From an uncultured Gammaproteobacteria bacterium (GTDB lineage: Bacteria > Patescibacteriota > Patescibacteriia > Patescibacteriales > UBA12465), in contig CAZMYU010000001.1 in assembly GCA_964570655.1 (NCBI GenBank), forward strand, positions 65,454 to 129,453: a stretch of 64,000 nt of DNA. Reading direction: 5' to 3'. Below, piece by piece: positions 1-64,000 of this stretch (positions within the stretch are counted from its first letter, which is position 1; each line of letters starts with the position of its first letter). The position numbers and the translations under genes are program-made. The notes beneath the pieces are model-generated. The model was not told the DNA's origin, searched no databases, and saw nothing but the letters and a program-made list of their open reading frames with translations.

Positions 1-1
1 C

Positions 2-97
2 AAAAAAACAAGGCCGTTTACTATTGAAAACAACGCTCACATTCAACAGAGCGTCCAACTTGGAGCTGCCGCCTACACGGCTGTTGGCATCCATTAA
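2..97 (+). CDS. 3' end of a gene starting left of the window (31 codons, product unknown)
   Basis: Only open frame entering from the edge (..TRPFTIENNAHIQQSVQLGAAAYTAVGIH*). TAA at 95-97, followed by the hairpin at 115-146. Confidence 0.3.
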   Translation, partial: KKTRPFTIENNAHIQQSVQLGAAAYTAVGIH

Positions 98-114
98 ACT
101 AAAAATCAAAAAAC

Positions 115-146
115 AAAAAACCAGCTCATTTAAAGCTGGTTTTTAA
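115..146. terminator. Bidirectional intrinsic terminator hairpin between convergent genes
   Basis: aaaaaaCCAGC-tcatttaaa-GCTGGttttt. Stem 121-125/135-139, extended by the A-run/T-run. Confidence 0.6.
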
Positions 147-157
147 AATTTTAAAAA

Positions 158-727
158 TTATTTCCTCAGACTAATCTCGTAAGCCATTTGTTCAATTTTG
201 CGCAAATTGGTGCGCGCCTGATCATATTTGGTGCGCATATAACCGGTGAGATCAAACTCTACTAAATATCCCAAAATTTCATTAATAAGTTCTTGGACAG
301 TAAAAACAGTTTTAAAATTTTTCTTAGCGGCTTCATTGGTAGCATAACGCAAGAGCTCGCCAGTAAAATCACAAAGTCCTCCTAGGTAGGCTCCATGCGG
401 TAAATCTAGGCCTTTGAAAAAATCTATTTTTTCTTTTTGCAAATAAGCCGACAAAAGTCGAGCCTCCGCATATTCTTCTAGAGCGGCAATATAGGAACCC
501 TCTTTTTCCAAGCGCTTCACCCCAAAACGTTTATTTAAATCTTTGAGTTTGGCCTCTAATTCTTTGAACTTGGCTGAGATAGATGACAAGTCGCCCCGAT
601 GCAAAGAAAAAATTATTCGCTTCGAATCGTACAAAATATTATTAGCAGCTGCACCAATTTGCCGTCGCTCCCCCTCACCCTGACTATAATCCTTCTTGAG
701 TTTCGCAAAAAATTTCTTGTTAATCAT
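158..727 (-). CDS. Translin-family (COG2178-like) protein
   Basis: Track ORF 158-772. ATG at 727 (MINKKFF..) avoids overlap with the upstream stop at 747. Helical protein with the YLGGLCDFTGELLRYA motif, which resembles the translin GEL.R signature. Confidence 0.55.
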   Translation of the reverse strand: MINKKFFAKLKKDYSQGEGERRQIGAAANNILYDSKRIIFSLHRGDLSSISAKFKELEAKLKDLNKRFGVKRLEKEGSYIAALEEYAEARLLSAYLQKEKIDFFKGLDLPHGAYLGGLCDFTGELLRYATNEAAKKNFKTVFTVQELINEILGYLVEFDLTGYMRTKYDQARTNLRKIEQMAYEISLRK

Positions 728-746
728 AAAAATTAATAATTTTATT

Positions 747-3700
747 TTAATCGCAGACTCTAAACACCTCACTAATAGTCGTTTCGCCCTTCAGAGCTTT
801 GAGGACTCCATCTTGGATCATCGTAACCATCCCGTTTTTGACCGCAATATCTTCAATCTCGGCATCAGTTAATTGGGCGTTTTGAATAGCCTTGCGGACT
901 TCAATCACTGGATTAATAACCTCGTAGAGGCCCATCCGATCTTTGAAACCCAGATTATTACATTCACTGCAACCAGTTCCTCGATAAAATTTGAGCTCTT
1001 TAGGAATCTTAACTTGCTCGTTTTTGATACTCGCCAAAATTTCTTGAACTCGCTTCAAGTCAGCCTCAGAGATCTTTTCTTCGGCTCGACAATTTGGACA
1101 AATCCGCCGGGCTAATCTTTGGCCCACTGATGATTCGATTGAATTAGCTAGTAGCGCCCGATCAACTCCTAGTCCAAAAAATCTAGAAATCGCGCTCGAA
1201 GCACTATTAGCATGAATAGTCGACAAAACTAGGTGGCCAGTGAGGGCGGCTTCAATCGCAATCTTAGCTGTTTCTTCATCTCGAATTTCACCAATCATCA
1301 TGACGTTTGGATTTTGGCGCAGAAGCGACCTGAGGGCCAAAGCAAAGGTATATCCCTGGGAAGCATTAATCTGGGTCTGCATCACTCCTTTGACCTGATA
1401 CTCAATTGGATCTTCAACAGTAATAATCTTAACCTCTGGTTTGTTCAAAACTTTTAGCAAACTATACAAAGTAGTGGTTTTGCCCGATCCCGTTGGACCG
1501 GTGACCAAAATAAGTCCTTTGGTTTTTTTAATCGCTTCTTGCAGAGCCAGCAATGAATAATCTTCGATCCCCAAATCAGACATTTTCAAGGCATTGGCTT
1601 CATCGGCTAGCAAACGGATCACGATAGTTTCACCATAACCGCCAGAGATAATAGAAACACGACAATCAATTTTGTTCTTGTCCATAAAGACCGAAAATCT
1701 CCCGTCCATGGCCGCTTGTTTGACGTTGGTTTCAAAACCAGAAAGTATTTTGACTTCGCCCAAAACCGGCAAATAATGATCAGGGCTCACCGAAAACATA
1801 TCATACAAAATACCATCAATCCTAAAACGCACCTTGACCTCCAGCTCCGAAGGATCAATATGAATATCGCCAGCTCGACTAGAAATAGCCAGAGCAAAAA
1901 TAGTTTTTAGTAGTTCCGGAGCACTAGCCGCTTTAATAATTTTGGCAATCTCCTCAGGCTTGCCCATTAGCGCCTTAGAGGCGCTCAAATCAGCTTTGCT
2001 CAGTTTTACTCCTCGACCCATTACCTTCGAAACCACCAGATCATACAAAGCATCCACATAATCAAAATCGCCGGCCACTCGATAAACTTCTTCCAAGGAA
2101 GTAATGCCTTCCACCGCCTTCAAAACTCCATCTTGCAACATAGTGATCATGCCATTTTCAATGGCTTGACGCAAAATTTCAAAGGCCGGAGCACTATCAA
2201 TGGTTAATTTCTTTATTTTATCATCCATGGTAAAAACTTCATAAATTCCCAAACGCCCTTTGTAACCAGTGCCATTGCAATCATCACAACCACTACCAGC
2301 ACTATAGAAAGCTGGCAAAGTCGCGGGCACCTCTACTCCAGATTTGGGTGAGATAACCGCCAGGATACGATTAACTCGATCGCGGTCTTCTTCGCTCAAT
2401 TCTTTTTCAACCTTACAATGCGGACATAATTTGCGCACCAGTCTTTGACCAAGCACCGCATTGATAGCTGGCACCAAAAAATAAGGCTTGACTCCCATAT
2501 CAATCAAGCGTGGAATTACTCCAGCGGCATCATTGGTATGTAAAGTAGACAGAACTAAATGACCGGTAAGCGAAGATTGGATGGCAATCTCAGCTGTTTC
2601 TAAATCACGAATTTCACCGACCATAATCACATTAGGATCTTGACGCAAAATCGAGCGCAGGCCCTCAGCAAAGGTATAGCCTTTATCAGTTTGAATTTGA
2701 CTCTGACTAATTCCCTTCAATTGATATTCGATTGGATCTTCTAAAGTAATAATCTTGGTGCCTGGTTTATTCAAACGTTTGAGTACGGCATACAAAGTAG
2801 TAGTTTTACCCGAACCAGTCGGACCAGTAGTGAGAATCAGACCATTGGGTCTATCAAGCTCTCTAATTAAAATAGCCAGTGGCCCAGGGCGCAGGCCCAA
2901 ATCATCAAAAGGTAGCCCCGCCGTTTTCGAGCGAAGTAAGCGCATTACCACACTCTCACCAAAAGCGGTTGGTAAAAACGAAGTTCTAACATCAATCTTT
3001 TCGCTTTTGAGAAAAATAGAAAAACGGCCATCCTGAGGCTGGTCATTAACATTAATTTTAACGCCGGCCAAAATTTTTAAACGAGAAACAATTTTGCGCC
3101 ATTGATTTTTGTTGATGGTAGCCGCCTCTTGCAAGACACCGTCGATTCTCAGCCGCACCACTACCGCCGCCGCTTCAGCCTCGATATGAATATCGGAAGC
3201 ATCAGTTTTTAGAGCGGTGGCCAAAATCAGAGTAATGATATCAGAAATATTGACGTTATTGATTTGATCACGCAATTTACGATAATCAGCAATAGACTGA
3301 GAAAATTTCTCCAAGTCTTCTTCCTTGATCTCAACTCCACCTTCATATTTGATAATTTTTGGTAAAATTTTGTATTCTTCTAAAGCGGAATTAAAACTAT
3401 TTTCCGATATCAAATACCAACGACTCTTGGTAAAATGCTTGGCATCTAAATCAACCACCAATTTTTTAAGAGCCGTGCTTGGTTCCTTGGTGGTACCAAT
3501 TCGAATATTCTCACCATCATAATAAAAACAAACGGCGTGCATCTCTCTGGCGTCATTTTCAGAAATCAAAGACAGAGCCTCTGGGCTAATCGGAAAAGAA
3601 AAAAGATTGATGTAATCAAAACCCAAAACGCCGGCCTGCACTTCGGTTTCCTCCTCTATTTGTTTGAGACGCAATTCATCTTCTTTGGCCAACAAAAGAC

Positions 3701-3770
3701 CCTGAGGGCTATCATCATCGCCGCCAGGTTTCTTTTTGAGTAAACTAGAAATGGAATCAAAACCAGCCAT
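747..3770 (-). CDS. pilB: Tandem (duplicated) type IV pilus / type II secretion ATPase PilB/GspE
   Basis: 1007-aa ORF with a GspE_N-like N-terminus and two full ATPase modules in one frame. Walker A GPTGSGKTTT occurs twice (nt ~2797-2826 and ~1471-1503). Also paired: VIMVGEIRD/VMMIGEIRD, TGHLVLSTLHTN/TGHLVLSTIHAN, and Zn motifs CPHC..CDDC / CPNC..CSEC. Confidence 0.9.
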   Translation of the reverse strand: MAGFDSISSLLKKKPGGDDDSPQGLLLAKEDELRLKQIEEETEVQAGVLGFDYINLFSFPISPEALSLISENDAREMHAVCFYYDGENIRIGTTKEPSTALKKLVVDLDAKHFTKSRWYLISENSFNSALEEYKILPKIIKYEGGVEIKEEDLEKFSQSIADYRKLRDQINNVNISDIITLILATALKTDASDIHIEAEAAAVVVRLRIDGVLQEAATINKNQWRKIVSRLKILAGVKINVNDQPQDGRFSIFLKSEKIDVRTSFLPTAFGESVVMRLLRSKTAGLPFDDLGLRPGPLAILIRELDRPNGLILTTGPTGSGKTTTLYAVLKRLNKPGTKIITLEDPIEYQLKGISQSQIQTDKGYTFAEGLRSILRQDPNVIMVGEIRDLETAEIAIQSSLTGHLVLSTLHTNDAAGVIPRLIDMGVKPYFLVPAINAVLGQRLVRKLCPHCKVEKELSEEDRDRVNRILAVISPKSGVEVPATLPAFYSAGSGCDDCNGTGYKGRLGIYEVFTMDDKIKKLTIDSAPAFEILRQAIENGMITMLQDGVLKAVEGITSLEEVYRVAGDFDYVDALYDLVVSKVMGRGVKLSKADLSASKALMGKPEEIAKIIKAASAPELLKTIFALAISSRAGDIHIDPSELEVKVRFRIDGILYDMFSVSPDHYLPVLGEVKILSGFETNVKQAAMDGRFSVFMDKNKIDCRVSIISGGYGETIVIRLLADEANALKMSDLGIEDYSLLALQEAIKKTKGLILVTGPTGSGKTTTLYSLLKVLNKPEVKIITVEDPIEYQVKGVMQTQINASQGYTFALALRSLLRQNPNVMMIGEIRDEETAKIAIEAALTGHLVLSTIHANSASSAISRFFGLGVDRALLANSIESSVGQRLARRICPNCRAEEKISEADLKRVQEILASIKNEQVKIPKELKFYRGTGCSECNNLGFKDRMGLYEVINPVIEVRKAIQNAQLTDAEIEDIAVKNGMVTMIQDGVLKALKGETTISEVFRVCD

Positions 3771-3773
3771 AAA

Positions 3774-4847
3774 TTATTTCTTGGCAGTCGACCACCGCAC
3801 GTCTTTGTTTCTCAGACGAGGAAGAAGGCGCTCCAATTTGCTCATACCTCCTGGGCCAATCAAACGTAAAAATAATCCTGTCCAAGCACTAATTTGAAAA
3901 ACGGTAATCAGTGATCCGGCCAAAACCACAAAGAGAGCCAAAACTATTATGCCAATTATGAAGACTCCCCAAAAAGCCGCAAACGAAAATAATTGGAAAA
4001 AAGAAGTCGCTAAAATAATAAAAGGAATGGCCAAAACAGCACAAGCAATAAAAACAGCAATGGTGGCCAAGAAACTAATCACAAACAAAATAATCGCCAT
4101 CTCCAAACTAATCAACCAATTCTTTTTAAACAATGAAAAACCAGACCGCAAGGCCGAACCAAAATCTTCTTTTTTGAGGGTCACATAAGCCAAGGCATAT
4201 TTAATAAGCAAGGAAAAAGAAATAGCCGTTGGAATGAGAATTATAAACAAAATCAAATAAATCCCCAAACTCAGAGCCTGACTACCAAAAATGAAAATGA
4301 TCGGCAAGCCAACAATTAGCACTAGCAAACTAACCACAGCCTTGCTAATAATATTGAGACCCAAGGAAGTCCAAAAATAAGGCTGAGAACTTTTCAAGCT
4401 AGAGCGCCAATTGAGATTGTCTTCCTGGCCCTTGATCACCTTGTCAGTATCAGCAATTAGAGTAATCTGAGAAGAAACCGCTAGCCACAACAAGAAGAAA
4501 CCAATAATCATAGTGCCCAAAAAGATGAGCAGTACCGCCAGACCAGTTAGGGCATTATATTTGAACAATTGATAAAAACCAGTAAAAAATCCTCCGCCCA
4601 AAACACCTTGGACCCAGATTTGATCAAAGCTTAGCAACCACTTTAATAATTTTTCCCGACTAGTGGCGGAACTCAGAATTTGGTATTCAGCCCCCAAACT
4701 GAGAATTGAAGCAAAAATACCAAAAAACCATAGGTACTTTTTTTGCCAGGTAATTTTCCAAGCCTGACCCAAAATTTGTCGATAAAAAAACATAAATTTT
4801 ATAGTTTCTTCGCTGGCTCCAAGTCTCAAAAAAGCGTCTTTTGACAA
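3774..4847 (-). CDS. Polytopic membrane protein, function unknown
   Basis: 357-aa ORF with about 8 hydrophobic helices. The track start is TTG at 4847; the first ATG is at 4793. The stop lies 3 nt upstream of the pilB start. Confidence 0.6.
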   Translation of the reverse strand: MSKDAFLRLGASEETIKFMFFYRQILGQAWKITWQKKYLWFFGIFASILSLGAEYQILSSATSREKLLKWLLSFDQIWVQGVLGGGFFTGFYQLFKYNALTGLAVLLIFLGTMIIGFFLLWLAVSSQITLIADTDKVIKGQEDNLNWRSSLKSSQPYFWTSLGLNIISKAVVSLLVLIVGLPIIFIFGSQALSLGIYLILFIILIPTAISFSLLIKYALAYVTLKKEDFGSALRSGFSLFKKNWLISLEMAIILFVISFLATIAVFIACAVLAIPFIILATSFFQLFSFAAFWGVFIIGIIVLALFVVLAGSLITVFQISAWTGLFLRLIGPGGMSKLERLLPRLRNKDVRWSTAKK

Positions 4848-4942
4848 GCTCCTAGGACTTGGGGTCTAACGATGATTTAAGGTTGAAAAAAAGGTATTCA
4901 TTTGCTACTATTATATCATAATTAAAACCTTAGAACAAATAT

Positions 4943-6163
4943 ATGGCCAAGATTATCAAAGATAAACAGGCAATTTCCGAACTTTTAGAGCGGGGGGTAG
5001 AAAAAATCTTTCCCAATGCCGGTCTTTTAGAAAAAAAACTAATGAGTGGTGAACGTCTCAAAATTTATTGTGGCTACGACCCCACGGCTTCCGCCCTGCA
5101 TATTGGCAATGCTATTACTCTCAACAAATTAGCGCAATTCCAAAAACTAGGCCATCAAATTATTTTTTTGATTGGTGATTTTACTTGCATGATTGGCGAC
5201 CCGACCGACAAAAAAGCGACGCGAAAACAAATGACCCGCTCAGAGGTTTTGCATAATGCCAAAGATTACCAAAGACAAGCCAGTGCTTATCTGCAATTTT
5301 CCGGCAGCAACCCGGCCAAGATAATGTACAATAGCAAATGGAATGACAAATTAAAATTTAAAGATTTGATATCCCTAGCTTCCAATTTTACTGTCCAACA
5401 AATGATCCAGCGCGATATGTTTCAAGAACGCCTCAAAGAAGAACGGCCGATTTATCTGCATGAATTTATGTATCCGCTCACCCAAGCTCATGACAGCGTC
5501 GCCATGGATGTTGATGTTGAAATCGGTGGGAACGACCAAATGTTTAATATGCTGTGTGGTCGAGATCTACTCAAGGCTCTCAAAAACAAAGAGAAATGTG
5601 TTTTGACTCTTAAATTGCTCACCGACAACGAAGGCAAAAAAATGGGCAAATCTGAGGGCAATATTGTTTTCTTAAATGAATCACCCGAGGAAATGTATGG
5701 CAAAATAATGTCCTGGCCAGACGGTACTTTGACTAATGGCTTTGAACTATGCACTTTTTTGCCTTTAGACGAGTGCCAAAGACTTCAAACCGAAGCCAAA
5801 AATAATCCTCGCAATATCAAAATGCGTTTGGCTTTTGAAATCACTAGTCTCAATCATGGTAGCCAAAAAGCTTTGTCCGCCCAAGAATATTTTATTAAAA
5901 CCGTCCAAAACAAAGAAATCCCCAGCGATATGACGACCTACAAAATGAAAGATAGCGATCGTAGTTTTTTTGATATCTTGCTAAATAGCCAATTAGTTAA
6001 AAGCAAAGGCGAGGCGCGCCGACTCATGGAGCAGCATGGCCTCAAAATAAAAATTGATGATAATGAAATAGCCTCTCTAAAGGATGGTGACCTCACCCCC
6101 AATTTTTCGACAGAAATTATCATCCAAAGAGGCAAACATCAATTCTTGAGAATTATTAAATAA
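4943..6163 (+). CDS. tyrS: Tyrosyl-tRNA synthetase
   Basis: Class I motifs: HIGN (..PTASALHIGN) and KMGKS. C-terminal S4-like domain (KSKGEARRLMEQHGLKI). Confidence 0.93.
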   Translation: MAKIIKDKQAISELLERGVEKIFPNAGLLEKKLMSGERLKIYCGYDPTASALHIGNAITLNKLAQFQKLGHQIIFLIGDFTCMIGDPTDKKATRKQMTRSEVLHNAKDYQRQASAYLQFSGSNPAKIMYNSKWNDKLKFKDLISLASNFTVQQMIQRDMFQERLKEERPIYLHEFMYPLTQAHDSVAMDVDVEIGGNDQMFNMLCGRDLLKALKNKEKCVLTLKLLTDNEGKKMGKSEGNIVFLNESPEEMYGKIMSWPDGTLTNGFELCTFLPLDECQRLQTEAKNNPRNIKMRLAFEITSLNHGSQKALSAQEYFIKTVQNKEIPSDMTTYKMKDSDRSFFDILLNSQLVKSKGEARRLMEQHGLKIKIDDNEIASLKDGDLTPNFSTEIIIQRGKHQFLRIIK

Positions 6164-6173
6164 TTTTGAGCAA

Positions 6174-7859
6174 ATGTTTTTAGAAAATCTCAAACAATTA
6201 ATCGGACAGGGGGTGTCAGAAGAATTTATTTCCTATCCTCCCAAACCAGAAATGGGCGATCTAGCCCTTAGTTTTTTTATGTCCGCCAAAAAACAAGGAC
6301 TAGAACCTCAAGCCCTAGCCCTGGGAACAGCTGAAAAACTAAGCCAGGATCCGGAAATAAACAAAATTTTTGCCAAAATCGTCGCCCTGGGTCCTTATGC
6401 TAATTTTTTTATAAACCCCGCCTATTTAGCCCAGGAAGTTTTGAGCGAAATCAAAAAAGACGGTGAGCTTTATGGTCGAAGTCGGCAAGAAAAGGACAAA
6501 AAAATAGTTATCGAATTTTCCAATGGTAATACCCACAAAGAATTCCATATTGGCCATCTCCGCAATATTTCTTTTGGCCAAGCTATTGTCAATATTTTGA
6601 ACTTCAATGGGTATCGAGCCATTCCCATCTCCTATATCAACGACTTTGGTATTCATGTCGCCAAAACTATCTGGCAATACCAAAAAGACATTAGGAAATA
6701 TAATGACTCTAGTGATCCAAAGGGATATTTACTGGGACAAATTTATGCTGAAGCTAGTAAAAACTCTAAGGATAACGAAATAGCCAAGGCGGAAATTTCT
6801 GAAACCATGAAACAAATCGAAGGTCGACGCGGGCCACTCTGGCGACTATTTAAAAAAACCAGAAGATGGAGTATCAAATATTTTGCCCAAATCTATAAAG
6901 AACTTAATTTGCATTTTCGCAAAACATTTTATGAGAGTCGAGTCATCAAACGTGGCTGGCAAATAGTCGACGAGCTGATAGCCAAAAATATTCTAATCAA
7001 AAGCCAAGGAGCTATTATTGCTGATCTCTCCAACTATAACCTAGGGGTCCTTCCGATCATTAGAAGCGATGGCACGGCTCTTTACCCGGTAGCTGATTTA
7101 GCCCTGGCAAAAGAAAAATACCAAAAATTCAAAATGGACGAATCAATCTATGTAGTCGATATTCGCCAAAGTTTATATTTTCAACAATTATTCAAAATCT
7201 TGGAATTGTCCGGACAAAAGAATGTGGCCATGCGTCAATTACCTTATGAATTTGTTTCGCTTCCCCAAGGACTCATGTCTTCTCGGGAAGGCAATGTAAT
7301 TTCCTATCATGAATTTTCTCAAACTCTCAAAGCCAAGATTTATGCCGAAACAAAATTTCGCCATCCTAATTGGCCAGAAGATCAGATTAATGATACGGCC
7401 GAAAAAATTGCTCTCGCCACTATTAAATTTGAAATGCTCAAAGTATCGCCCCAAAAAATTATCGTTTTTGATATGACCGAGGCCTTGAGATTTGATGGCT
7501 ACACGGTGGTCTATCTACTCTATACGGTCGCTCGAATTAATAGCATCTTTAGAAAAGCCAAACTCTCAGCTAAAATAAAGGGGGGATTCTTAGGCACCGA
7601 AATCGAAAAAAATCTACTCATTAAAATGGCCAAATTCCCCGAAGTCGTCAAAACCGCTGGAGCTACTTATGACCCGGCGATCATTACTCGTTATCTTTTT
7701 GAGCTCAGCCAAATTTTTAATGATTACTACAACCAGTCTCCAATCCTCAAATCAGAACCAGAGTTCCAGATGGCTCGCTTAGCCCTCCTGCAAGGAGTTT
7801 TACAAGTCCTCAAAAATGGTCTAGAGTTATTAAATATTTCAACTATTAATGAAATCTAA
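6174..7859 (+). CDS. argS: Arginyl-tRNA synthetase
   Basis: NGNTHKEFHIGHLRN HIGH region. C-terminal DALR-type anticodon-binding region (RFDGYTVVYLLYTVARINSI). Confidence 0.88.
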   Translation: MFLENLKQLIGQGVSEEFISYPPKPEMGDLALSFFMSAKKQGLEPQALALGTAEKLSQDPEINKIFAKIVALGPYANFFINPAYLAQEVLSEIKKDGELYGRSRQEKDKKIVIEFSNGNTHKEFHIGHLRNISFGQAIVNILNFNGYRAIPISYINDFGIHVAKTIWQYQKDIRKYNDSSDPKGYLLGQIYAEASKNSKDNEIAKAEISETMKQIEGRRGPLWRLFKKTRRWSIKYFAQIYKELNLHFRKTFYESRVIKRGWQIVDELIAKNILIKSQGAIIADLSNYNLGVLPIIRSDGTALYPVADLALAKEKYQKFKMDESIYVVDIRQSLYFQQLFKILELSGQKNVAMRQLPYEFVSLPQGLMSSREGNVISYHEFSQTLKAKIYAETKFRHPNWPEDQINDTAEKIALATIKFEMLKVSPQKIIVFDMTEALRFDGYTVVYLLYTVARINSIFRKAKLSAKIKGGFLGTEIEKNLLIKMAKFPEVVKTAGATYDPAIITRYLFELSQIFNDYYNQSPILKSEPEFQMARLALLQGVLQVLKNGLELLNISTINEI

Positions 7860-9249
7860 AAATATGGACAATAACACTTTTGATAAAATCGTCTCCTTAT
7901 GCAAACGACGAGGTTTTGTTTTTCCGTCTTCCGAAATCTATGGAGGCTTTCAAGCGGTTTATGATTTTGGTCCCTATGGAGTCGAGCTAGCCAATAATAT
8001 CAAAAAGCTCTGGTGGCAAGAAATGGTCCAAAAACGAGATGACATTGTCGGGTTAGACTCGGCTATTTTTATGAGTCCGATTGTCTGGGAAGCCTCTGGC
8101 CATGTCACTGGATTTTCTGATCCACTGATTGAATGCAAAAAATGTCACCTGCGTCTTAGAGTTGATCAAGCTCTAGAAGAAATTGGAGTTTTCGCTGATG
8201 AAAAAATGTCCGAAGATGAAATCCGCCAAATTTTTTCTGAAAAAGGTGGCAAAATCAAATGCCCGGTCTGCGGAGCCAAAGATTTTACTGAGCCTCGAAA
8301 ATTCAATTTACTAGTTCAATCCAATCTAGGAAATTTTACCGGCGCTTTAGACAAGGAACCGGTTTATCTGCGCGGTGAAACCTGCCAAGGTATTTATATT
8401 AATTACAAAAACGTTCTCGATTCATCCCGGGTCAAAATTCCTTTTGGTATCGCCCAAATCGGTAAAGCCTTTAGAAACGAGATTACCGCCCGCCAATTTA
8501 TTTTTCGCACCAGAGAATTTGAACAAATGGAAATGCAATATTTCGTAGCCCCCGAAGATGAACTAAATGAATTTGAAAAACTCAAAGAAGCTCGGCTGGA
8601 TTTCTATACCAAACTAGGAATTAACCAGAAAAATTTAAAGTTTAAAAAGCATGAAAATTTGGTTTTCTATGCCAAGGCGGCTTTTGATATTGAATACAAA
8701 TTTCCCTGGGGCTTTGCCGAACTTGAGGGCATTCACGCTCGCGGTGATTATGATCTGAGCCGACATATGCAATTTTCCAAAGCTGATCTAAGTTATAAAG
8801 ATCCCAGTAGCGACAAAAAATTTATTCCCCATATTGTCGAATCTTCTTCTGGAGTTGGCCGGGTTTTCTTGGCTCTACTAGCTGAAGCCTATACCGAAGA
8901 AAAGCTAGAGGGTGACGAAGAACGCTTAGTCTTAAAGCTTCCCAAAAAACTGGCCCCGATTAAAGCCGCCATCTTCCCCTTGCTAAAAAATAAGCCCGAG
9001 CTCGTCAGTAAAGCCCGGGAAGTCTATGATGATTTGAAAATTAATCTAATGTGCGAATTTGATGATAATGGCAATATTGGCAAACGTTATCGTCGACAAG
9101 ATGAAATCGGCACGCCCTTTTGCCTTACTATTGATTTTGAATCACTTAAAGATAATGATGTCACTGTCCGCCATCGCGATTCTATGAAACAGGAAAGAAT
9201 AAAAATTACCGATTTGAAAGATTATTTAGAAAAGCAATTAAATTCTTAA
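7849..9249 (+). CDS. glyQS: Glycyl-tRNA synthetase (dimeric class II, GlyQS type)
   Basis: KRRGFVFPSSEIYGG..YDFGPYGVELANNIKKLWW plus a C-terminal anticodon-binding domain. An alternative ATG at 7864 would remove the overlap with argS. Confidence 0.93.
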   Translation: MKSKNMDNNTFDKIVSLCKRRGFVFPSSEIYGGFQAVYDFGPYGVELANNIKKLWWQEMVQKRDDIVGLDSAIFMSPIVWEASGHVTGFSDPLIECKKCHLRLRVDQALEEIGVFADEKMSEDEIRQIFSEKGGKIKCPVCGAKDFTEPRKFNLLVQSNLGNFTGALDKEPVYLRGETCQGIYINYKNVLDSSRVKIPFGIAQIGKAFRNEITARQFIFRTREFEQMEMQYFVAPEDELNEFEKLKEARLDFYTKLGINQKNLKFKKHENLVFYAKAAFDIEYKFPWGFAELEGIHARGDYDLSRHMQFSKADLSYKDPSSDKKFIPHIVESSSGVGRVFLALLAEAYTEEKLEGDEERLVLKLPKKLAPIKAAIFPLLKNKPELVSKAREVYDDLKINLMCEFDDNGNIGKRYRRQDEIGTPFCLTIDFESLKDNDVTVRHRDSMKQERIKITDLKDYLEKQLNS

Positions 9250-9264
9250 AAATCGCTAAAATTG

Positions 9265-9307
9265 AAAAAGCCCCAGGAATATTTCCTTTTGGGGCTTTTT
9301 TGTTTTT
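9265..9307. terminator. Intrinsic terminator between convergent genes
   Basis: AAAAGCCCC (9266-9274) pairs with GGGGCTTTT (9291-9299), then tttgttttt. Confidence 0.75.
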
Positions 9308-9321
9308 GGCGACTGGCCTTT

Positions 9322-9909
9322 CTATATCTTGGTGAAATAGATATACCTGTCGGTGCCGGGAATAACGGTTGAAAAAATTGTCGCACCCTTGGGCTCATTG
9401 GCATTGAATTTCAAGCCAGCTTCCGGTTTCACGGCAGAGCTTCTGTACACATAATAATTCATTATGATGGACTTATTGCCCTGGTAATCAACCTTTTCAA
9501 CAATCTTCACGTCAGCCACTACCTGACCACGAAGAATATTCTTAAACGAATACAGGTTTTTTTCTTTGTCCTGCATTGGATAATAATTCCCCCCCACAAT
9601 AACCGGCGGCTTGCCTTCAACCACAACCTTCCAGGCCATGTTAAGGTGGTCATCAATCATTTTTGGTGTAATCCGTGGTTTTTTTCCAGATTTAAATTTG
9701 CTAACGATAACTTCAAATTCTGCATTGTCAGCAAATAATTCCAAATGAGCTGGAATTTCTTTTTGAATGAAATCCGGAAAATTAATCAGCACCTTTGGAG
9801 CAAAAAACAAGCGCCTGTAAGAAGCAGAGTTTACCGTAACATCGCCCATGGCGGTTTTGATCTTGCGACCTTCAATCCCCAGAATGGGGAGTCCATCTGT
9901 AAGTGTCAT
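9322..9909 (-). CDS. Hypothetical protein (195 aa)
   Basis: Clean ORF with ordinary amino-acid composition between a terminator and an AT-rich upstream region. I recognise no family. Confidence 0.55.
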   Translation of the reverse strand: MTLTDGLPILGIEGRKIKTAMGDVTVNSASYRRLFFAPKVLINFPDFIQKEIPAHLELFADNAEFEVIVSKFKSGKKPRITPKMIDDHLNMAWKVVVEGKPPVIVGGNYYPMQDKEKNLYSFKNILRGQVVADVKIVEKVDYQGNKSIIMNYYVYRSSAVKPEAGLKFNANEPKGATIFSTVIPGTDRYIYFTKI

Positions 9910-10058
9910 TTCTTATTCTGTTATAAAGTTACGAAAAATTGTTTCAACTTAATTCCTAATAATATCATATTATCAATAATAAGTCAATAGTGGGGATTTT
10001 AGGTTAATTTTAAGATAAATTTAGGCTAATTTTAAAGGTTAATTCTTATAATTGGGGC

Positions 10059-10958
10059 ATGATTCCTAGCAAAAGAAAACAAAGAAAAAGACGCCAAATA
10101 CTAATAATTGGCCTAATAGTGGTTTCCACTACCCTGTGCTATTTATCTCTACGAGAATTAAAACACCAAGAAATCAAGCCAAGCCCCCAATTAACAGTTG
10201 ATTTCTTTGACATTGGCCAAGGAGACGCTACCCTAATCATTACCCCCTATAATCAAAAGATCTTAATTGACGGCGGACCGGATGGCAAAATTCTAGAGAA
10301 ATTAAATAGTGTTAATAATTTTTTTGATCGGCATTTAAATCTCATCATATCCACTCATCCCCATGCCGACCACCTCAGCGGACTCATTCCAGTTTTGCAA
10401 AACTATCAAGTCGATCAAATACTTTATGGCCCACCCGGGGCCAAGCCTTCCGGATTATTTAGACAATTTCAAAGCATCGCCCAAGAAAAACAATTTAATT
10501 TTAGAGAAATAAATAGCCCGCAAAATATCAATTTAGGTCCCAATTGTTTATTGGCCATCATCTATCCGCTGGGACCAAAAACTAGCAAAAGCGCCAATGA
10601 TCTCGGACTAGTGAGTCGTCTAGATTGTCTGGGACATCAATTTTTGTTTACTGCTGATGTCGAAGCCAAGGCCGAAAAAGAAATTATTAATTCGGGAATA
10701 AGTATTCAAGCCGAGGTTTTAAAAGTCGGTCATCACGGCTCCAAAACTTCTTCGGACTTAAATTTTTTAAAAGAAATCCGACCCAGTCTAGCTTTTATTT
10801 CAGTGAGTGCGGACAATAAGTACCGCGAACCAGCCCCAGAAACCTTAGAAAAATTCAATCAACTGGGAATAAAAATCTGGCGAAGCGATCTAGACGGTGA
10901 TTTGCAAGTAATTGCCAGCGACCAGGGGCTTTATACTAAAAAACCCCAGTTTCATTGA
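10059..10958 (+). CDS. ComEC/Rec2-related metallo-beta-lactamase-fold protein (TM anchor + MBL domain only)
   Basis: N-terminal TM helix, then DIGQGDATLI, HPHADHLSG and KVGHHGSKTSS, the motifs of the ComEC C-terminal MBL domain. Confidence 0.8.
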   Translation: MIPSKRKQRKRRQILIIGLIVVSTTLCYLSLRELKHQEIKPSPQLTVDFFDIGQGDATLIITPYNQKILIDGGPDGKILEKLNSVNNFFDRHLNLIISTHPHADHLSGLIPVLQNYQVDQILYGPPGAKPSGLFRQFQSIAQEKQFNFREINSPQNINLGPNCLLAIIYPLGPKTSKSANDLGLVSRLDCLGHQFLFTADVEAKAEKEIINSGISIQAEVLKVGHHGSKTSSDLNFLKEIRPSLAFISVSADNKYREPAPETLEKFNQLGIKIWRSDLDGDLQVIASDQGLYTKKPQFH

Positions 10959-11006
10959 GGCAAATGGCTCAAATCGGCTGGGGATAATCTGGGTGTTACC
11001 CTAGTA

Positions 11007-11035
11007 TTGACAATGATTATTCTATATGGTACACT
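11007..11035 (+). promoter_or_regulatory. Sigma70-like promoter (TTGACA-17-TACACT with TGn)
   Basis: TTGACA 11007-11012, 17-nt spacer, tgGTACACT 11030-11035. No protein gene lies downstream on this strand. Confidence 0.5.
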
Positions 11036-11041
11036 TATCTA

Positions 11042-11188
11042 TCAATTTGAAAATAAATTAAAGACCAATTGAAACGGGGTCAGGCACGACAAGCATGGGG
11101 ATTTTTCTCCCACGGTTTTGGGGCGCGAGCTCTTTAAATACGTGGAAGAAAACTTTCTTGCCTATCCCGTTTGAGTTGGTCTTTTTTG
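11042..11188 (+). ncRNA. Candidate orphan structured small RNA (family unknown)
   Basis: Lies between convergent CDSs. AAGACCAATTGAAACGGG (11061-11078) pairs with CCCGTTTGAGTTGGTCTT (11166-11183; 16 of 18) followed by a T-run. The GC-rich interior has at least 3 local hairpins. Confidence 0.4.
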
Positions 11189-11192
11189 TTTA

Positions 11193-11246
11193 GGTGTCTG
11201 GCCTGCCTGCCGGCAGGCAGGCACCCCTCATTTGTGGCCTGACACC
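11193..11246. repeat. GC-rich nested palindrome (likely terminator / REP-like element)
   Basis: Perfect 22-nt palindrome GCCTGCCTGCCGGCAGGCAGGC (11201-11222) sits inside the imperfect arms GGTGTCTGGCC / GGCCTGACACC. Confidence 0.6.
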
Positions 11247-11251
11247 AGCAG

Positions 11252-13102
11252 TTAATTCTGAGTACTAGTAGAATTATTAATCAAACCGGAAGAGCTAGAG
11301 GTAGCCGAGACACCCAGAAGACAAACCTCTTGCCAAGGGACATAATGAGAAGAAAATCTCTGGCTAACTTTGTTTTCATCAGAAGCTCCCGGTTTATAGG
11401 TAACCACATAATCAAAATAAGCATCAGCTCCATTATGCGCCTTTTCGGTGCATTTTTTTTCGCCTGGCTTCAAATCGGTCGTTTCCACAATTCTAGTTGG
11501 CGCCGGTTTTACAATATTATAAATAGTCGGCTTAGATACTTCGATCTTCCGTCCATCACTCACTCCCCAAAAATCAAAATAAATATCATTGCCAGAAATT
11601 CGCGATTGAATAATCACATAATTTCCAGTATCGTTAACAAAACGAAAATCTGGCTTGGGAATATAAATCGTCGCATCCATACCAGCCGGCTCATAATAAG
11701 CCACCCGATAAGAATGATTGCGTCGTTCAGTAATCGGAAGACCCGAATAAAGAGCGGCTCGAAAAACAGTAGTGCCAATCTGACACAAACCACCACCAAA
11801 CTCTGGGATAGTTTTGTTATCTTTAATAACTAATTCTGGCAAATAGCCAGATTTTTCATCAACATCGCCCAATACCTTGACCAAGGAAAATTCTTCCCCG
11901 GGCTTTAGCAGCGTTCCATTAACTGCGGCGGCGCCTACTTTGATATTATGGCGACGATTGGCTGGCGAACCAGCAAAATTAGAATGGCCAGTCCCGATTA
12001 TTTCACGCACCTCAAACTCATTAGGATTAATGGAATCTTCGGCCTTCACAACATTAACCAGTAAAACTAGTTTGCTTTGTCGACTCTTAGCAAAATTATC
12101 AATAATTAGATCGACGGTTTTAGCGATGTCCAAAGACAAGCCATCATTTTTGGACTGAAAGCTAGTGACCCGACCATTTTTGATTTCAAATCTAGTAATT
12201 TGCGGCTGAGAATCTATTTTGCTAGCTATTTCTGTTTTCAAATAATTTTCCAATTTGCTTCTATCAACTTTTAGCTCCACCGATTTAAAACGATCCTTGG
12301 AAAAAGACAACCAAGAAACTATAATTTTTTTATCAATTTTAAAACTCTGATTAAGAGCGCTGGTTCCGGTGGCTTGATATTCTAAACTTAGAGGGGCCAA
12401 GTCCAAAAAACTCTTGGCCAGCCCATTGGGATCAGAAATCTGACTTTTGAAAATTTCTGGCTCCACAATAGTACTTTCCAAAATTATAGGTCGATTAACA
12501 AAATCAGCCAAATTATCTTGGAGATCAGAAATAGCTGTTGGATAATCCAAAGATTCACCGGCTTGCTCTGATTTTACGCCCAGCTCCAAAATATCTTTGT
12601 CTTCTTTGATAATTTCCAGGCTCGCATTTTGCATAGTCACTTTCAAGGGATCAAACTCGCTCAGCAAGGCCTGGCTAAAAATATCTTGATCAAAATTATA
12701 AACTGGAGTCAGACGGGTACCAAAAAAATAAGCTTTTAAAACCGGCCAAAAATTAGAACCAGAATTGCCTCGACCATAACCCAGGACTAGATTAGTACTT
12801 TTGGGCTCGTCAAAGCTCAACCAATTTTCCGCCAATTCACTACCCGGAGGCCAAATTAACAATAAGGGTTTTTTGGTATCTTTGTAAAAAACGGTGACCG
12901 CCGAAAAATTATCAGCAATACGCGAGTTGATGGCGCTGGCGACCTGTGCCTGATTTAAGCCCGACAAATCTAATTCACCCAAATAAACATGCGGGTAAAC
13001 CCGACCGGCATATTCTTTTTTTAAAAAATTATAAAAACCCATGGCTGTTAACAAAATAAGCACAACAACAATGGCGATAATTAATAATATTTTCTTTCGC
13101 AT
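11252..13102 (-). CDS. VanW-domain protein (membrane-anchored, cell-wall associated)
   Basis: N-terminal TM helix. C-terminal region GGGLCQIGTTVFRAALYSGLPITERRNHSYRVAYYEPAGMDATIY is typical of VanW. Confidence 0.85.
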   Translation of the reverse strand: MRKKILLIIAIVVVLILLTAMGFYNFLKKEYAGRVYPHVYLGELDLSGLNQAQVASAINSRIADNFSAVTVFYKDTKKPLLLIWPPGSELAENWLSFDEPKSTNLVLGYGRGNSGSNFWPVLKAYFFGTRLTPVYNFDQDIFSQALLSEFDPLKVTMQNASLEIIKEDKDILELGVKSEQAGESLDYPTAISDLQDNLADFVNRPIILESTIVEPEIFKSQISDPNGLAKSFLDLAPLSLEYQATGTSALNQSFKIDKKIIVSWLSFSKDRFKSVELKVDRSKLENYLKTEIASKIDSQPQITRFEIKNGRVTSFQSKNDGLSLDIAKTVDLIIDNFAKSRQSKLVLLVNVVKAEDSINPNEFEVREIIGTGHSNFAGSPANRRHNIKVGAAAVNGTLLKPGEEFSLVKVLGDVDEKSGYLPELVIKDNKTIPEFGGGLCQIGTTVFRAALYSGLPITERRNHSYRVAYYEPAGMDATIYIPKPDFRFVNDTGNYVIIQSRISGNDIYFDFWGVSDGRKIEVSKPTIYNIVKPAPTRIVETTDLKPGEKKCTEKAHNGADAYFDYVVTYKPGASDENKVSQRFSSHYVPWQEVCLLGVSATSSSSGLINNSTSTQN

Positions 13103-13105
13103 ATT

Positions 13106-13333
13106 TTAATTTTCAGGCTGGTCAGCCTTTAATACCTCTTTTAAAATATCTTGAGCTAATTCTTGGTTGTAACTAGACAAATCACGTTGCGGATGAATAG
13201 AAAAAAAATAAACAGCCCCAACCACTAAGTCGCTGGGGGCTTTATCGGCTGGCCAATAAAAAAAACGGCCGCTGTCATCACTGAAGACCGCTTGGCCATC
13301 TCGGAGTTCATTAAATTTTAGAGAAATAGTCAT
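13106..13333 (-). CDS. Small hypothetical protein (75 aa)
   Basis: ATG at 13333 lies directly after the hsp20 stop (13335). The longer track ORF would overlap hsp20. Confidence 0.45.
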   Translation of the reverse strand: MTISLKFNELRDGQAVFSDDSGRFFYWPADKAPSDLVVGAVYFFSIHPQRDLSSYNQELAQDILKEVLKADQPEN

Positions 13334-13334
13334 A

Positions 13335-13733
13335 TCAATCTTTAGATTGGATAAAAATCTTATTGCCAGTATCCTTTTTTTTGTGCAAAACAATACTCAA
13401 AACCCCATTCTCGATATAAGCCTCAACTTTTCGATCATCAACGGCTTGAGGCAAAACGATTGACCGAGAAAATGCACCCCAATAACATTCTTGGTACAAA
13501 TAATTAACATCTCGTTGAGTGAGATCAGATTCTCTCTTGCCTTTAATGGTGAGCAAATCATTATCAAGAGCAATACTTAAATCATCAGTCCGCACCCCGG
13601 CCACTCCAGCTCTTACTATTATCTTATCATCTTCACTGTAAACATCAACCAAAAGTTCAGCCTCGTTTAAATCGGGACTAAGCCAATTATCATTACTAGG
13701 ATGCTTAATAGCTTTTTCTTGAAATAAAGGCAT
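13335..13733 (-). CDS. Hsp20/alpha-crystallin small heat-shock protein
   Basis: ACD pattern ..DLSIALDNDLLTIKGKRE..FSRSIVLPQAVDDRKVEAYIENGVLSIVLHKK. Confidence 0.9.
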   Translation of the reverse strand: MPLFQEKAIKHPSNDNWLSPDLNEAELLVDVYSEDDKIIVRAGVAGVRTDDLSIALDNDLLTIKGKRESDLTQRDVNYLYQECYWGAFSRSIVLPQAVDDRKVEAYIENGVLSIVLHKKKDTGNKIFIQSKD

Positions 13734-13744
13734 AGAGTTTAAAT

Positions 13745-13887
13745 TTTATTTAGTGCTTGCACTGCTACCATACCCTTCTTCGCCAAAGGCTACGAAGGGC
13801 ACTACTTCGCTTCTCTAAGCGTAGTGATGTTATTCTAATTGAGTGCGTGCACTACGTAGCTCAACGCGTTAGCGTTGAGCGAAGTAG
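13745..13887 (-). repeat. GC-rich multi-hairpin 3' trailer of tRNA-Lys (copy 1 of trailer repeat)
   Basis: 13773-13825 is 53/53 identical to 14135-14187. 13842-13890 is 47/49 identical to 14203-14251. Hairpins include CTCAACGC/GCGTTGAG and GCCCTTC../..GAAGGGC. Confidence 0.85.
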
Positions 13888-13960
13888 TGCGTCCAGGAGG
13901 ATTCGAACCTCCGACCATCTCCTTAAGAGGGAGCAGCTCTACCAGCTGAGCTATGGACGC
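13888..13960 (-). tRNA. tRNA-Lys (anticodon CTT)
   Basis: Cloverleaf GCGTCCA..GCTCC-CTCTTAA-GGAGA..GGAGG-TTCGAAT-CCTCC-TGGACGC-A. No encoded CCA. Confidence 0.9.
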
Positions 13961-13982
13961 TTAATTATTTTGGAACACATAG

Positions 13983-14056
13983 TAGCTGGGGAGGGACTTG
14001 AACCCTCGACCTCGACGTTATGAGTGTCGCGCTCTAACCACCTGAGCTACCCAGCC
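13983..14056 (-). tRNA. tRNA with CAT anticodon (elongator Met or Ile2/lysidine; undecided)
   Basis: GGCTGGG..CGACA-CTCATAA-CGTCG..GAGGG-TTCAAGT-CCCTC-CCCAGCT-A. It lacks the initiator features (no C1xA72, no GGG/CCC anticodon stem). Confidence 0.85.
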
Positions 14057-14248
14057 TCAATTATAATATTTTTATATAGTGCTTGCACTTCGTAGCTCAA
14101 CGCGCTAGCGTTGAGCGAAAACAACTAACTTCTGCCCTTCTTCGCCAAAGGCTACGAAGGGCACTACTTCGCTTCTCTAAGCGTAGTTACACTATTTTAA
14201 TTAGTGCGTGCACTTCGTAGCTCAACGCGCTAGCGTTGAGCGAAGTAG
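14057..14248 (-). repeat. GC-rich multi-hairpin spacer / 3' trailer of tRNA-Arg (copy 2 of trailer repeat, with an extra hairpin)
   Basis: Same unit as 13745-13887, plus an additional CTCAACGCGCTAGCGTTGAG hairpin (14086-14118). Confidence 0.85.
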
Positions 14249-14322
14249 TGCACCCAGCAGGATTTGAACCCACAACCTCTTGGTCCGAAGCCAAGCGCTC
14301 TATCCAGTTGAGCTATGAGTGC
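14249..14322 (-). tRNA. tRNA-Arg (anticodon TCG)
   Basis: GCACTCA..CTTGG-CTTCGGA-CCAAG..GTGGG-TTCAAAT-CCTGC-TGGGTGC-A. No encoded CCA. Confidence 0.9.
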
Positions 14323-14323
14323 T

Positions 14324-14380
14324 CATCTTAAATCTGATTATTTAACACCTCATTTAAATTAAATAATCAGATTTAAGATG
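14324..14380. other. 21-bp perfect AT-rich hairpin between hup and tRNA-Arg
   Basis: CATCTTAAATCTGATTATTTA (14324-14344) pairs with TAAATAATCAGATTTAAGATG (14360-14380). There is no U-tract, so it is a terminator/processing candidate only. Confidence 0.5.
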
Positions 14381-14413
14381 AATTAAAAATTAATAATTAA
14401 TAATTAAAAATTT

Positions 14414-14701
14414 TTAATTGCTAGATTTTAATTCATCTTTTAATCTTTTGCCAGTTTTGAATTTGGCCACTTTAACCGCCGGAATCTTGATTCGTTCTTT
14501 GGGATTTCGAGGATTAACTCCGCCTCGCGCATAGCGAAGCATTGATGAAAAAGTACCAAAGCTAGCAATAGTTACCTCTTCACCTTTTTTCAATTTAGCA
14601 ATAATCGTCTCCACCAAAACTCCCAAAACTTTCTCGGCCTGACGACGACTTAAGCCTTCTACTTTTTTAGTTAATTCCTCAATTAACCCAAGCTTGTTCA
14701 T
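14414..14701 (-). CDS. hup: HU-family DNA-binding protein
   Basis: MNKLGLIEELTKK..FGTFSS..ARGGVNPRNPKERIKIPAVKVAKFKTGKRLKD. Confidence 0.9.
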   Translation of the reverse strand: MNKLGLIEELTKKVEGLSRRQAEKVLGVLVETIIAKLKKGEEVTIASFGTFSSMLRYARGGVNPRNPKERIKIPAVKVAKFKTGKRLKDELKSSN

Positions 14702-14712
14702 AAAATTAAATT

Positions 14713-16242
14713 TTAGCGAGCATATTCGGTCACTCGCATTTCCCGAATAATATTAACCTTGATTTCTCCCGGATATTTCAATTCGGCTTCTATTTTTCTA
14801 GCAATATCGCTAGCCAAGTTCTGGGCTTGCAAATCATCAATCTGATCAGGCATAACAAAGACCCTAACTTCTCGACCAGCCGAAATAGCATACACCTTTT
14901 CTACGCCCGTAAAAGTATTGGCAATATTTTCTAATTCCTCTAAACGTTGCAAATAATTTTCTCGCGTATCGCTTCGAGCTCCAGGTCGAGCCGAAGAAAT
15001 CGCATCAGCCACTTTGACAATAATCGAAATAAGATCGCCCGGATTGTCTTCATGATGCTTGGCAATCGGATTAATAATATCTTCGGACAAATTAAATTTT
15101 TTGGCAATATCCCGACCGATCTCATTATGATTACCCTGAATCTCATGATCAACCGCCTTACCAATATCATGCAGGAGTCCTCCTTTTTTGGCAATAGTCA
15201 CATCAGCTCCCAATTCCTCAGCGAGCATCGCTGATAAATGAGCCACTTCAATCGAATGACGCAAAGCATTTTGACCATAAGAGGTCCGATATTTTAAACG
15301 GCCCAAAATCTGCACAAGCTTGGGATCAAAACCAGCCACCCCGACCTCATACATAGCTTCTTCACCGGCTTTTTTAATATCCACCGCAATCTCCTGCTTG
15401 GCTCTGTCGACAGCGTCTTCAATTTTGGTCGGATGAATTCGTCCATCTTTGATTAAATAATCTAAGGCCTTTTTAGCAATATGCCGACGAATTAGAGAAA
15501 ATCCAGAAATAGTAATAGCATTAGGAGTATCGTCGACAATAATCTCGACCCCAGTCATTTGCTCAATCGATTTGATATTGCGACCTTCACGACCGATAAT
15601 TCGGCCCTTCATTTCATCGCTCGGCAAATCAACAGTGGTGGTAGTGAGCTCCGGAGTATAGCTAGACACCAGACGCTGCATAGCGTTGGCTAGTAAATTC
15701 TTGGATTTTTCCTCGATGGCGTCGTTGTTTTCGTTTTCCAATTTTTTGATTCTAACTAACAAATCCTCCTGATATCTTTCTTCCAAATTTTTGAGTAAAA
15801 CTTTTTTGGCTTCATCTTGAGTCAGGCCAGCAATCTTTTCGAGCTTGGCCATTTGTTCTTCTTTGATGCCCTTGATCTCCTCTTTGATCTCCTGCACCTC
15901 ATTAACCTTGTCGTACAATTTTTGTTGCTTGTCTTGCAGGTCTAATAATTTTTGGGAAAAAGAATTCTCTCGTTGCTCCAATCTTTTTTGCAATTCATTG
16001 ATCTCCTTACGTCGAGCACTCTCCTCTTGTTTGGCTTCAGCCAAAATTTTGAGAGATTTTTCTTGGGCATCCAATTCTATCTTTTTTTGTTTGGCTCGAG
16101 CCTCATCTAGAATCTTCTCGGCCTTGGCCTGTGCGCCATTGACCGACAAGGTCGCTTTTTTACGATACACCAAATAACCGATACCAAAGCCCAAAGCTAA
16201 AATCAGTGCATAAACGATATAAATCATAATTTTAAAGTCCAA
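14713..16242 (-). CDS. rny: Ribonuclease Y
   Basis: N-terminal TM helix, coiled coil, KH domain (GRIIGREGRNIK) and HD domain (LLHDIGKAVDHE). Confidence 0.95.
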   Translation of the reverse strand: MDFKIMIYIVYALILALGFGIGYLVYRKKATLSVNGAQAKAEKILDEARAKQKKIELDAQEKSLKILAEAKQEESARRKEINELQKRLEQRENSFSQKLLDLQDKQQKLYDKVNEVQEIKEEIKGIKEEQMAKLEKIAGLTQDEAKKVLLKNLEERYQEDLLVRIKKLENENNDAIEEKSKNLLANAMQRLVSSYTPELTTTTVDLPSDEMKGRIIGREGRNIKSIEQMTGVEIIVDDTPNAITISGFSLIRRHIAKKALDYLIKDGRIHPTKIEDAVDRAKQEIAVDIKKAGEEAMYEVGVAGFDPKLVQILGRLKYRTSYGQNALRHSIEVAHLSAMLAEELGADVTIAKKGGLLHDIGKAVDHEIQGNHNEIGRDIAKKFNLSEDIINPIAKHHEDNPGDLISIIVKVADAISSARPGARSDTRENYLQRLEELENIANTFTGVEKVYAISAGREVRVFVMPDQIDDLQAQNLASDIARKIEAELKYPGEIKVNIIREMRVTEYAR

Positions 16243-16487
16243 TTTTTAGGAAGACGGCCAATATTAAAAAGCCTGCGATTTGTGTCTATAAATTTTATGT
16301 AAGAGAAATTTATTTTAAACAAAGGGGTTTCTTCCAGATTCCTAAAAACGGTCGTAATTAATTAATAAAACTAATATAAATAAATTTAGCACACTTTTTT
16401 TAGCTTGTAAAGTTAGCCAAAAAATCAACTATTCTTTACTTTTTTCGAATATTTAGTTAATATGGGTTTATGGTAATTGCCTGTGCG

Positions 16488-16515
16488 CCCTTCGACTCCC
16501 GTCGGTCGCTCAGGG
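16488..16515 (+). repeat. GC-rich leader motif CCCTTCGACTC-N8-CGCTCAGGG
   Basis: 28-nt motif upstream of tRNA-Val. A second copy at 51002-51029 has identical outer 11+9 nt. Confidence 0.7.
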
Positions 16516-16539
16516 CAAAAAATCGCGGAGCGATTTTTT

Positions 16540-16613
16540 GGGTTTATAGCTCAGTTGGTTAGAGCGCTACGTTGACATCGTAGAGGTCCCCTGTTCGAGT
16601 CAGGGTAAACCCA
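16540..16613 (+). tRNA. tRNA-Val (anticodon GAC)
   Basis: GGGTTTA..CTACG-TTGACAT-CGTAG..CCCTG-TTCGAGT-CAGGG-TAAACCC-A. Flanked by small hairpins on both sides. Confidence 0.9.
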
Positions 16614-16642
16614 CAGCGAATTTTGCTCATCGCAAAATTCCC

Positions 16643-16731
16643 AGTAATTTGTAATTTGTAGTTAGTAATTAGGACATGGAGAATTAATAAAAAAATTCGC
16701 TGTCCCAAAATACTAAATACAAAATACTCAC
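16643..16731. repeat. AT-rich imperfect-palindrome element (copy X)
   Basis: ..GTAGTTAGTAATTAGgaCATGGAG..CCCAAAAtaCTAAaTACAAAaTACTCAC. Homologous copy at 41684-41759. Confidence 0.6.
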
Positions 16732-16746
16732 CCAAATAACCAAACT

Positions 16747-16779
16747 AAAACAACCGCTAATTAGCGGTTGTTTTGTTTT
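16747..16779. terminator. Bidirectional intrinsic terminator (tRNA-Val / mscL)
   Basis: AAAACAACCGC-taatta-GCGGTTGTTTTgtttt. Confidence 0.75.
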
Positions 16780-16796
16780 ATTGAATTATCTAAAAA

Positions 16797-17171
16797 TTAC
16801 TTCGGTCGAATCTTTTCTAGGGTCTGATCGTCTTTCATAATCTTTTTAACCACAAAATACAAAATAGCCATCACAATAATAAAGGTTAGAAAAGCACTGA
16901 TAATTGAACCGATATCAAAAATCGCTCCATTTACTTCATAAGTCATTTTGCTAAAATCTCGACCAGAAAAAATAGCTTTAATAAACGGCATAAATAATCC
17001 CTTGACCAGCGAATCCACCAAATCCTTAGACACTTGGGCCACGATGACACCGATGGCCAGCCCAATCACTGCGTATTCTTTTAAGAAATTTTTCAGGCCA
17101 CCAAAAAAACTAAAAGTTCGGCTGCCTTCTACACTTTTTTTGAATTGATCAAATTTTTCCTTACTAATCAT
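16797..17171 (-). CDS. mscL: Large-conductance mechanosensitive channel
   Basis: 124 aa. FKNFLKEYAVIGLAIGVIVAQ..LVDSLVKGLFMPFI plus a second TM helix. Confidence 0.85.
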   Translation of the reverse strand: MISKEKFDQFKKSVEGSRTFSFFGGLKNFLKEYAVIGLAIGVIVAQVSKDLVDSLVKGLFMPFIKAIFSGRDFSKMTYEVNGAIFDIGSIISAFLTFIIVMAILYFVVKKIMKDDQTLEKIRPK

Positions 17172-17175
17172 AAAA

Positions 17176-18219
17176 TTATTCAGCCTTTTCTTTTTCTTTT
17201 ACCAAGACAATGGTTTTGGCTCGAATATCAGCCATGAGTTTAGCATTGTCTCGCAAAAATTGTTTGGCATTTTCTCGACCAGTGCCTAATTTTATCTCAT
17301 TATAAGTATAGGTAGCACCAGATTTTTTGACGATACCATATTCGCTAGCCAAATCTAACAAATCCCCTGACACCGAGATACCTTCATTGTACATAATATC
17401 AAATTCAGCCGTTCTAAAGGGAGCGGCCACTTTGTTTTTGACAATCTTGGCCTTGACTCGATTGCCGATCATCCGCTCTCCTTGTTTGATCTGAGCAAGT
17501 CGTCGCACTTCAATTCTAACTGAACAATAAAATTTCAAAGCATTGCCACCAGTGGTGGTCTCCGGACTGCCAAAGAAAACTCCAATCTTGTTTCTAATCT
17601 GATTAATAAAAATAACAATGGTTTTAGTCTTAGAAACAATGCCAGTTAATTTTCTCAGCGCCTGGCTCATTAGCCTGGCTTGCAGACCCATGTGCTGATC
17701 ACCCATATCGCCCTCAATCTCCCGCTGAGGGACTAAAGCGGCCACACTGTCTACAACTACCACATCAACAGCATTAGAACGAACCAGGGTCTCTACAATC
17801 TCCAGGGCCTGTTCACCAGTATCAGGTTGAGAAATGAGCATGTCTTTGATATTAACTCCAATTTTTTTCGCATATTCAGGATCAAGAGCGTGCTCGGCAT
17901 CCACAAAGGCGGCAATTCCACCTTTTTTTTGTACTTCTGCCACGATATGTTGAGCCAAAGTAGTTTTGCCTGAAGCCTCTGGTCCAAAAATTTCAATAAT
18001 CCGACCTCGCGGAACACCAAAAATTCCCAAGGCAATATCTAGCGACAAACAACCAGTCGAGACTACATCGACATCGGTTTTGCGCACATCACCAAACTTC
18101 ATAATAGCCCCCTCACCAAACTTATCTTTAATCTGGGTCATAGCCGCTAGAGCGGCATCATTTCTTTGACCAGAGTCTTTAGAACTCATATCAATTTTGG
18201 GTCGACTAGCTGTTTTCAT
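17176..18219 (-). CDS. recA: Recombinase RecA
   Basis: [48 protein letters not shown]. Confidence 0.97.
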
Positions 18220-18286
18220 AAATTTGTTCTTTCCGCCGAGGGACGAAATATCTTAACGGAAATTATATTAATTAATAATTTATAAA

Positions 18287-20872
18287 CTAAGGACAATTAC
18301 CATCTGGAGTTAGCAAGGTCGAAGCTTGACCATTACAACAAGATGGATTCTCTTCACTGGCCACACAACCTGGCCCACTAGAAGGTTTAAAACAATTCTG
18401 ATAAATATCTTTGATACCCGATCCAGCCTGAGCCGAATAATTAATAGCTTCATCAAATAGAGAATGATTAATAGTGGCTCTAGTCATATCATAACGACCA
18501 TCAACTGGCGACAAATCAATATTTTGACTAGTAATCCAATAACCCACCGGCTGATTAGTTTTGTTGAACAAATTAATCATTTTATGATCAACAGTACTAG
18601 TACCACTAGGCGTTTTGATGCTCCCAGTTCTGAGAGTACTTTGCATCATCATTTTATTAAAATCAATAATAATTGGATTGCTGAGATCAACATTGCCCAA
18701 TCCGGGAGCCGGCACAATATTAGTAATCTGCGGAGCGCTAGCTTCTAATCTGTCGGTTACAAAAAATGAAAAACGATACGAATCTTTAAAATTAGGATTG
18801 CGAACATTTTCGTCATAAAAACTAAGTGGTCCATCACTACTTTCATCTCGATTACCATTCAAAGAGTTGAAAGCTGCATCGACTATTCCAGCCGTCAGGG
18901 GTTTAAGGGCCAAGGGATAATTTTTGTTAGCCGAATTTTGGCAGACCTTGCTAGCCCCGCAAGAATTATAAGGAGCAAAAGCCGAACAATCGCCACTGCT
19001 CGTACAAGGATTAAGAGCGGCCGCGACCAACTCAACTTGCAAATGAGCACTGGGCGGCAAACAATAAATTTTTTCACCACAACCATTCATGCCACATTCC
19101 GTAGTGCTTTGAAATTCTAAAGTTCGATAATTATTAGAAATTAGCCAACGCCCAGCTACTGGAGCATTATTGTCAGCTAAGTTTATAACTCGAATAGTGT
19201 TTTTCACCTCATCCGAACTACCGGACACGGTCATCGGATTAATAGGTTCGCTAAAATTGATTTGAATAATCGAATTCATGGGCTTGTCTTGTTTGTCGCC
19301 CACCGTAACACTAATTTTTTCGTCCTGTCCGCCAGCCATACCGGAGACCGCAATATTGTTAGAATTATTGGTTGCCAAAACCAAGTTGTTTCCAGCTTCT
19401 CCACTAGCCTTGAAACGGATAATAGCCTTACTAGACTTGCTAGAAGCTTCAATATCATCCCGACCACTTAGAACCGAGGCAATATTATCAGCCTGATCAT
19501 TCAAATTAGTGGCCCGCAAAATTTCATAAGCCCCAGCCGCACTAGCCACAAAAGTATAGACCGATTGACCAATACTAATATTGTCAGCTCTAATTTCTGG
19601 ATTGACTTCAATCGACCAAGAATTACCAGCGGTGGGCGTGAAACCATCAAACTTAACTAGAAAATAACCAGGAAAATTAACTTCACCATTATTAATATTG
19701 AAAATACCCAGTGAGCTATCTGAAAATAATTGAGCTCGATTACCACTCAAAATAGTCACCTTAAAAGATTCGGTCGATCCATGGTAATCTCTATCCATCG
19801 TTACTTTCAAAGAATTTGGCCAACCCTGACTGCTGGGGGGATTATTGGCGACTGATTTCAAAGTAGCTGCCTGAAAAGTTTGCGGTAAAGACAAAACCGT
19901 AAATGATCCCATGGCTGATTTAGCTGACTGTAAACTCTCGGTTTTATCAGCCTGATTATCAGGTTCTGGGAAAATTCCCGCGCTCAAAACCTGAGGTGGG
20001 GTCAAATCTATTTTGTTATCAATCGCAAATTCCCAAGCCAAATAATCAGAACTACAAGTGCTAAACATAGAACTATTATCAGCTTTTTTTATTTCGCTAG
20101 TTAAACGCACCGTAAACCACACCCCATCACTAGTGACCGGAAAATACCCAGGCAGAGATATAATCAAAGTCTTGTTGTCTTTTTGATTAACCAAAGCATC
20201 TTTAATATTAGTAGCCTCTTTATCGCCAATAGTTGACTCATAAATCTTGACACTAGCCGGATTAATTTTTTGACAATTACTGGTATTATCACAAGCACAG
20301 GCTGTGCCACTATCATTGACACAAATAGTATCCAATTTCAATTCTTCTTTGAAAGTAATCAGGATGGCGGTATTTTTGGCAATGCCTTTTTGACCAGGCT
20401 CAGGATAAACCGAATCAACCGAGCAAGATCCCAGGGCTCCTAGCCCTAAGCCCGGATTGATATTTTTGCCACCACTGCCATTATCAATATCGCCACCATT
20501 ACCAGAGGCCCTCATCAAACGATTCAAAATAAAAAAGGTAATCCCCCAGGCTGACAAAATAATTAATAGACCAATGATTCCATTGCGCAAAACTTTTTTG
20601 GCTTCAGTGATTTTTTCTTCATTGCCATTTGAGGTCATCCATTTAAACCCAGCAATCAAAATAAAAATTACCGCAATCGCCCCCAAAAACATCATGGCAA
20701 TATTTACAATTCTAGACACAATTCTCAGGGGATTATCACTACTAAGTTGGATAACGTTATTTATTTCATTAAGCCCCACATCTTGAGCCAAAGCAATTTT
20801 GCCAAACAAAAATAAGCCCACGGCTAACAAAGGGAAAAACATGGCTTTAATTAAGCGCTGATTTCTAAACAT
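18287..20872 (-). CDS. Large secreted/surface protein with pilin-like (VirB2/TrbC-type topology) N-terminal module
   Basis: 861 aa. Signal peptide (..GKIALAQD), two hydrophobic helices flanking WMTSNGNEEKITEAKK, a Gly-rich linker, a long S/T/N-rich beta-type region, and a Cys-rich C-terminus (..CCNGQASTLLTPDGNCP). Confidence 0.8.
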   Translation of the reverse strand: MFRNQRLIKAMFFPLLAVGLFLFGKIALAQDVGLNEINNVIQLSSDNPLRIVSRIVNIAMMFLGAIAVIFILIAGFKWMTSNGNEEKITEAKKVLRNGIIGLLIILSAWGITFFILNRLMRASGNGGDIDNGSGGKNINPGLGLGALGSCSVDSVYPEPGQKGIAKNTAILITFKEELKLDTICVNDSGTACACDNTSNCQKINPASVKIYESTIGDKEATNIKDALVNQKDNKTLIISLPGYFPVTSDGVWFTVRLTSEIKKADNSSMFSTCSSDYLAWEFAIDNKIDLTPPQVLSAGIFPEPDNQADKTESLQSAKSAMGSFTVLSLPQTFQAATLKSVANNPPSSQGWPNSLKVTMDRDYHGSTESFKVTILSGNRAQLFSDSSLGIFNINNGEVNFPGYFLVKFDGFTPTAGNSWSIEVNPEIRADNISIGQSVYTFVASAAGAYEILRATNLNDQADNIASVLSGRDDIEASSKSSKAIIRFKASGEAGNNLVLATNNSNNIAVSGMAGGQDEKISVTVGDKQDKPMNSIIQINFSEPINPMTVSGSSDEVKNTIRVINLADNNAPVAGRWLISNNYRTLEFQSTTECGMNGCGEKIYCLPPSAHLQVELVAAALNPCTSSGDCSAFAPYNSCGASKVCQNSANKNYPLALKPLTAGIVDAAFNSLNGNRDESSDGPLSFYDENVRNPNFKDSYRFSFFVTDRLEASAPQITNIVPAPGLGNVDLSNPIIIDFNKMMMQSTLRTGSIKTPSGTSTVDHKMINLFNKTNQPVGYWITSQNIDLSPVDGRYDMTRATINHSLFDEAINYSAQAGSGIKDIYQNCFKPSSGPGCVASEENPSCCNGQASTLLTPDGNCP

Positions 20873-20904
20873 TGACTCGAAATTTAGGCTCTTTTATCAA
20901 TTAA

Positions 20905-20931
20905 ATTATAGCATTAATTTTAATTTTTCAA
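20905..20931 (-). promoter_or_regulatory. Promoter of the 861-aa gene (TTGAAA-15-TGcTATAAT)
   Basis: Read on the minus strand: TTGAAA (20931-20926), 15-nt spacer, extended -10 TGCTATAAT (TATAAT at 20910-20905). The REP hairpin ends 5 nt upstream of the -35. Confidence 0.45.
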
Positions 20932-20959
20932 AAGTCCTGGGGTCTGACCCCATATTTGA

Positions 20960-21487
20960 TCAATCTAAAATAAATTTTTTAAATCCTTTTAAATCGCCAA
21001 ACATCTCTTTAATTTTTTCCTTTTTAACACAACCGGTATCTGATACATTTTGAATAATTTCCGAGTAACTACTCCAAGGCCATTTTTCCGGAGAATCAAC
21101 TAATCCACTTCTAACCGGATTAAGGGCGACATACTTTATAAGGGTAAGCAAATATGATTCCCTAGTAATAACCCTGGATTTATATCTCCCTTGAAAAAGA
21201 TGGCCAACCCTCTTATGTAAAAAATTAAATTTTTGAGCATAAAACGCATTTAAATCTTTCATGCCGACGGCCAAATTTGCCAAAGGAGTTTTAACCACCA
21301 AGTGATAATGATTGGGCATCAGACAATAGGCAAAGGAGACCCACTGACATTCCTTGATAGCCTCAGATAAAAATTTTAAAAACAGCTCATAATCAGCATT
21401 AGAGGTAAATATTTTTCTTTTATTATTTCCTCTAGATAAAACATGGTAAAGCGCGTCTTCATATTGAAGCCTTAAAAGTCTACTCAT
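20960..21487 (-). CDS. REP-associated tyrosine transposase (RAYT; IS200/IS605-type Y1 HUH transposase)
   Basis: 175 aa. HUH motif in CLMPNHYHLVV, catalytic-Tyr region YVALNPVRSGLV, and HLFQGRYKS. Confidence 0.85.
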   Translation of the reverse strand: MSRLLRLQYEDALYHVLSRGNNKRKIFTSNADYELFLKFLSEAIKECQWVSFAYCLMPNHYHLVVKTPLANLAVGMKDLNAFYAQKFNFLHKRVGHLFQGRYKSRVITRESYLLTLIKYVALNPVRSGLVDSPEKWPWSSYSEIIQNVSDTGCVKKEKIKEMFGDLKGFKKFILD

Positions 21488-21619
21488 AGTTTTAATTTTA
21501 GAATTTCAAAAAACACGCCCCTAAATAACTTAGAGAGGCGTGCTAAATTGAAAACTAATTATTTTATTATTTGATCAGATTTTAAATCCTATCTTTAAAA
21601 AAATCAAGTGGGGTCAAGT

Positions 21620-21695
21620 GGGGTCAGACCCCAGGGGAATTTTATTAAAAAATAAGGTGTTTTCATGTGGCCACCAAAAAATGGGGTCAGACCCC
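21620..21695. repeat. REP doublet (2 x GGGGTCAGACCCC separated by 50 nt), copy A
   Basis: 68/76 identical to 41868-41943. Preceded by the 10-nt tandem duplication agtggggtca x2 (21607-21626). Confidence 0.9.
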
Positions 21696-21699
21696 AGGG

Positions 21700-21900
21700 T
21701 TAAAAAAGACAAGTTAAGAAGGGGCGCTGATCAATTTGGCGGCAATCTTTAAAATTCCGGCTCCATTCTTGGATGTTCTCAAAAACCCTAAAAGTTTGCG
21801 GGTTCAAGCTGGTTTTGATATCCCGATTGTAAAACCAAAACAAAGACAAAAACATAAGCACTAAAAATAAAACGACTGTTAGAAATTGACGAAGATTCAT
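21700..21900 (-). CDS. Small membrane protein (66 aa), hypothetical
   Basis: ATGA start/stop overlap with the upstream PHP gene suggests translational coupling. One N-terminal TM helix. Confidence 0.45.
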   Translation of the reverse strand: MNLRQFLTVVLFLVLMFLSLFWFYNRDIKTSLNPQTFRVFENIQEWSRNFKDCRQIDQRPFLTCLF

Positions 21901-23150
21901 ATTAATTTTGATTGAATAATTTGATGATCATCAGCAAAAATATTGACCTGCCCATACTGGCCATCAAAACCAGGCTTAATAATCAAATTTCCGGATCGCA
22001 TTCTATTTAGGCCGTCAATGATCCGTTTATCTAGACGATCTCCGACCTGATCTAGGTCTAAATCTAATAAAATTTTTAATTCACTGCCAAATTTTAGAAT
22101 CAAATCATTGTATTCCTTATTAACCTTCAAAGTATTTAGACCGGTCACCCCCAAAGCTTCAGCAATAATTTTTTTGAGACCAACAATTTTTTTAAAAGGA
22201 GCCATATTATCTGGAATATAGCCGAGTGATCGATCAGCCAATTCATCGACTCGGTACAAAACACCAATCACTAATTCTTTTTTACAAATTGGACAGATTT
22301 TATGTAATTTTTTGGTAGTCTCTGGCTCAGACGAAAAACTACATAAACGATGCCCATCAAAATGATACATGCCTTCTTCGGGATAAAACTCAATGGTTCC
22401 TAAGAGTTTTTTCAGGTCTCGTTTTTTAATAATATTATAAATTTCACTATAAGTAATCTCTTCTAAGTCCATGATGGTCGCTTCACGCCCTAAATTTCCC
22501 AAGCTATGAGCATCGGAGCTAGACAGGCAAGTCAAATTATCCAATTGTGAAACTCGCCAATTCATCTCCGGGTCGCTCGACAAACCAGTTTCATAAGCAT
22601 AGATATTTTTGGTTTGTTCCTGAAAACAATCAAGCAAAGAATCAAAGCCCGATTTAGAACCAAACACTGCATACCAGGGGGTCCAAATATGCGCCGGATA
22701 AATCAAAAAATCTGGATGGATTTTCAAACATAGGTCCACTAATTTGGGGGCAGACATCCCCAAAATTGGCCGACCGTCAGATTTCAAATTAAAACCCTTA
22801 TCTAATTCCGTTCTTAATTCTTCGGCTGCTTCCAAATTAGGGGCATTAACCAGCAAATGAATTCGTCTAGCGCGAAGGCCATCCTTGTACACCAAAGACA
22901 ATTCAGTGGCGATAGTAAATTTCAGTTTGTCATCAACGGCTTCCCGATGACGATACAATCCAGATCCTGGAAAAGTTTCGACCAATTCTCTTTTTATATC
23001 CAAAAACCACTGGGGATGGGTAAAATCACCAGTGGCTACAATATCAAGTCCTTTAATTCGCGCCGCTCTATCAATATTCTTGAGAGTGAGCTCAGAAGAA
23101 CAGGCTCGGGCAAAGCGTGAATGGATGTGCAGATCCAGTATCTGTTTCAT
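21897..23150 (-). CDS. PHP-domain endonuclease Q-like protein
   Basis: N-terminal DLHIHSRFARACS PHP motif, CPICKKELVIGVLYRVDELADR zinc-finger-like segment, ~417 aa as in the EndoQ family. Confidence 0.7.
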   Translation of the reverse strand: MKQILDLHIHSRFARACSSELTLKNIDRAARIKGLDIVATGDFTHPQWFLDIKRELVETFPGSGLYRHREAVDDKLKFTIATELSLVYKDGLRARRIHLLVNAPNLEAAEELRTELDKGFNLKSDGRPILGMSAPKLVDLCLKIHPDFLIYPAHIWTPWYAVFGSKSGFDSLLDCFQEQTKNIYAYETGLSSDPEMNWRVSQLDNLTCLSSSDAHSLGNLGREATIMDLEEITYSEIYNIIKKRDLKKLLGTIEFYPEEGMYHFDGHRLCSFSSEPETTKKLHKICPICKKELVIGVLYRVDELADRSLGYIPDNMAPFKKIVGLKKIIAEALGVTGLNTLKVNKEYNDLILKFGSELKILLDLDLDQVGDRLDKRIIDGLNRMRSGNLIIKPGFDGQYGQVNIFADDHQIIQSKLI

Positions 23151-23154
23151 AAAA

Positions 23155-23252
23155 TTTATAGCGATTAATATTGTTTATTTCGAAGCCGAGGACTGTTTGA
23201 GCCGGAGGCGAGTTCCGCAGGCGCAGAAATAAATAATATTAATCGCTATAAA
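23155..23252. repeat. 98-nt inverted-repeat element: 27-bp AT-rich arms around a 44-nt GC-rich core
   Basis: TTTATAGCGATTAATATTGTTTATTTC (23155-23181) pairs with GAAATAAATAATATTAATCGCTATAAA (23226-23252); 26 of 27 complementary. It fills the pilT-endoQ spacer. Confidence 0.85.
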
Positions 23253-23256
23253 CACC

Positions 23257-24309
23257 TTACATCGTTTCAATGAGTTGAGCTTCGGCGACTTCCTTGCTAA
23301 TTAGCCCTTGATTATACAATTCTTTAATATGTCGTCCGAAGGAAAGCATCCCATCTTGGTAACTAGTGTCAATAACATTTTTGATTTGAGTGAGTTTCTG
23401 ATCCCGAATCAAGGTAGAAATAGCCGCGTTTCTGATCATCACCTCCCGCATCGCGATTCGCCCGCCACCAACCTTAGGAATTAATTTTTGCGAAATTACC
23501 GCGTTTAAAACATTAGCGAGTTGCGCTCGCACCTGACCCTGTTGATAAGGAGGAAAAACATCGATAATTCTATCAACAGTCTGGGCCGCATTAAAAGTAT
23601 GCAAAGTCGCTAGGACCAAATGACCGGTTTCGGCCAAAGTCAAGGCCGTCGAAATAGTTTCCAAGTCACGCATTTCCCCGACCATAATCACATTCGGATC
23701 TTGACGCAGGACATGCTTGAGCCCGCTGGCAAAAGTTTCCATATCCGAATCAAGTTGACGCTGAACAATTATTGATTTGCTGGAAGAAAAAATATACTCA
23801 ATCGGATCCTCTAGAGTAATAATATTATAACTAAAATTATCATTAAGATAATTAATCATCGCTGCCAGTGAAGTAGATTTACCACAACCAGTTGGTCCAG
23901 TCAGCAAAATCATGCCCTGACGAGCACCAAGTAATTTATAAATGACCTCAGGCATTCCAACATCTTCCAAACTGGGACGAAGCTCTCTGATAACCCGAGC
24001 TACAAAACTAATATTACCTCGCTCATAAAAAAGATTGATACGAAAACGATAATTATCAATTGAATAACCGAAATCCAAGTCTTTATTTTTATAAAATTTT
24101 TGCCGATGTTCAACATCTAGAAGAGTCTCAACGGCCTTGCTGAGTTCTTTGGAGCTAACAATTTCAAAATCATCATTAGTCCCTTTAAATAAGGTATCAA
24201 TTGGAAATAATTCCCCATCAATTCTAAAAAACGGCTTAAGCCCTTTCACCACATGCAAGTCCGAAGCATTATTTTGGGCGGCTAGAGTTAATAAGCGTTT
24301 AATGTCCAT
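23257..24309 (-). CDS. pilT: Type IV pilus retraction ATPase PilT
   Basis: 350 aa. GPTGCGKSTSLAAMI, VIMVGEMRDLETI, TGHLVLATLHT. It lacks a GspE_N domain. Confidence 0.9.
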   Translation of the reverse strand: MDIKRLLTLAAQNNASDLHVVKGLKPFFRIDGELFPIDTLFKGTNDDFEIVSSKELSKAVETLLDVEHRQKFYKNKDLDFGYSIDNYRFRINLFYERGNISFVARVIRELRPSLEDVGMPEVIYKLLGARQGMILLTGPTGCGKSTSLAAMINYLNDNFSYNIITLEDPIEYIFSSSKSIIVQRQLDSDMETFASGLKHVLRQDPNVIMVGEMRDLETISTALTLAETGHLVLATLHTFNAAQTVDRIIDVFPPYQQGQVRAQLANVLNAVISQKLIPKVGGGRIAMREVMIRNAAISTLIRDQKLTQIKNVIDTSYQDGMLSFGRHIKELYNQGLISKEVAEAQLIETM

Positions 24310-24327
24310 ATTTTTTAAAATTAAAAA

Positions 24328-25017
24328 TTACCACTTCTTTTTTTTGAGTCCATTTTCAGCGGCCATAATCTGGGCCTCTTGTTTGCTGGTCCCCTTACCA
24401 GTAGCAATGAGAACTTCGTTTAGATAAAGGCCAACAGTAAAAACTTTTTCGTGGTCTGGGCCTTCTTCGCTAATAGTTTTATAAACCGGAGTAAAACCCT
24501 CGTGCTCCTGAGCAATTTCTTGAAATTTTGATTTGGGATCCAAATACAAATGATTTTTTAAAATATACTCTAATTTAACCAAAATATGCTTATGGACAAA
24601 AGTTGAAGCTGGTTCTATTCCGCCGTCCAAATAAATAGCTCCAATAATCGCCTCTACAGCATTGGCCAAAATATAAATCCGGGCCTTGCTGTTTTTGTCC
24701 TTGGCCTCGCCTTTAGACAAAAGCAAATAATTTTCAATTTTTAAATCTTCGGCAATCGAATGAAGCATTTTGGAATTGACCAAGCTAGCTCGCCAATTAG
24801 TCAAATCACCCTCAGGGGTATTTGGAAATTGCTTATATAAATATTCGGTAATAATAATTTCCAAAACTGCGTCACCCAAAAACTCCAAACGCTCATTATG
24901 ACCAAAATGAAAATCAGGGTGCTCATTAATATAAGACCGATGAACCAGGGCCTGTTCCAAAAGATCCTGGTTCTTAAAATTGGTGCCTAAATTTTTTTGT
25001 AGCTTATTGAAATCCAT
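24328..25017 (-). CDS. rnc: Ribonuclease III
   Basis: NERLEFLGDAVLE signature plus a C-terminal dsRBD (..GKGTSKQEAQIMAAENGL). Confidence 0.95.
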   Translation of the reverse strand: MDFNKLQKNLGTNFKNQDLLEQALVHRSYINEHPDFHFGHNERLEFLGDAVLEIIITEYLYKQFPNTPEGDLTNWRASLVNSKMLHSIAEDLKIENYLLLSKGEAKDKNSKARIYILANAVEAIIGAIYLDGGIEPASTFVHKHILVKLEYILKNHLYLDPKSKFQEIAQEHEGFTPVYKTISEEGPDHEKVFTVGLYLNEVLIATGKGTSKQEAQIMAAENGLKKKKW

Positions 25018-25019
25018 AA

Positions 25020-25541
25020 CTATTCAGTGGTTTCTATCGCCGGCTCGTGCTCGGCTTTTTCTTTGGCAATCGCTTCTTTGGCGGCTTTGATTTTTTCGGT
25101 AATCGCTTCCCGCTCAGCTTTTTCGTTTTCCGGCAAATCGTTATAAATTGCCCCCAGGACTCCATTGATAAACTTACCAGAAGAATCTCCGCCAAAAGCT
25201 TTGGCTATTTCAATAGCTTCATTGATAGCCACCCGAGGTGGGATATTGTCGGCAAAGAGCATTTCGTAAATACCAATTCTAAGAACATTGCGATCAACAA
25301 TAGTAATTTGTTCTAACGGCCATTCAGTGGCATACTTTTTGATTAGATTATCAATGAGATCCAGGCGTCCTAAAACTCCTTTAATAATTTCCATGGTAAA
25401 ACCACCATCATGAAATTGAGGGGCAAAGTTTTTAAAATTCTCCATCATGAGCTGTTCGACATTTTCATTGTGTCGACCATTGAAATCCCAGGCAAACAAA
25501 GTTTGCATCGCGATAGTTCGAGCTAAATGACGATTGGACAT
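25020..25541 (-). CDS. nusB: Transcription antitermination factor NusB (with acidic/Lys-rich C-terminal tail)
   Basis: RHLARTIAMQTLFAWDF.., DRNVLRIGIYEM, INEAIEIAK. Confidence 0.88.
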   Translation of the reverse strand: MSNRHLARTIAMQTLFAWDFNGRHNENVEQLMMENFKNFAPQFHDGGFTMEIIKGVLGRLDLIDNLIKKYATEWPLEQITIVDRNVLRIGIYEMLFADNIPPRVAINEAIEIAKAFGGDSSGKFINGVLGAIYNDLPENEKAEREAITEKIKAAKEAIAKEKAEHEPAIETTE

Positions 25542-25557
25542 GTTATTAAAATTTTAA

Positions 25558-25761
25558 TTATTTCTTTTTAGCTTTAGCCTTTTTGATTTTAACTTTAATT
25601 ACTTCTTTGCCTTTGTAATTACCACAAAAAGCGCAAGCCTGATGAGGTCTAAGAGCTTGACCACATTTAGGGCATTTATTCAGAGTAACTTTTTTCAAAG
25701 CTAGGTGCGCCCGATTTTTACCAACGGCACTCTTAGTTCTTCTTTTTTTAGGATTAGCCAT
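25558..25761 (-). CDS. rpmF: 50S ribosomal protein L32
   Basis: MANPKKRRTKSAVGKNRAH..CPKCGQALRPHQACAFCGNYKGKEV. Confidence 0.9.
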   Translation of the reverse strand: MANPKKRRTKSAVGKNRAHLALKKVTLNKCPKCGQALRPHQACAFCGNYKGKEVIKVKIKKAKAKKK

Positions 25762-25799
25762 ATTTTTATATTTTTATTATATCATAATTAGGAATTAGA

Positions 25800-27641
25800 T
25801 TAAACTTGCTGAGCTGAGACGCCAGGTTTAGCACCCATCAGCTTGTCCCAAGCCTCTTTTTCAATGGTTTCTTCCACTAGTAACACCTGAACGATTTTTT
25901 CTAAATCATCTTGGTGGCTAGTAATGATTTCTTTAGCTCGGAGACCGGCTCGGCTAATAAAATTAGCGATCTCGTTGTCAATTTGTTCAGCAATTTTTTC
26001 GCTATAATCACGCTGCTCGTGAATCTCTCGACCCAAGAAAATCATTTCTTCTTTTTCGCCATAAGTCCTCAGCCCCAGGGATTCGCTCATGCCATAATCG
26101 GTCACCAGTCTTCGAGCCAGAGCCGTGGCTTGACGCAAATCTGACGTAGCGCCGGTAGTTACATCGCCAAAAATTTCTTTTTCAGCAATTTGACCAGCCA
26201 AAAGCACTGACAATTCTTCCAAAAATTCTTCGCGTCTATGTAAATGCCGATCAGTTTCTGGCAACTTCAAAGTATAGCCACCGGCCTGACCGCGAGCAAT
26301 AATCGAAATCTTATGAACTGGATCAACGTTAGGCAAATAATGAGCCACAAGAGCATGACCCGCTTCATGATAAGCAGTAATCTTTTTTTCTTGATCAGTA
26401 ATTACTCGACTACGACGCTCTGGACCCATCATGACTTTTTCGATAGATTCATACAGCTCGGACATACCAATCTCTTTTTTACCTAAGCGAGCGCTCAGAA
26501 TGGCCGCTTCATTTAAAACATTTTCCAAATCAGCCCCACTATAACCCGGAGTGCGAGAAGCAATTAAATTCAAGTCAACATCTTTGGCTAAGGGTTTTTT
26601 GCGAGCATGCACATCCAAAATCGCTTGACGATCTTTGATATCTGGCAAATCAATGACCACTTGCCGATCAAAGCGACCAGGACGAAGCAAGGCTGGATCT
26701 AAAACATCTGGTCGATTAGTGGCCGCAATGACAATCACATTAAGATGAGATTCAAAGCCATCCATTTCCACCAAGATTTGATTGAGAGTTTGTTCTCTTT
26801 CGTCATGAGAACCGCCCATTCCTGACCCGCGTTTGCGACCAACCGCATCAATTTCATCAATAAAGATTAAACAAGGCGCGCTCTTTTTGGCTTTTTGGAA
26901 TAATGATCTAACTCGCGAAGCTCCGACGCCCACAAACATCTCCACAAATTCCGAACCAGACATATGATAAAACGGCACATTGGCTTCACCGGCCACCCCC
27001 TTGGCCATTAAAGTTTTACCAGTACCCGGGGCACCTAAAAGCAAAACACCCTTAGGAATGCGAGCGCCTAAATCTCGAAATTTTTTGGGAAATTTCAAAA
27101 ACTCCACTACCTCTTGCAATTCCTCCTTGGCTTCTTTGGCTCCGGCGATATCATTAAAAGTGACCTTTTGTTTGGTATCTTTATTAGCATCATTAGGAGA
27201 TGATTGACCAAAACTCATAGCCCGATTATTAGACCCCGAAACTCCCCGCATGGTGAAATAAATAAAGGCGCCGATTAATAGCAAGGGCAAGAGTATCGGT
27301 AAAACACTGAGTAACCAAAAATTTAGTCGACTGTCGTCTTTGACATTAACGCTCACCCCGTTCAATTTACTGGGATCAACATTTAGATTTTTGAGCATGC
27401 CCGAAAACGATTCACCAGGATCTTTTTTGACAATTTTTTTCTGCCCATCTTTTAGAGTCAATTCGATATCATTACCAGAGACCAAAATGTTAGTGACTTG
27501 AGAAGTATTTATTTTGTCGGTCATAAATTCCCAGCCCACAATCTCGGTTTTTTTGCCTACTGAAGAAAACGAACTAAAAATTGCCGCCAAAATCAAGAAG
27601 ACGAAAAAATAAATCAAAAAGTTTTTCATCAAGTTTTTCAT
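25800..27641 (-). CDS. ftsH: ATP-dependent zinc metalloprotease FtsH
   Basis: [28 protein letters not shown]-type Walker B ([11 protein letters not shown]), HEAGHALV zinc site. Confidence 0.97.
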
Positions 27642-27668
27642 AACATTAGTATAGCAACCAGCAGTTGC

Positions 27669-28835
27669 CTATTCAAGACCTTCGGTTTTATTATTTTCCT
27701 CATCAGTCTCAACGTTTTTCTTGGCGCTAAGCGCCTTGCGAGAACCGCCGGCCACAAGTTTTAGAGCCAAGCGATGATCCTCGGGAGAAATAGAAAGAAT
27801 CTCAAATTCCCGTTCTTCACCGACTTTAAAGAGTTCAATTATTTTATCATTTTTACCTAAATCAAGTTGAGTAATATGCGCCAAACCATGAATATCATCG
27901 TCGAGCTTCACAAACAAACCAAAAGGATTAATCTTGAGGATGACTCCCTTGACTGGCTGACCAACACTATAACGTTTAGCCGCTTCCTGCCAAGGATCTT
28001 TCATGATTTTTTTGGCACTCAAGAAAATTTTGTTGCCATCCAAATTAATAATCTCGGCTTTGATAGTATCGCCAACTTTGTATAAAGCACTCGGAGAATC
28101 AATTCTCTGCCAAGCTAATTCAGAGATATGAATTAATCCCTCAATATTATCATCAAAAGCCACAAAGACACCAAAATTGGTAACCGCCATAATCTTGCCT
28201 TCCACCACTTGGCCAACTTTGTATTTATCTAATAAGGGTTTTTGTTTTTTGTTCCAAACATCTTTTTCACTGAAAATAATTTTATTATCATCGGGGTTCA
28301 AAGTAATCACATTCACTTCTAATTCTTGGCCGGCAAAAGATTTCAATTTTTCCAAAATCTTGCTCTTGTCACCACCGGAAATTCGCGGATAATTTTCTGG
28401 AGCTAATTGTGAGACTGGCAAAAAACCGCTGATCTGACGAAAATTACAAAGTAGTCCGCCTTTGTTGGCATCAATTACTTTGACCGTGACAGTTTCTTTG
28501 TCTTTGTAGGCCAAGCGCAAAATCTCCCAAGCTTTTTCTTGACCGACTTGTCTAAATGACAATTCCAACTCACCATTTTCGTTTTCAGCTTCTACCACCT
28601 TGGCTTCAATTTCATCGCCAGGTTTTAGATCGGCATATTCTTTGGCTTCATCATAAAGTTCTGGTCCTCTAATAATACCAGTGAGCACTCCATCCACATC
28701 TAAACGCACCTCGGCTTTGGAGGCGGACAAAACTAGACCCTTCACAATGTCGCCGACTTGCGGGACCTTGATATCTTCTTTGTCTAACAACTTTTGAAAA
28801 TCGTCATTAGGAGAAGCCGTAATTTTAGTAGACAT
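27669..28835 (-). CDS. rpsA: 30S ribosomal protein S1 (four S1 domains)
   Basis: Repeated S1 OB-fold pattern (GDIVKGLVL.., G.LPVSQL, GLIHISELAW, GLAHITQL). Confidence 0.85.
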   Translation of the reverse strand: MSTKITASPNDDFQKLLDKEDIKVPQVGDIVKGLVLSASKAEVRLDVDGVLTGIIRGPELYDEAKEYADLKPGDEIEAKVVEAENENGELELSFRQVGQEKAWEILRLAYKDKETVTVKVIDANKGGLLCNFRQISGFLPVSQLAPENYPRISGGDKSKILEKLKSFAGQELEVNVITLNPDDNKIIFSEKDVWNKKQKPLLDKYKVGQVVEGKIMAVTNFGVFVAFDDNIEGLIHISELAWQRIDSPSALYKVGDTIKAEIINLDGNKIFLSAKKIMKDPWQEAAKRYSVGQPVKGVILKINPFGLFVKLDDDIHGLAHITQLDLGKNDKIIELFKVGEEREFEILSISPEDHRLALKLVAGGSRKALSAKKNVETDEENNKTEGLE

Positions 28836-28973
28836 AATAAAAAAAGACTAAATTAACCTCTTGGCTTAAAAACCAAGCAAGTCCCAGGCCCGCCCCAGCC
28901 TAGATTGTAAATAATGGGCGTTAATTTAATTAATGACTAAATAATAGCGGAAAACTTTAAAAATGGCAAGATG

Positions 28974-29002
28974 TTGACAACTATACAAATAAATGATAAA
29001 TT
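28974..29002 (+). promoter_or_regulatory. Candidate promoter (TTGACA-17-TGaTAAATT)
   Basis: TTGACA 28974-28979, 17-nt spacer, TAAATT 28997-29002, about 58 nt upstream of the 29060 start. Confidence 0.4.
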
Positions 29003-29059
29003 CTTCTATTATTAATAGAACTTTAACAATATTAAATAACCTTTAAACATTATTGGATA

Positions 29060-29977
29060 ATGAAAGATTTGATGAAAAAATTATTAGGAGTCAGCGCCGG
29101 CATTGCCGTGACGCTACTCCTCACCCTCAACTTATGGGGAAACGCCTGGTGGCAAATGGCCATAGCTATTATCGCCGGAACACTGATCGGATTACTGATA
29201 GCCCACCCCATAACCAATGGAAGAGGATTCTTAACGGCGATTGCCAAATCACTCAGTTTTACAGCCAATTATTTTTGGCCAATAATTTTGAAACTCCAAA
29301 AAGTAGGAGCTAAAAAAATAGAGACTGAACAATACACAGCCGAAAGATTTAATAATAAAATCGCAAGCACACTACAATTTTTTTGTATTTTCTCTATGAT
29401 TTTGATGTTTGCAGTAATACTTTATCTAGCCCATATCCACTACAACGAAGACAAACCATGGGTAATCATAGTTTTTATGATCGGCTTCGTATTATTAATT
29501 ATTTTTCCTCTAGGAGTTTTAACGGACTGCACTGGATTGTCTAACTGGGCAAAAACAATAAGCGAAGAAAGACAAATTCAAATCTGGGGACAAAAGATCA
29601 TCTCTAATAGATTTGAATTTTATCCAAAAACCGAAGAAGAATTCAGACAGGCAATCTGGCAATCATTTTTGACATCAGCTAAAACAAAAATGAGGATATA
29701 TTTTATGCGCTTGTTTCAGACAAATATTAATTATTGTTATGGCCATACTATTTGCCATTGCCGAAATTCTGGCCTTCCCTTTTGTCTTCTTATTTTTCCT
29801 ACTCCACGGAATAAACAAAGGCCGGAACAACTGGTTAATTATACTTGGAATTATTATCGGCGGGCTCATCGGCACCTGGCAGGCTTCCTGGTTTTGGGGA
29901 TTTGGATCTGGCTTAAGCTTTGTCCTGGCCACCGCTCCACTACCGCAAAGGGAGGTAAAGTTCTTTCCCGTCTTTAG
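29060..29977 (+). CDS. Membrane protein; last ~95 codons of the ORF probably not genuine (possible frameshift into 29739-30023 frame)
   Basis: The first ~210 codons are TM-rich and AT-codon typical. After ~29700 the composition turns Cys/His/Arg/Trp-rich, while the overlapping frame looks like membrane protein. Confidence 0.5.
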   Translation: MKDLMKKLLGVSAGIAVTLLLTLNLWGNAWWQMAIAIIAGTLIGLLIAHPITNGRGFLTAIAKSLSFTANYFWPIILKLQKVGAKKIETEQYTAERFNNKIASTLQFFCIFSMILMFAVILYLAHIHYNEDKPWVIIVFMIGFVLLIIFPLGVLTDCTGLSNWAKTISEERQIQIWGQKIISNRFEFYPKTEEEFRQAIWQSFLTSAKTKMRIYFMRLFQTNINYCYGHTICHCRNSGLPFCLLIFPTPRNKQRPEQLVNYTWNYYRRAHRHLAGFLVLGIWIWLKLCPGHRSTTAKGGKVLSRL

Positions 29978-30023
29978 ATGGAAGGGCTTTAGCGATTCGG
30001 TCCAAAAAATCTGGGCTTGGTAA
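29739..30023 (+). CDS. Membrane protein segment (separate small gene or downstream part of a frameshifted 29060 gene)
   Basis: 94 aa with 2-3 TM helices (ILFAIAEILAFPFVFLFFLL.., LIILGIIIGGLIGTW). The frame opens at 29694, after a TGA at 29691. Confidence 0.5.
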   Translation: MAILFAIAEILAFPFVFLFFLLHGINKGRNNWLIILGIIIGGLIGTWQASWFWGFGSGLSFVLATAPLPQREVKFFPVFRWKGFSDSVQKIWAW

Positions 30024-30043
30024 ACAATTAAAAAGTTCATACC

Positions 30044-30075
30044 AAAAAAAGGCAGTCATCCGACTGCCTTTTTAA
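30044..30075. terminator. Bidirectional intrinsic terminator
   Basis: aaaaaaaGGCAGTC-atcc-GACTGCCttttt between convergent genes. Confidence 0.8.
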
Positions 30076-30092
30076 TTTGCTGTTAACTTTGA

Positions 30093-31973
30093 TTAAACTT
30101 TTATCACCACCGGTAGGACCATGGGGCGCCGTTTGGTTTGGGAAAAAAGAAATTGCCCAACTTCCATCCGAATTTTATTTTTTATAAAATCATCATCAAT
30201 CGGCAAATGACTAGCCTGATCTTTAACAATCTTTTTGGCAATCTGCCGAGTCTTTTCAATAAGGTCTTTGTTTTCTTTCATATATACAAAACCGCGAGAA
30301 ATGAGATCGGGATTACCAATAATATCACTAGTCTTGGTATCAATAGTGGCAATGACCACAATCATGCCGTCTTCGGCCATCATCTGTCTGTCGCGTAAAA
30401 CAATATTAGAAACATCACCCACGCCGAGTCCATCAACCATCACATGATCGGTCATGACTTTTTCTTTGGTAAGCACGCCAACAACTTTATTATTAATCTT
30501 TTTAAATTCCAAAACCTGACCATTGTCGGCTACAAAAATATTGCTTTTGGGAATTCCGACTTGTTCGGCTAATTCGGCATGAGCTCTGAGCATATAATGA
30601 TTAGCTTCAATAGGCATAAAAAATTCAGGTTTGATGAGTCGCATCATTAATTTCAAATCTTCTTGCTTGGCATGACCACCGGCATGAATATCCAACATTT
30701 TGTAGTTAATAACTTTGGCCCCTTGGCGAACAATTTTGTCCATTAGACTTTGAATAGTTCGTTCGTTGCCCGGAATGACCGAAGATGAAAATAACACGGT
30801 ATCGCCATGGCCAAAACTAATGAAGCGATGTTCACCATCGACCACGCGATTCAAAAAGGCGCCGTTGGTTTCTCCTTGAGCTCCGGTCCCAATAATAATC
30901 AATTTATCTTGAGGAAATTTGGCCAAATCGCGATCTTCGATTAATAATTTTGGATTAAACTTCAAATAACCGATTTGATGAGCCACTTCGACATTTTCAT
31001 TAATGCCGCGACCCTGCAATGATACCCGCCGACCGTACTTGGCGGCTAAATCAAATATTTTTTGAATACGACTGAGCTGAGAAGCAAAGGTTCCAATAAT
31101 AATTCGGCCAGTAATTTTTTCAAAAATTTCATCAATTTCTTCACCAATGGCTGATTCTGATAATTGATAGCCAGGATGAGTAGCATCGGTGGAGTCCGAC
31201 ATTAACAACAAGACATCTTGAGCACCAATTTGGGCTACTCGATTTAAATCCGCCGGACGATCATTAACCGGTGAAAAATCGATCTTGAAATCACCAGTAT
31301 GAATCACCTTGCCCACCGGGGTATCGACAATAATAGCAAAACAATCCGGCACTGAGTGATTGACCCGCATAAACCCGACAATAAAATTAGAACCTAATTT
31401 CAAAACAGTCGTCTCATCAATCTCTTGGATCTTGAGCGGTGGAGCACTTCTAAATTCGACTTGTCTTTTACGCACGAGCCCGGCCGTCATCTTGCCCATA
31501 TACATCGGTGGGTTACCAATCTTGCCCATGATGTGCGGAATACCGCCAATATGATCATAGTGACCATGAGTAATAACCACACCTTTGATCCAATCGGTTT
31601 TGTCTTCTAGATAACTGATATTGGGAATAATATAATCAATACCGAGCATGTCTTCTTCCGGAAATTGGAGGCCCATGTCGATAATAATGATTTCTTTATT
31701 GTACTCAATGAGAGTCATGTTGCGACCAATCTCTTCTAGACCGCCCAAAACGATAATTCGTAATTTGTCTTTTTTGTCGCTATAACTAAAAACTTCTTTG
31801 CCCTGACGACCAGCTAAATTTGCCGAACGTCTGGGGCCGTAATTTGGTCGAGCATCCCGAGCAGGACGTTGACGATGTTCAGTATTAGACTTAATAGGTT
31901 TCACGGAAAAACTGCGAGGGGCCGAACCCGAATCGCTAGAACTGGCCCCGCGAGGCCGATACTTAGTAATCAT
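30093..31973 (-). CDS. rnj: Ribonuclease J (with ~85-aa basic disordered N-terminal extension)
   Basis: MBL/beta-CASP motifs: VITHGHYDHIGG, HTGDFKID, and a C-terminal domain. ATG at 31973 avoids overlap with the upstream stop (31988). Confidence 0.9.
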   Translation of the reverse strand: MITKYRPRGASSSDSGSAPRSFSVKPIKSNTEHRQRPARDARPNYGPRRSANLAGRQGKEVFSYSDKKDKLRIIVLGGLEEIGRNMTLIEYNKEIIIIDMGLQFPEEDMLGIDYIIPNISYLEDKTDWIKGVVITHGHYDHIGGIPHIMGKIGNPPMYMGKMTAGLVRKRQVEFRSAPPLKIQEIDETTVLKLGSNFIVGFMRVNHSVPDCFAIIVDTPVGKVIHTGDFKIDFSPVNDRPADLNRVAQIGAQDVLLLMSDSTDATHPGYQLSESAIGEEIDEIFEKITGRIIIGTFASQLSRIQKIFDLAAKYGRRVSLQGRGINENVEVAHQIGYLKFNPKLLIEDRDLAKFPQDKLIIIGTGAQGETNGAFLNRVVDGEHRFISFGHGDTVLFSSSVIPGNERTIQSLMDKIVRQGAKVINYKMLDIHAGGHAKQEDLKLMMRLIKPEFFMPIEANHYMLRAHAELAEQVGIPKSNIFVADNGQVLEFKKINNKVVGVLTKEKVMTDHVMVDGLGVGDVSNIVLRDRQMMAEDGMIVVIATIDTKTSDIIGNPDLISRGFVYMKENKDLIEKTRQIAKKIVKDQASHLPIDDDFIKNKIRMEVGQFLFSQTKRRPMVLPVVIKV

Positions 31974-31987
31974 AATGTTAGAGATAA

Positions 31988-33850
31988 TTAAAACTTGAGT
32001 TTCTTTTTGGTTTTTATAAACCAATTATTAATTAGACTAAAGCGATCACTAGGATCGACAATAGTGGAAGAGTCAAAGCCGCGCAGGCTTTTACTTTGTA
32101 AATAAAGATAATTAGGAGAATACAAAAAGATAGCTGGCAAATCACTATTAATTTGATTTATAAAATTTTTATATTTTTCAATTCTTCTATTTTGGTCACT
32201 ACTTAGGCGTCCTTCCTCTAGCCAAGTATCGACACTACTATTTTTGTAATCAGAAATATTGAGTCCATTGGCCGTGGCCTGAGAGGAATGCCAAAAAGCA
32301 TAGACATCTGGATCGCCACCAGTCAAATAACTAAACAATAAAATTTCAAAATTACGAGATCTGATCACGTCTTCGACCACCGAATCAGCCGAGACAGTTT
32401 TGACCTCTATTTCAACTCCGATATCTTCCCAATATTTTTTGAGTTCAGAAGCCACCGCTAAATTATCAGCAGTATCTAAAACCGTCAAAGAAATTTTTAG
32501 TGGAGTATCGGCCTGATTTTTCTTTTTGGCCAGCTTCACTCGATACTTAGTCGAACTAGACAAAACGTAGCCATCTTCTTCTAATAATTTCATAGCCGCC
32601 GATGGATCAAAATAATACCGATTATCGATATTACCGACAAAAGTGTTCAAAGGAATGGGGGCATTACTAATTTGAGCATTTTCTCGTAAAGCATTTTTGA
32701 CCAAAGAATCTTTATTGACAGCTAGAGCCAGAGCTTTACGAATCGCTGGATCACCCAGTAAAACATTGTTTTTTTGGCCAAAAAACAAAGCATTGATTTG
32801 AGGCCAAGACAATTTGTGCCAAGCCAAAGAATTTTTGGCCAAAACTTTTTCACTCAAATCTAGGGGCAAATAATTCAGGCCGTCGACTTCCTTAGAATTC
32901 AGGGCTCCGAGAGCTTCGGTGGCACTAGGATAAAATTTGAAAACCAACTGAGCAATATAGGGACCATCGCCAAAATAATCTTCATTGGCATCCAAAATAT
33001 ATTCTTTAATATCGCCATTTTTGTTTTTGACCAAAGAATTAAACTTGTAGGGACCTGAACCAACTGGCTTCAGATTCAAATCAGCCAAACTAGCACTAGA
33101 AGGATTAATACTAGCCCACAAATTTTGCGGCAAAATACCAATCGTCAAAAGTTCTAAAAAGCCAGCATAAGCTTCGCCCAAAGTAAATTGCACAGTATAA
33201 TCATCTAGGGCTTGAATACCAATGCCCTGATAAATATTTCTCAAGGGAGAATTATAATCAGCGTTTTTAATAGCTTCAAAAGTAAAAACCACATCATCAG
33301 CTGTGAGGTCATCGCCACTAGTAAATTTGATGTCTTTTTTTAAATGAAAAGTGTAGGTTTTATAATCATCCGAAATCTCTGAACTAGCCACTAGGTCGGG
33401 CTCTAGCTTGCCATCCTGGCCTCGTTTATAAAGAGAAGAATAAACCAGGCGACTCAAATCGCTATCAGCGTCCCGATTGAAATTATACAAAGGATTTATA
33501 TATTTAGGCGCGCCGACTAGGGCCTCGCTATAACGACCACCAAAAAGTGGTGACAAGACTAAATGTTTTTTGTAAAAACGGCCAACTAAAAAAATAACAT
33601 TAATCAAAATAATCAAAAGTAGGATTTTGACCCAAATATTCTCCCGCGAGTTTAAAAATTTTGGTAAATACTTCAATTGCCGAGGGTTAGGAATTTTTTG
33701 GGGAGCCATAGAATAAACCAAGCGCTCATCTAAATTGCTCGGATCGCTATAATGACCTTTTTTTCTAAAAGCCAAAATAGCCCAAACACCACGAAGCCGG
33801 TGTCCAGCTTTTTTGAAAAAAATCTGAAAATAAGAGAAGTTAGGTTTCAC
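31988..33850 (-). CDS. ABC transporter substrate-binding protein, family 5 (peptide/nickel type), membrane-anchored
   Basis: N-terminal TM anchor, then a family-5 SBP-like sequence (..GPYKFNS.., ..DPDVYAFWHSSQ..). Confidence 0.75.
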   Translation of the reverse strand: MKPNFSYFQIFFKKAGHRLRGVWAILAFRKKGHYSDPSNLDERLVYSMAPQKIPNPRQLKYLPKFLNSRENIWVKILLLIILINVIFLVGRFYKKHLVLSPLFGGRYSEALVGAPKYINPLYNFNRDADSDLSRLVYSSLYKRGQDGKLEPDLVASSEISDDYKTYTFHLKKDIKFTSGDDLTADDVVFTFEAIKNADYNSPLRNIYQGIGIQALDDYTVQFTLGEAYAGFLELLTIGILPQNLWASINPSSASLADLNLKPVGSGPYKFNSLVKNKNGDIKEYILDANEDYFGDGPYIAQLVFKFYPSATEALGALNSKEVDGLNYLPLDLSEKVLAKNSLAWHKLSWPQINALFFGQKNNVLLGDPAIRKALALAVNKDSLVKNALRENAQISNAPIPLNTFVGNIDNRYYFDPSAAMKLLEEDGYVLSSSTKYRVKLAKKKNQADTPLKISLTVLDTADNLAVASELKKYWEDIGVEIEVKTVSADSVVEDVIRSRNFEILLFSYLTGGDPDVYAFWHSSQATANGLNISDYKNSSVDTWLEEGRLSSDQNRRIEKYKNFINQINSDLPAIFLYSPNYLYLQSKSLRGFDSSTIVDPSDRFSLINNWFIKTKKKLKF

Positions 33851-33864
33851 AAATATATAAACAC

Positions 33865-34080
33865 TTACTTAAAGAGTACCACAGCTAGAGAACTTAGTAA
33901 AAAAAGAGTTGCTATAATTATAGTAGCAATAAAAAGTTTTTTCTCCAATCCTCTTTTGGTCAAATAAACTCCACCCGAACCACCAAATACTTCGCCGAGT
34001 CCAGCTCCGCGATTTTGCATCAAAACAGACACAATGAGCATAATGGCCAAAATGATTTGAACAACCTGTAACCAAGCCAT
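33865..34080 (-). CDS. secG: Preprotein translocase subunit SecG
   Basis: 71 aa with two TM helices and LMQNRGAGLGEVFGGSGG. Confidence 0.8.
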   Translation of the reverse strand: MAWLQVVQIILAIMLIVSVLMQNRGAGLGEVFGGSGGVYLTKRGLEKKLFIATIIIATLFLLSSLAVVLFK

Positions 34081-34084
34081 AGAA

Positions 34085-34432
34085 TTATTTTTTTATCTTG
34101 TCGATTATTTTTTGTAAGACACTCGGATTGTTAACGGCTAAATCAGCCAAAACCTTTCGATCAATAATAATATTGTTGGTCTTGAGTAAACCAATAAACT
34201 TAGAGTAAGACAGACCCTGATCTTTCACAAAGGCACTAATCTTGATTTGCCATAAGGCCCGATTAGTTCTTTTCTTGAGACGTCGACCAACATAAGAGTG
34301 CGCACCGGCCTTGGTGCGAGCAGTTTTGGCCACTTTGACCAAATTTTTGCGACCCCATTTAAAGCCTTTGACAGCCTTATGTAAAGTTCGTCTTTTTTTG
34401 ACATGAGTTGTACCTCGTTTGACTCTAGGCAT
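34085..34432 (-). CDS. rplT: 50S ribosomal protein L20
   Basis: MPRVKRGTTHVKKRR..RRLKKRTNRALWQIKISA. Confidence 0.95.
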   Translation of the reverse strand: MPRVKRGTTHVKKRRTLHKAVKGFKWGRKNLVKVAKTARTKAGAHSYVGRRLKKRTNRALWQIKISAFVKDQGLSYSKFIGLLKTNNIIIDRKVLADLAVNNPSVLQKIIDKIKK

Positions 34433-34445
34433 AGTTGATTATTAC

Positions 34446-34643
34446 TTAATTATTCTGAGTTAAAACTTTGATAGTTTTATTCAAAGTCTTGGTAGTATTA
34501 ATATCGAGACGTTTAATTCGACCGGTTTTACCAGTTTCTTTAGAATTAAAATGGTCTTGACCACCTTTGCGTTGTTTGACCTTGCCTTTAGCACTAAAAG
34601 TAAAGCGCTTGACCGTGGCCTGATGTGTTTTAATTTTTGGCAT
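34446..34643 (-). CDS. rpmI: 50S ribosomal protein L35
   Basis: MPKIKTHQATVKRFTFSAKGKVKQRKGGQDH. Confidence 0.9.
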   Translation of the reverse strand: MPKIKTHQATVKRFTFSAKGKVKQRKGGQDHFNSKETGKTGRIKRLDINTTKTLNKTIKVLTQNN

Positions 34644-34687
34644 ATTTTTAATAAAAAAACAGGCTAAACCCTGAAAAAGAAGGATTA

Positions 34688-35245
34688 TTACTTTTTGTTA
34701 ACTAATATCATACTAAACCCCGAAGGCTGTCTTGTCAAGGGCTGCTCCTCCTCGATCTTCAAATCTGGCTTGTTTTTAAGATCAGTGGCAAATCCCTGGA
34801 TTAGCTCACGGGCCTTGTCAAAATGCTGTTTTTCTCGACCTCGCAGCATTAATTCTACCTTTAATTTATTATCCCCAGCCAAAAATTTGGCCGCCTGCTC
34901 TAAACGAACGCTTAAATCATGGGGAGAAATTCGGAAAGACAGTCTAATTCCCTTGATATCAATCTTTTTCTGCATAACCTTTTGCTTGTGCAATTTCTTT
35001 TCTCGTTCGTATTTGAGCTGACCCAAATTAACAATTTTGGCAACCGGTGGATTGGCCTTGGGATTCACCTCCACTAAATCCAAGCTAGCCTCACGAGCCA
35101 GACGAATAGCTTCGCGAGTTTCGGTAATACCCAAATGTTCGCCCTCCTCATTAATTAAAAAGACCTGAGGCGAAAGAATTTGCTCATTGGATTTAAAAAG
35201 TTTAATGATTGCTTTTGGTTTGGCTTTTTGATAATTTCTACGCAT
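34688..35245 (-). CDS. infC: Translation initiation factor IF-3
   Basis: ..VFLINEEGEHLGITETREAIRLAREASLDLVEV.. The track ORF (to 35320) runs through tRNA-Gly; ATG at 35245 gives MRRNYQK.. Confidence 0.9.
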   Translation of the reverse strand: MRRNYQKAKPKAIIKLFKSNEQILSPQVFLINEEGEHLGITETREAIRLAREASLDLVEVNPKANPPVAKIVNLGQLKYEREKKLHKQKVMQKKIDIKGIRLSFRISPHDLSVRLEQAAKFLAGDNKLKVELMLRGREKQHFDKARELIQGFATDLKNKPDLKIEEEQPLTRQPSGFSMILVNKK

Positions 35246-35261
35246 AAAATTTTTGGTTATG

Positions 35262-35334
35262 AGCGGGTAAGGGGAATCGAACCCCTCTCTCCAGCTTGGA
35301 AGGCTAGCATAATAAACCACTATACGATACCCGC
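35262..35334 (-). tRNA. tRNA-Gly (anticodon TCC)
   Basis: GCGGGTA..CTAGC-CTTCCAA-GCTGG..AGGGG-TTCGATT-CCCCT-TACCCGC-T. Weak D-stem. No CCA. Confidence 0.85.
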
Positions 35335-35415
35335 TTTCATCCCGTTACACGGGACGAATTAAAAATTAATAATTAATAATTAAAAATTTCTAATTTTTCA
35401 TTGTTAATTGTTAAT

Positions 35416-35452
35416 TTCCTAATCGGCTTTTTATCAAAAGCCGATTAGGAAA
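35416..35452. other. Hairpin immediately 3' of tRNA-Leu
   Basis: CCTAATCGGCTTTT-tatc-AAAAGCCGATTAGG. Confidence 0.6.
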
Positions 35453-35454
35453 AG

Positions 35455-35538
35455 TGCCGCGGGAGGGAATCGAACCCTCACGATATCGCTATCACAGGAT
35501 TTTAAGTCCAGCGCGTCTACCAGTTCCGCCACCGCGGC
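35455..35538 (-). tRNA. tRNA-Leu (anticodon TAA), long variable arm
   Basis: GCCGCGG..CTGGA-CTTAAAA-TCCTG-(variable arm TGATAGCGATATCG)-GAGGG-TTCGATT-CCCTC-CCGCGGC-A. Confidence 0.9.
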
Positions 35539-35539
35539 C

Positions 35540-35601
35540 CACTTCGCCTCCGGCTTCGCGGGCCGGGGCCTTTCTTCACTTCGCCTCCGGCTTCGCGGGC
35601 C
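35540..35601 (-). repeat. 25-nt GC-rich direct repeat x2 abutting the tRNA-Leu 5' end
   Basis: CACTTCGCCTCCGGCTTCGCGGGCC at 35540-35564 and 35577-35601. Confidence 0.9.
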
Positions 35602-35613
35602 AAAGCATATCCA

Positions 35614-35859
35614 TTAAATATTTAACAAATGTTTTTTAGTAAAAGCGTAGCCAGAACTTGATTTTAAATAAGATTCAAATTTGTAAGCCAGGCTTATATT
35701 ATAAAAAACACAATACCACTTTAATTTATAGGGTCTCCGACTATTACAATATTTCGACAAACCAGCATTATGCTCCTGAATCCTTCTGATCAAATGATTG
35801 GTGACACCTATATATCGACTGCCATCCCTCCGACTCTCCAATATGTAAACATAATACAT
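35614..35859 (-). CDS. GIY-YIG nuclease family protein (81 aa)
   Basis: MYYVYILESRRDGSRYIGVTNHLIRRIQEHN.. is the canonical GIY..YIG..R..H.N pattern. Confidence 0.8.
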   Translation of the reverse strand: MYYVYILESRRDGSRYIGVTNHLIRRIQEHNAGLSKYCNSRRPYKLKWYCVFYNISLAYKFESYLKSSSGYAFTKKHLLNI

Positions 35860-35902
35860 ATTATTAGAAGAGGGGCTAATAAAAAATAATTAAATTATCT
35901 TG

Positions 35903-36006
35903 TTATTTTAATAATGTGTCCACCACTTCGCCTTTGTGATTCAGACTCTCATTATTTTAATAATGTGCTCGCACCGCGAAGCTCCGAGCTACTGCGAGGA
36001 GCGAAG
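35903..36006 (-). repeat. tmRNA 3' trailer with direct and inverted repeats
   Basis: TTATTTTAATAATGTG occurs twice (35903-35918, 35952-35967). TCCACCACTTCGC (35919-35931) is the exact reverse complement of 36001-36013, which includes the tmRNA 3' end. Confidence 0.85.
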
Positions 36007-36392
36007 TGGTGGAGATGATGGGATTTGAACCCATGTCTAATAAGATCAAAAAAATAGTTCTACAAAAAATAGTTCGATTTGATATTTAACGATTTTCTAG
36101 AAACCGAACAAAAGCGAAAATCGCTAGCCGACTTTGTTTAGATTTCAAAGAGTCAGCGCCCTTGAAATCGATCTCCATAAAATGACACCACTTTAGCTCT
36201 ATGGAGCCTCAGGCCAAGTGATGGTAGCGGCTATTTAAGCGGCTACGGTCGCCATGGCTGGAACCTTCCATGAGAAGGCCAACTTAGACGCAAAGTTTTT
36301 GACATTTTTCAATGTGGATCAGTTTTACGCGGATAATCCAGCGCGTTTTGCGTATTTTTTTGATGAACTCATTATCGAAACCTGTCATCCCC
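36007..36392 (-). ncRNA. ssrA: tmRNA (SsrA)
   Basis: 5' GGGGATGACAGGTTTCGA.. and 3' ..GGGTTCAAATCCCATCATCTCCACCA. Acceptor has G3:U70. Lies 61 nt downstream of smpB on the same strand. Confidence 0.88.
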
Positions 36393-36453
36393 AAAAATTT
36401 TTGCTAAACAAAAATTTTTCCCTAAATACAAACTACAAACTACTAATTAAAAA

Positions 36454-36921
36454 CTAACGACCACTTTTAATTCTTCTTTGGATCTCTCTATTTACTTCTC
36501 GAGTCTTAATTGCTTCCCGTTTATCAGCCCTTTTCCGACCCTTGGCCAAACCAATTTCTAGCTTCAAAAAACTGTTTTTAGTATATATTTTCAACGGAAC
36601 CACTGTCAAGCCAGATTCCTGCGTTTTGCCTACTAAATAATTGATTTCTTTTTTGTTCAACAAGAGTCGCCGTGGATGATCTGGAATATAATCTACTAAA
36701 TGTCCCGCTGACTTATAAGGACTAATATAGGCTTTTATCAAATATGGAACCACTCCACCCTTTTCATTATAAAAACTAATATGCGCTTCTTTCAAACTAA
36801 TATGCCCACCTCGAATTGATTTGGCCTCATGCCCTTTTAAAACCAGGCCGGCTTCATAGGTTGCTAAGATTTCATAATTAAAAAAAGCTTTTCGATTGTC
36901 GGCTATGACTGAATGTTCCAT
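36454..36921 (-). CDS. smpB: SsrA-binding protein SmpB
   Basis: ..IADNRKAFFNYEILATYEAGLVLKGHEAKSIR.., basic C-terminal tail. Confidence 0.95.
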   Translation of the reverse strand: MEHSVIADNRKAFFNYEILATYEAGLVLKGHEAKSIRGGHISLKEAHISFYNEKGGVVPYLIKAYISPYKSAGHLVDYIPDHPRRLLLNKKEINYLVGKTQESGLTVVPLKIYTKNSFLKLEIGLAKGRKRADKREAIKTREVNREIQRRIKSGR

Positions 36922-38192
36922 TCTCTTAATTGTTTAATCACCTTTTGATTGGCCAACATATTACCTAGATAATTGAGATAATGCGGACTGCTAGTAGTTT
37001 TAATGACCTCTTCATTGTCTTTGTACTGAGCTCTTAGTTTTTGGACCTGCTCATCGATCTCTTCAGGAGTAATTTTAATATCATGAACCTTGGCCACTTC
37101 TCTAAGCAGCAAGGCACTCTTCACTCGCTTGACCGCTTGCGGTAAAAACTCTAAAGCCAATTCATTTTTGGTTTTTTTGATACTAGCCAAATAATCTTCA
37201 AAGCGACCACCCTGTTCAGAGATATTATGCTCGAGTTCATGCATCATGGTTTCTGATTCATTATGAATCAAGGTTTCCGGAATATCACCAAACTTAGTAT
37301 TCTCGATCAATTTATCCAGCATAATAATCTCACTTTTTTCTTCGGATTGTTGCTTGAGACGAGCCTCCATATTCTGCCGTAAAAATCCCTCCAAATCTTC
37401 AATTTTTTTAAAACCAAATTGATGACTAAGATTGTCATCCCAAGCCGGAATCTCTCGATTAAAAATATCTTTGATTTTCACCTTAAAAGCTACCAGCTTA
37501 CCAGCCAAATTAGCCTGATGATGATCGCTAGGATAGACCAATTCAAATTCCAGTTCCTGATCTTTTTTGGCATTTAAAAGCTTGGTATCAAAACCCGGGA
37601 CCAAATAATCCTTGCCCATAATAATAGTGACTTCTTGGGCCTGACCGTTTTCTAGGGGAACCTTGTCTTGAAACATTTCGATGCTCACAATTACCTTGTC
37701 GCCATCTTTGACTGGCTCACTAGACAAAGTCTCCTTGGCTCGACTAGTCGTCAATTCGGTTTTGGTTCTAGCAAAATCTTTTTCATCAATTTTGACTTCT
37801 TCTTGTTTGATGCCCAAATCTTTGTAAGTCCCCAAAGTGACCTCGGGCAGAAGAGCAATGATCGCTCGATACTCTAGAGGGTTGCCTGGAGCCATTTTCA
37901 ATACATCAATTTTTGGTCGACCCACTACATCTTTGTCTTTCAAATTTTCATTAACAGCTTTATCAATAGTTTTATAAATCGCAATATTGGCGGCTTCTTC
38001 CAAAATACTCATTTCTCCAATTTTCTGTTTGAGGATATCATAAGGAACTTTGCCAGGTCTAAAACCTTCAATCTTGATAGTCTCAGAAATTTTTTTGACA
38101 GCCTGGTCAACAAAAGGAAGCATCTCTTCTACCGAGAGCTCTACCTTTAATTCCACTTCTGATTTAGCTAATTCTTTTATTTCAACTTTCAT
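36903..38192 (-). CDS. tig: Trigger factor
   Basis: MKVEIKELAKSEVELKVELS..GFRPGKVPYDILKQKIG, 429 aa. Confidence 0.9.
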   Translation of the reverse strand: MKVEIKELAKSEVELKVELSVEEMLPFVDQAVKKISETIKIEGFRPGKVPYDILKQKIGEMSILEEAANIAIYKTIDKAVNENLKDKDVVGRPKIDVLKMAPGNPLEYRAIIALLPEVTLGTYKDLGIKQEEVKIDEKDFARTKTELTTSRAKETLSSEPVKDGDKVIVSIEMFQDKVPLENGQAQEVTIIMGKDYLVPGFDTKLLNAKKDQELEFELVYPSDHHQANLAGKLVAFKVKIKDIFNREIPAWDDNLSHQFGFKKIEDLEGFLRQNMEARLKQQSEEKSEIIMLDKLIENTKFGDIPETLIHNESETMMHELEHNISEQGGRFEDYLASIKKTKNELALEFLPQAVKRVKSALLLREVAKVHDIKITPEEIDEQVQKLRAQYKDNEEVIKTTSSPHYLNYLGNMLANQKVIKQLREWNIQS

Positions 38193-38216
38193 AAAAATAT
38201 TAAAATATTAATTATT

Positions 38217-38359
38217 GACGCCTTAGGAATGTTGGACCAAAAACCATAGCGGATGAGCCCGGCACGGTCCCCCAGAGGGGGCGGGCGAAGGAGCTTTGAG
38301 TGGCCCGAAGTCGCTGGACGAAGGGCCACGTGTTTTTGGGGCAATATTCCTAAGGCGTC
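38217..38359. other. 143-nt GC-rich long hairpin element (structured RNA or MITE-like repeat; unknown)
   Basis: GACGCCTTAGGAAT (38217-38230) pairs with ATTCCTAAGGCGTC (38346-38359). Also paired: CCAAAAAC/GTTTTTGG, and internal hairpins CCCCC-aga-GGGGG and GTGGCCC..GGGCCAC. Confidence 0.7.
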
Positions 38360-38373
38360 TAATTCTTAAATTC

Positions 38374-40368
38374 TTACATTAAAAACGCTACAATAAGCAA
38401 GGCTACGATGTTTAGAATTTTAATCATTGGATTAATGGCTGGGCCAGCAGTATCTTTATAAGGATCACCAACAGTATCACCAGTCACCGCCGCTTTATGA
38501 GCATCACTACCTTTACCACCAAAATGTCCTGATTCAATATATTTTTTAGCATTGTCCCAAGCTCCACCACCAGAAGTCATCGAAACAGCCACAAAAATTC
38601 CAGTAATGATTGAGCCGACCAGGAGTCCACCCAAAGCTGCCACTCCCAAAATCACCCCCACCAAAATTGGCGCTACTACCGGAATAAGAGCGGGCAAAAT
38701 CATTTCTTTGATAGCCGCCTTAGTCACGATATCAACAGTGCGGCCATAATCTGGTTTTTCAGTATTATTCATGATGCCTGGTTTCTCTTTAAATTGAGCG
38801 CGCACATCTTCTACCACCTTACCGGCGGTCTTACCCACCGCTTGCATAGCCAAAGCTCCAAAATAAAACGGCAAAAGACCACCCAAAAATAATCCTACCA
38901 AAACATATGGATCATTAATCAAAAAATAATAAGTTTGACCAGACAAAGCTCCCAGCTGATGAGTATAATCAGCAAACAAAACTAGAGCCGCCAAAGCCGC
39001 GCTACCAATAGCATAACCCTTGGTCACCGCCTTAGTCGTATTACCAACCGCATCCAAAGGATCAGTAATATTGCGCACATCTTCTCCGAGTTCCGCCATT
39101 TCCGCAATGCCTCCAGCATTATCAGTAATTGGACCATAGGCATCAATGGTGACAATAATCCCAGCCATCGATAACATGGCCATCGCTGCCACAGCCACAC
39201 CATAAAGTCCGGCTAGACCATAGGATCCTAAAATAGCTAGAGCAATCACAATCACCGGCCAAGCCGTTGACTTCATTGAGACCGCTAGTCCAGCAATAAT
39301 ATTAGTACCATGACCAGTAGTTGAAGCTTCGGCAATACTTTGAACTGGTTTGAATTTTGTCGAAGTAAAATATTCAGTAATAAACACCAAGAGTCCAGTA
39401 ACACCCAAACCAATTAAAGCGGCTAGGAAAATATTCAGAGTACCATATTGTCCATTGTCTTTCATCAGCCAATCAGTCACAAACCAAAAAGCAATCGCCG
39501 ACAAAACTCCAGCCGCGATAAGTCCTTTATAGAGAGCCTGCATGATGTTTTGTTTTTTTCCAAGTTTAATAAAGAAGATACCGATAATTGAAGCGATAAT
39601 AGAAACCGCTCCTAAGACCAAGGGGAAAATAATAGCCTTGTCCATAGAATCAAACAGCAGTGATCCCAAAACCATCGCCGCCACTAGAGTCACCGCATAA
39701 GTTTCAAACAAGTCAGCTGCCATTCCAGCGCAATCACCCACATTGTCACCAACATTATCAGCAATCACCGCGGGATTACGAGGATCATCTTCGGGGATAT
39801 CTGATTCCACCTTGCCGACGAGATCGGCTCCGACATCAGCCGCTTTAGTATAGATGCCACCACCGAGTCTAGCAAAAATAGAAATCAGCGAACCACCAAA
39901 AGCAAAACCAATCAAGGCTTGCAAATCATGAGTTAGCAAATAAAAAACTGCCGTGCCTAGTAAGGCCAAACCAACCACGAGCATTCCAGTAATACTGCCA
40001 CCTTTCACGGCTACATTTAAAGCCTTGGCCAAACTGGTTTTGGCCGCTTCAGTGGTGCGAACATTAGCGCGCACCGAAATATTCATACCAATATAGCCAG
40101 CTAGCGCCGACAAGACCGCGCCAATAATAAAAGCCACAGCCGTTAGCCAACCCAAAGTCAAAGAAATAATTACCGCTAGGGCCACGGCTACATAAGCCAC
40201 GGTTCGATATTGACGATTCAAAAAAGCTTTGGCACCAGCTTGAATTGCTTTGGCAATGTCTTGCATTTTTTCATTTCCGGCTGGCATTTTCAAAATAGCC
40301 CGAATCACAATAGCTCCATAGACCAGCGCCGCTACCGCGCTGAGAATGATAATGAGATTGATAGTCAT
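38374..40368 (-). CDS. hppA: Membrane-bound proton/sodium-translocating pyrophosphatase
   Basis: 664 aa, polytopic. [50 protein letters not shown]. Confidence 0.95.
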
Positions 40369-40393
40369 ACTTAATAAAAATTAGATTAATAAA

Positions 40394-41677
40394 TTATTTA
40401 GAACTCTTCTTGGTAGAAGATTTTTTAGTTTTGGTTTTTTTCTCTTTGCCTTTCGGAGCTTCAACTGGAGATTCTGCTGGAGCTTCTGATTCCCCAGCCT
40501 CTTCTTCAGCTATTTCTGGCATGGCCACATCATCACCGGAAATAATATCAATTTTCCAACCAGTTAATTTGGCGGCTAGCCGAACATTTTGTCCAGCCTT
40601 ACCAATAGCTAATGATAATTTATCAGCCGCGACCTTCACAATCGCCCGATGATCAACATCATTTAAAACCATATTAATCACCTTGGCGGGTGACAAAGCA
40701 TTGGAAATATATTTTTGCGGATCTTCATCATATTGAATAATATCCACTTTTTCACCGCCCAATTCACTAATAATAGTTTGAATTCGACTGCCTCTTTGGC
40801 CGACGCAGGAACCCACTGGATCAATATTTTCCGAATCAGTCGATATAGCCACCTTGGACCGAGAACCAGCTTCACGAGCTACACTCTCAATCTTGACTAG
40901 ACCATTAGCAATTTCTGGAATTTCTAAATAGAAAACTTTTTTCAAAATTTCTTCACTGCGGCGAGACAAAATAATCTCGGCTCCTTTTTGGCCAGAGCGC
41001 ACTTCTTTGACATACACTTTGACTCGACCAGATATGGGATAATTTTCTCCCGGAATCTGTTCTTCAAAAGGCAAAATTCCAATCGCTTTACCCAGGTCCA
41101 CAAAAACTAAACGACCTTCCTGACGCTGAACAATTCCGGAAATAACTTCATGCTCTTTATCTTTGAATTCATTAAAGACCATGTCTCGCTCTACTTCTCG
41201 TAATTTCTGAATAATTACCTGTTTGGCAGTTTGAGCGGCCATGCGACCGTAATCTCCAGGCTCATCTAATTCCATAATAATTTCGTCACCGATTTTAGCA
41301 TCAGGTTTTATCAGGACAGCATCTTTTATTTGTAGCTCTGTTTTGGGATTGAATCTCTTTCTCTCTTCGCCTCCTTCTTCTGTTTCTAAATTTTCCTGAT
41401 GATAATAATTTTCTCTAAAAGGCTGTTCTTTATGATTTATCTCCGGCTCTTCTTCTATTAACATATCTTCCGGCAAATCCTCGACCACGGTTTTGACATC
41501 AAAAATCTTAGAATGACCCGTTTCCGGATTAAACTTTACTTTGATATTTTGATTTTTTTGACCAAAATCCTTACGATAAGCCGCAGCTAGAGCCAATTCA
41601 ATAGTGGCTAGCACAGCGTCGTAATCGAGTTTCTTTTCCTCACAGATTTGTTTGATCGCACTTGATATTTCGGACAT
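40394..41677 (-). CDS. nusA: Transcription termination/antitermination factor NusA (Lys-rich C-terminal tail)
   Basis: S1 domain plus two KH domains (VGSCVGQRGSRIQ, AIGKAGQNVRLA). Confidence 0.95.
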   Translation of the reverse strand: MSEISSAIKQICEEKKLDYDAVLATIELALAAAYRKDFGQKNQNIKVKFNPETGHSKIFDVKTVVEDLPEDMLIEEEPEINHKEQPFRENYYHQENLETEEGGEERKRFNPKTELQIKDAVLIKPDAKIGDEIIMELDEPGDYGRMAAQTAKQVIIQKLREVERDMVFNEFKDKEHEVISGIVQRQEGRLVFVDLGKAIGILPFEEQIPGENYPISGRVKVYVKEVRSGQKGAEIILSRRSEEILKKVFYLEIPEIANGLVKIESVAREAGSRSKVAISTDSENIDPVGSCVGQRGSRIQTIISELGGEKVDIIQYDEDPQKYISNALSPAKVINMVLNDVDHRAIVKVAADKLSLAIGKAGQNVRLAAKLTGWKIDIISGDDVAMPEIAEEEAGESEAPAESPVEAPKGKEKKTKTKKSSTKKSSK

Positions 41678-41683
41678 AAATTT

Positions 41684-41759
41684 AGTAGTTAGTAGTTAGT
41701 AATTAGCGCATGGAGTCTATTTGGACTATAACCCAAAACCCTAAGTACAAATTACTCAC
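41684..41759. repeat. AT-rich imperfect-palindrome element (copy Y)
   Basis: AGTAGTTAGTAGTTAGTAATTAGcgCATGGAG..CCCAAAAccCTAAgTACAAAtTACTCAC. Homolog of 16643-16731. Confidence 0.6.
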
Positions 41760-41867
41760 ACACACCCTCACTCTAAATTAATTATTTAAAAGGGCTAATT
41801 GTTATTATCAACAATTAGCCTATCTCTAATATAATACAATTCTTGGAATAGTTCAAGGGTGCTTTTT

Positions 41868-41943
41868 GGGGTCAGACCCCAGACAATTTTTATTAAAAAA
41901 TAAGGCGTTTTTATATGACCACCAAAAAATGGGGTCAGACCCC
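41868..41943. repeat. REP doublet, copy B
   Basis: GGGGTCAGACCCC at 41868-41880 and 41931-41943. 68/76 identical to 21620-21695. Confidence 0.9.
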
Positions 41944-41951
41944 GATTTGTC

Positions 41952-41980
41952 TTGACATATTTCAAGATATATGCTATACT
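41952..41980 (+). promoter_or_regulatory. Near-consensus sigma70 promoter (TTGACA-17-TATACT)
   Basis: TTGACA 41952-41957, 17-nt spacer ending ..gatatatgc, TATACT 41975-41980. Confidence 0.6.
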
Positions 41981-42110
41981 TATGAGTATCAGAATTGATC
42001 TTTGACATAGTTAATTTAAGGGGAAAATTTAATTATCCGCTAGGAGTTTAAAGGAAATTTGAACTTCAGGCGGATAATTAATATTTTAGACAACCTTAAA
42101 TTTAGAACGA

Positions 42111-42518
42111 ATGAAGACATTAAATGCAATCCACACAGTGTTAAAAATGGCAGTTATTATAACTATCACAGTTATTTTACACCTTGCAATTACCCAATTT
42201 ATCGGTCTGGCCAATTTCTACGCCTACGCCGGAATGATCCTCGTTATACCGATCATAATCCACCTCATCAACCGGGATAAAAATGCTTGGCATGCGCTTG
42301 TTTTACTGCTAACATCCCTTATTAATAGTACTTGGCTTTGTATCTTCTCCTGGAACAACCTGTATTCCTGGATATACCGGGAAGACTCCTGGCTGGACAG
42401 AAAGCCGATAAACGGTATGACGACTATCGCGGTACTAATTGCTCTTATCACCCTGATTGACATCGTTAAAAGGCTAAAACACCGCAATAAACAAAAGACC
42501 GAAGAAGCCAAAAACTAA
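42111..42518 (+). CDS. Small polytopic membrane protein (135 aa), hypothetical
   Basis: 4 predicted TM helices and a basic C-terminal tail. Preceded by a promoter and followed by a terminator. Confidence 0.6.
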   Translation: MKTLNAIHTVLKMAVIITITVILHLAITQFIGLANFYAYAGMILVIPIIIHLINRDKNAWHALVLLLTSLINSTWLCIFSWNNLYSWIYREDSWLDRKPINGMTTIAVLIALITLIDIVKRLKHRNKQKTEEAKN

Positions 42519-42528
42519 CGTTCCTTAT

Positions 42529-42570
42529 AAAAAGCCGGCTGTTAATAAGACAGCCGGTTTTTCGTTTTAA
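42529..42570. terminator. Bidirectional intrinsic terminator
   Basis: aaaaGCCGGCTG-ttaataaga-CAGCCGGTttttcgtttt. Confidence 0.8.
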
Positions 42571-42582
42571 AATCAGGTTTTA

Positions 42583-43617
42583 TTAAAAATTCAAATCATT
42601 CTTGAGCCGAATCACCATGTCATCAATTCTAGATAATCGCTGAGCATCACGATGAACGGCCCCACTCATCAGTAGATAAGTAATAGTCCGAAGTTCAGTC
42701 CAATTAAAATAATTATTAATCCGCACTCTAAGGGCATCATCTAATATTTCACTAGAATTTTTAAAATAATTATCCAAAAAAGATTTCTTCATCTGCTCTA
42801 CAAAATCTTTGTCGAGCCTAGCCTTAGAAGACATGTATTCAAATTGTTTTAGAAAACACCCTAGGTCCCGAGCAAAGTCAGCCAATGATAAATCAGTAAA
42901 ATCTATGAGCGCTAGTTTTTGATGGCCGACATGAATAATATTTTCCGGATGAGCATCCCCGTGAATAAGCCATCTCTGATTAGTGCTTTTAAAAAATGCT
43001 TCTTCTTGCGAGACAAAAAAATCATAAGCCTGCTGATAAAAACCAGCGTAATGCGGATAATGAATTTTGATACTATCCAAAATTTCCTCTCGGCCAGGCA
43101 CTGCCGTAGCAATTCGACTATTTAAAATATTAAAATTGAAGCTGCCTATATTTTTTAAAGAATGGAGCTTATTAAACCACTGAGCCGACAGAGGCACAAT
43201 GCGACTAATTTCTTCGTGGTCTTTATTCATCATATAAAAACGCAGATTTTCGCCCTCTGCTCCCCGATAAAAAAACCCATTCAGATACTCATCAAAAAAT
43301 AGAGGTCGAGGAATGGTTAGATCGCCTTGATTGAAACTATGTTGCCACAGATAACTGAGCACTTGATAGGCCTGCTCTCTAGGTTCACTGCTATGAGCCG
43401 AACAAAAAATCGGCATCCGATAAACCCGATTTTTATCAGTCACAAAATAAGTTCGCAGCTCCACCACCACATGATAAGTGGTTTCCCAAATTAGTTTTTT
43501 ATGAGGAATAATTTCTACCCGCCGAACACTTTTAAAATTAGGATAAAGTGGCAGGACTCGCTTTTTTAGCAAGGCCAAGGCATATTTTTCATCAAACAAT
43601 TTATAAATCCGATTCAT
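42583..43617 (-). CDS. Aminoglycoside-phosphotransferase/choline-kinase-fold kinase (substrate unknown)
   Basis: LIHGDAHPENIIH (Brenner HGDxxxxN) and ALIDFTDL (DFxxx). Confidence 0.75.
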   Translation of the reverse strand: MNRIYKLFDEKYALALLKKRVLPLYPNFKSVRRVEIIPHKKLIWETTYHVVVELRTYFVTDKNRVYRMPIFCSAHSSEPREQAYQVLSYLWQHSFNQGDLTIPRPLFFDEYLNGFFYRGAEGENLRFYMMNKDHEEISRIVPLSAQWFNKLHSLKNIGSFNFNILNSRIATAVPGREEILDSIKIHYPHYAGFYQQAYDFFVSQEEAFFKSTNQRWLIHGDAHPENIIHVGHQKLALIDFTDLSLADFARDLGCFLKQFEYMSSKARLDKDFVEQMKKSFLDNYFKNSSEILDDALRVRINNYFNWTELRTITYLLMSGAVHRDAQRLSRIDDMVIRLKNDLNF

Positions 43618-43627
43618 ATTAAATATT

Positions 43628-44776
43628 TCAATTTTTAGACTCTATGCTCCAATGATGGCTCCAAATAGCTTCCTGGCAGCGAGCATAAATTTTCTCTCCT
43701 TTAATTTTATATTTCTTACTTTGAGGATTTTGCAGTGACCGCAAAGCTCTGATCAAATCACCCAAACCTCTTTCAATTGTATCCGGATTCCAAGAATAAG
43801 GACCAAAATTATAAGAAAAATCGTGCCCACTAGCCCACCAAAAAGTACAACTAGCTAGCCCCCGATTCAAATGCCATTTGGCCCAAGTAATATTTTCATC
43901 TTTAGCAAATTTTTCCAAAGTAGTGCTAGCCAAATACGACAATTCCCACAACAGCCGATGGACTCGATTATCAATATCTTGCCACAATTTATAAGGGTGC
44001 CCAGCCCGCAGATCTCTTTCGCTACTCTCCCAATTAGAACTAAGTGGACGAATGTCTAAAACTTTTTTACCCAGTAAATATTTAGAAATTGTCAGAGTCT
44101 TAATCTTTTTATCGCTAAGCATTTTTTCTAAGGCTCTAGTTTGATCTTCGTGTCGAAGCCCATAGAGTTCCGCATCAGTCGCACTGATTATCAATTCCTG
44201 ATTAAATTGGCGGTAAACATCCGGCAAATAACAATTAGAAAAATCGCGAGCTCGAAAAATTATTTTGAGCCCACTATCTTTATCTCTATAAACTTGTTCA
44301 AAATCAACCTGCCCCAAACGACCCTTATAACTAATCTCATCCAAAATCAACCATTTATAACCCAAAGATTTTATGAGTTCAGCCGTATCAGAGCTATAAG
44401 CCATCTCCGGCAAGAAAAAACCAGTCCGCGACCATTTGGCTCCAAAAAATTTTTTGAGTATTTTCTCCTGCTCCAAAATTTGAGCCTTAACAATCTGACG
44501 TGGGGTTAGTGGCAAGAGAGGATGATAATAAGCCGTCCCGACAATTTCAATTTGCCCCCGTTTATACAAAGCGACTAAGTCGGCCAAGATGTCAGAATAA
44601 CCCAAGTCGGCCAAACGTTCCAGCAAACATCCAGACAAATTAATAGTCCATTTAATATTTTTATATTTTTTCAAAACTAGCAGCAAGCGTCGATAACTTT
44701 TATCAACTGCTTCTTTAATCGTATAATCATCAGCATTAGCTGGCTGATAAAAATGAAGAAAATTTAACCACAACAT
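43628..44776 (-). CDS. Glycoside hydrolase family 57-like protein
   Basis: The N-terminal LNFLHFYQP.. pattern and the size/organisation are typical of GH57 catalytic domains. Adjacent to glgA. Confidence 0.7.
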   Translation of the reverse strand: MLWLNFLHFYQPANADDYTIKEAVDKSYRRLLLVLKKYKNIKWTINLSGCLLERLADLGYSDILADLVALYKRGQIEIVGTAYYHPLLPLTPRQIVKAQILEQEKILKKFFGAKWSRTGFFLPEMAYSSDTAELIKSLGYKWLILDEISYKGRLGQVDFEQVYRDKDSGLKIIFRARDFSNCYLPDVYRQFNQELIISATDAELYGLRHEDQTRALEKMLSDKKIKTLTISKYLLGKKVLDIRPLSSNWESSERDLRAGHPYKLWQDIDNRVHRLLWELSYLASTTLEKFAKDENITWAKWHLNRGLASCTFWWASGHDFSYNFGPYSWNPDTIERGLGDLIRALRSLQNPQSKKYKIKGEKIYARCQEAIWSHHWSIESKN

Positions 44777-44785
44777 GTTGTTTTT

Positions 44786-46252
44786 TTAATTATTAAGAGC
44801 TTTCCGATATAATTTAATATATTTTTTCGCCGGTATTTCCCAACTATGCGAAACCTGCATCGCCTTCATTACTAATTTTTTCCAAACATCCTGATGCTTA
44901 TAAGTTTCCAGAGCTCTAACCACTGCTCCATAAAAAGTAATCTCATCGCCAGACTTAAAAGTAAAACCAGTCCCATGATGAGTGGTCGGATTAAAATTGC
45001 TAACCGTATCATAAAGGCCTCCGATCTCCCGGACAATCGGAATACAACCATAACGCATAGCAATCAATTGGTTGATCCCGCAAGGTTCGTAATGCGAAGG
45101 CAGGACAAAAAAATCACTCCCAGCATACATCAAAGTTTCATATTTTTGATTCTTTTCATGCGACGGGATCACTATTAATTGTTTGGGATATTTTTTGGCC
45201 AATTTAAGTAGCGGGTTGATATAGGTTTTGTCACCAGTGCCAATAATAATAAACTGCAGTCCCAGCTCCATAATCTTGTCCATAAACTTAACGATGAGTT
45301 CAAAGCCTTTCTGATAGGTCACCCGAGAAGTTGAACAAATTAGCGGAACTTGCGGATCAACTACCAAGCCGAATTTCTTTTGCAAATATTTTTTGTTGCT
45401 AATTTTGGCACTAATCTTTTTATAATTATAATTTTTCAAAATAGTCTTATCTTTGAGGGGATTATAAGCATTATAATCAATACCATTAATAATGCCGAAT
45501 AATTTATCTTGACGATTTTTCAAAATCCGATGTAAATCCTGACCAAAATTAGGTGTCATAATTTCTTCTCGATACTGCTCGCTCACCGTATTAATAATAT
45601 CGGCTGAAAAAATCGCTCGCTTAGCAAAATTAATAGTTTCCAGTCGCGGATCATCTAAATGGGGTATTCGATTTTTACCAAAATCACGATCCTCCACTGG
45701 AATGCTCCACCAATTATGCCCGAGCTGAAAAGCCAAATTATGAATTGTAAAAATAGTCTTGGATTTTTTAAGAGTTTTGGAATAACGGAAATCTCTTTTC
45801 AAATAATAAGGAATAAGGCCGGTATGCCAATCATGACAATGAATAATATCGGCGTTAAATTTTAAGAGTGACAAAAGTTTGAGAGCAGCCACATCAAAAA
45901 TCAAAAACCGAGCATTCTCTTTACTTGAACCGTAAATCTTTTTGTGCTTAGAAAAATATTTGATGTTTTCAATAAAATAGACTGGCAAATCATCCATCAA
46001 ATAACCCTTGTAGTAATTCACCTCAATCTGATCCACGGAGTTTAAAAAAATCTTGACTTTGCTCAAAATCATTTTCAAATTATTTTTTTTCTTATCAATC
46101 ACTCGATCATAAAGAGGCGTAATCACAATAATGTCATGCCCCAAACGTTTTTGGGCCTTGGGCAAACTTCGCGCCACATCGCCCAGACCTCCAGTTTTAG
46201 AAAAAGGAGCCACCTCCGCGGAAATATGAGCAATTTTTAATTTCTTCGGCAT
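44786..46252 (-). CDS. glgA: Glycogen/starch synthase (GT5)
   Basis: KIAHISAEVAPFSKTGGLGDVARSLPKA, ..PSHYEPCGINQL.. Confidence 0.9.
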   Translation of the reverse strand: MPKKLKIAHISAEVAPFSKTGGLGDVARSLPKAQKRLGHDIIVITPLYDRVIDKKKNNLKMILSKVKIFLNSVDQIEVNYYKGYLMDDLPVYFIENIKYFSKHKKIYGSSKENARFLIFDVAALKLLSLLKFNADIIHCHDWHTGLIPYYLKRDFRYSKTLKKSKTIFTIHNLAFQLGHNWWSIPVEDRDFGKNRIPHLDDPRLETINFAKRAIFSADIINTVSEQYREEIMTPNFGQDLHRILKNRQDKLFGIINGIDYNAYNPLKDKTILKNYNYKKISAKISNKKYLQKKFGLVVDPQVPLICSTSRVTYQKGFELIVKFMDKIMELGLQFIIIGTGDKTYINPLLKLAKKYPKQLIVIPSHEKNQKYETLMYAGSDFFVLPSHYEPCGINQLIAMRYGCIPIVREIGGLYDTVSNFNPTTHHGTGFTFKSGDEITFYGAVVRALETYKHQDVWKKLVMKAMQVSHSWEIPAKKYIKLYRKALNN

Positions 46253-46722
46253 AACATTGAACCAGAACCGGAAATAGCCATAGCCAAAGCATCGGCCGCA
46301 TCATCGGGTCTGGGGATTTCTTTTAATTTAAGAGTTAATTTGACCATTTTTTGAATCTGCGCCTTATCAGCCGCACCATAACCGGCTACGGCTTTTTTGA
46401 TTTCGGCTGGTTTCATTTCGACAATCTTCCGACCAGCTTTTTTCAGAGTCAAGAGGACTACTCCGCGCGCCTGACCAACTATGAGAGCGGTTTTAACATT
46501 TTTGTTAAAAAATAATTCTTCAATCACCACCAGGTCAGGACAATATTTTTTGAGAATTTTAATTAATTGTTGTTCTAAAGACAGTAAACGGGCAGACAAA
46601 TTATCAGTCTTGGGGGTTTTGATTGATCCATAAGCTAGACATTCCAAATGACCACAAGTATCTTTTTGAACCAGCCCAAAACCAGTATCAGCAATTCCGG
46701 GATCAATGCCCATGATAATCAT
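46237..46722 (-). CDS. ruvC: Crossover junction endodeoxyribonuclease RuvC
   Basis: IMGIDPGIADTGFGLV.., ..VVIEELFFNKN.., ..DAADALAMAI. Confidence 0.9.
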   Translation of the reverse strand: MIIMGIDPGIADTGFGLVQKDTCGHLECLAYGSIKTPKTDNLSARLLSLEQQLIKILKKYCPDLVVIEELFFNKNVKTALIVGQARGVVLLTLKKAGRKIVEMKPAEIKKAVAGYGAADKAQIQKMVKLTLKLKEIPRPDDAADALAMAISGSGSMLCRRN

Positions 46723-46731
46723 AATGTTTAT

Positions 46732-47433
46732 TTAGGCAATATTAGTATAATAATCACTCACATCTTCATTGTCTTCCAGCTCTTCCATAATTTTTTCCAA
46801 AGTTCCAGAATCAGAATCTGGAAAATTCATCTTGTCTTTGGCTACATACTCAATTTCGGCGCTATCAATTTTGAGCCCTTGAGATTCTAAGTAATCTTTA
46901 ATTTTGTTTAAATCCTCTACCTTAGTTTGAATTTCTATTCCATCATCACTAACTATAAAATTATTAATGCCCAGGTCGATTAAAGCCAATTCTAAGTCAT
47001 CACTATTTTTGACTGCCGGCAAAATAATCACCCCCTGATATTCAAAATTCCAAAGCACACTGGCTAGAGCTCCGCCATATTTAGTAAAAGTATGGCGCAC
47101 CGTAGCCGCACTGCGATTTTTATTATCAGTAATACATTTAATGACAAACTGGGAATTAGCTGGACCAATGGCTTCATAAAACAATTCTTCCATTTGCGCT
47201 CCACCCAATTCTCCGGTGCCTTTTTTGATTGCTCGCTCAATATTGTCCTTGGGCATATTAGCGCCCCGGGCTTTATCAATAGCCGTCCGTAAATTAGCAT
47301 TAGTACTGGGATCACCACCCTTGCGAGCCGCAATCGTAATGACATTAGCTAGCTTAGTAAAAACTGCTCCGCGCTTAGCATCCACGATAGCTTTCTGCCG
47401 ATGAGTTGTCGCCCACTTAGAATGTCCAGACAT
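46732..47433 (-). CDS. yebC: YebC/PmpR-family DNA-binding regulator
   Basis: MSGHSKWATTHRQKAIVDAKRG starts at the ATG at 47433. The track ORF extends through the upstream hairpin. Confidence 0.9.
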   Translation of the reverse strand: MSGHSKWATTHRQKAIVDAKRGAVFTKLANVITIAARKGGDPSTNANLRTAIDKARGANMPKDNIERAIKKGTGELGGAQMEELFYEAIGPANSQFVIKCITDNKNRSAATVRHTFTKYGGALASVLWNFEYQGVIILPAVKNSDDLELALIDLGINNFIVSDDGIEIQTKVEDLNKIKDYLESQGLKIDSAEIEYVAKDKMNFPDSDSGTLEKIMEELEDNEDVSDYYTNIA

Positions 47434-47445
47434 AAAAAATGAATT

Positions 47446-47481
47446 GGTGTCAGGCACCAAGCAGTAAAGGTGCCTGACACC
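47446..47481. repeat. Perfect 13-bp GC-rich hairpin GGTGTCAGGCACC / GGTGCCTGACACC
   Basis: Arms at 47446-47458 and 47469-47481, with a 10-nt loop, 12 nt upstream of the yebC start. Confidence 0.85.
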
Positions 47482-47568
47482 TGGCTTTATTATATTCTTA
47501 ATTGCCAAAAAAATCAATCTAAATTATAATAAAATAGATAATAAATATCTAAAGAATCTTTAAATTAT

Positions 47569-48471
47569 ATGAATATTATTACGCTTGATCAGGCCGTTAT
47601 CCAGGCCCTGAATCTTTTTAGCCAAAATCCGGTTAAACCCAGCAAATTTTCTAAAACTGATATTATTCTGGCCGCTGGCAGTGGTAATGCTTATAATACC
47701 GCCCAAATAATTTTTGGCGAAAGCCCGGCTATTTATGCTGATGAAAGTAATTTAATAACAATTCTCAAAAAATTTCAACCACTTATCAAAACCGGACTTA
47801 TTAAGCGAGCTATTATCATTTCTGCCTCGGGTGAAAAAGATGCCGTCTGGATGACCACGGCTTGCCAAAAAAATCATCTCAGTACCGAGCTGTGGACCTG
47901 CACTCCTAATTCTTCGGCTACCAAAATTGCTAGCCACACCAAAATTTTCAAAAAAGCTTTGGAGCCTTATACCTATAACACCTCGACTTATCTGGGTATG
48001 ATTTTGGGAGCTACCCAAGAAAACCCCCAAGAAATTTTAAAGTTTATAAAAAAATTAAAAATCAAAAATCTCCGACCTTATACCTCTTATTCATTTTTGT
48101 TGCCAGACAAATTTTCGGCTATTGCCCCAATGCTCGATATCAAAAGACACGAACTCTTTGGACCCCATCTCTCTCTACGCGCTTTTAGTTTTGGAGGGGC
48201 TCGTCATGCCAAATTTGTGCACCGTGATCCTAAAGAACTAATTATCTCACTGGGTGAAACCAATAAATACTTTGGCTACAAAAATAGCACCTGGAACATT
48301 AAATTACCAAAAAATATTTCTTTTGCTGGAATATTTGCTATTAGCTATTATCTAGTTGGTCAGATTCAAAAAATAAAACCGCCTTATTTTCAAAAAGATA
48401 TCCAGGGCTTCTGCGAAGACTATGGGCCAAAGGCTTATGCCAAAAAACAAAAATTTAATTTATATGTATAA
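47569..48471 (+). CDS. Hypothetical protein (300 aa), possibly SIS-like sugar-phosphate-binding fold
   Basis: Clean ORF. IIISASGEKDAV weakly resembles the SIS S-x-S-G motif. Sits next to gpmA. The family call is weak. Confidence 0.5.
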   Translation: MNIITLDQAVIQALNLFSQNPVKPSKFSKTDIILAAGSGNAYNTAQIIFGESPAIYADESNLITILKKFQPLIKTGLIKRAIIISASGEKDAVWMTTACQKNHLSTELWTCTPNSSATKIASHTKIFKKALEPYTYNTSTYLGMILGATQENPQEILKFIKKLKIKNLRPYTSYSFLLPDKFSAIAPMLDIKRHELFGPHLSLRAFSFGGARHAKFVHRDPKELIISLGETNKYFGYKNSTWNIKLPKNISFAGIFAISYYLVGQIQKIKPPYFQKDIQGFCEDYGPKAYAKKQKFNLYV

Positions 48472-49210
48472 AATAGTCATGGTGCGTCATGGTCAAAGTA
48501 TTTTCAACAAACACAATTTGTTTTGTGGCTGGGTTGATACTGGCCTCACGCCCCAAGGCCGTCAGGAAGCCAAAGAGGCTGGCCAAATTCTCAAAGCCAA
48601 AAAATACCAGTTTGATTTGGTGATTACTTCGATATTAAATAGAAGCTGGCAAACCCTAAACTTAATACTCAAGGAATTAAAGATTAAAAAAATCCCCATC
48701 ATTCGCGATTGGCGTCTCAATGAACGACATTATGGTGATTTGCAAGGACGCCACAAAGATGAAATTCTAAAAAAATTTGGCGAAAAAAAGTTTTGGCTCT
48801 GGCGACGTTCTTATAATACTCGCCCGCCCAAGATAACTTCAACCAACCCTTATTACCAAAGTCAGTTTAACACCAAATTCAAAGATCTCCGGGTTCCCCA
48901 CAGTGAATGTTTGGCCGATGTTTACAAACGAGTAGTCCCAATGTGGCAAAAAGAAATCATTCCCGAAATCAAAGCCGGCAAAAATATTTTAATAGTCGGC
49001 CACGGCAATTCGATGCGCGCCCTGATCAAATATTTGGACAAAATTTCCGACAAAAAAATTGCGGACTTGAATTTGCCCACTGGTATCCCACTGGTTTATG
49101 AGCTAGACAAAAATTTTAAACCGACTCGCCATTATTTCCTCGGCGATCCCAAAAAAGTCGCCGCTAAAATTCAAAACATAATCGACCAAGGACATCATGA
49201 CCAAATCTAA
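48464..49210 (+). CDS. gpmA: 2,3-bisphosphoglycerate-dependent phosphoglycerate mutase
   Basis: MYKIVMVRHGQSIFN.. (RHG catalytic His), ..LNERHYGDLQG.., ..VGHGNSMRAL.. Start chosen at the ATG at 48464. Confidence 0.9.
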   Translation: MYKIVMVRHGQSIFNKHNLFCGWVDTGLTPQGRQEAKEAGQILKAKKYQFDLVITSILNRSWQTLNLILKELKIKKIPIIRDWRLNERHYGDLQGRHKDEILKKFGEKKFWLWRRSYNTRPPKITSTNPYYQSQFNTKFKDLRVPHSECLADVYKRVVPMWQKEIIPEIKAGKNILIVGHGNSMRALIKYLDKISDKKIADLNLPTGIPLVYELDKNFKPTRHYFLGDPKKVAAKIQNIIDQGHHDQI

Positions 49211-50579
49211 AACACCAAAATTACCGGCGCTCCTACCGGTATTAATCCCCCTTCTCAAATTCCTGTTGTTCCTAAGAAGATTCTTGGGTCGTTTTTTATT
49301 TTGGCTAATTATCAAGCCAGTCATTTTTGTTTTAAAGATCTTCTTTTACAGACCACTAGTTAAAATCTATGGCATCTATATTCTCAGCCACCGCAAAGTG
49401 CGAGAAATCAAAAAGTGGCAAAGCCCCCAAATATTTATTTGGAAAAAATTTGCCACTCCGATTATTTTGAGCTTGCTGGCGATTATAGTAATTGCTAACG
49501 ACGCGATTAGCCAAAGTCATCAAGACAATTTTGATAATCGCATGACCAAGGTTATTGCGGCCACACTTATCAAAAACGAGTTTGATCTGGCGGCCGCTGA
49601 AGAATTGATTACCGAAACAGCTAATCCTAATTGTCTAACAGCCCCAGAAAAATACTGGAACTCTTCGCTAGTCTTAGAAACACCTCTAAAAGCCTGGACA
49701 GTTAGTCCCCCAAATATCGAACCTGACACCCAGAGCTGTTTGGCTGGAAATGTTCCGGCTCTAATCAAAAATGTAATAATTAATAATGCTCCTTCCACCG
49801 CTGAAAGAACTAGCGTGGTTGAATATACGGTCAAAACCGGCGATACTGTTTCTTCGGTGGCCAAAAGTTTTGGAATTAATTCCAACACCGTTCTTCTGGC
49901 CAACAATCTAAGCGCTTATAGTATTTTACGAGCTGGACAAAAATTACGCATCTTACCGCAAAGTGGAGTCTTGTACAAAGTAAAATCCGGCGACACCCTG
50001 TCTTCCATTGCTAATAAACATGGCGTTACTAGCGACAAAATTTCTTTGGCCAATAATCTAGGCGAACGAACTCTCAAAATTGGCGAAGAATTATTCATTC
50101 CCGGTGCTACCAAAATCATTAGCCCGGTCACTGCTATTAGAAGCACTCAAAATTCTAGAGAAAGTGGAGCAGCGGCTATCAAAAATATTGTTAAGCCTGG
50201 AAATGTCACCCCAGTTACTGGTCGCTGGCAATGGCCAACTGGAGGTTATCGAATTTCTCAATATTTCTCTTGGAGACATACTGGCTTAGATATTGCTAAT
50301 AAAGTTGGTACGCCACTCTATGCGGCTGAAAGTGGAGTAGTAGAAAAATCTGGCTGGAACAGTAGTGGTTATGGTAATATGATTTTGATTAATGTCGGCT
50401 CAGGCAAAAAGATTCGTTATGGTCATGCTTCAAAATTGTATGTCGTGGCTGGCGAAGAAGTCGTCAAAGGCCAAGTGATTGGTCTCATGGGCTCTACTGG
50501 TCGCTCTACTGGACCGCATCTCCATTTTGAGGTAATCATTAATGGCCAACACGTTAATCCTTTAAATTACATAAGATAA
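49197..50579 (+). CDS. LysM-domain M23 family metallopeptidase (membrane-anchored)
   Basis: Two LysM repeats (YTVKTGDTVSSVAK.., YKVKSGDTLSSIAN..). M23 motifs HTGLDIA and GSTGRSTGPHLHFEV. Confidence 0.9.
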   Translation: MTKSKTPKLPALLPVLIPLLKFLLFLRRFLGRFLFWLIIKPVIFVLKIFFYRPLVKIYGIYILSHRKVREIKKWQSPQIFIWKKFATPIILSLLAIIVIANDAISQSHQDNFDNRMTKVIAATLIKNEFDLAAAEELITETANPNCLTAPEKYWNSSLVLETPLKAWTVSPPNIEPDTQSCLAGNVPALIKNVIINNAPSTAERTSVVEYTVKTGDTVSSVAKSFGINSNTVLLANNLSAYSILRAGQKLRILPQSGVLYKVKSGDTLSSIANKHGVTSDKISLANNLGERTLKIGEELFIPGATKIISPVTAIRSTQNSRESGAAAIKNIVKPGNVTPVTGRWQWPTGGYRISQYFSWRHTGLDIANKVGTPLYAAESGVVEKSGWNSSGYGNMILINVGSGKKIRYGHASKLYVVAGEEVVKGQVIGLMGSTGRSTGPHLHFEVIINGQHVNPLNYIR

Positions 50580-50599
50580 TAAAATTAATAAACAATGCT

Positions 50600-50851
50600 A
50601 TGCTAAAAATAATTGGCGGACTAGTTATGACCGGGATCGGGACCATCTTTGTTATCAAGACCGAATGGTTTTTGGAAAACTTTGGCCGCATGAATTGGTT
50701 TGAAAACAAATTTGGCACCGAAGGTGGATCACGTTTGGGTTACAAGTTGATCGGATTAGTTCTAATTTTTGTGGGGCTACTTATTGCTACCAATCTCATC
50801 GGTGGCTTTATGGCCTGGGCCCTCTCCCCTTTGACTAAATACCAGAGTTAA
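50600..50851 (+). CDS. Small membrane protein (83 aa), hypothetical
   Basis: Two TM helices flanking a WFENKFGTEGGSRLGYK loop. Confidence 0.5.
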   Translation: MLKIIGGLVMTGIGTIFVIKTEWFLENFGRMNWFENKFGTEGGSRLGYKLIGLVLIFVGLLIATNLIGGFMAWALSPLTKYQS

Positions 50852-50927
50852 AGTAAAGTAATCTCAATTATTTTTAATTTCTAATTATTAATTTTTAATT
50901 TCCCAAACCACCTTGGGTTTGGGAGAC

Positions 50928-51001
50928 GGGGATATAGCTCAGTTGGTTAGAGCGCCGGCTTTGCAAGCCGGAGGCCGTCGGTTCGAACCCGACTATCTCC
51001 A
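50928..51001 (+). tRNA. tRNA-Ala (anticodon TGC)
   Basis: GGGGATA (G3:U70)..CCGGC-TTTGCAA-GCCGG..GTCGG-TTCGAAC-CCGAC-TATCTCC-A. Leader hairpin CCCAAACC/GGTTTGGG at 50902-50923. Confidence 0.92.
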
Positions 51002-51103
51002 CCCTTCGACTCGCTTCGCTCGCTCAGGGTGTCCCACCCCCAAGATAGCGAGGCGAAGGCCCTGAGCGAAGTGAGGTCGTAAGACCGAACGGAGTCGAAT
51101 GGG
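51002..51103 (+). repeat. GC-rich structured trailer element between tRNA-Ala and GIY-YIG gene
   Basis: CCCTTCGACTC (51002-51012) pairs with GAGTCGAATGGG (51092-51103). CGCTCAGGG (51021-51029) pairs with CCCTGAGCG (51060-51068). Shares its 5' 28 nt with 16488-16515. Confidence 0.7.
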
Positions 51104-51125
51104 TTTAGATATTAAATATTCTTTA

Positions 51126-51371
51126 ATGAAATATTTTTTCTATTTAGCTCGTTGTGGTGACGGCTCCCTTTACACCGGATCATGTGAAAACATCAAAGCC
51201 AGAGAAAAAAGACATAACCAGGGCGATGGAGCAAAATTCACCAAATATAGATTACCAGTAAAAATTATTTATTTTGAGGTTTTTAATACCTTGGTTGAGG
51301 CTAGAAGAAGAGAAGCTCAAATTAAAAAGTGGCGACGGGATAAAAAGGAAAGACTTATAAAAATGAATTAA
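51126..51371 (+). CDS. GIY-YIG nuclease family protein (81 aa)
   Basis: MKYFFYLARCGDGSLYTGSCENIKAREKRHNQG.. Start moved to the ATG at 51126; the track start at 51099 lies inside the GC-rich element. Confidence 0.8.
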   Translation: MKYFFYLARCGDGSLYTGSCENIKAREKRHNQGDGAKFTKYRLPVKIIYFEVFNTLVEARRREAQIKKWRRDKKERLIKMN

Positions 51372-51391
51372 ATAAAATAAATATATTAATT

Positions 51392-51413
51392 GAGACCCGG
51401 GTCTCTTTTTTTG
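51392..51413 (+). terminator. Intrinsic terminator
   Basis: GAGACCC/GGGTCTC palindrome followed by ttttttt. Confidence 0.8.
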
Positions 51414-51440
51414 TTGCTTATTTAAATCTTCATGTCCAAT

Positions 51441-51470
51441 CAAAAACCCACCTGTTTAAAGTGGGTTTTG
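51441..51470 (-). terminator. Intrinsic terminator for the minus-strand membrane gene
   Basis: AAAACCCAC-ctgtttaaa-GTGGGTTTT, 19 nt beyond the stop at 51489. Confidence 0.7.
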
Positions 51471-51488
51471 TGTTAAGAACAAACAAAA

Positions 51489-51884
51489 TTATTTAAAGAG
51501 CCAATAAGTTATAGCGAAAGTGACTCCAAATAATAGTAGAGCTGGAATAATGGCCAGCAGAGACCAAGCCGCTATGGCGCACAAACCAAAATTAATTAAA
51601 GCAAACCCCAGGATTCGACCAAATGCCTTAGCGCCCCAAGGACCAAATTTAAACAAACGAATAAGCTTATTATGTTTATGCTTGTCAAAAATCTCAGAGG
51701 GTATCCAACTTAAAAAATAAATAAGAAAATATCCAAAGAACCCAAAAATCACCCCTAGCGCTATTTGACCCTCTCGATCAGATATAATGTTTTCAAAAAT
51801 CAAAAACCCTGAAAATGGCAAAACCGAAAGAACACAATTGAGATAAATAAAAAAGTGTAGCCCAACCCCATCCTCGTTAAACAT
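51489..51884 (-). CDS. Polytopic membrane protein (131 aa), possibly the 3' part of a frameshifted gene
   Basis: 4 TM helices. Overlaps the upstream ORF by 85 nt in another frame. A T6/A6 run at 51888-51893 lies just upstream of its ATG. Confidence 0.5.
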   Translation of the reverse strand: MFNEDGVGLHFFIYLNCVLSVLPFSGFLIFENIISDREGQIALGVIFGFFGYFLIYFLSWIPSEIFDKHKHNKLIRLFKFGPWGAKAFGRILGFALINFGLCAIAAWSLLAIIPALLLFGVTFAITYWLFK

Positions 51885-52348
51885 CTGTTTTTTAATAACT
51901 TAGCCAAGCACCACCCCAAAAAAATCATCAGTAGTAGATAAAAAATATAATAAAAATTAATTTTATCAACTAGTGGCGGAATTTTGGTAACAATTTTTAG
52001 CGTTTTAGCTTTAACATCGTAAACACCAAAATCCTGAGAATAATTCATGACCTTAGTTAACCACAAATTTTTTGAAGCGTGTCTTATGTTTTTATTCCGA
52101 TCTACGAAAATCTCCTGACCTGGTTTATTATAAATTTCCAACCACTGAATTCTGGGAATTCTTTCGTCAATTGTCAAAATAGTCTTAACATCATAAATTA
52201 AATGCCGGCCATCACTCGACAGGGCTTTGACACTATCATAGGTGACCACCCATTGATTTTCGTAAGGAACAAAAATGATTTTACTTTCAGCTTTAAAAAC
52301 CAAAACTGCAAATATCAATAACAGAAAAAAGAAATTTTTCATACGCAC
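51800..52348 (-). CDS. Secreted/membrane protein (182 aa), possibly the 5' part of a frameshifted gene
   Basis: Signal peptide (FFLLLIFAVLVFKAES), a ~130-aa soluble domain, one TM helix, then a low-quality tail overlapping 51489-51884. Confidence 0.5.
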   Translation of the reverse strand: MRMKNFFFLLLIFAVLVFKAESKIIFVPYENQWVVTYDSVKALSSDGRHLIYDVKTILTIDERIPRIQWLEIYNKPGQEIFVDRNKNIRHASKNLWLTKVMNYSQDFGVYDVKAKTLKIVTKIPPLVDKINFYYIFYLLLMIFLGWCLAKLLKNRCLTRMGLGYTFLFISIVFFRFCHFQGF

Positions 52349-52508
52349 CTCCTATTTATTAATTGAATTTAAAATTTTAATGAACAAAATTAACAATTTT
52401 TGTTAATAAAACATTAAATCATCCTTACTTCTAATTGTCAACGATTCCCAGTATTCAGCCTGCAAAAACCCCAATAAAACCGGATCTATTAAAGAGCTTT
52501 TATAGAGC

Positions 52509-52549
52509 CACTCTGGCACTCTGGTGCCTGGCACCAAAGTGCCAGAGTG
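52509..52549. repeat. Nested GC-rich hairpin
   Basis: CACTCTGGCAC (52509-52519) pairs with GTGCCAGAGTG (52539-52549), enclosing GGTGCCtGGCACC (52523-52535). Ends 3 nt before a -35 box. Confidence 0.85.
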
Positions 52550-52552
52550 ATA

Positions 52553-52581
52553 TTGACAAATTATTAAAGATATGCTATAAT
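52553..52581 (+). promoter_or_regulatory. Perfect-consensus sigma70 promoter (TTGACA-17-TATAAT)
   Basis: TTGACA 52553-52558, 17-nt spacer ..aagatatgc, TATAAT 52576-52581. Confidence 0.7.
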
Positions 52582-52711
52582 ACTCATTATGTAAATTAAC
52601 AATTTATAAACGTTTTGCTCGGATAAAAAGTAGCCTAAACCGCTACACCCGAAACAAAACAAAACTGAACTGAATAATTTTTTTTAACTGAACTGCAAAA
52701 AAAACTGAAAA

Positions 52712-54160
52712 ATGGAAAAAAATGATCAAAAACCGGTTGAAGAAATTAAAAAAGAAGGAACAACCGAAGAAACAGAAATTGAAATCGTCAATGCTGAAAT
52801 TATTGAACCAGATATTTACACCGGCGAAATAGTGTCCGACACGTCCAAGGATGGTTTTGTGTTTATTGGGCACGTAATGCTCAACTATGCCAGAATTGCA
52901 ACCAATGGCGATGTTTTTGCTCCAATACCGGAAGGGGCCACATATGAGATTGGACAAAAAGTTCAATTCTCAAAATTAGACCCAGACCCAAAAAGACCCA
53001 ATAAATTCAGGACGGAAAACATTATTATTCTTGATGAGAGCACTGAATTAAGTGCTTCCCAAACCAAGGCAATCTCCATCGTGAATTTATCCAAACAAAT
53101 ATCCCCTTATCACAAACTGAAAAAAATTATTGAAGAGGGAGATATTGAAAAAGCCGCCGACAACAAACCTCTGGCAGAATTTATTGTTGGAATCCAGGAA
53201 TTTCTTAACACCGAAAAAAAGGCAACCGTCGCCGATCTGCAAAAAAGAACCGAAGAATTTGTCCAGGAAAATTTTGCCTCCCTGATACCGTTGGAAGTTG
53301 ACTATTCAATCCAAGGTAATGTTGACACTGCTGGAGAATTAAAAAAAATTCAGGAGGCCATTAAACTGTACAGGGCAAATGGATTAGACGGCCAGGCCGA
53401 GTCGCTGGAAAAAGAATATTCCCAGTTCTTAAAGACACGCAATGCCTTTACAATCATGCTCAGCTTTGGGCTGTTAAGACCGGACACTATCATACCGCTC
53501 AAGCATCTCCCGGAATTAACCGTGGCTTTCCCAGTCCTTTTTGTCAAAACCAAAGATGAAATACAGGACACTGAGAGAGAAGAAGACCCCCGTCCAGATT
53601 CAGTTGTCAGGTTTTTCGCTGATGCAGTGGGCTCAAGAGAGTTTGCTTGGTTTTATGAAATATACAACCGCAGAACCAGGCCAATCAATAAATTTTCAGG
53701 CCGTGATATTATTCCGCCACAGATTGTTAAAATTATGGCCGAAGCCGAAAAAATATTCGATGTGATAGCAATCATGACGCCCTACCACGACCTGGCATCA
53801 AGAGAATGGTCCGACCCAAATTGGCTCAGAAACCTTGACCCCTTAATGGTTGGATTTTTAAAAGGATTGCCTTGCATATTCGTGTTAGGAAGATGGAGCG
53901 GAACTGGCGTGTTCCCACTTATGCTCGATTGCATAGCCGATACAATGAACCACCTGCGAATTAACCAGGAATCGTTAAGTAACTTCCCAGCGAATGCCTA
54001 TTGGTACCATGGTTCCAGGCCTGAATATCAACAAAAAAACTTGCTGGAACAGAGTGCCCTACCAAGATACGCCGAAAAATTGCTTCTTGCTTACGAAAAC
54101 GGCAAGCTATTTGAATTTTTAAGAGGAGAACTTTCCGAAAACGAAGAATACCTCTTTTAA
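52712..54160 (+). CDS. Hypothetical protein (482 aa) with possible N-terminal OB/cold-shock-like module
   Basis: Clean ORF with its own promoter and two terminators. The acidic N-terminus is followed by GEIVSDTSKDGFVFIGHV..GDVFAPIPEG..IGQKVQFS. I do not recognise the rest. Confidence 0.75.
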   Translation: MEKNDQKPVEEIKKEGTTEETEIEIVNAEIIEPDIYTGEIVSDTSKDGFVFIGHVMLNYARIATNGDVFAPIPEGATYEIGQKVQFSKLDPDPKRPNKFRTENIIILDESTELSASQTKAISIVNLSKQISPYHKLKKIIEEGDIEKAADNKPLAEFIVGIQEFLNTEKKATVADLQKRTEEFVQENFASLIPLEVDYSIQGNVDTAGELKKIQEAIKLYRANGLDGQAESLEKEYSQFLKTRNAFTIMLSFGLLRPDTIIPLKHLPELTVAFPVLFVKTKDEIQDTEREEDPRPDSVVRFFADAVGSREFAWFYEIYNRRTRPINKFSGRDIIPPQIVKIMAEAEKIFDVIAIMTPYHDLASREWSDPNWLRNLDPLMVGFLKGLPCIFVLGRWSGTGVFPLMLDCIADTMNHLRINQESLSNFPANAYWYHGSRPEYQQKNLLEQSALPRYAEKLLLAYENGKLFEFLRGELSENEEYLF

Positions 54161-54186
54161 TAAACTTCAAATCACCGCCTAACCTC

Positions 54187-54242
54187 AGGCTCGTTTCAAT
54201 TAATTTGATGAAAATCAAGTTAAAAGAAGCGAGCCTTTTTCT
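54187..54242 (+). terminator. Intrinsic terminator (long-loop hairpin + T-run)
   Basis: AGGCTCGTTTC (54187-54197) pairs with GAAGCGAGCCT (54226-54236), then ttttt. Confidence 0.6.
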
Positions 54243-54245
54243 TAA

Positions 54246-54272
54246 CAAAAAACCGGCCAAAGCCGGTTTTTT
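54246..54272. terminator. Bidirectional intrinsic terminator
   Basis: aaaaaaCCGGC-caaa-GCCGGtttttt. Confidence 0.8.
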
Positions 54273-54320
54273 AATAATCCTGGATCTCCAATCAAGTTGG
54301 GGATGACAGATAATATCGGT

Positions 54321-54845
54321 TTATTCCCAACAACAATTTACTGCTTTTTTGACGACTTCGCCGATTTTACCAAAAAATCCAGTGCGCGCTTTATCATGTT
54401 TGTTAATAGCTAGATCATCAATTTTTTTAAGTCCATCCTTATCAATTAGTTTCATATTCAAAGCCCAAAAGAGTGAATAGAGCTCATAAGCTTTTTTGAA
54501 CATATCCTCAGCGTCAGCCTTTTGCTCCCGGCCCAAAGCCTTGGTGCCCACTTCAAATAGACGCATCGAGGCCGCCAATAAATGCTTGGACAAACACCAC
54601 ACCTCACCTTCGGGATCTTTCACGAGTTTTTGCATTAGTTCTTTGCGCATTTCTCTAGCCTGATGCAAAAAATCGTAATACTCTGGTTTTTCGGTTTTCT
54701 CGGCCGTAAAGAAAAAATGTTCTTCAATACTCACCAGATTCATAACCGCAATGCTCAAATCTTCATCAGAAGACAAATCCAATTTATTATCTTTTTTCAA
54801 ATTATCCAAACGATCAATAAATTTTTGAATATTATTTAGGTCCAT
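54321..54845 (-). CDS. Hypothetical cytoplasmic helical protein (174 aa) ending ..NCCWE
   Basis: Clean ORF, last gene of a three-gene minus-strand cluster. No recognised family. Confidence 0.6.
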   Translation of the reverse strand: MDLNNIQKFIDRLDNLKKDNKLDLSSDEDLSIAVMNLVSIEEHFFFTAEKTEKPEYYDFLHQAREMRKELMQKLVKDPEGEVWCLSKHLLAASMRLFEVGTKALGREQKADAEDMFKKAYELYSLFWALNMKLIDKDGLKKIDDLAINKHDKARTGFFGKIGEVVKKAVNCCWE

Positions 54846-54849
54846 ATAA

Positions 54850-55353
54850 TTAATACTTAGTTATAAAATAAAAAACAACGCTAATAATAGCTAGGGCAAC
54901 CAGAGGCATGGCTACCTTTTCCATGGGAAAATGAGCCTGGCCATTATTTTTCTTTTTCAAATATCCATACAATTGACCAGCCAGATAAAAAACAATACTG
55001 CCCACCACAATACCCAAAAGCAATTTATCAATTCCCAGCAAGCGATTAAAAGGATGGCCCATTACTCCAGTAAAATACAAAGGAATAATAGTAATGCCAT
55101 AATAAAAAACAATATTGGCAACTAGGCTCCCGCGAAAATTCCAATTTTTCTTTTTGAACCAACTAACAGTCCAAAAGCTAAGCGACAAAAGTAAAGCTCC
55201 AACCCACACCCCCGAAACCGTATCGTCTACCCCAAAGTATCTAGACAGGCCCAATCCAGCGCCCACCGCAATAGTACAAACCGGGCAAAAAGCTAGAGCT
55301 GGTTTGGCTAGCAACAAAAAAGTTCCCAGAATTAATAAAAATATTTTTCGCAT
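54850..55353 (-). CDS. Polytopic membrane protein with N-terminal CPVC motif (167 aa)
   Basis: Signal/TM segment ..AKPALAFCPVCTIAVGAGLG, then about 4 more TM helices. Confidence 0.65.
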   Translation of the reverse strand: MRKIFLLILGTFLLLAKPALAFCPVCTIAVGAGLGLSRYFGVDDTVSGVWVGALLLSLSFWTVSWFKKKNWNFRGSLVANIVFYYGITIIPLYFTGVMGHPFNRLLGIDKLLLGIVVGSIVFYLAGQLYGYLKKKNNGQAHFPMEKVAMPLVALAIISVVFYFITKY

Positions 55354-55357
55354 AATA

Positions 55358-55711
55358 TTATTTGATCTGATTTTTTAAATATTCAATAATTGGCGCATCA
55401 CCAATTAAACATTCTTGCCCAGTCCAAAACAAAGGTACGCCCAAATTCTGCTGGTCTAGTCCACAAACCTTGGCAACTCTGGCCATCTCACTGGCATTAT
55501 CCTTATTATTATAAACTTCTTTTTGCTCAAATTGGAATTTTTCGGTGACCCTCTGCTCACTCATAAATTTTTCCACCTTTTGGCAATGCGGACAAGTTAT
55601 GCCATAATAGAAAATCTTCCGACCACTAAAATTGTCAGAGTTAGTACTAGCGCAACCACTAATTATTAAAATGGCTGAAAAAACGCCCAGGAGAGTTATA
55701 ATTTTTCGCAT
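55358..55711 (-). CDS. Thioredoxin/glutaredoxin-fold lipoprotein (CPHC active site)
   Basis: Lipobox LIISGCAS; YGITCPHCQKVEKF; cis-Pro region GVPLFW. Confidence 0.75.
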   Translation of the reverse strand: MRKIITLLGVFSAILIISGCASTNSDNFSGRKIFYYGITCPHCQKVEKFMSEQRVTEKFQFEQKEVYNNKDNASEMARVAKVCGLDQQNLGVPLFWTGQECLIGDAPIIEYLKNQIK

Positions 55712-55789
55712 ATTTTATAATATTTATTCTAAGTCTTCAGCCATTATAACATATTTAAAAAAATAAAGAAAAATGCTAAAATAAACGAT

Positions 55790-58531
55790 ATGAAACGATT
55801 AATTATCCTTGACGGACATGCGATTATTCACCGTAGTTTCCATGCTCTCCCTCCGACGATGAAAACTAGAGACGGCCAGCCGACCAATGCGGTTTATGGC
55901 TTTGTTTTGTTTTTGCTCAAAGCTATTTATGACCTGAAACCTGATTATATTGCTCTGACCATGGACAAAAAAGGACCGACTTTTCGTCATGAAGCCTTTA
56001 CTGACTACAAGGCCACGCGAGTCAAAGCCCCTGATGAACTCTATGAACAGATTCCCCTGGTCGAAGAAGTGGCCACCGCTTTTGATATTCCGATTTATTC
56101 GCAAAGCGGTTTTGAGGCTGATGATATTATTGGCACAATTTGTCAGCAAACCAAAAATGATTTAGAAAAAATTATTATTACCGGTGATCTAGATACTATT
56201 CAATTGATTAACAAAAACACCAAGGTCTATACGATGAGCCGAGGAATCTCCGATAGCGTGATTTACGATGAACAGGCCACTCGAAATCGTTTTGGTTTTG
56301 AACCAATTCAGATGATCGACTACAAAGCCCTGCGAGGTGATGTCAGCGACAATATTCCTGGAGTCAAAGGGATTGGTGAAAAAACAGCTGGCGAGCTTAT
56401 CAAAGATTTTAAGTCGCTAGACAATCTTTATAAACAAATCAAAAACAAAAAAACTGGCGACAAAATCCGACCCAAAACTTTAGAATTATTAATTGCCCAA
56501 GAAGACCAGGCCAGAATGAGTTATGAACTAGCCACTATCAAAAAAGACGCACCAATCAAGTTCAATCTAGAAGACAACAAATATGGACCGCTAAACCAAG
56601 ACAAAATTGCCGAACTTTTTAGTCGCTTAGAATTCAAATCACTAATTAGTCGCCTGCCCTCAGAGCTGGGTACCAAAAAATCGACTGCAGTTAAAAAAAT
56701 TAACGACAATAAAAAATATATTTGGGTTCAAAGCGAAATTGATTTCCAAAAATTAATCAAAAATTTAAAAGTCCAAAAGATTTTGGCCGTTGATACTGAA
56801 ACCACCGATCTCGATCCTCTCCACTCCGAACTTATCGGCCTAAGTTTTAGTTATAAATCCGGTGAAGCTTATTTTGTGAGAATCGAAACCGACCAAAAAC
56901 AAATAGGCCAAGGACTTTTTGCCAGCCCAGCAGCCACCAGCCATAATCCCTGGCTACTAGAACTAAAAACTATTTTAGAAAATCCCCAAATCAAAAAATG
57001 CGGACATAATCTCAAATTTGATTATCGGGTTCTCAAAAAACAAGGCATTATTATGGCCGGGATAGAATTTGATAGTCTCATCGCCTCTTATTTACTCCAT
57101 TCCGAAAACCGCCAACACTCTTTGGACTCCCTAGCTTTTAGCAAATTTAATCATACCAAAATTGCTTTCAAAGATTTGGTCGGCTCTGGCAAAAATCAAA
57201 TTAAGCTGAGCGAAGTAGAACCACAGAAACTAGCCCAATATGCCTGCGAGGATGCCGATTTTGCCTGGCGACTATATAGAAAATTAGAACCAGAAATTCA
57301 GGAAGCCAATTTAGAAAAATTATTTAACGAAATTGAGATGCCCCTCATTACTATTTTGGGCGATATGGAAGATAACGGCATTACTATTGATAGAAAAGTC
57401 CTCAAAGACATGGATAACGACCTAGGGAAACAACTCATTGAACTAGAAAAACAAATTCATAAATTAGCTGATGTTAAATTCAATATTAATTCACCCAAAC
57501 AACTCAAAGAGATTTTATTTGATAAACTAGCCATTAGCCCGCAAGGTATCAAAAAAACCAAAACCGGATTATCAACTGCCGCTGATGAACTAGAAAAAAT
57601 GAAGTCTCTTCACCCCATCATCCCACTCATTCAAGATTATCGAGAGCTAGCCAAATTATTATCAACTTATATTCGCGCCCTACCAAATTTGATAAATCCT
57701 CAAACCGGCCGAGTGCATACTTCTTATAACCAGGCTATTACTACGACCGGCCGCTTGTCATCGACCGAACCCAATCTCCAAAATATTCCCACCAAAACCG
57801 AGTTGGGCCAAAAAATCCGAAGAGCTTTTGTGGCTCAAACCGGCTGGCAACTGCTCAGTCTGGATTATTCCCAAATTGAATTGCGCATTCTAGCTCATTT
57901 GTCTCGCGATCCTAAAATGATTGAAGCTTTCCAAAATAATTTGGATATTCACAAAATGACCGCCGCTGAAATCAACCAAGTCAAACTAGCTGATGTCACC
58001 CCCACTATGCGCCGAGAGGCCAAGGCTATCAATTTTGGTATTATTTACGGACAAGGACCGCACGGCTTGTCACAATCAGCGGGCATTCCTTATTGGCAGG
58101 CCAAAGAATTTATTGACCGCTATTTTACGGTTTATAAAAATATCAAGAAACTGCTGAGTGAAATATTGACAGAAGCCAAACGGACGAGTTATGTAGAGAC
58201 CATGCTCGGGCGCAAACGTTATTTGCCAGACATAAATTCTCATCTTACTATGCTGCAAAAATCCGCCGAGCGCATGGCTATCAACTTGCCTTTTCAAGGT
58301 ACGGCCGCGGATATGATTAAAAAAGCCATGGTCGAAGTCTATGCCTTGATAAAAAACCAAAAGGACATTAAGATGCTACTACAAGTTCATGATGAACTCA
58401 TTTTTGAAGTCAAAAAAGAAAGCGCTACTAAATATGAAAAAGAAATTGCCCAAATAATGTCCGGCGTTTTAAAATTAAAAGTACCGATTATAGTTGACGG
58501 AGCTATCGGCCAAAACTGGGGAGAATTATAA
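55790..58531 (+). CDS. polA: DNA polymerase I (5'-nuclease, 3'-5' exo and polymerase domains)
   Basis: 913 aa. LILDGHAIIHRSFHA, AVDTETTDLDP, LLSLDYSQIELRILAHLS, QVHDELIFE. Confidence 0.97.
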   Translation: MKRLIILDGHAIIHRSFHALPPTMKTRDGQPTNAVYGFVLFLLKAIYDLKPDYIALTMDKKGPTFRHEAFTDYKATRVKAPDELYEQIPLVEEVATAFDIPIYSQSGFEADDIIGTICQQTKNDLEKIIITGDLDTIQLINKNTKVYTMSRGISDSVIYDEQATRNRFGFEPIQMIDYKALRGDVSDNIPGVKGIGEKTAGELIKDFKSLDNLYKQIKNKKTGDKIRPKTLELLIAQEDQARMSYELATIKKDAPIKFNLEDNKYGPLNQDKIAELFSRLEFKSLISRLPSELGTKKSTAVKKINDNKKYIWVQSEIDFQKLIKNLKVQKILAVDTETTDLDPLHSELIGLSFSYKSGEAYFVRIETDQKQIGQGLFASPAATSHNPWLLELKTILENPQIKKCGHNLKFDYRVLKKQGIIMAGIEFDSLIASYLLHSENRQHSLDSLAFSKFNHTKIAFKDLVGSGKNQIKLSEVEPQKLAQYACEDADFAWRLYRKLEPEIQEANLEKLFNEIEMPLITILGDMEDNGITIDRKVLKDMDNDLGKQLIELEKQIHKLADVKFNINSPKQLKEILFDKLAISPQGIKKTKTGLSTAADELEKMKSLHPIIPLIQDYRELAKLLSTYIRALPNLINPQTGRVHTSYNQAITTTGRLSSTEPNLQNIPTKTELGQKIRRAFVAQTGWQLLSLDYSQIELRILAHLSRDPKMIEAFQNNLDIHKMTAAEINQVKLADVTPTMRREAKAINFGIIYGQGPHGLSQSAGIPYWQAKEFIDRYFTVYKNIKKLLSEILTEAKRTSYVETMLGRKRYLPDINSHLTMLQKSAERMAINLPFQGTAADMIKKAMVEVYALIKNQKDIKMLLQVHDELIFEVKKESATKYEKEIAQIMSGVLKLKVPIIVDGAIGQNWGEL

Positions 58532-58560
58532 AAAAAAGACGACTAGAATAATAATTATTA

Positions 58561-59142
58561 TTATTCGCATCGTCTTAAAAGGCGTTCAATAATTCTCATT
58601 GAATAGAAAAAAATTCGGGCCATAAGAATGCAAACAATAGCCAAAACAGAAGTTAAGGTTAGCCCGTAAAACATTCCATTAAATTGTTCGCTGCTTAGCA
58701 AAAAGAAAAACACAAAAACCAAACCTCCCACGCCAGGCAAACGCCAGTCAGAGTGATCGTCCAAAGCTCTTTGAATCAAATTATAAAGATAAAAAAACCA
58801 AGTAACGGCTAAAAAAATAAAAATAATATCTAGCCAATGAGAAAATTTATAATTTAATTCAATAACCAACAAATCGACCAAGTTCGGACCACCAGTTAAA
58901 TCTGTCGGCATATAGCTAGGGACCTCTCCATTTTTCAGATAAACCCCCAGCCAATGAGCAAAAACCACCACTGAAAAAATTAAGGCCACAAAAAAATGAC
59001 GCCAACTACTAACGGTTTTAATTTTGCCGATCAACGCTTTAATCCAGTTCTCTCTTTTTAAACTAACCCGAATAATTTTTACTCTAATGAGAAATGAAAC
59101 CAGCGACAAAGCCGCTAGAGTCAAAAGCATTAGCATACTCAT
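58561..59142 (-). CDS. Polytopic membrane protein (193 aa), hypothetical
   Basis: 5-6 TM helices. No recognised family. Confidence 0.55.
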   Translation of the reverse strand: MSMLMLLTLAALSLVSFLIRVKIIRVSLKRENWIKALIGKIKTVSSWRHFFVALIFSVVVFAHWLGVYLKNGEVPSYMPTDLTGGPNLVDLLVIELNYKFSHWLDIIFIFLAVTWFFYLYNLIQRALDDHSDWRLPGVGGLVFVFFFLLSSEQFNGMFYGLTLTSVLAIVCILMARIFFYSMRIIERLLRRCE

Positions 59143-59190
59143 ATATAAAAGGACTTTGTTGATTCTATATTAAATCATTTCCCCTATTTT

Positions 59191-60504
59191 ATGTCAATTA
59201 ATTTAAACTTTTTACAGAACAAAAAAATAGCCCTTCTGGGACTAGGCCTCGAAAACCTGGCCTTATTGTCATATCTCACCAAAAACAAAATTTCCGCCGT
59301 AATTACTATCTGTGATGCTCGCTCAAGCGAAGAACTGGGGAGTCGAATTAGTGAACTGCAAAAAAATTCACAGATCAAGTGGCAGCTCGGCAAAAGTTTC
59401 AATAAAAATTTGGATAAATTTGATATTTTACTACGCTCCCCGGGCTGGCCAATTTTTTGCCCTGGAATTCAAGAGGCTCTCAGGGCCGGAACTATTCTTT
59501 CTAGCCCGATGAATTTGTTTTTTATGCTCGCCCCGACCAAAAATATTATTGGCGTCACCGGCACCAAGGGCAAAGGCACCACTAGTAGTTTGATCTACCA
59601 AATTTTACACGACGCTAAGCGGGCGGTCTTCTTGGGTGGCAATATTGGCACCGCTCCTTTTAGTTTTTTAGAAAAATTATCAGCCAAGTCCTGGGTAGTT
59701 TTGGAATTATCTAGTTTTCAATTAGAAGACCTACAATTTTCTCCTCATATTGCCGTGATCACCAATATTTATCCCGAACATTTGAAACCAGCTGATCCTT
59801 TAAACCCTAATTTTCATGCTAATTTGAAATTATACATTAAGGCCAAAAAAAATATTGCCAGCCACCAAACAGCCAACGATTATTTGGTGATTAATAAAAA
59901 ATTAAAATTGAAAGCTGGCCAAGGACGCCGACTAATTTTTACTAAATCCACTAGCCCCAGCAATTTGGCGGGCAATTACAACCAAGAAAATGTCGCCGCT
60001 GCCGAAATGGTCGCCAAAATTTTGAAAATCAATTCTAAACTCACCAAAAAAGCTATCAAAAATTTTAAAGGCTTAGAACATCGCCTCGAAAAAGTCATTA
60101 CTAAACAAGATCGAACTTTTTATGATAATAGTTTTGCCACTACTCCCGAAAGCACTATCTTAGATCTCGAATCTTTTAAAAGCCCAATTATTCTCCTAGC
60201 CGGTGGAGCCGATAAAGGTGCTGATTTTAAAAATCTAGCCAAGGCCATCAAAAATAAAGTAAAGTTTTTAATCTTATTAAAAGGTAGCGGGACCATCCGA
60301 CTCAAAAAAGACCTGCTCAAAATAAATTTTCCCAAAAACAAACTAGCAGAAGTTGCTAGTATGGAGCTGGCGGTCAAAACTGCCAAAAAAAATTCGGCTC
60401 CAGGTGATATAATCTTGCTATCCACGGGTTGTGCTAGTTTTGGAATGTTTAAAAACTATAAAGAACGAGGAAATTTGTTTAAAAAATATGCCCAAGCTCA
60501 ATAA
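59191..60504 (+). CDS. murD: UDP-N-acetylmuramoylalanine--D-glutamate ligase
   Basis: GVTGTKGKGTTSSL, NIYPEHL, GLEHRLE, ..STGCASFGMF. Confidence 0.9.
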   Translation: MSINLNFLQNKKIALLGLGLENLALLSYLTKNKISAVITICDARSSEELGSRISELQKNSQIKWQLGKSFNKNLDKFDILLRSPGWPIFCPGIQEALRAGTILSSPMNLFFMLAPTKNIIGVTGTKGKGTTSSLIYQILHDAKRAVFLGGNIGTAPFSFLEKLSAKSWVVLELSSFQLEDLQFSPHIAVITNIYPEHLKPADPLNPNFHANLKLYIKAKKNIASHQTANDYLVINKKLKLKAGQGRRLIFTKSTSPSNLAGNYNQENVAAAEMVAKILKINSKLTKKAIKNFKGLEHRLEKVITKQDRTFYDNSFATTPESTILDLESFKSPIILLAGGADKGADFKNLAKAIKNKVKFLILLKGSGTIRLKKDLLKINFPKNKLAEVASMELAVKTAKKNSAPGDIILLSTGCASFGMFKNYKERGNLFKKYAQAQ

Positions 60505-61315
60505 AAATTTTATCGGAGTTTTTGATTCCGGACTAGGGGGATTAACCGTTCTTAAAGATATCCTAAAAATCCTGCCAAAATATAATTATGTTTATTTGGG
60601 AGATACGGCCCGGGTTCCTTATGGTAATCGGTCCAAAGAAATAATCTACCAATATACCAAAGAGGCTATTGATTTTTTGTTTTCCAAGGGCGCTGGATTA
60701 ATTATTATTGCCTGTAATACTTCAAGTGCCGAAGCTCTGAGAAAAATCCAAAAAGAATATTTGCCCCAAAAATATCCCCAACAAAAAGTCTTAGGAGTCA
60801 TCCGCCCCTTAGCCGAATATTTTTCTAAAGATCAAAAAATAAAAAAAGTGGGCGTCATCGGAACGACCGCCACTATCAATTCCCAGGCTTATCCCAAAGA
60901 AATCAATAAGTTAAATAAAAATAAAAAAATATTTAGCCAAAATACCCCCCTCCTAGTACCCTTAGTTGAAGAAAACTGGTTACAGCAAACCGAAACCAAA
61001 AGTATTTTAAGTAAATACTTAAAAAACTTAAAAAAACAAAAAATTGAAGCCTTAATAATGGGCTGCACTCATTATCCTTTTTTACATCAAGATATTAAAA
61101 AGATCATGGGACCAAATTGCTCAGTCCCGAATACTGGATTAATTGTGGCCAAAAGCCTAAAAGATTACTTAAAGCGTCATCCGGAATTAAAATTAAATGA
61201 AGTCAAAAAACCAAACCTAGAATTTTATACTACCGATAATCCCCAAAAATTTAAAATAATCGGTGAAAAATTTCTAAAACGACCGATGAAATCTCTACAA
61301 AAAATTTCTTTATGA
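60488..61315 (+). CDS. murI: Glutamate racemase
   Basis: IGVFDSGLGGLTV, IIIACNTSS, MGCTHYPF. Start chosen at the ATG at 60488 (17-nt overlap with murD). Confidence 0.9.
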   Translation: MPKLNKNFIGVFDSGLGGLTVLKDILKILPKYNYVYLGDTARVPYGNRSKEIIYQYTKEAIDFLFSKGAGLIIIACNTSSAEALRKIQKEYLPQKYPQQKVLGVIRPLAEYFSKDQKIKKVGVIGTTATINSQAYPKEINKLNKNKKIFSQNTPLLVPLVEENWLQQTETKSILSKYLKNLKKQKIEALIMGCTHYPFLHQDIKKIMGPNCSVPNTGLIVAKSLKDYLKRHPELKLNEVKKPNLEFYTTDNPQKFKIIGEKFLKRPMKSLQKISL

Positions 61316-62313
61316 TTATCTTTTTTTACGGAGAAAATACTTTTCAAGCTCAACAAAAATTGGCTCAACTCAAAGCCAAGTTCTTTAAAGATGTCCCGGA
61401 CGGGGCTAGTAGTTTTGTGAGTCTCGATGGCCAAAGTGCTGATCTTGGAGACCTAGACAAACTGAGCTCCACCAGTTCGCTGTTTTCTCCTAAACGCTTG
61501 ATTATTATCAAAAATATTTTTAGTAATAAAACCCCTAGTCTGATCGAAAAACTTTTGACTCTAATCAAAGACAAAAACTTGGTTGATTCGCCGGATGTTT
61601 TGATTGTTTATGAACCCCAAATCAAAAGCCAAAAAAAATCGATAGTCAAAATAAAAAGCGCTGGACAAGAAGCGCCTCTAAATGCCTTGGAAAAAAAATT
61701 ATTTACCCTGCTAAATTCCCAAAAATATGCGCAAGAATTGCCTCTGCCTAAAGAATCGGAAATTGTTAATTTTATCAAACAAGAAGCTAGCGCTAAAAAA
61801 TTAAAGATTAGCCCCGGAGCTATTCAAACTCTCGCCAATTTCTGTGGCCAAGATTTATGGATGATTAGTGGTGAACTAGACAAGCTCAAACATTTCAAAG
61901 ATAAGGAAACAATTGAGGAAGCTGATATCAAAAAAATTTCCGATCAATTATTTAATGACAATATTTTTGCCCTCACCGATGCCTGGGGTCAAAAAAATCG
62001 CGCCCTAGCTATAAATCTTTTAGAACAACAATTAGCTGGTGGAGCGCCAGAGGAATATCTGCTCACCATGCTCATTAAACAAATCAAAAATTTGATTCAA
62101 ATAAAATCTTTAGGTAGCATTAGCGCTTCTGAGATAGCTACCAAGCTCAAACTTCATCCTTATGTAGTTCAAAAGGGTCTAAATAGTGCTCGTTATTTTG
62201 AAGCTAGCGATCTCAAAAAACTCTACAATCAATTGATGCTGGCTGACTATAATTTCAAAACTGGAGCCAAAGATCTGCGTCTCTCCCTAAACATCATTTT
62301 GGCTGAAATTTAA
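61312..62313 (+). CDS. holA: DNA polymerase III delta subunit
   Basis: MIIFFYGENTFQAQQKL.., 333 aa, helical C-terminal domains. ATGA overlap with murI. Confidence 0.75.
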   Translation: MIIFFYGENTFQAQQKLAQLKAKFFKDVPDGASSFVSLDGQSADLGDLDKLSSTSSLFSPKRLIIIKNIFSNKTPSLIEKLLTLIKDKNLVDSPDVLIVYEPQIKSQKKSIVKIKSAGQEAPLNALEKKLFTLLNSQKYAQELPLPKESEIVNFIKQEASAKKLKISPGAIQTLANFCGQDLWMISGELDKLKHFKDKETIEEADIKKISDQLFNDNIFALTDAWGQKNRALAINLLEQQLAGGAPEEYLLTMLIKQIKNLIQIKSLGSISASEIATKLKLHPYVVQKGLNSARYFEASDLKKLYNQLMLADYNFKTGAKDLRLSLNIILAEI

Positions 62314-62314
62314 A

Positions 62315-63502
62315 CTAAGGTTTTTTGGCAAATCTTTTTAAAATAACTTTTTTATATTTATCTCGGCCAAGTCCTAATTCAAAATAATCCCAAAAAACAG
62401 ACGTCAACCGCTTGGATAATATTTTCTGCCTTAAATTATAAGTTTTATATTGGCTCATTGCCCCCAAATAAGAATTAATACTGACTAAAATTTTTGCCAA
62501 TATTTTTTTATTAATGTTCCCGCTTTTAAAAATATTATTAATCTTAATTATGGCCCGATAAAAATTGTTTTTAGTGCGATTTCTAATATACGCCCGACGA
62601 GTTTTAATAATTGCTCCTAAAAAATCAACTCCTTTTTGGCTGGGTTGTAAATAAATTTTTTTAGGATGAAGCTTCAAACCTAAATTGTACAAATAGTCTC
62701 TAATTTCAAAAATAACCGTTTTTAAACATTCTTTATCTTTATGAATAATAATAAAATCATCAACGTAACGGCCATAATATCCAAACTTCAGAGTTCTGGT
62801 TATAAAATGGTCAAAATCATTAAGATAAATATTGCTAAATAATTGCGAAGTCAAATTGCCAATCGGCAAGACAAACCCGACAGGAGCCTGAAACAAACTC
62901 TTATTGGCCGGCAATTTTTGCCAATCATTTCGACTACCTCTAATAACACAATTGCTCGTATAATTATGAAAAATAATTTGTTGGAGCAATCCCAAAGCTA
63001 AATCTAAATTAAATGAACAATGGTTTTTCTCCTTCAATAAACGGCTTCTAATTTTGTCATAAAGTTTTTGGTGATTAATGCTCATAAAATAACCAGCCAA
63101 ATCTAATTTTAGAATAAAACAATTTTGTTGATAATTATTGGAACCAGAACGGATAAAATGAGAAATTCTTTTAATTCCGTAGGTTGTTCCTCTCCCCACC
63201 CGACAACTATAACTATCATTAATAAAATGAGCCTCAAATATAGGATTAATGTAGTTAAAAACCAAATGATGGACTATCCTATCCCTAAAAGGCGAAGCGA
63301 TAATTTCTCGTTGAACTGGATCAAACACGACAAAGGCTACGCTTCGGCCGATTTGATAAGTGCCGTTTTTTAAATCATAATAAAGCTCAAATAAGTTTTG
63401 CTCATAATTGATTTCAAACTCTAGAGCATTAACACTATTTCGCTTATTGGCTCGAGCATCGTAATAAGCCCGAAAAAGATCAATTAAAAGTTGGTCGCTC
63501 AT
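62315..63502 (-). CDS. Diversity-generating retroelement (DGR) reverse transcriptase
   Basis: YVDDFII catalytic motif plus DGR-clade hallmarks NDSYSCRVGRGT and LPIGNLTSQLFSNIYLNDFD. 395 aa. Confidence 0.9.
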   Translation of the reverse strand: MSDQLLIDLFRAYYDARANKRNSVNALEFEINYEQNLFELYYDLKNGTYQIGRSVAFVVFDPVQREIIASPFRDRIVHHLVFNYINPIFEAHFINDSYSCRVGRGTTYGIKRISHFIRSGSNNYQQNCFILKLDLAGYFMSINHQKLYDKIRSRLLKEKNHCSFNLDLALGLLQQIIFHNYTSNCVIRGSRNDWQKLPANKSLFQAPVGFVLPIGNLTSQLFSNIYLNDFDHFITRTLKFGYYGRYVDDFIIIHKDKECLKTVIFEIRDYLYNLGLKLHPKKIYLQPSQKGVDFLGAIIKTRRAYIRNRTKNNFYRAIIKINNIFKSGNINKKILAKILVSINSYLGAMSQYKTYNLRQKILSKRLTSVFWDYFELGLGRDKYKKVILKRFAKKP

Positions 63503-63548
63503 AAAAAATTATTAAAATAAAAGAAGCCAAATAAATGACTTCTTTTGA

Positions 63549-63731
63549 CTAGTCCTTTGGGCACCGCAGGGAAAAGCCGTTGGCCCGGTTATTGGGGTTG
63601 CGATTAACCGTAGCGTTAGACGTGTTCAGGTTACGATTCCAAGCAGTATTGGCCGAGCTAACCGAAGACGACCAAAAGTTGGCGTTCGTAGTCCGATTGT
63701 TGAACGACCCATTAATATTGCGGTTGCCGGC
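63549..63731 (-). repeat. DGR template repeat (TR), non-coding copy of a C-type-lectin-fold variable region
   Basis: The minus strand reads AGNRNINGSFNNRTTNANFWSSSVSSANTAWNRNLNTSNATVNRNPNNRANGFSLRCPKD*. No start codon, and an in-frame TAA lies two codons upstream. 17 of 60 codons are AAY. The stretch is GC-enriched. Confidence 0.75.
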
Positions 63732-63874
63732 AATTTTTTAATAATCGCTAAACTCTTTAATTAATTTGATATTTTAATAAAAAATTAACCAAATAGCGGT
63801 TTGGCCCGCTCATTACTAAATTTTTAAATTTAGTGGATTATTGGACTAGTGAGGCACGCTCGTTTTAACCTTGG

Positions 63875-64000
63875 CTAAAACGATTCTGGCCCATTATTAT
63901 TTGCAGGTCTTTGCCAAAAACTTAATTGTCGAGAAATTGATTCAATAATTTCATTGACTTTAATAAATTTTGGCAAAGTTATTTGTTTTAAATCTTTAAT
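63875..64000 (-). CDS. 3' end of an Avd-like (DGR accessory, four-helix-bundle) ORF, truncated by the window edge
   Basis: Only open frame at the edge: ..IKDLKQITLPKFIKVNEIIESISRQLSFWQRPANNNGPESF*. TAG at 63877-63875. Its position upstream of TR-RT matches avd. Confidence 0.45.
   Translation of the reverse strand: MKDLKQITLPKFIKVNEIIESISRQLSFWQRPANNNGPESF

Follow-up and report, generated by a model that had tools for sequence, protein, structure and literature searches.

What is the element at the right edge of the window (the whole stretch of DNA analysed, 64,000 nucleotides), where a reverse transcriptase (RT) gene is preceded by non-coding DNA and by an open reading frame that runs off the end, and how much of it lies inside? 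The initial annotation took it for a diversity-generating retroelement (DGR), a known system in which error-prone reverse transcription rewrites the tip of a surface protein. DGRs are common in ultra-small bacteria and abundant in Patescibacteria; cellular DGRs of Patescibacteria/CPR were reportedly described by Paul et al. in 2017. According to our data, the window very likely ends, on its right, within a chromosomal DGR of the Patescibacteria (CPR) type that lies on the minus strand and is represented here by its 3' two-thirds. With the same high confidence, the element's order on that strand would be target gene with variable repeat (VR, beyond the window), avd, RT-7-like RNA, template repeat (TR), hairpin and RT. 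Every sequence feature described in the initial annotation was found where it had been placed, and its DGR reading is backed independently by the RT, the TR and Avd; it overlooked, however, the RT-7-like RNA between avd and the TR. The features are the following.

62315..63502, minus strand: DGR reverse transcriptase gene (395 aa; RVT_1, E 2.8e-18)
63519..63546, minus strand: hairpin of 11 bp including one G-U, loop UUUAUU, followed by the U-run UUUUAUUUU (z = -3.4)
63548..63733, minus strand: template repeat, non-coding, in the frame of a Fib_succ_major / C-type-lectin C-terminus
63548..63555, minus strand: last 8 nt of the TR (GGACUAGU), predicted partner of strand X; IMH*-like, as non-adenine TR/VR differences of relatives fall here
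63734..63890, minus strand: structured RNA related to Rfam RF03028 (RT-7), 157 nt, between avd and the TR
63836..63842, minus strand: strand X' (AAUAAUC), contiguous with X, pairing with GAUUAUU (63746-63740), which immediately precedes the TR on its 5' side; proposed stop helix
63843..63850, minus strand: strand X (ACUAGUCC) in the RT-7 linker, pairing with the TR 3' end; proposed primer-side strand
63875..64000, minus strand: 3' end of avd (final 41 codons and stop), the gene running off the window

The RT belongs to the DGR clade. The DGR-type motifs NDSYSCRVGRGT, IGNLTSQ (within LPIGNLTSQ) and YVDD, on which the initial annotation had relied, are all present in the ORF. The closest solved structure is the Bordetella DGR reverse transcriptase bRT (8ub7, E 1.7e-34), with a group II maturase at 6e-9. 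In the 8ub7 alignment, residues K20, F57, R65, I67 and D134 correspond to bRT K29, F66, R74, I76 and D138, and I214, G215, Q220, D248 and D249 to bRT I181, G182, Q187, D215 and D216, so that all the bRT residues reported as template or dNTP contacts are conserved. The protein thus combines [ILV]GxxxSQ in motif 4 and YxDD with bRT as its nearest structure. Its nearest public relative is 73% identical, the closest named relatives come from Patescibacteria/Falkowbacteria MAGs, and the proteins of the window are singletons at 90% identity; the host is probably Patescibacteria-like.

The stretch immediately upstream of the RT is a non-coding template repeat. The translation of 63549-63731 (minus strand) is identical to the peptide quoted in the initial annotation, and the properties given there for a template repeat were all confirmed: 17 of the 60 codons are AAC/AAT, there is no start codon, an in-frame TAA (63740-63738) stands two codons upstream, and GC is about 0.46-0.50 as against 0.25-0.40 in the surroundings. 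The RT ATG follows after 46 nt. Of its 45 adenines, 44 occupy codon position 1 or 2 and a single codon (AAG) is mutable to a stop; so few third-position adenines have a binomial estimate of about 3e-7, which indicates a sequence that is not an ORF and is nevertheless under reading-frame constraint. The peptide matches positions 131-185 of 187 (the last 55) of PF09603 Fib_succ_major, with E 1.9e-4 and under the gathering score, and it also matches PF07603, in agreement with the earlier assignment to a CLec-type variable-region C-terminus of the Fib_succ_major/DUF1566-like kind. It is therefore an adenine-loaded, non-coding copy adjoining the RT, as in other DGRs. Its extent was set through homology with the TR/VR pairs of loci L004, L007 and L095-L098; with the TRs of these six relatives, whose VRs differ almost only at TR adenines, the alignment is base for base. 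A weak tblastn match of the peptide at 17509-17634 (plus strand), antisense to an ORF at 17176-18219 (minus strand), was discarded as noise.

The edge ORF is the end of avd, recognised from the last 41 residues that lie within the window. In alignment A8 they share 62-71% identity with the C-termini of Avd from relatives, and the relatives' proteins match PF22296 bAvd (E 4.9e-11; 43.5 bits, cut-off 40) as well as phrog_3206, 'Avd protein of DGR' (E 2.4e-16); the Avd-like character attributed to this ORF is thus borne out.

A scan of species-representative genomes yielded relatives only. In almost all of about 60 loci with RTs 38-73% identical to this one, a TR lies shortly before the RT, and the VRs there mismatch it nearly always at TR adenines. 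In most of 57 loci with RTs 34-73% identical, at least 85% of TR/VR mismatches are at TR adenines (15/17 in L004, 18/19 in L007, 16/16 in L097). Across this clade the median TR-to-RT gap is 45 nt and the median upstream non-coding block 138 nt, and the entire non-coding stretch from avd to RT is 73-76% identical between the window and relatives. The order target-avd-TR-RT predicted in the initial annotation is seen in seven of seven close relatives: a target with N_methyl and Fib_succ_major, then bAvd, TR and RT, in L003/L004, L007/L008 and L095-L098, and the same cassette with a DUF1566-type target in L001. L003 and L004 have RT and TR in common and VRs that differ at adenine sites, which gives indirect support for live diversification in the relatives. 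A GC-rich 8-bp hairpin lies 3' of the VR in L004 and L007 and is absent from L095-L098.

It could be supposed that the RT stems from another prokaryotic class (group II intron, retron or defence-associated DRT/Abi) and that the TR-like stretch is coincidental, a supposition that retains practically no probability. In NCBIfam, no DGR-RT model is among the matches and the group II maturase model TIGR04416 ranks first (E 8.7e-31); Drt2, retron and Drt3a models match weakly, and PADLOC RT models match too. However, the scores stay far under the curated cut-offs (TIGR04416, 107 bits against 300; Drt2, 51 against 390; Retron_St85_RT, 49.6 against 235; Drt3a, 47 against 200) and the PADLOC DRT models give at most 81 bits, whereas the comparison with DGR-RT models suggested in the initial annotation came out in its favour (phrog_1423, E 1.3e-95). 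Moreover, bRT leads the solved relatives by 25 orders of magnitude, the clade of this RT is tied to adenine-biased TR/VR pairs, and an Rfam gathering scan detected neither group II intron nor retron RNA in the window. Neither intron RNA domains nor an RT/maturase match at cut-off speak for a group II intron, then, and no retron, DRT or Abi model reaches its cut-off, nor did Rfam show an msr-msd RNA as in retrons. There is likewise only a very small chance that 63549-63731 was left behind by a disrupted target gene and is a dead variable region; the missing start codon, the in-frame stop upstream and the Fib_succ_major C-terminus would all agree with such a remnant. The stretch sits, however, between avd and RT, the TR site of all relatives, aligns with those TRs over its full length and is flanked on either side by conserved RNA elements. 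It is also the asparagine- and adenine-rich version, with its 17 AAY codons, many of which adenines the VRs of relatives have lost. The choice of TR over VR in the initial annotation holds in related genomes as well, where the counterpart of this segment is the copy rich in adenine and the second copy forms the end of the full-length target ORF.

An orphan or decayed DGR, in which RT, TR and Avd persist while the target is lost or far away, so that nothing, or only a remote target, is diversified, would account for the lack of a VR and is unlikely. As the initial annotation had reported, no VR or other second copy of the TR occurs in the 64 kb at the DNA or protein level. The adenine-masked TR pattern had no match in metagenome or viral collections, and the TR peptide used as query brought up no more than 29 short ORFs rich in asparagine, apparently translated TRs of other genomes. 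We also asked, codon by codon, which VR residues are reachable by changes at TR adenines alone, and no database protein was compatible with this TR, the best reaching 51 of 60 codons. No protein of the source contig was among the best 120 matches to a profile built on relatives' targets, and an exhaustive search of representative proteins gave no target from it. Remote or multiple targets do exist in relatives, with a second, diverged target in L097 and L098 and a distant Fib_succ_major gene in L007. Nevertheless, the source proteins are database singletons, and the best-match lists, the second of which carries no contig data, showed no protein from the source contig at all. The catalytic and template-contact residues of the RT are intact, the TR keeps its stop-free adenine design, the accessory RNA retains all its helices, and in seven of seven close relatives the target lies directly upstream of avd, a place that here falls past the window edge.

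We thus return to a DGR cut by the window edge. In the close relatives the target directly upstream of avd resembles a type IV pilin and has a Fib_succ_major (C-type lectin) tip, or is of DUF1566 type in L001; its N-terminus carries a prepilin-type methylation motif and a pilin-like domain, and the relatives' targets pass PF09603 (E 2e-29 to 4e-32). By comparison with them, the target here is probably also type IV pilin-like, with a prepilin methylation motif and a Fib_succ_major tip, and should end about 0.3-0.5 kb past position 64000. At most 26 of its codons would be variable, which could give about 10^26 protein variants. The tip diversified in this organism is thus predicted to belong to a type IV pilin-like protein, which fits an episymbiont attaching to changing host surfaces.

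The non-coding RNA between avd and the TR is conserved and structured. It consists of a P1 hairpin that reaches into the end of avd (63892-63853), a linker that is single-stranded, and a closing helix around three internal hairpins, with an RT gene adjoining, which is the architecture of RT-7. The Rfam RT-7 model (RF03028) matches over positions 1-191 with all helices formed (56.3 bits, E ~1e-12); the gathering score of 116.8 is not reached; the window copy is diverged, and one long internal hairpin is shortened. Our own covariance model R1 scores it at 190 bits, the single-sequence fold has z = -4.4, and the same fold is obtained from covariation in seven sequences, where 93% of the cells of alignment A9 are paired, as against 32-50% with slid partners, and 18 pairs are compensated. 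The RT-7 model gives 39.6 bits in L004 and no match in L007, whereas genuine RT-7 over the gathering score adjoins the TR of two other DGRs (L022, 156.6 bits; L021, 132.4 bits). A search with our own model returned only the close clade and three weak matches, and in a further 20 viral DGR loci Rfam showed nothing at the gathering score. RT-7 had no function assigned, the DGR link having been made for RT-10 alone (Weinberg et al. 2017, PMC5737381), and RT-10 is the TR-brt spacer of the Bordetella phage BPP-1 DGR. The link of this motif to DGR template repeats, taken together with a covariation-supported fold that loops out the TR, is a more useful result than the element itself and gives a candidate function to a motif unexplained in 2017.

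Two adjacent helices join this RNA to the ends of the TR. The helix of X with the TR end is 100% paired in the seven sequences, with two compensated pairs and with G-U wobbles that argue for pairing in RNA rather than in DNA; that of X' is 100% paired and almost invariant in the close clade, and L021 and L022 have an equivalent helix of different sequence. Complementarity between X and the TR end also recurs with differing sequences, ACUAGUCY/RGACURGU in the window clade, AUUAGUCC/GGACUGAU in L096, GUAAAUUC/GAAUUUAC in L022, AUAAAUUC/GAAUUUAU in L021 and GUUAAAUUC/GAACUUAAC in L016. Because 8-bp duplexes of this type are individually non-significant (p 0.1-0.5 in unbiased scans, locus by locus), helix X is argued for by its conserved position and by a few compensatory changes between related sequences. 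The segment homologous between TR and VR in the six close relatives stops where the X partner ends, or at most 3 nt away, and the non-adenine TR/VR mismatches lie inside that partner. Since X and X' pair at either end of the TR, the 186-nt repeat would be looped out between stacked helices, a fold that the covariation supports. On the other side of the TR, the hairpin proposed in the initial annotation is real, although it has 11 pairs (63546-63519) instead of the 8 given there; it is kept in six relatives, with two compensated pairs and three changed on one side only, and may be the stem-loop that binds Avd, the 3' end (terminator) of the DGR RNA, or both. A hidden RNA element in the 5' coding region of the RT was considered and rejected, third-position identity there being 0.58 as against 0.56-0.65 elsewhere in the gene.

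A possible mechanism can be drawn by analogy with Bordetella, whose DGR RNA forms primer and stop duplexes (strands Sp47-56 and Sp59-70) and an 11-bp Avd-binding stem-loop (Handa et al., bioRxiv 10.1101/2023.10.23.563531). One transcript would comprise the RT-7-like domain, the TR and the terminal hairpin. In it, linker strand X (63850-63843) would pair with the last 8 nt of the TR and the contiguous X' (63842-63836) with 63746-63740, just 5' of the TR. RT-Avd would bind the structured domain and prime cDNA at the X:TR junction; the TR would be copied with misincorporation opposite adenines, copying would halt at the X' helix, and the cDNA would replace the VR. Priming, stopping and Avd binding by this RNA are analogies. 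We consider tentatively, at slightly less than an even chance, that RT-7, including the diverged form found here, is the accessory RNA of a large DGR branch and a circularly permuted version of the Bordetella DGR RNA. In that case the X and X' strands and the protein-binding hairpins would lie 5' of the TR and not 3', the RNA may end at the hairpin after the TR, the cis-priming nucleotide would be about 290 nt upstream of the cDNA initiation site, and rules for finding or engineering DGRs that take a 3' spacer for granted would overlook this branch or build it wrongly. This gives a testable model in which the Bordetella priming architecture is conserved yet permuted in a distant DGR branch.

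Alternatively, the RT-7-like domain may serve in regulation or stability, for instance as a leader, a processing site or a platform to which Avd binds, with no primer or stop role, priming taking place 3' of the TR as in Bordetella, which we regard as doubtful but quite conceivable. The hairpin 3' of the TR has the size (11 bp) and the position of the Bordetella Avd-binding stem-loop, the X duplex is short and not significant alone, and many distant clade loci have no clear X/X' pattern and no RT-7 at the gathering score. [quoted passage not shown] X and X', moreover, are contiguous, follow the 5'-to-3' order of Bordetella Sp47-56 and Sp59-70 and have their partners at the same two TR ends. 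This topology recurs with unrelated sequences in L001/L010, L018, L021/L022, L028, L031, L041 and L082.

[quoted passage not shown] In BPP-1 the accessory RNA (Sp, ~140 nt) lies between TR and brt, whereas here that gap is 46 nt and a 157-nt RNA lies between avd and the TR; the target is a phage tail fibre there and, judging from relatives, a cellular pilin-like protein here, and the VR class is CLec1 (Mtd) as against the Fib_succ_major type. Category 'd' or CLec2 targets include DUF1566, DUF823 and Fib_succ_major, for instance in the Legionella DGR (Wu et al. 2018, PMC5758913), and the TR here encodes the corresponding FWSS...AW.R...GFS.RC C-terminus; the Legionella target has a lipoprotein N-terminus, in contrast with the prepilin-type motif and pilin-like domain in relatives of the window. 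The cellular DGRs of Patescibacteria/CPR form DGR clade 2 of Roux et al. 2021 (PMC8144416), where this one would be expected to fall too, and there is no essential difference from them: the element is chromosomal, in a low-GC compact genome, with an avd-TR-RT cassette. It is an ordinary further member of a DGR family already known, adding one more cellular DGR to those of Patescibacteria.

At its other end, the RT stop is separated by 1 base from the convergent stop of holA (TIGR01128, E 1e-55), which ends at 62313, and no terminator-like site was found between the two; the initial annotation was right on both the spacing and the absence. Insertion of the element flush against this core gene is a guess, because a compact genome also yields tight convergent spacing. 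As a warning for users of public databases, many of the short entries called 'FISUMP' or 'TIGR02145 family' there have the appearance of translated template repeats.

Judged from its sequence, the element at the right edge of the window appears to be a diversity-generating retroelement (DGR) of a kind already known to abound in Patescibacteria, and the initial annotation, which had read it as such, was correct as to the reverse transcriptase (RT), the template repeat (TR) and Avd. Its parts are the following.

63875-63892 (-), end of avd, overlapping the first hairpin of the RT-7-like RNA
63734-63890 (-), RT-7-like RNA, between the avd stop and the TR
63850-63843 (-), linker strand X of this RNA
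63842-63836 (-), adjoining strand X' (AAUAAUC)
63746-63740 (-), partner of X', seven nt before the TR
63733-63548 (-), TR
63555-63548 (-), final 8 nt of the TR, partner of X
63546-63519 (-), hairpin between TR and RT, followed by a U-run
62315-63502 (-), RT, 395 aa

All the motifs claimed for the RT are present (NDSYSCRVGRGT, LPIGNLTSQ and YVDD), and its assignment to the DGR type rather than to group II introns or retrons is upheld. The protein matched Pfam RVT_1 and phrog_1423 'Reverse transcriptase' (PHROGs, E 1.3e-95), the PADLOC retron and DRT models being far weaker. The NCBIfam matches, which included no DGR-RT model, were all below threshold: group II maturase, 107 bits (cut-off 300); Drt2, 51 (390); retron, 50 (235). 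Among solved structures the best match by far was 8ub7, the Bordetella phage DGR enzyme bRT (E 1.7e-34), followed by a group II maturase (E 6e-9). The residues of bRT in contact with template, dNTP or metal are K29, F66, R74, I76, D138, I181, G182, Q187 and D215/D216 (Handa et al., bioRxiv 10.1101/2023.10.23.563531), and those of the RT aligned with them are identical (K20, F57, R65, I67, D134, I214, G215, Q220 and D248/D249). An Rfam scan of the window found no group II or retron RNA. The exact RT sequence is a singleton in the protein collection.

The stretch proposed as TR, 63549-63731 (-), whose 3' end is 46 nt short of the RT ATG, translates as quoted in the initial annotation (AGNRNINGSFNNRTTNANFWSSSVSSANTAWNRNLNTSNATVNRNPNNRANGFSLRCPKD, then a stop), with an in-frame TAA two codons upstream and no ORF listed in that frame. 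It is indeed GC-enriched (~0.46-0.50 vs 0.25-0.40 in the surroundings) and adenine-loaded, with 17 AAC/AAT codons; 44 of its 45 adenines are at codon positions 1-2, and no stop can arise in 25 of its 26 variable codons. A non-ORF stretch that obeys a reading frame has the look of a template repeat. As reported, no second copy exists in the 64 kb at either DNA or protein level. Over its whole length, the avd-to-RT intergenic region is 73-76% identical to those of the related loci L003/L004 and L007, and the segment 63733-63548 lines up with their TRs with no large gaps. Since the homologous segment in these loci is the adenine-rich copy, and the other copy forms the final ~180 nt of a pilin-like ORF, the refutation test that the initial annotation had proposed (TR or variable repeat, VR) favours a TR when run on relatives. 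Public databases hold dozens of asparagine-rich 'proteins' of 60-150 aa (P0121-P0149 and many of P0296-P0416), labelled FISUMP/TIGR02145 family or hypothetical, which look as if gene calling had translated non-coding TRs by mistake.

The nearest RT relatives are P0002, the RT of L003-L005 (73% identity), and those of L095 (70%), L007/L008 and L096 (66%), and L097 and L098 (62%). Further RTs range from ~53% to 26% (L001, L009 and L010 near 52-53%; L002 and L011, 34%; L012-L014, 26-30%), and 80 loci of viral collections have RTs 37-52% identical. Every close relative with enough flank has the same cassette: one or two target genes, encoding a prepilin N-terminal methylation motif together with a Fib_succ_major domain, then a bAvd gene, then ~400 nt without coding sequence, and last the RT. 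Repeat pairs that have one member immediately upstream of the RT occur in 57 loci; for most of these loci, adenines of this RT-proximal copy account for 85% or more of the mismatches. L003 (469-646) and L004 (1223-1403), which come from different samples, have identical RT and TR and VRs that differ at TR-adenine sites, as would be expected from diversification still under way in the population. L097 and L098 have two pilin-like targets each; the upstream target of L097 is only 76% identical to the TR, with mismatches that are not adenine-specific, and the second target of L098 does not match its TR.

The ORF at the edge, which had been described as Avd-like, is Avd: its 41 residues (IKDLKQITLPKFIKVNEIIESISRQLSFWQRPANNNGPESF, then a stop) share 62-71% identity with the C-terminal ends of the relatives' proteins of 113-131 aa, which score above the PF22296 bAvd cut-off and also match phrog_3206 'Avd protein of DGR'. 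The window's Avd ends in a nine-residue extension (NNNGPESF) that the relatives lack, and the codons of this extension overlap with the first hairpin of the RT-7-like RNA, in its 5' half. From the relatives, the target is predicted to be a type IV pilin-like protein of 350-450 aa with the VR as its last ~60 codons, and on the minus strand its stop would lie some 0.3-0.5 kb past position 64000, assuming an Avd of ~120 aa and a gap of 40-100 nt as in L095 and L004. It was not found among database proteins by protein searches and a codon-compatibility test, and the TR pattern with masked adenines had no match in the DNA of metagenome or viral collections. The window encodes a pilus-assembly ATPase of 1007 aa at 747-3770 (-), with two T2SSE stretches (PilB/GspE-type) in one chain, unusually long and apparently duplicated for a pilus or secretion ATPase; its presence is consistent with pilin-like substrates. 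A possible further surface appendage protein, of 861 aa, is encoded at 18287-20872 (-); it has a Big_5 Ig-like domain and, at its N-terminus, a match to T4SS_pilin.

The RT stop is one base from holA (TIGR01128, E 1e-55), which ends at 62313, with no terminator-like site between them, as had been noted; this spacing by itself does not show recent insertion. The cassette moves between contexts, since the 3' neighbours of the RT differ among relatives: the secA region in L003, a Ham1-like gene in L095, and a rolling-circle Rep (REP_ORF2-G2P) with a large serine recombinase in L097 (7799-10728) and L098 (7796-10519), where a mobile element may carry the cassette. In L007 (138-7618 and 12426-13818) the DGR lies beside Zot, RepSA/REP_ORF2-G2P and LexA-like genes, which look like an integrated filamentous phage, and is followed by a second Avd-RT pair, a divergently arranged bAvd gene and a 331-aa RT. 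Elsewhere, the window contains an ordinary tmRNA gene (36007-36392 (-)) and two small tRNA clusters (13888-14322 (-), 35262-35538 (-)). A murI-like ORF with a GTG start overlaps the end of a murD-like ORF by 74 nt (60431-60504), and its true start is probably further downstream.

The RNA between avd and the TR had escaped the initial annotation. Its match to Rfam RF03028 (RT-7) spans the full model and scores 56.3 bits (E ~1e-12), below the gathering score of 116.8; in the close clade L004 reached 39.6 bits and L007 had no match. Above the gathering score are two DGR loci more distant from the window, L022 (2580-2774, 156.6 bits) and L021 (1961-2144, 132.4 bits), in which RT-7 runs up to the first bases of a TR that has an adenine-biased VR partner; none of 20 distant loci reached this score. 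Folded alone, the window RNA adopts the RT-7 architecture (z = -4.4), and across seven close sequences the structure is 93% paired, against 32-50% with slid partners, with 18 compensated pairs. The motifs RT-1 to RT-19 were left without function by Weinberg et al. (PMC5737381), save RT-10, the BPP-1 TR-brt spacer, and a full-text search found no paper naming RT-7. The hairpin between TR and RT exists as annotated, with 11 pairs instead of 8; it is similar in size and position to the Avd-binding stem-loop of Bordetella, and, being followed by a U-run, may also form the 3' terminus of the DGR RNA.

The linker X, drawn single-stranded by Rfam, is complementary to the final 8 nt of the TR, and this pairing is kept in 7/7 close sequences. 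Some of the pairs are G-U wobbles, which argues for pairing as RNA rather than DNA. In the genuine RT-7 loci L022, L021 and L016 both strands are unrelated to those of the window clade, yet complementary.

Linker X and the 3' end of the TR
Window: ACUAGUCC / GGACUAGU
Three close relatives: ...UCU / AGA... (closing C-G replaced by U-A)
L096: AUUAGUCC / GGACUGAU (second compensation)
L022: GUAAAUUC / GAAUUUAC
L021: AUAAAUUC / GAAUUUAU
L016: GUUAAAUUC / GAACUUAAC (one mismatch)

The strand X' directly adjoins X, and its pairing, nearly invariant in the close clade, closes a multi-hairpin domain. As X and X' are adjacent and their partners lie at both ends of the TR, the TR forms a loop closed by two adjacent helices. 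The two-helix pattern is seen again, with sequences that are unrelated, in L001/L010, L018, L021/L022, L028, L031, L041 and L082, and is not clear in many distant loci; taken one locus at a time, 8-bp duplexes of the X type are not significant.

This topology is that of Bordetella, where cryo-EM showed that Sp47-56 of the accessory spacer RNA pairs with TR118-129 as the template:primer duplex and, two nt on, Sp59-70 pairs with a segment just upstream of the TR ('cPRT Stop'), followed by a small stem-loop, unpaired adenosines and protein-binding stem-loops (Handa et al., bioRxiv 10.1101/2023.10.23.563531). The connectivity differs, however: the X-X' strand and the hairpins are 3' of the TR in Bordetella and 5' of it in the window. 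We propose by analogy that the X helix at the TR 3' end and the X' helix 5' of the TR would hold the TR loop in a permuted version of the Bordetella RNA. Several observations are consistent with this model, besides the recurring two-helix pattern. In six close relatives the TR/VR homology ends at, or up to 3 nt from, the end of the X partner, and the non-adenine differences at the 3' end fall inside it, as with IMH and IMH*; adenine substitutions come within 2 nt of this partner strand. Synonymous constraint is not raised in the first 120 nt of the RT ORF, and the clade medians are 45 nt for the TR-to-RT gap and 138 nt for the upstream non-coding block. The survey of Handa et al. (bioRxiv 10.1101/2023.10.23.563531) would have missed a permuted arrangement, since around each TR it inspected just 40 nt on the upstream side and 100 nt on the downstream side. 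To a specialist, only the connection of RT-7 with DGR TRs and the permuted-RNA model might be new, and the arrangement may have been described earlier.

On the target side, the post-VR hairpin is absent from L095-L098. In L004 (1404-1425, CUGGCGGC-UUAA-GCCGACAG) and L007 (9158-9181, CUGUCUGC-UUGUUA-GCAGACAG) a GC-rich 8-bp hairpin directly follows the VR, with compensatory changes between the two, and resembles the target-recognition hairpin of Bordetella.
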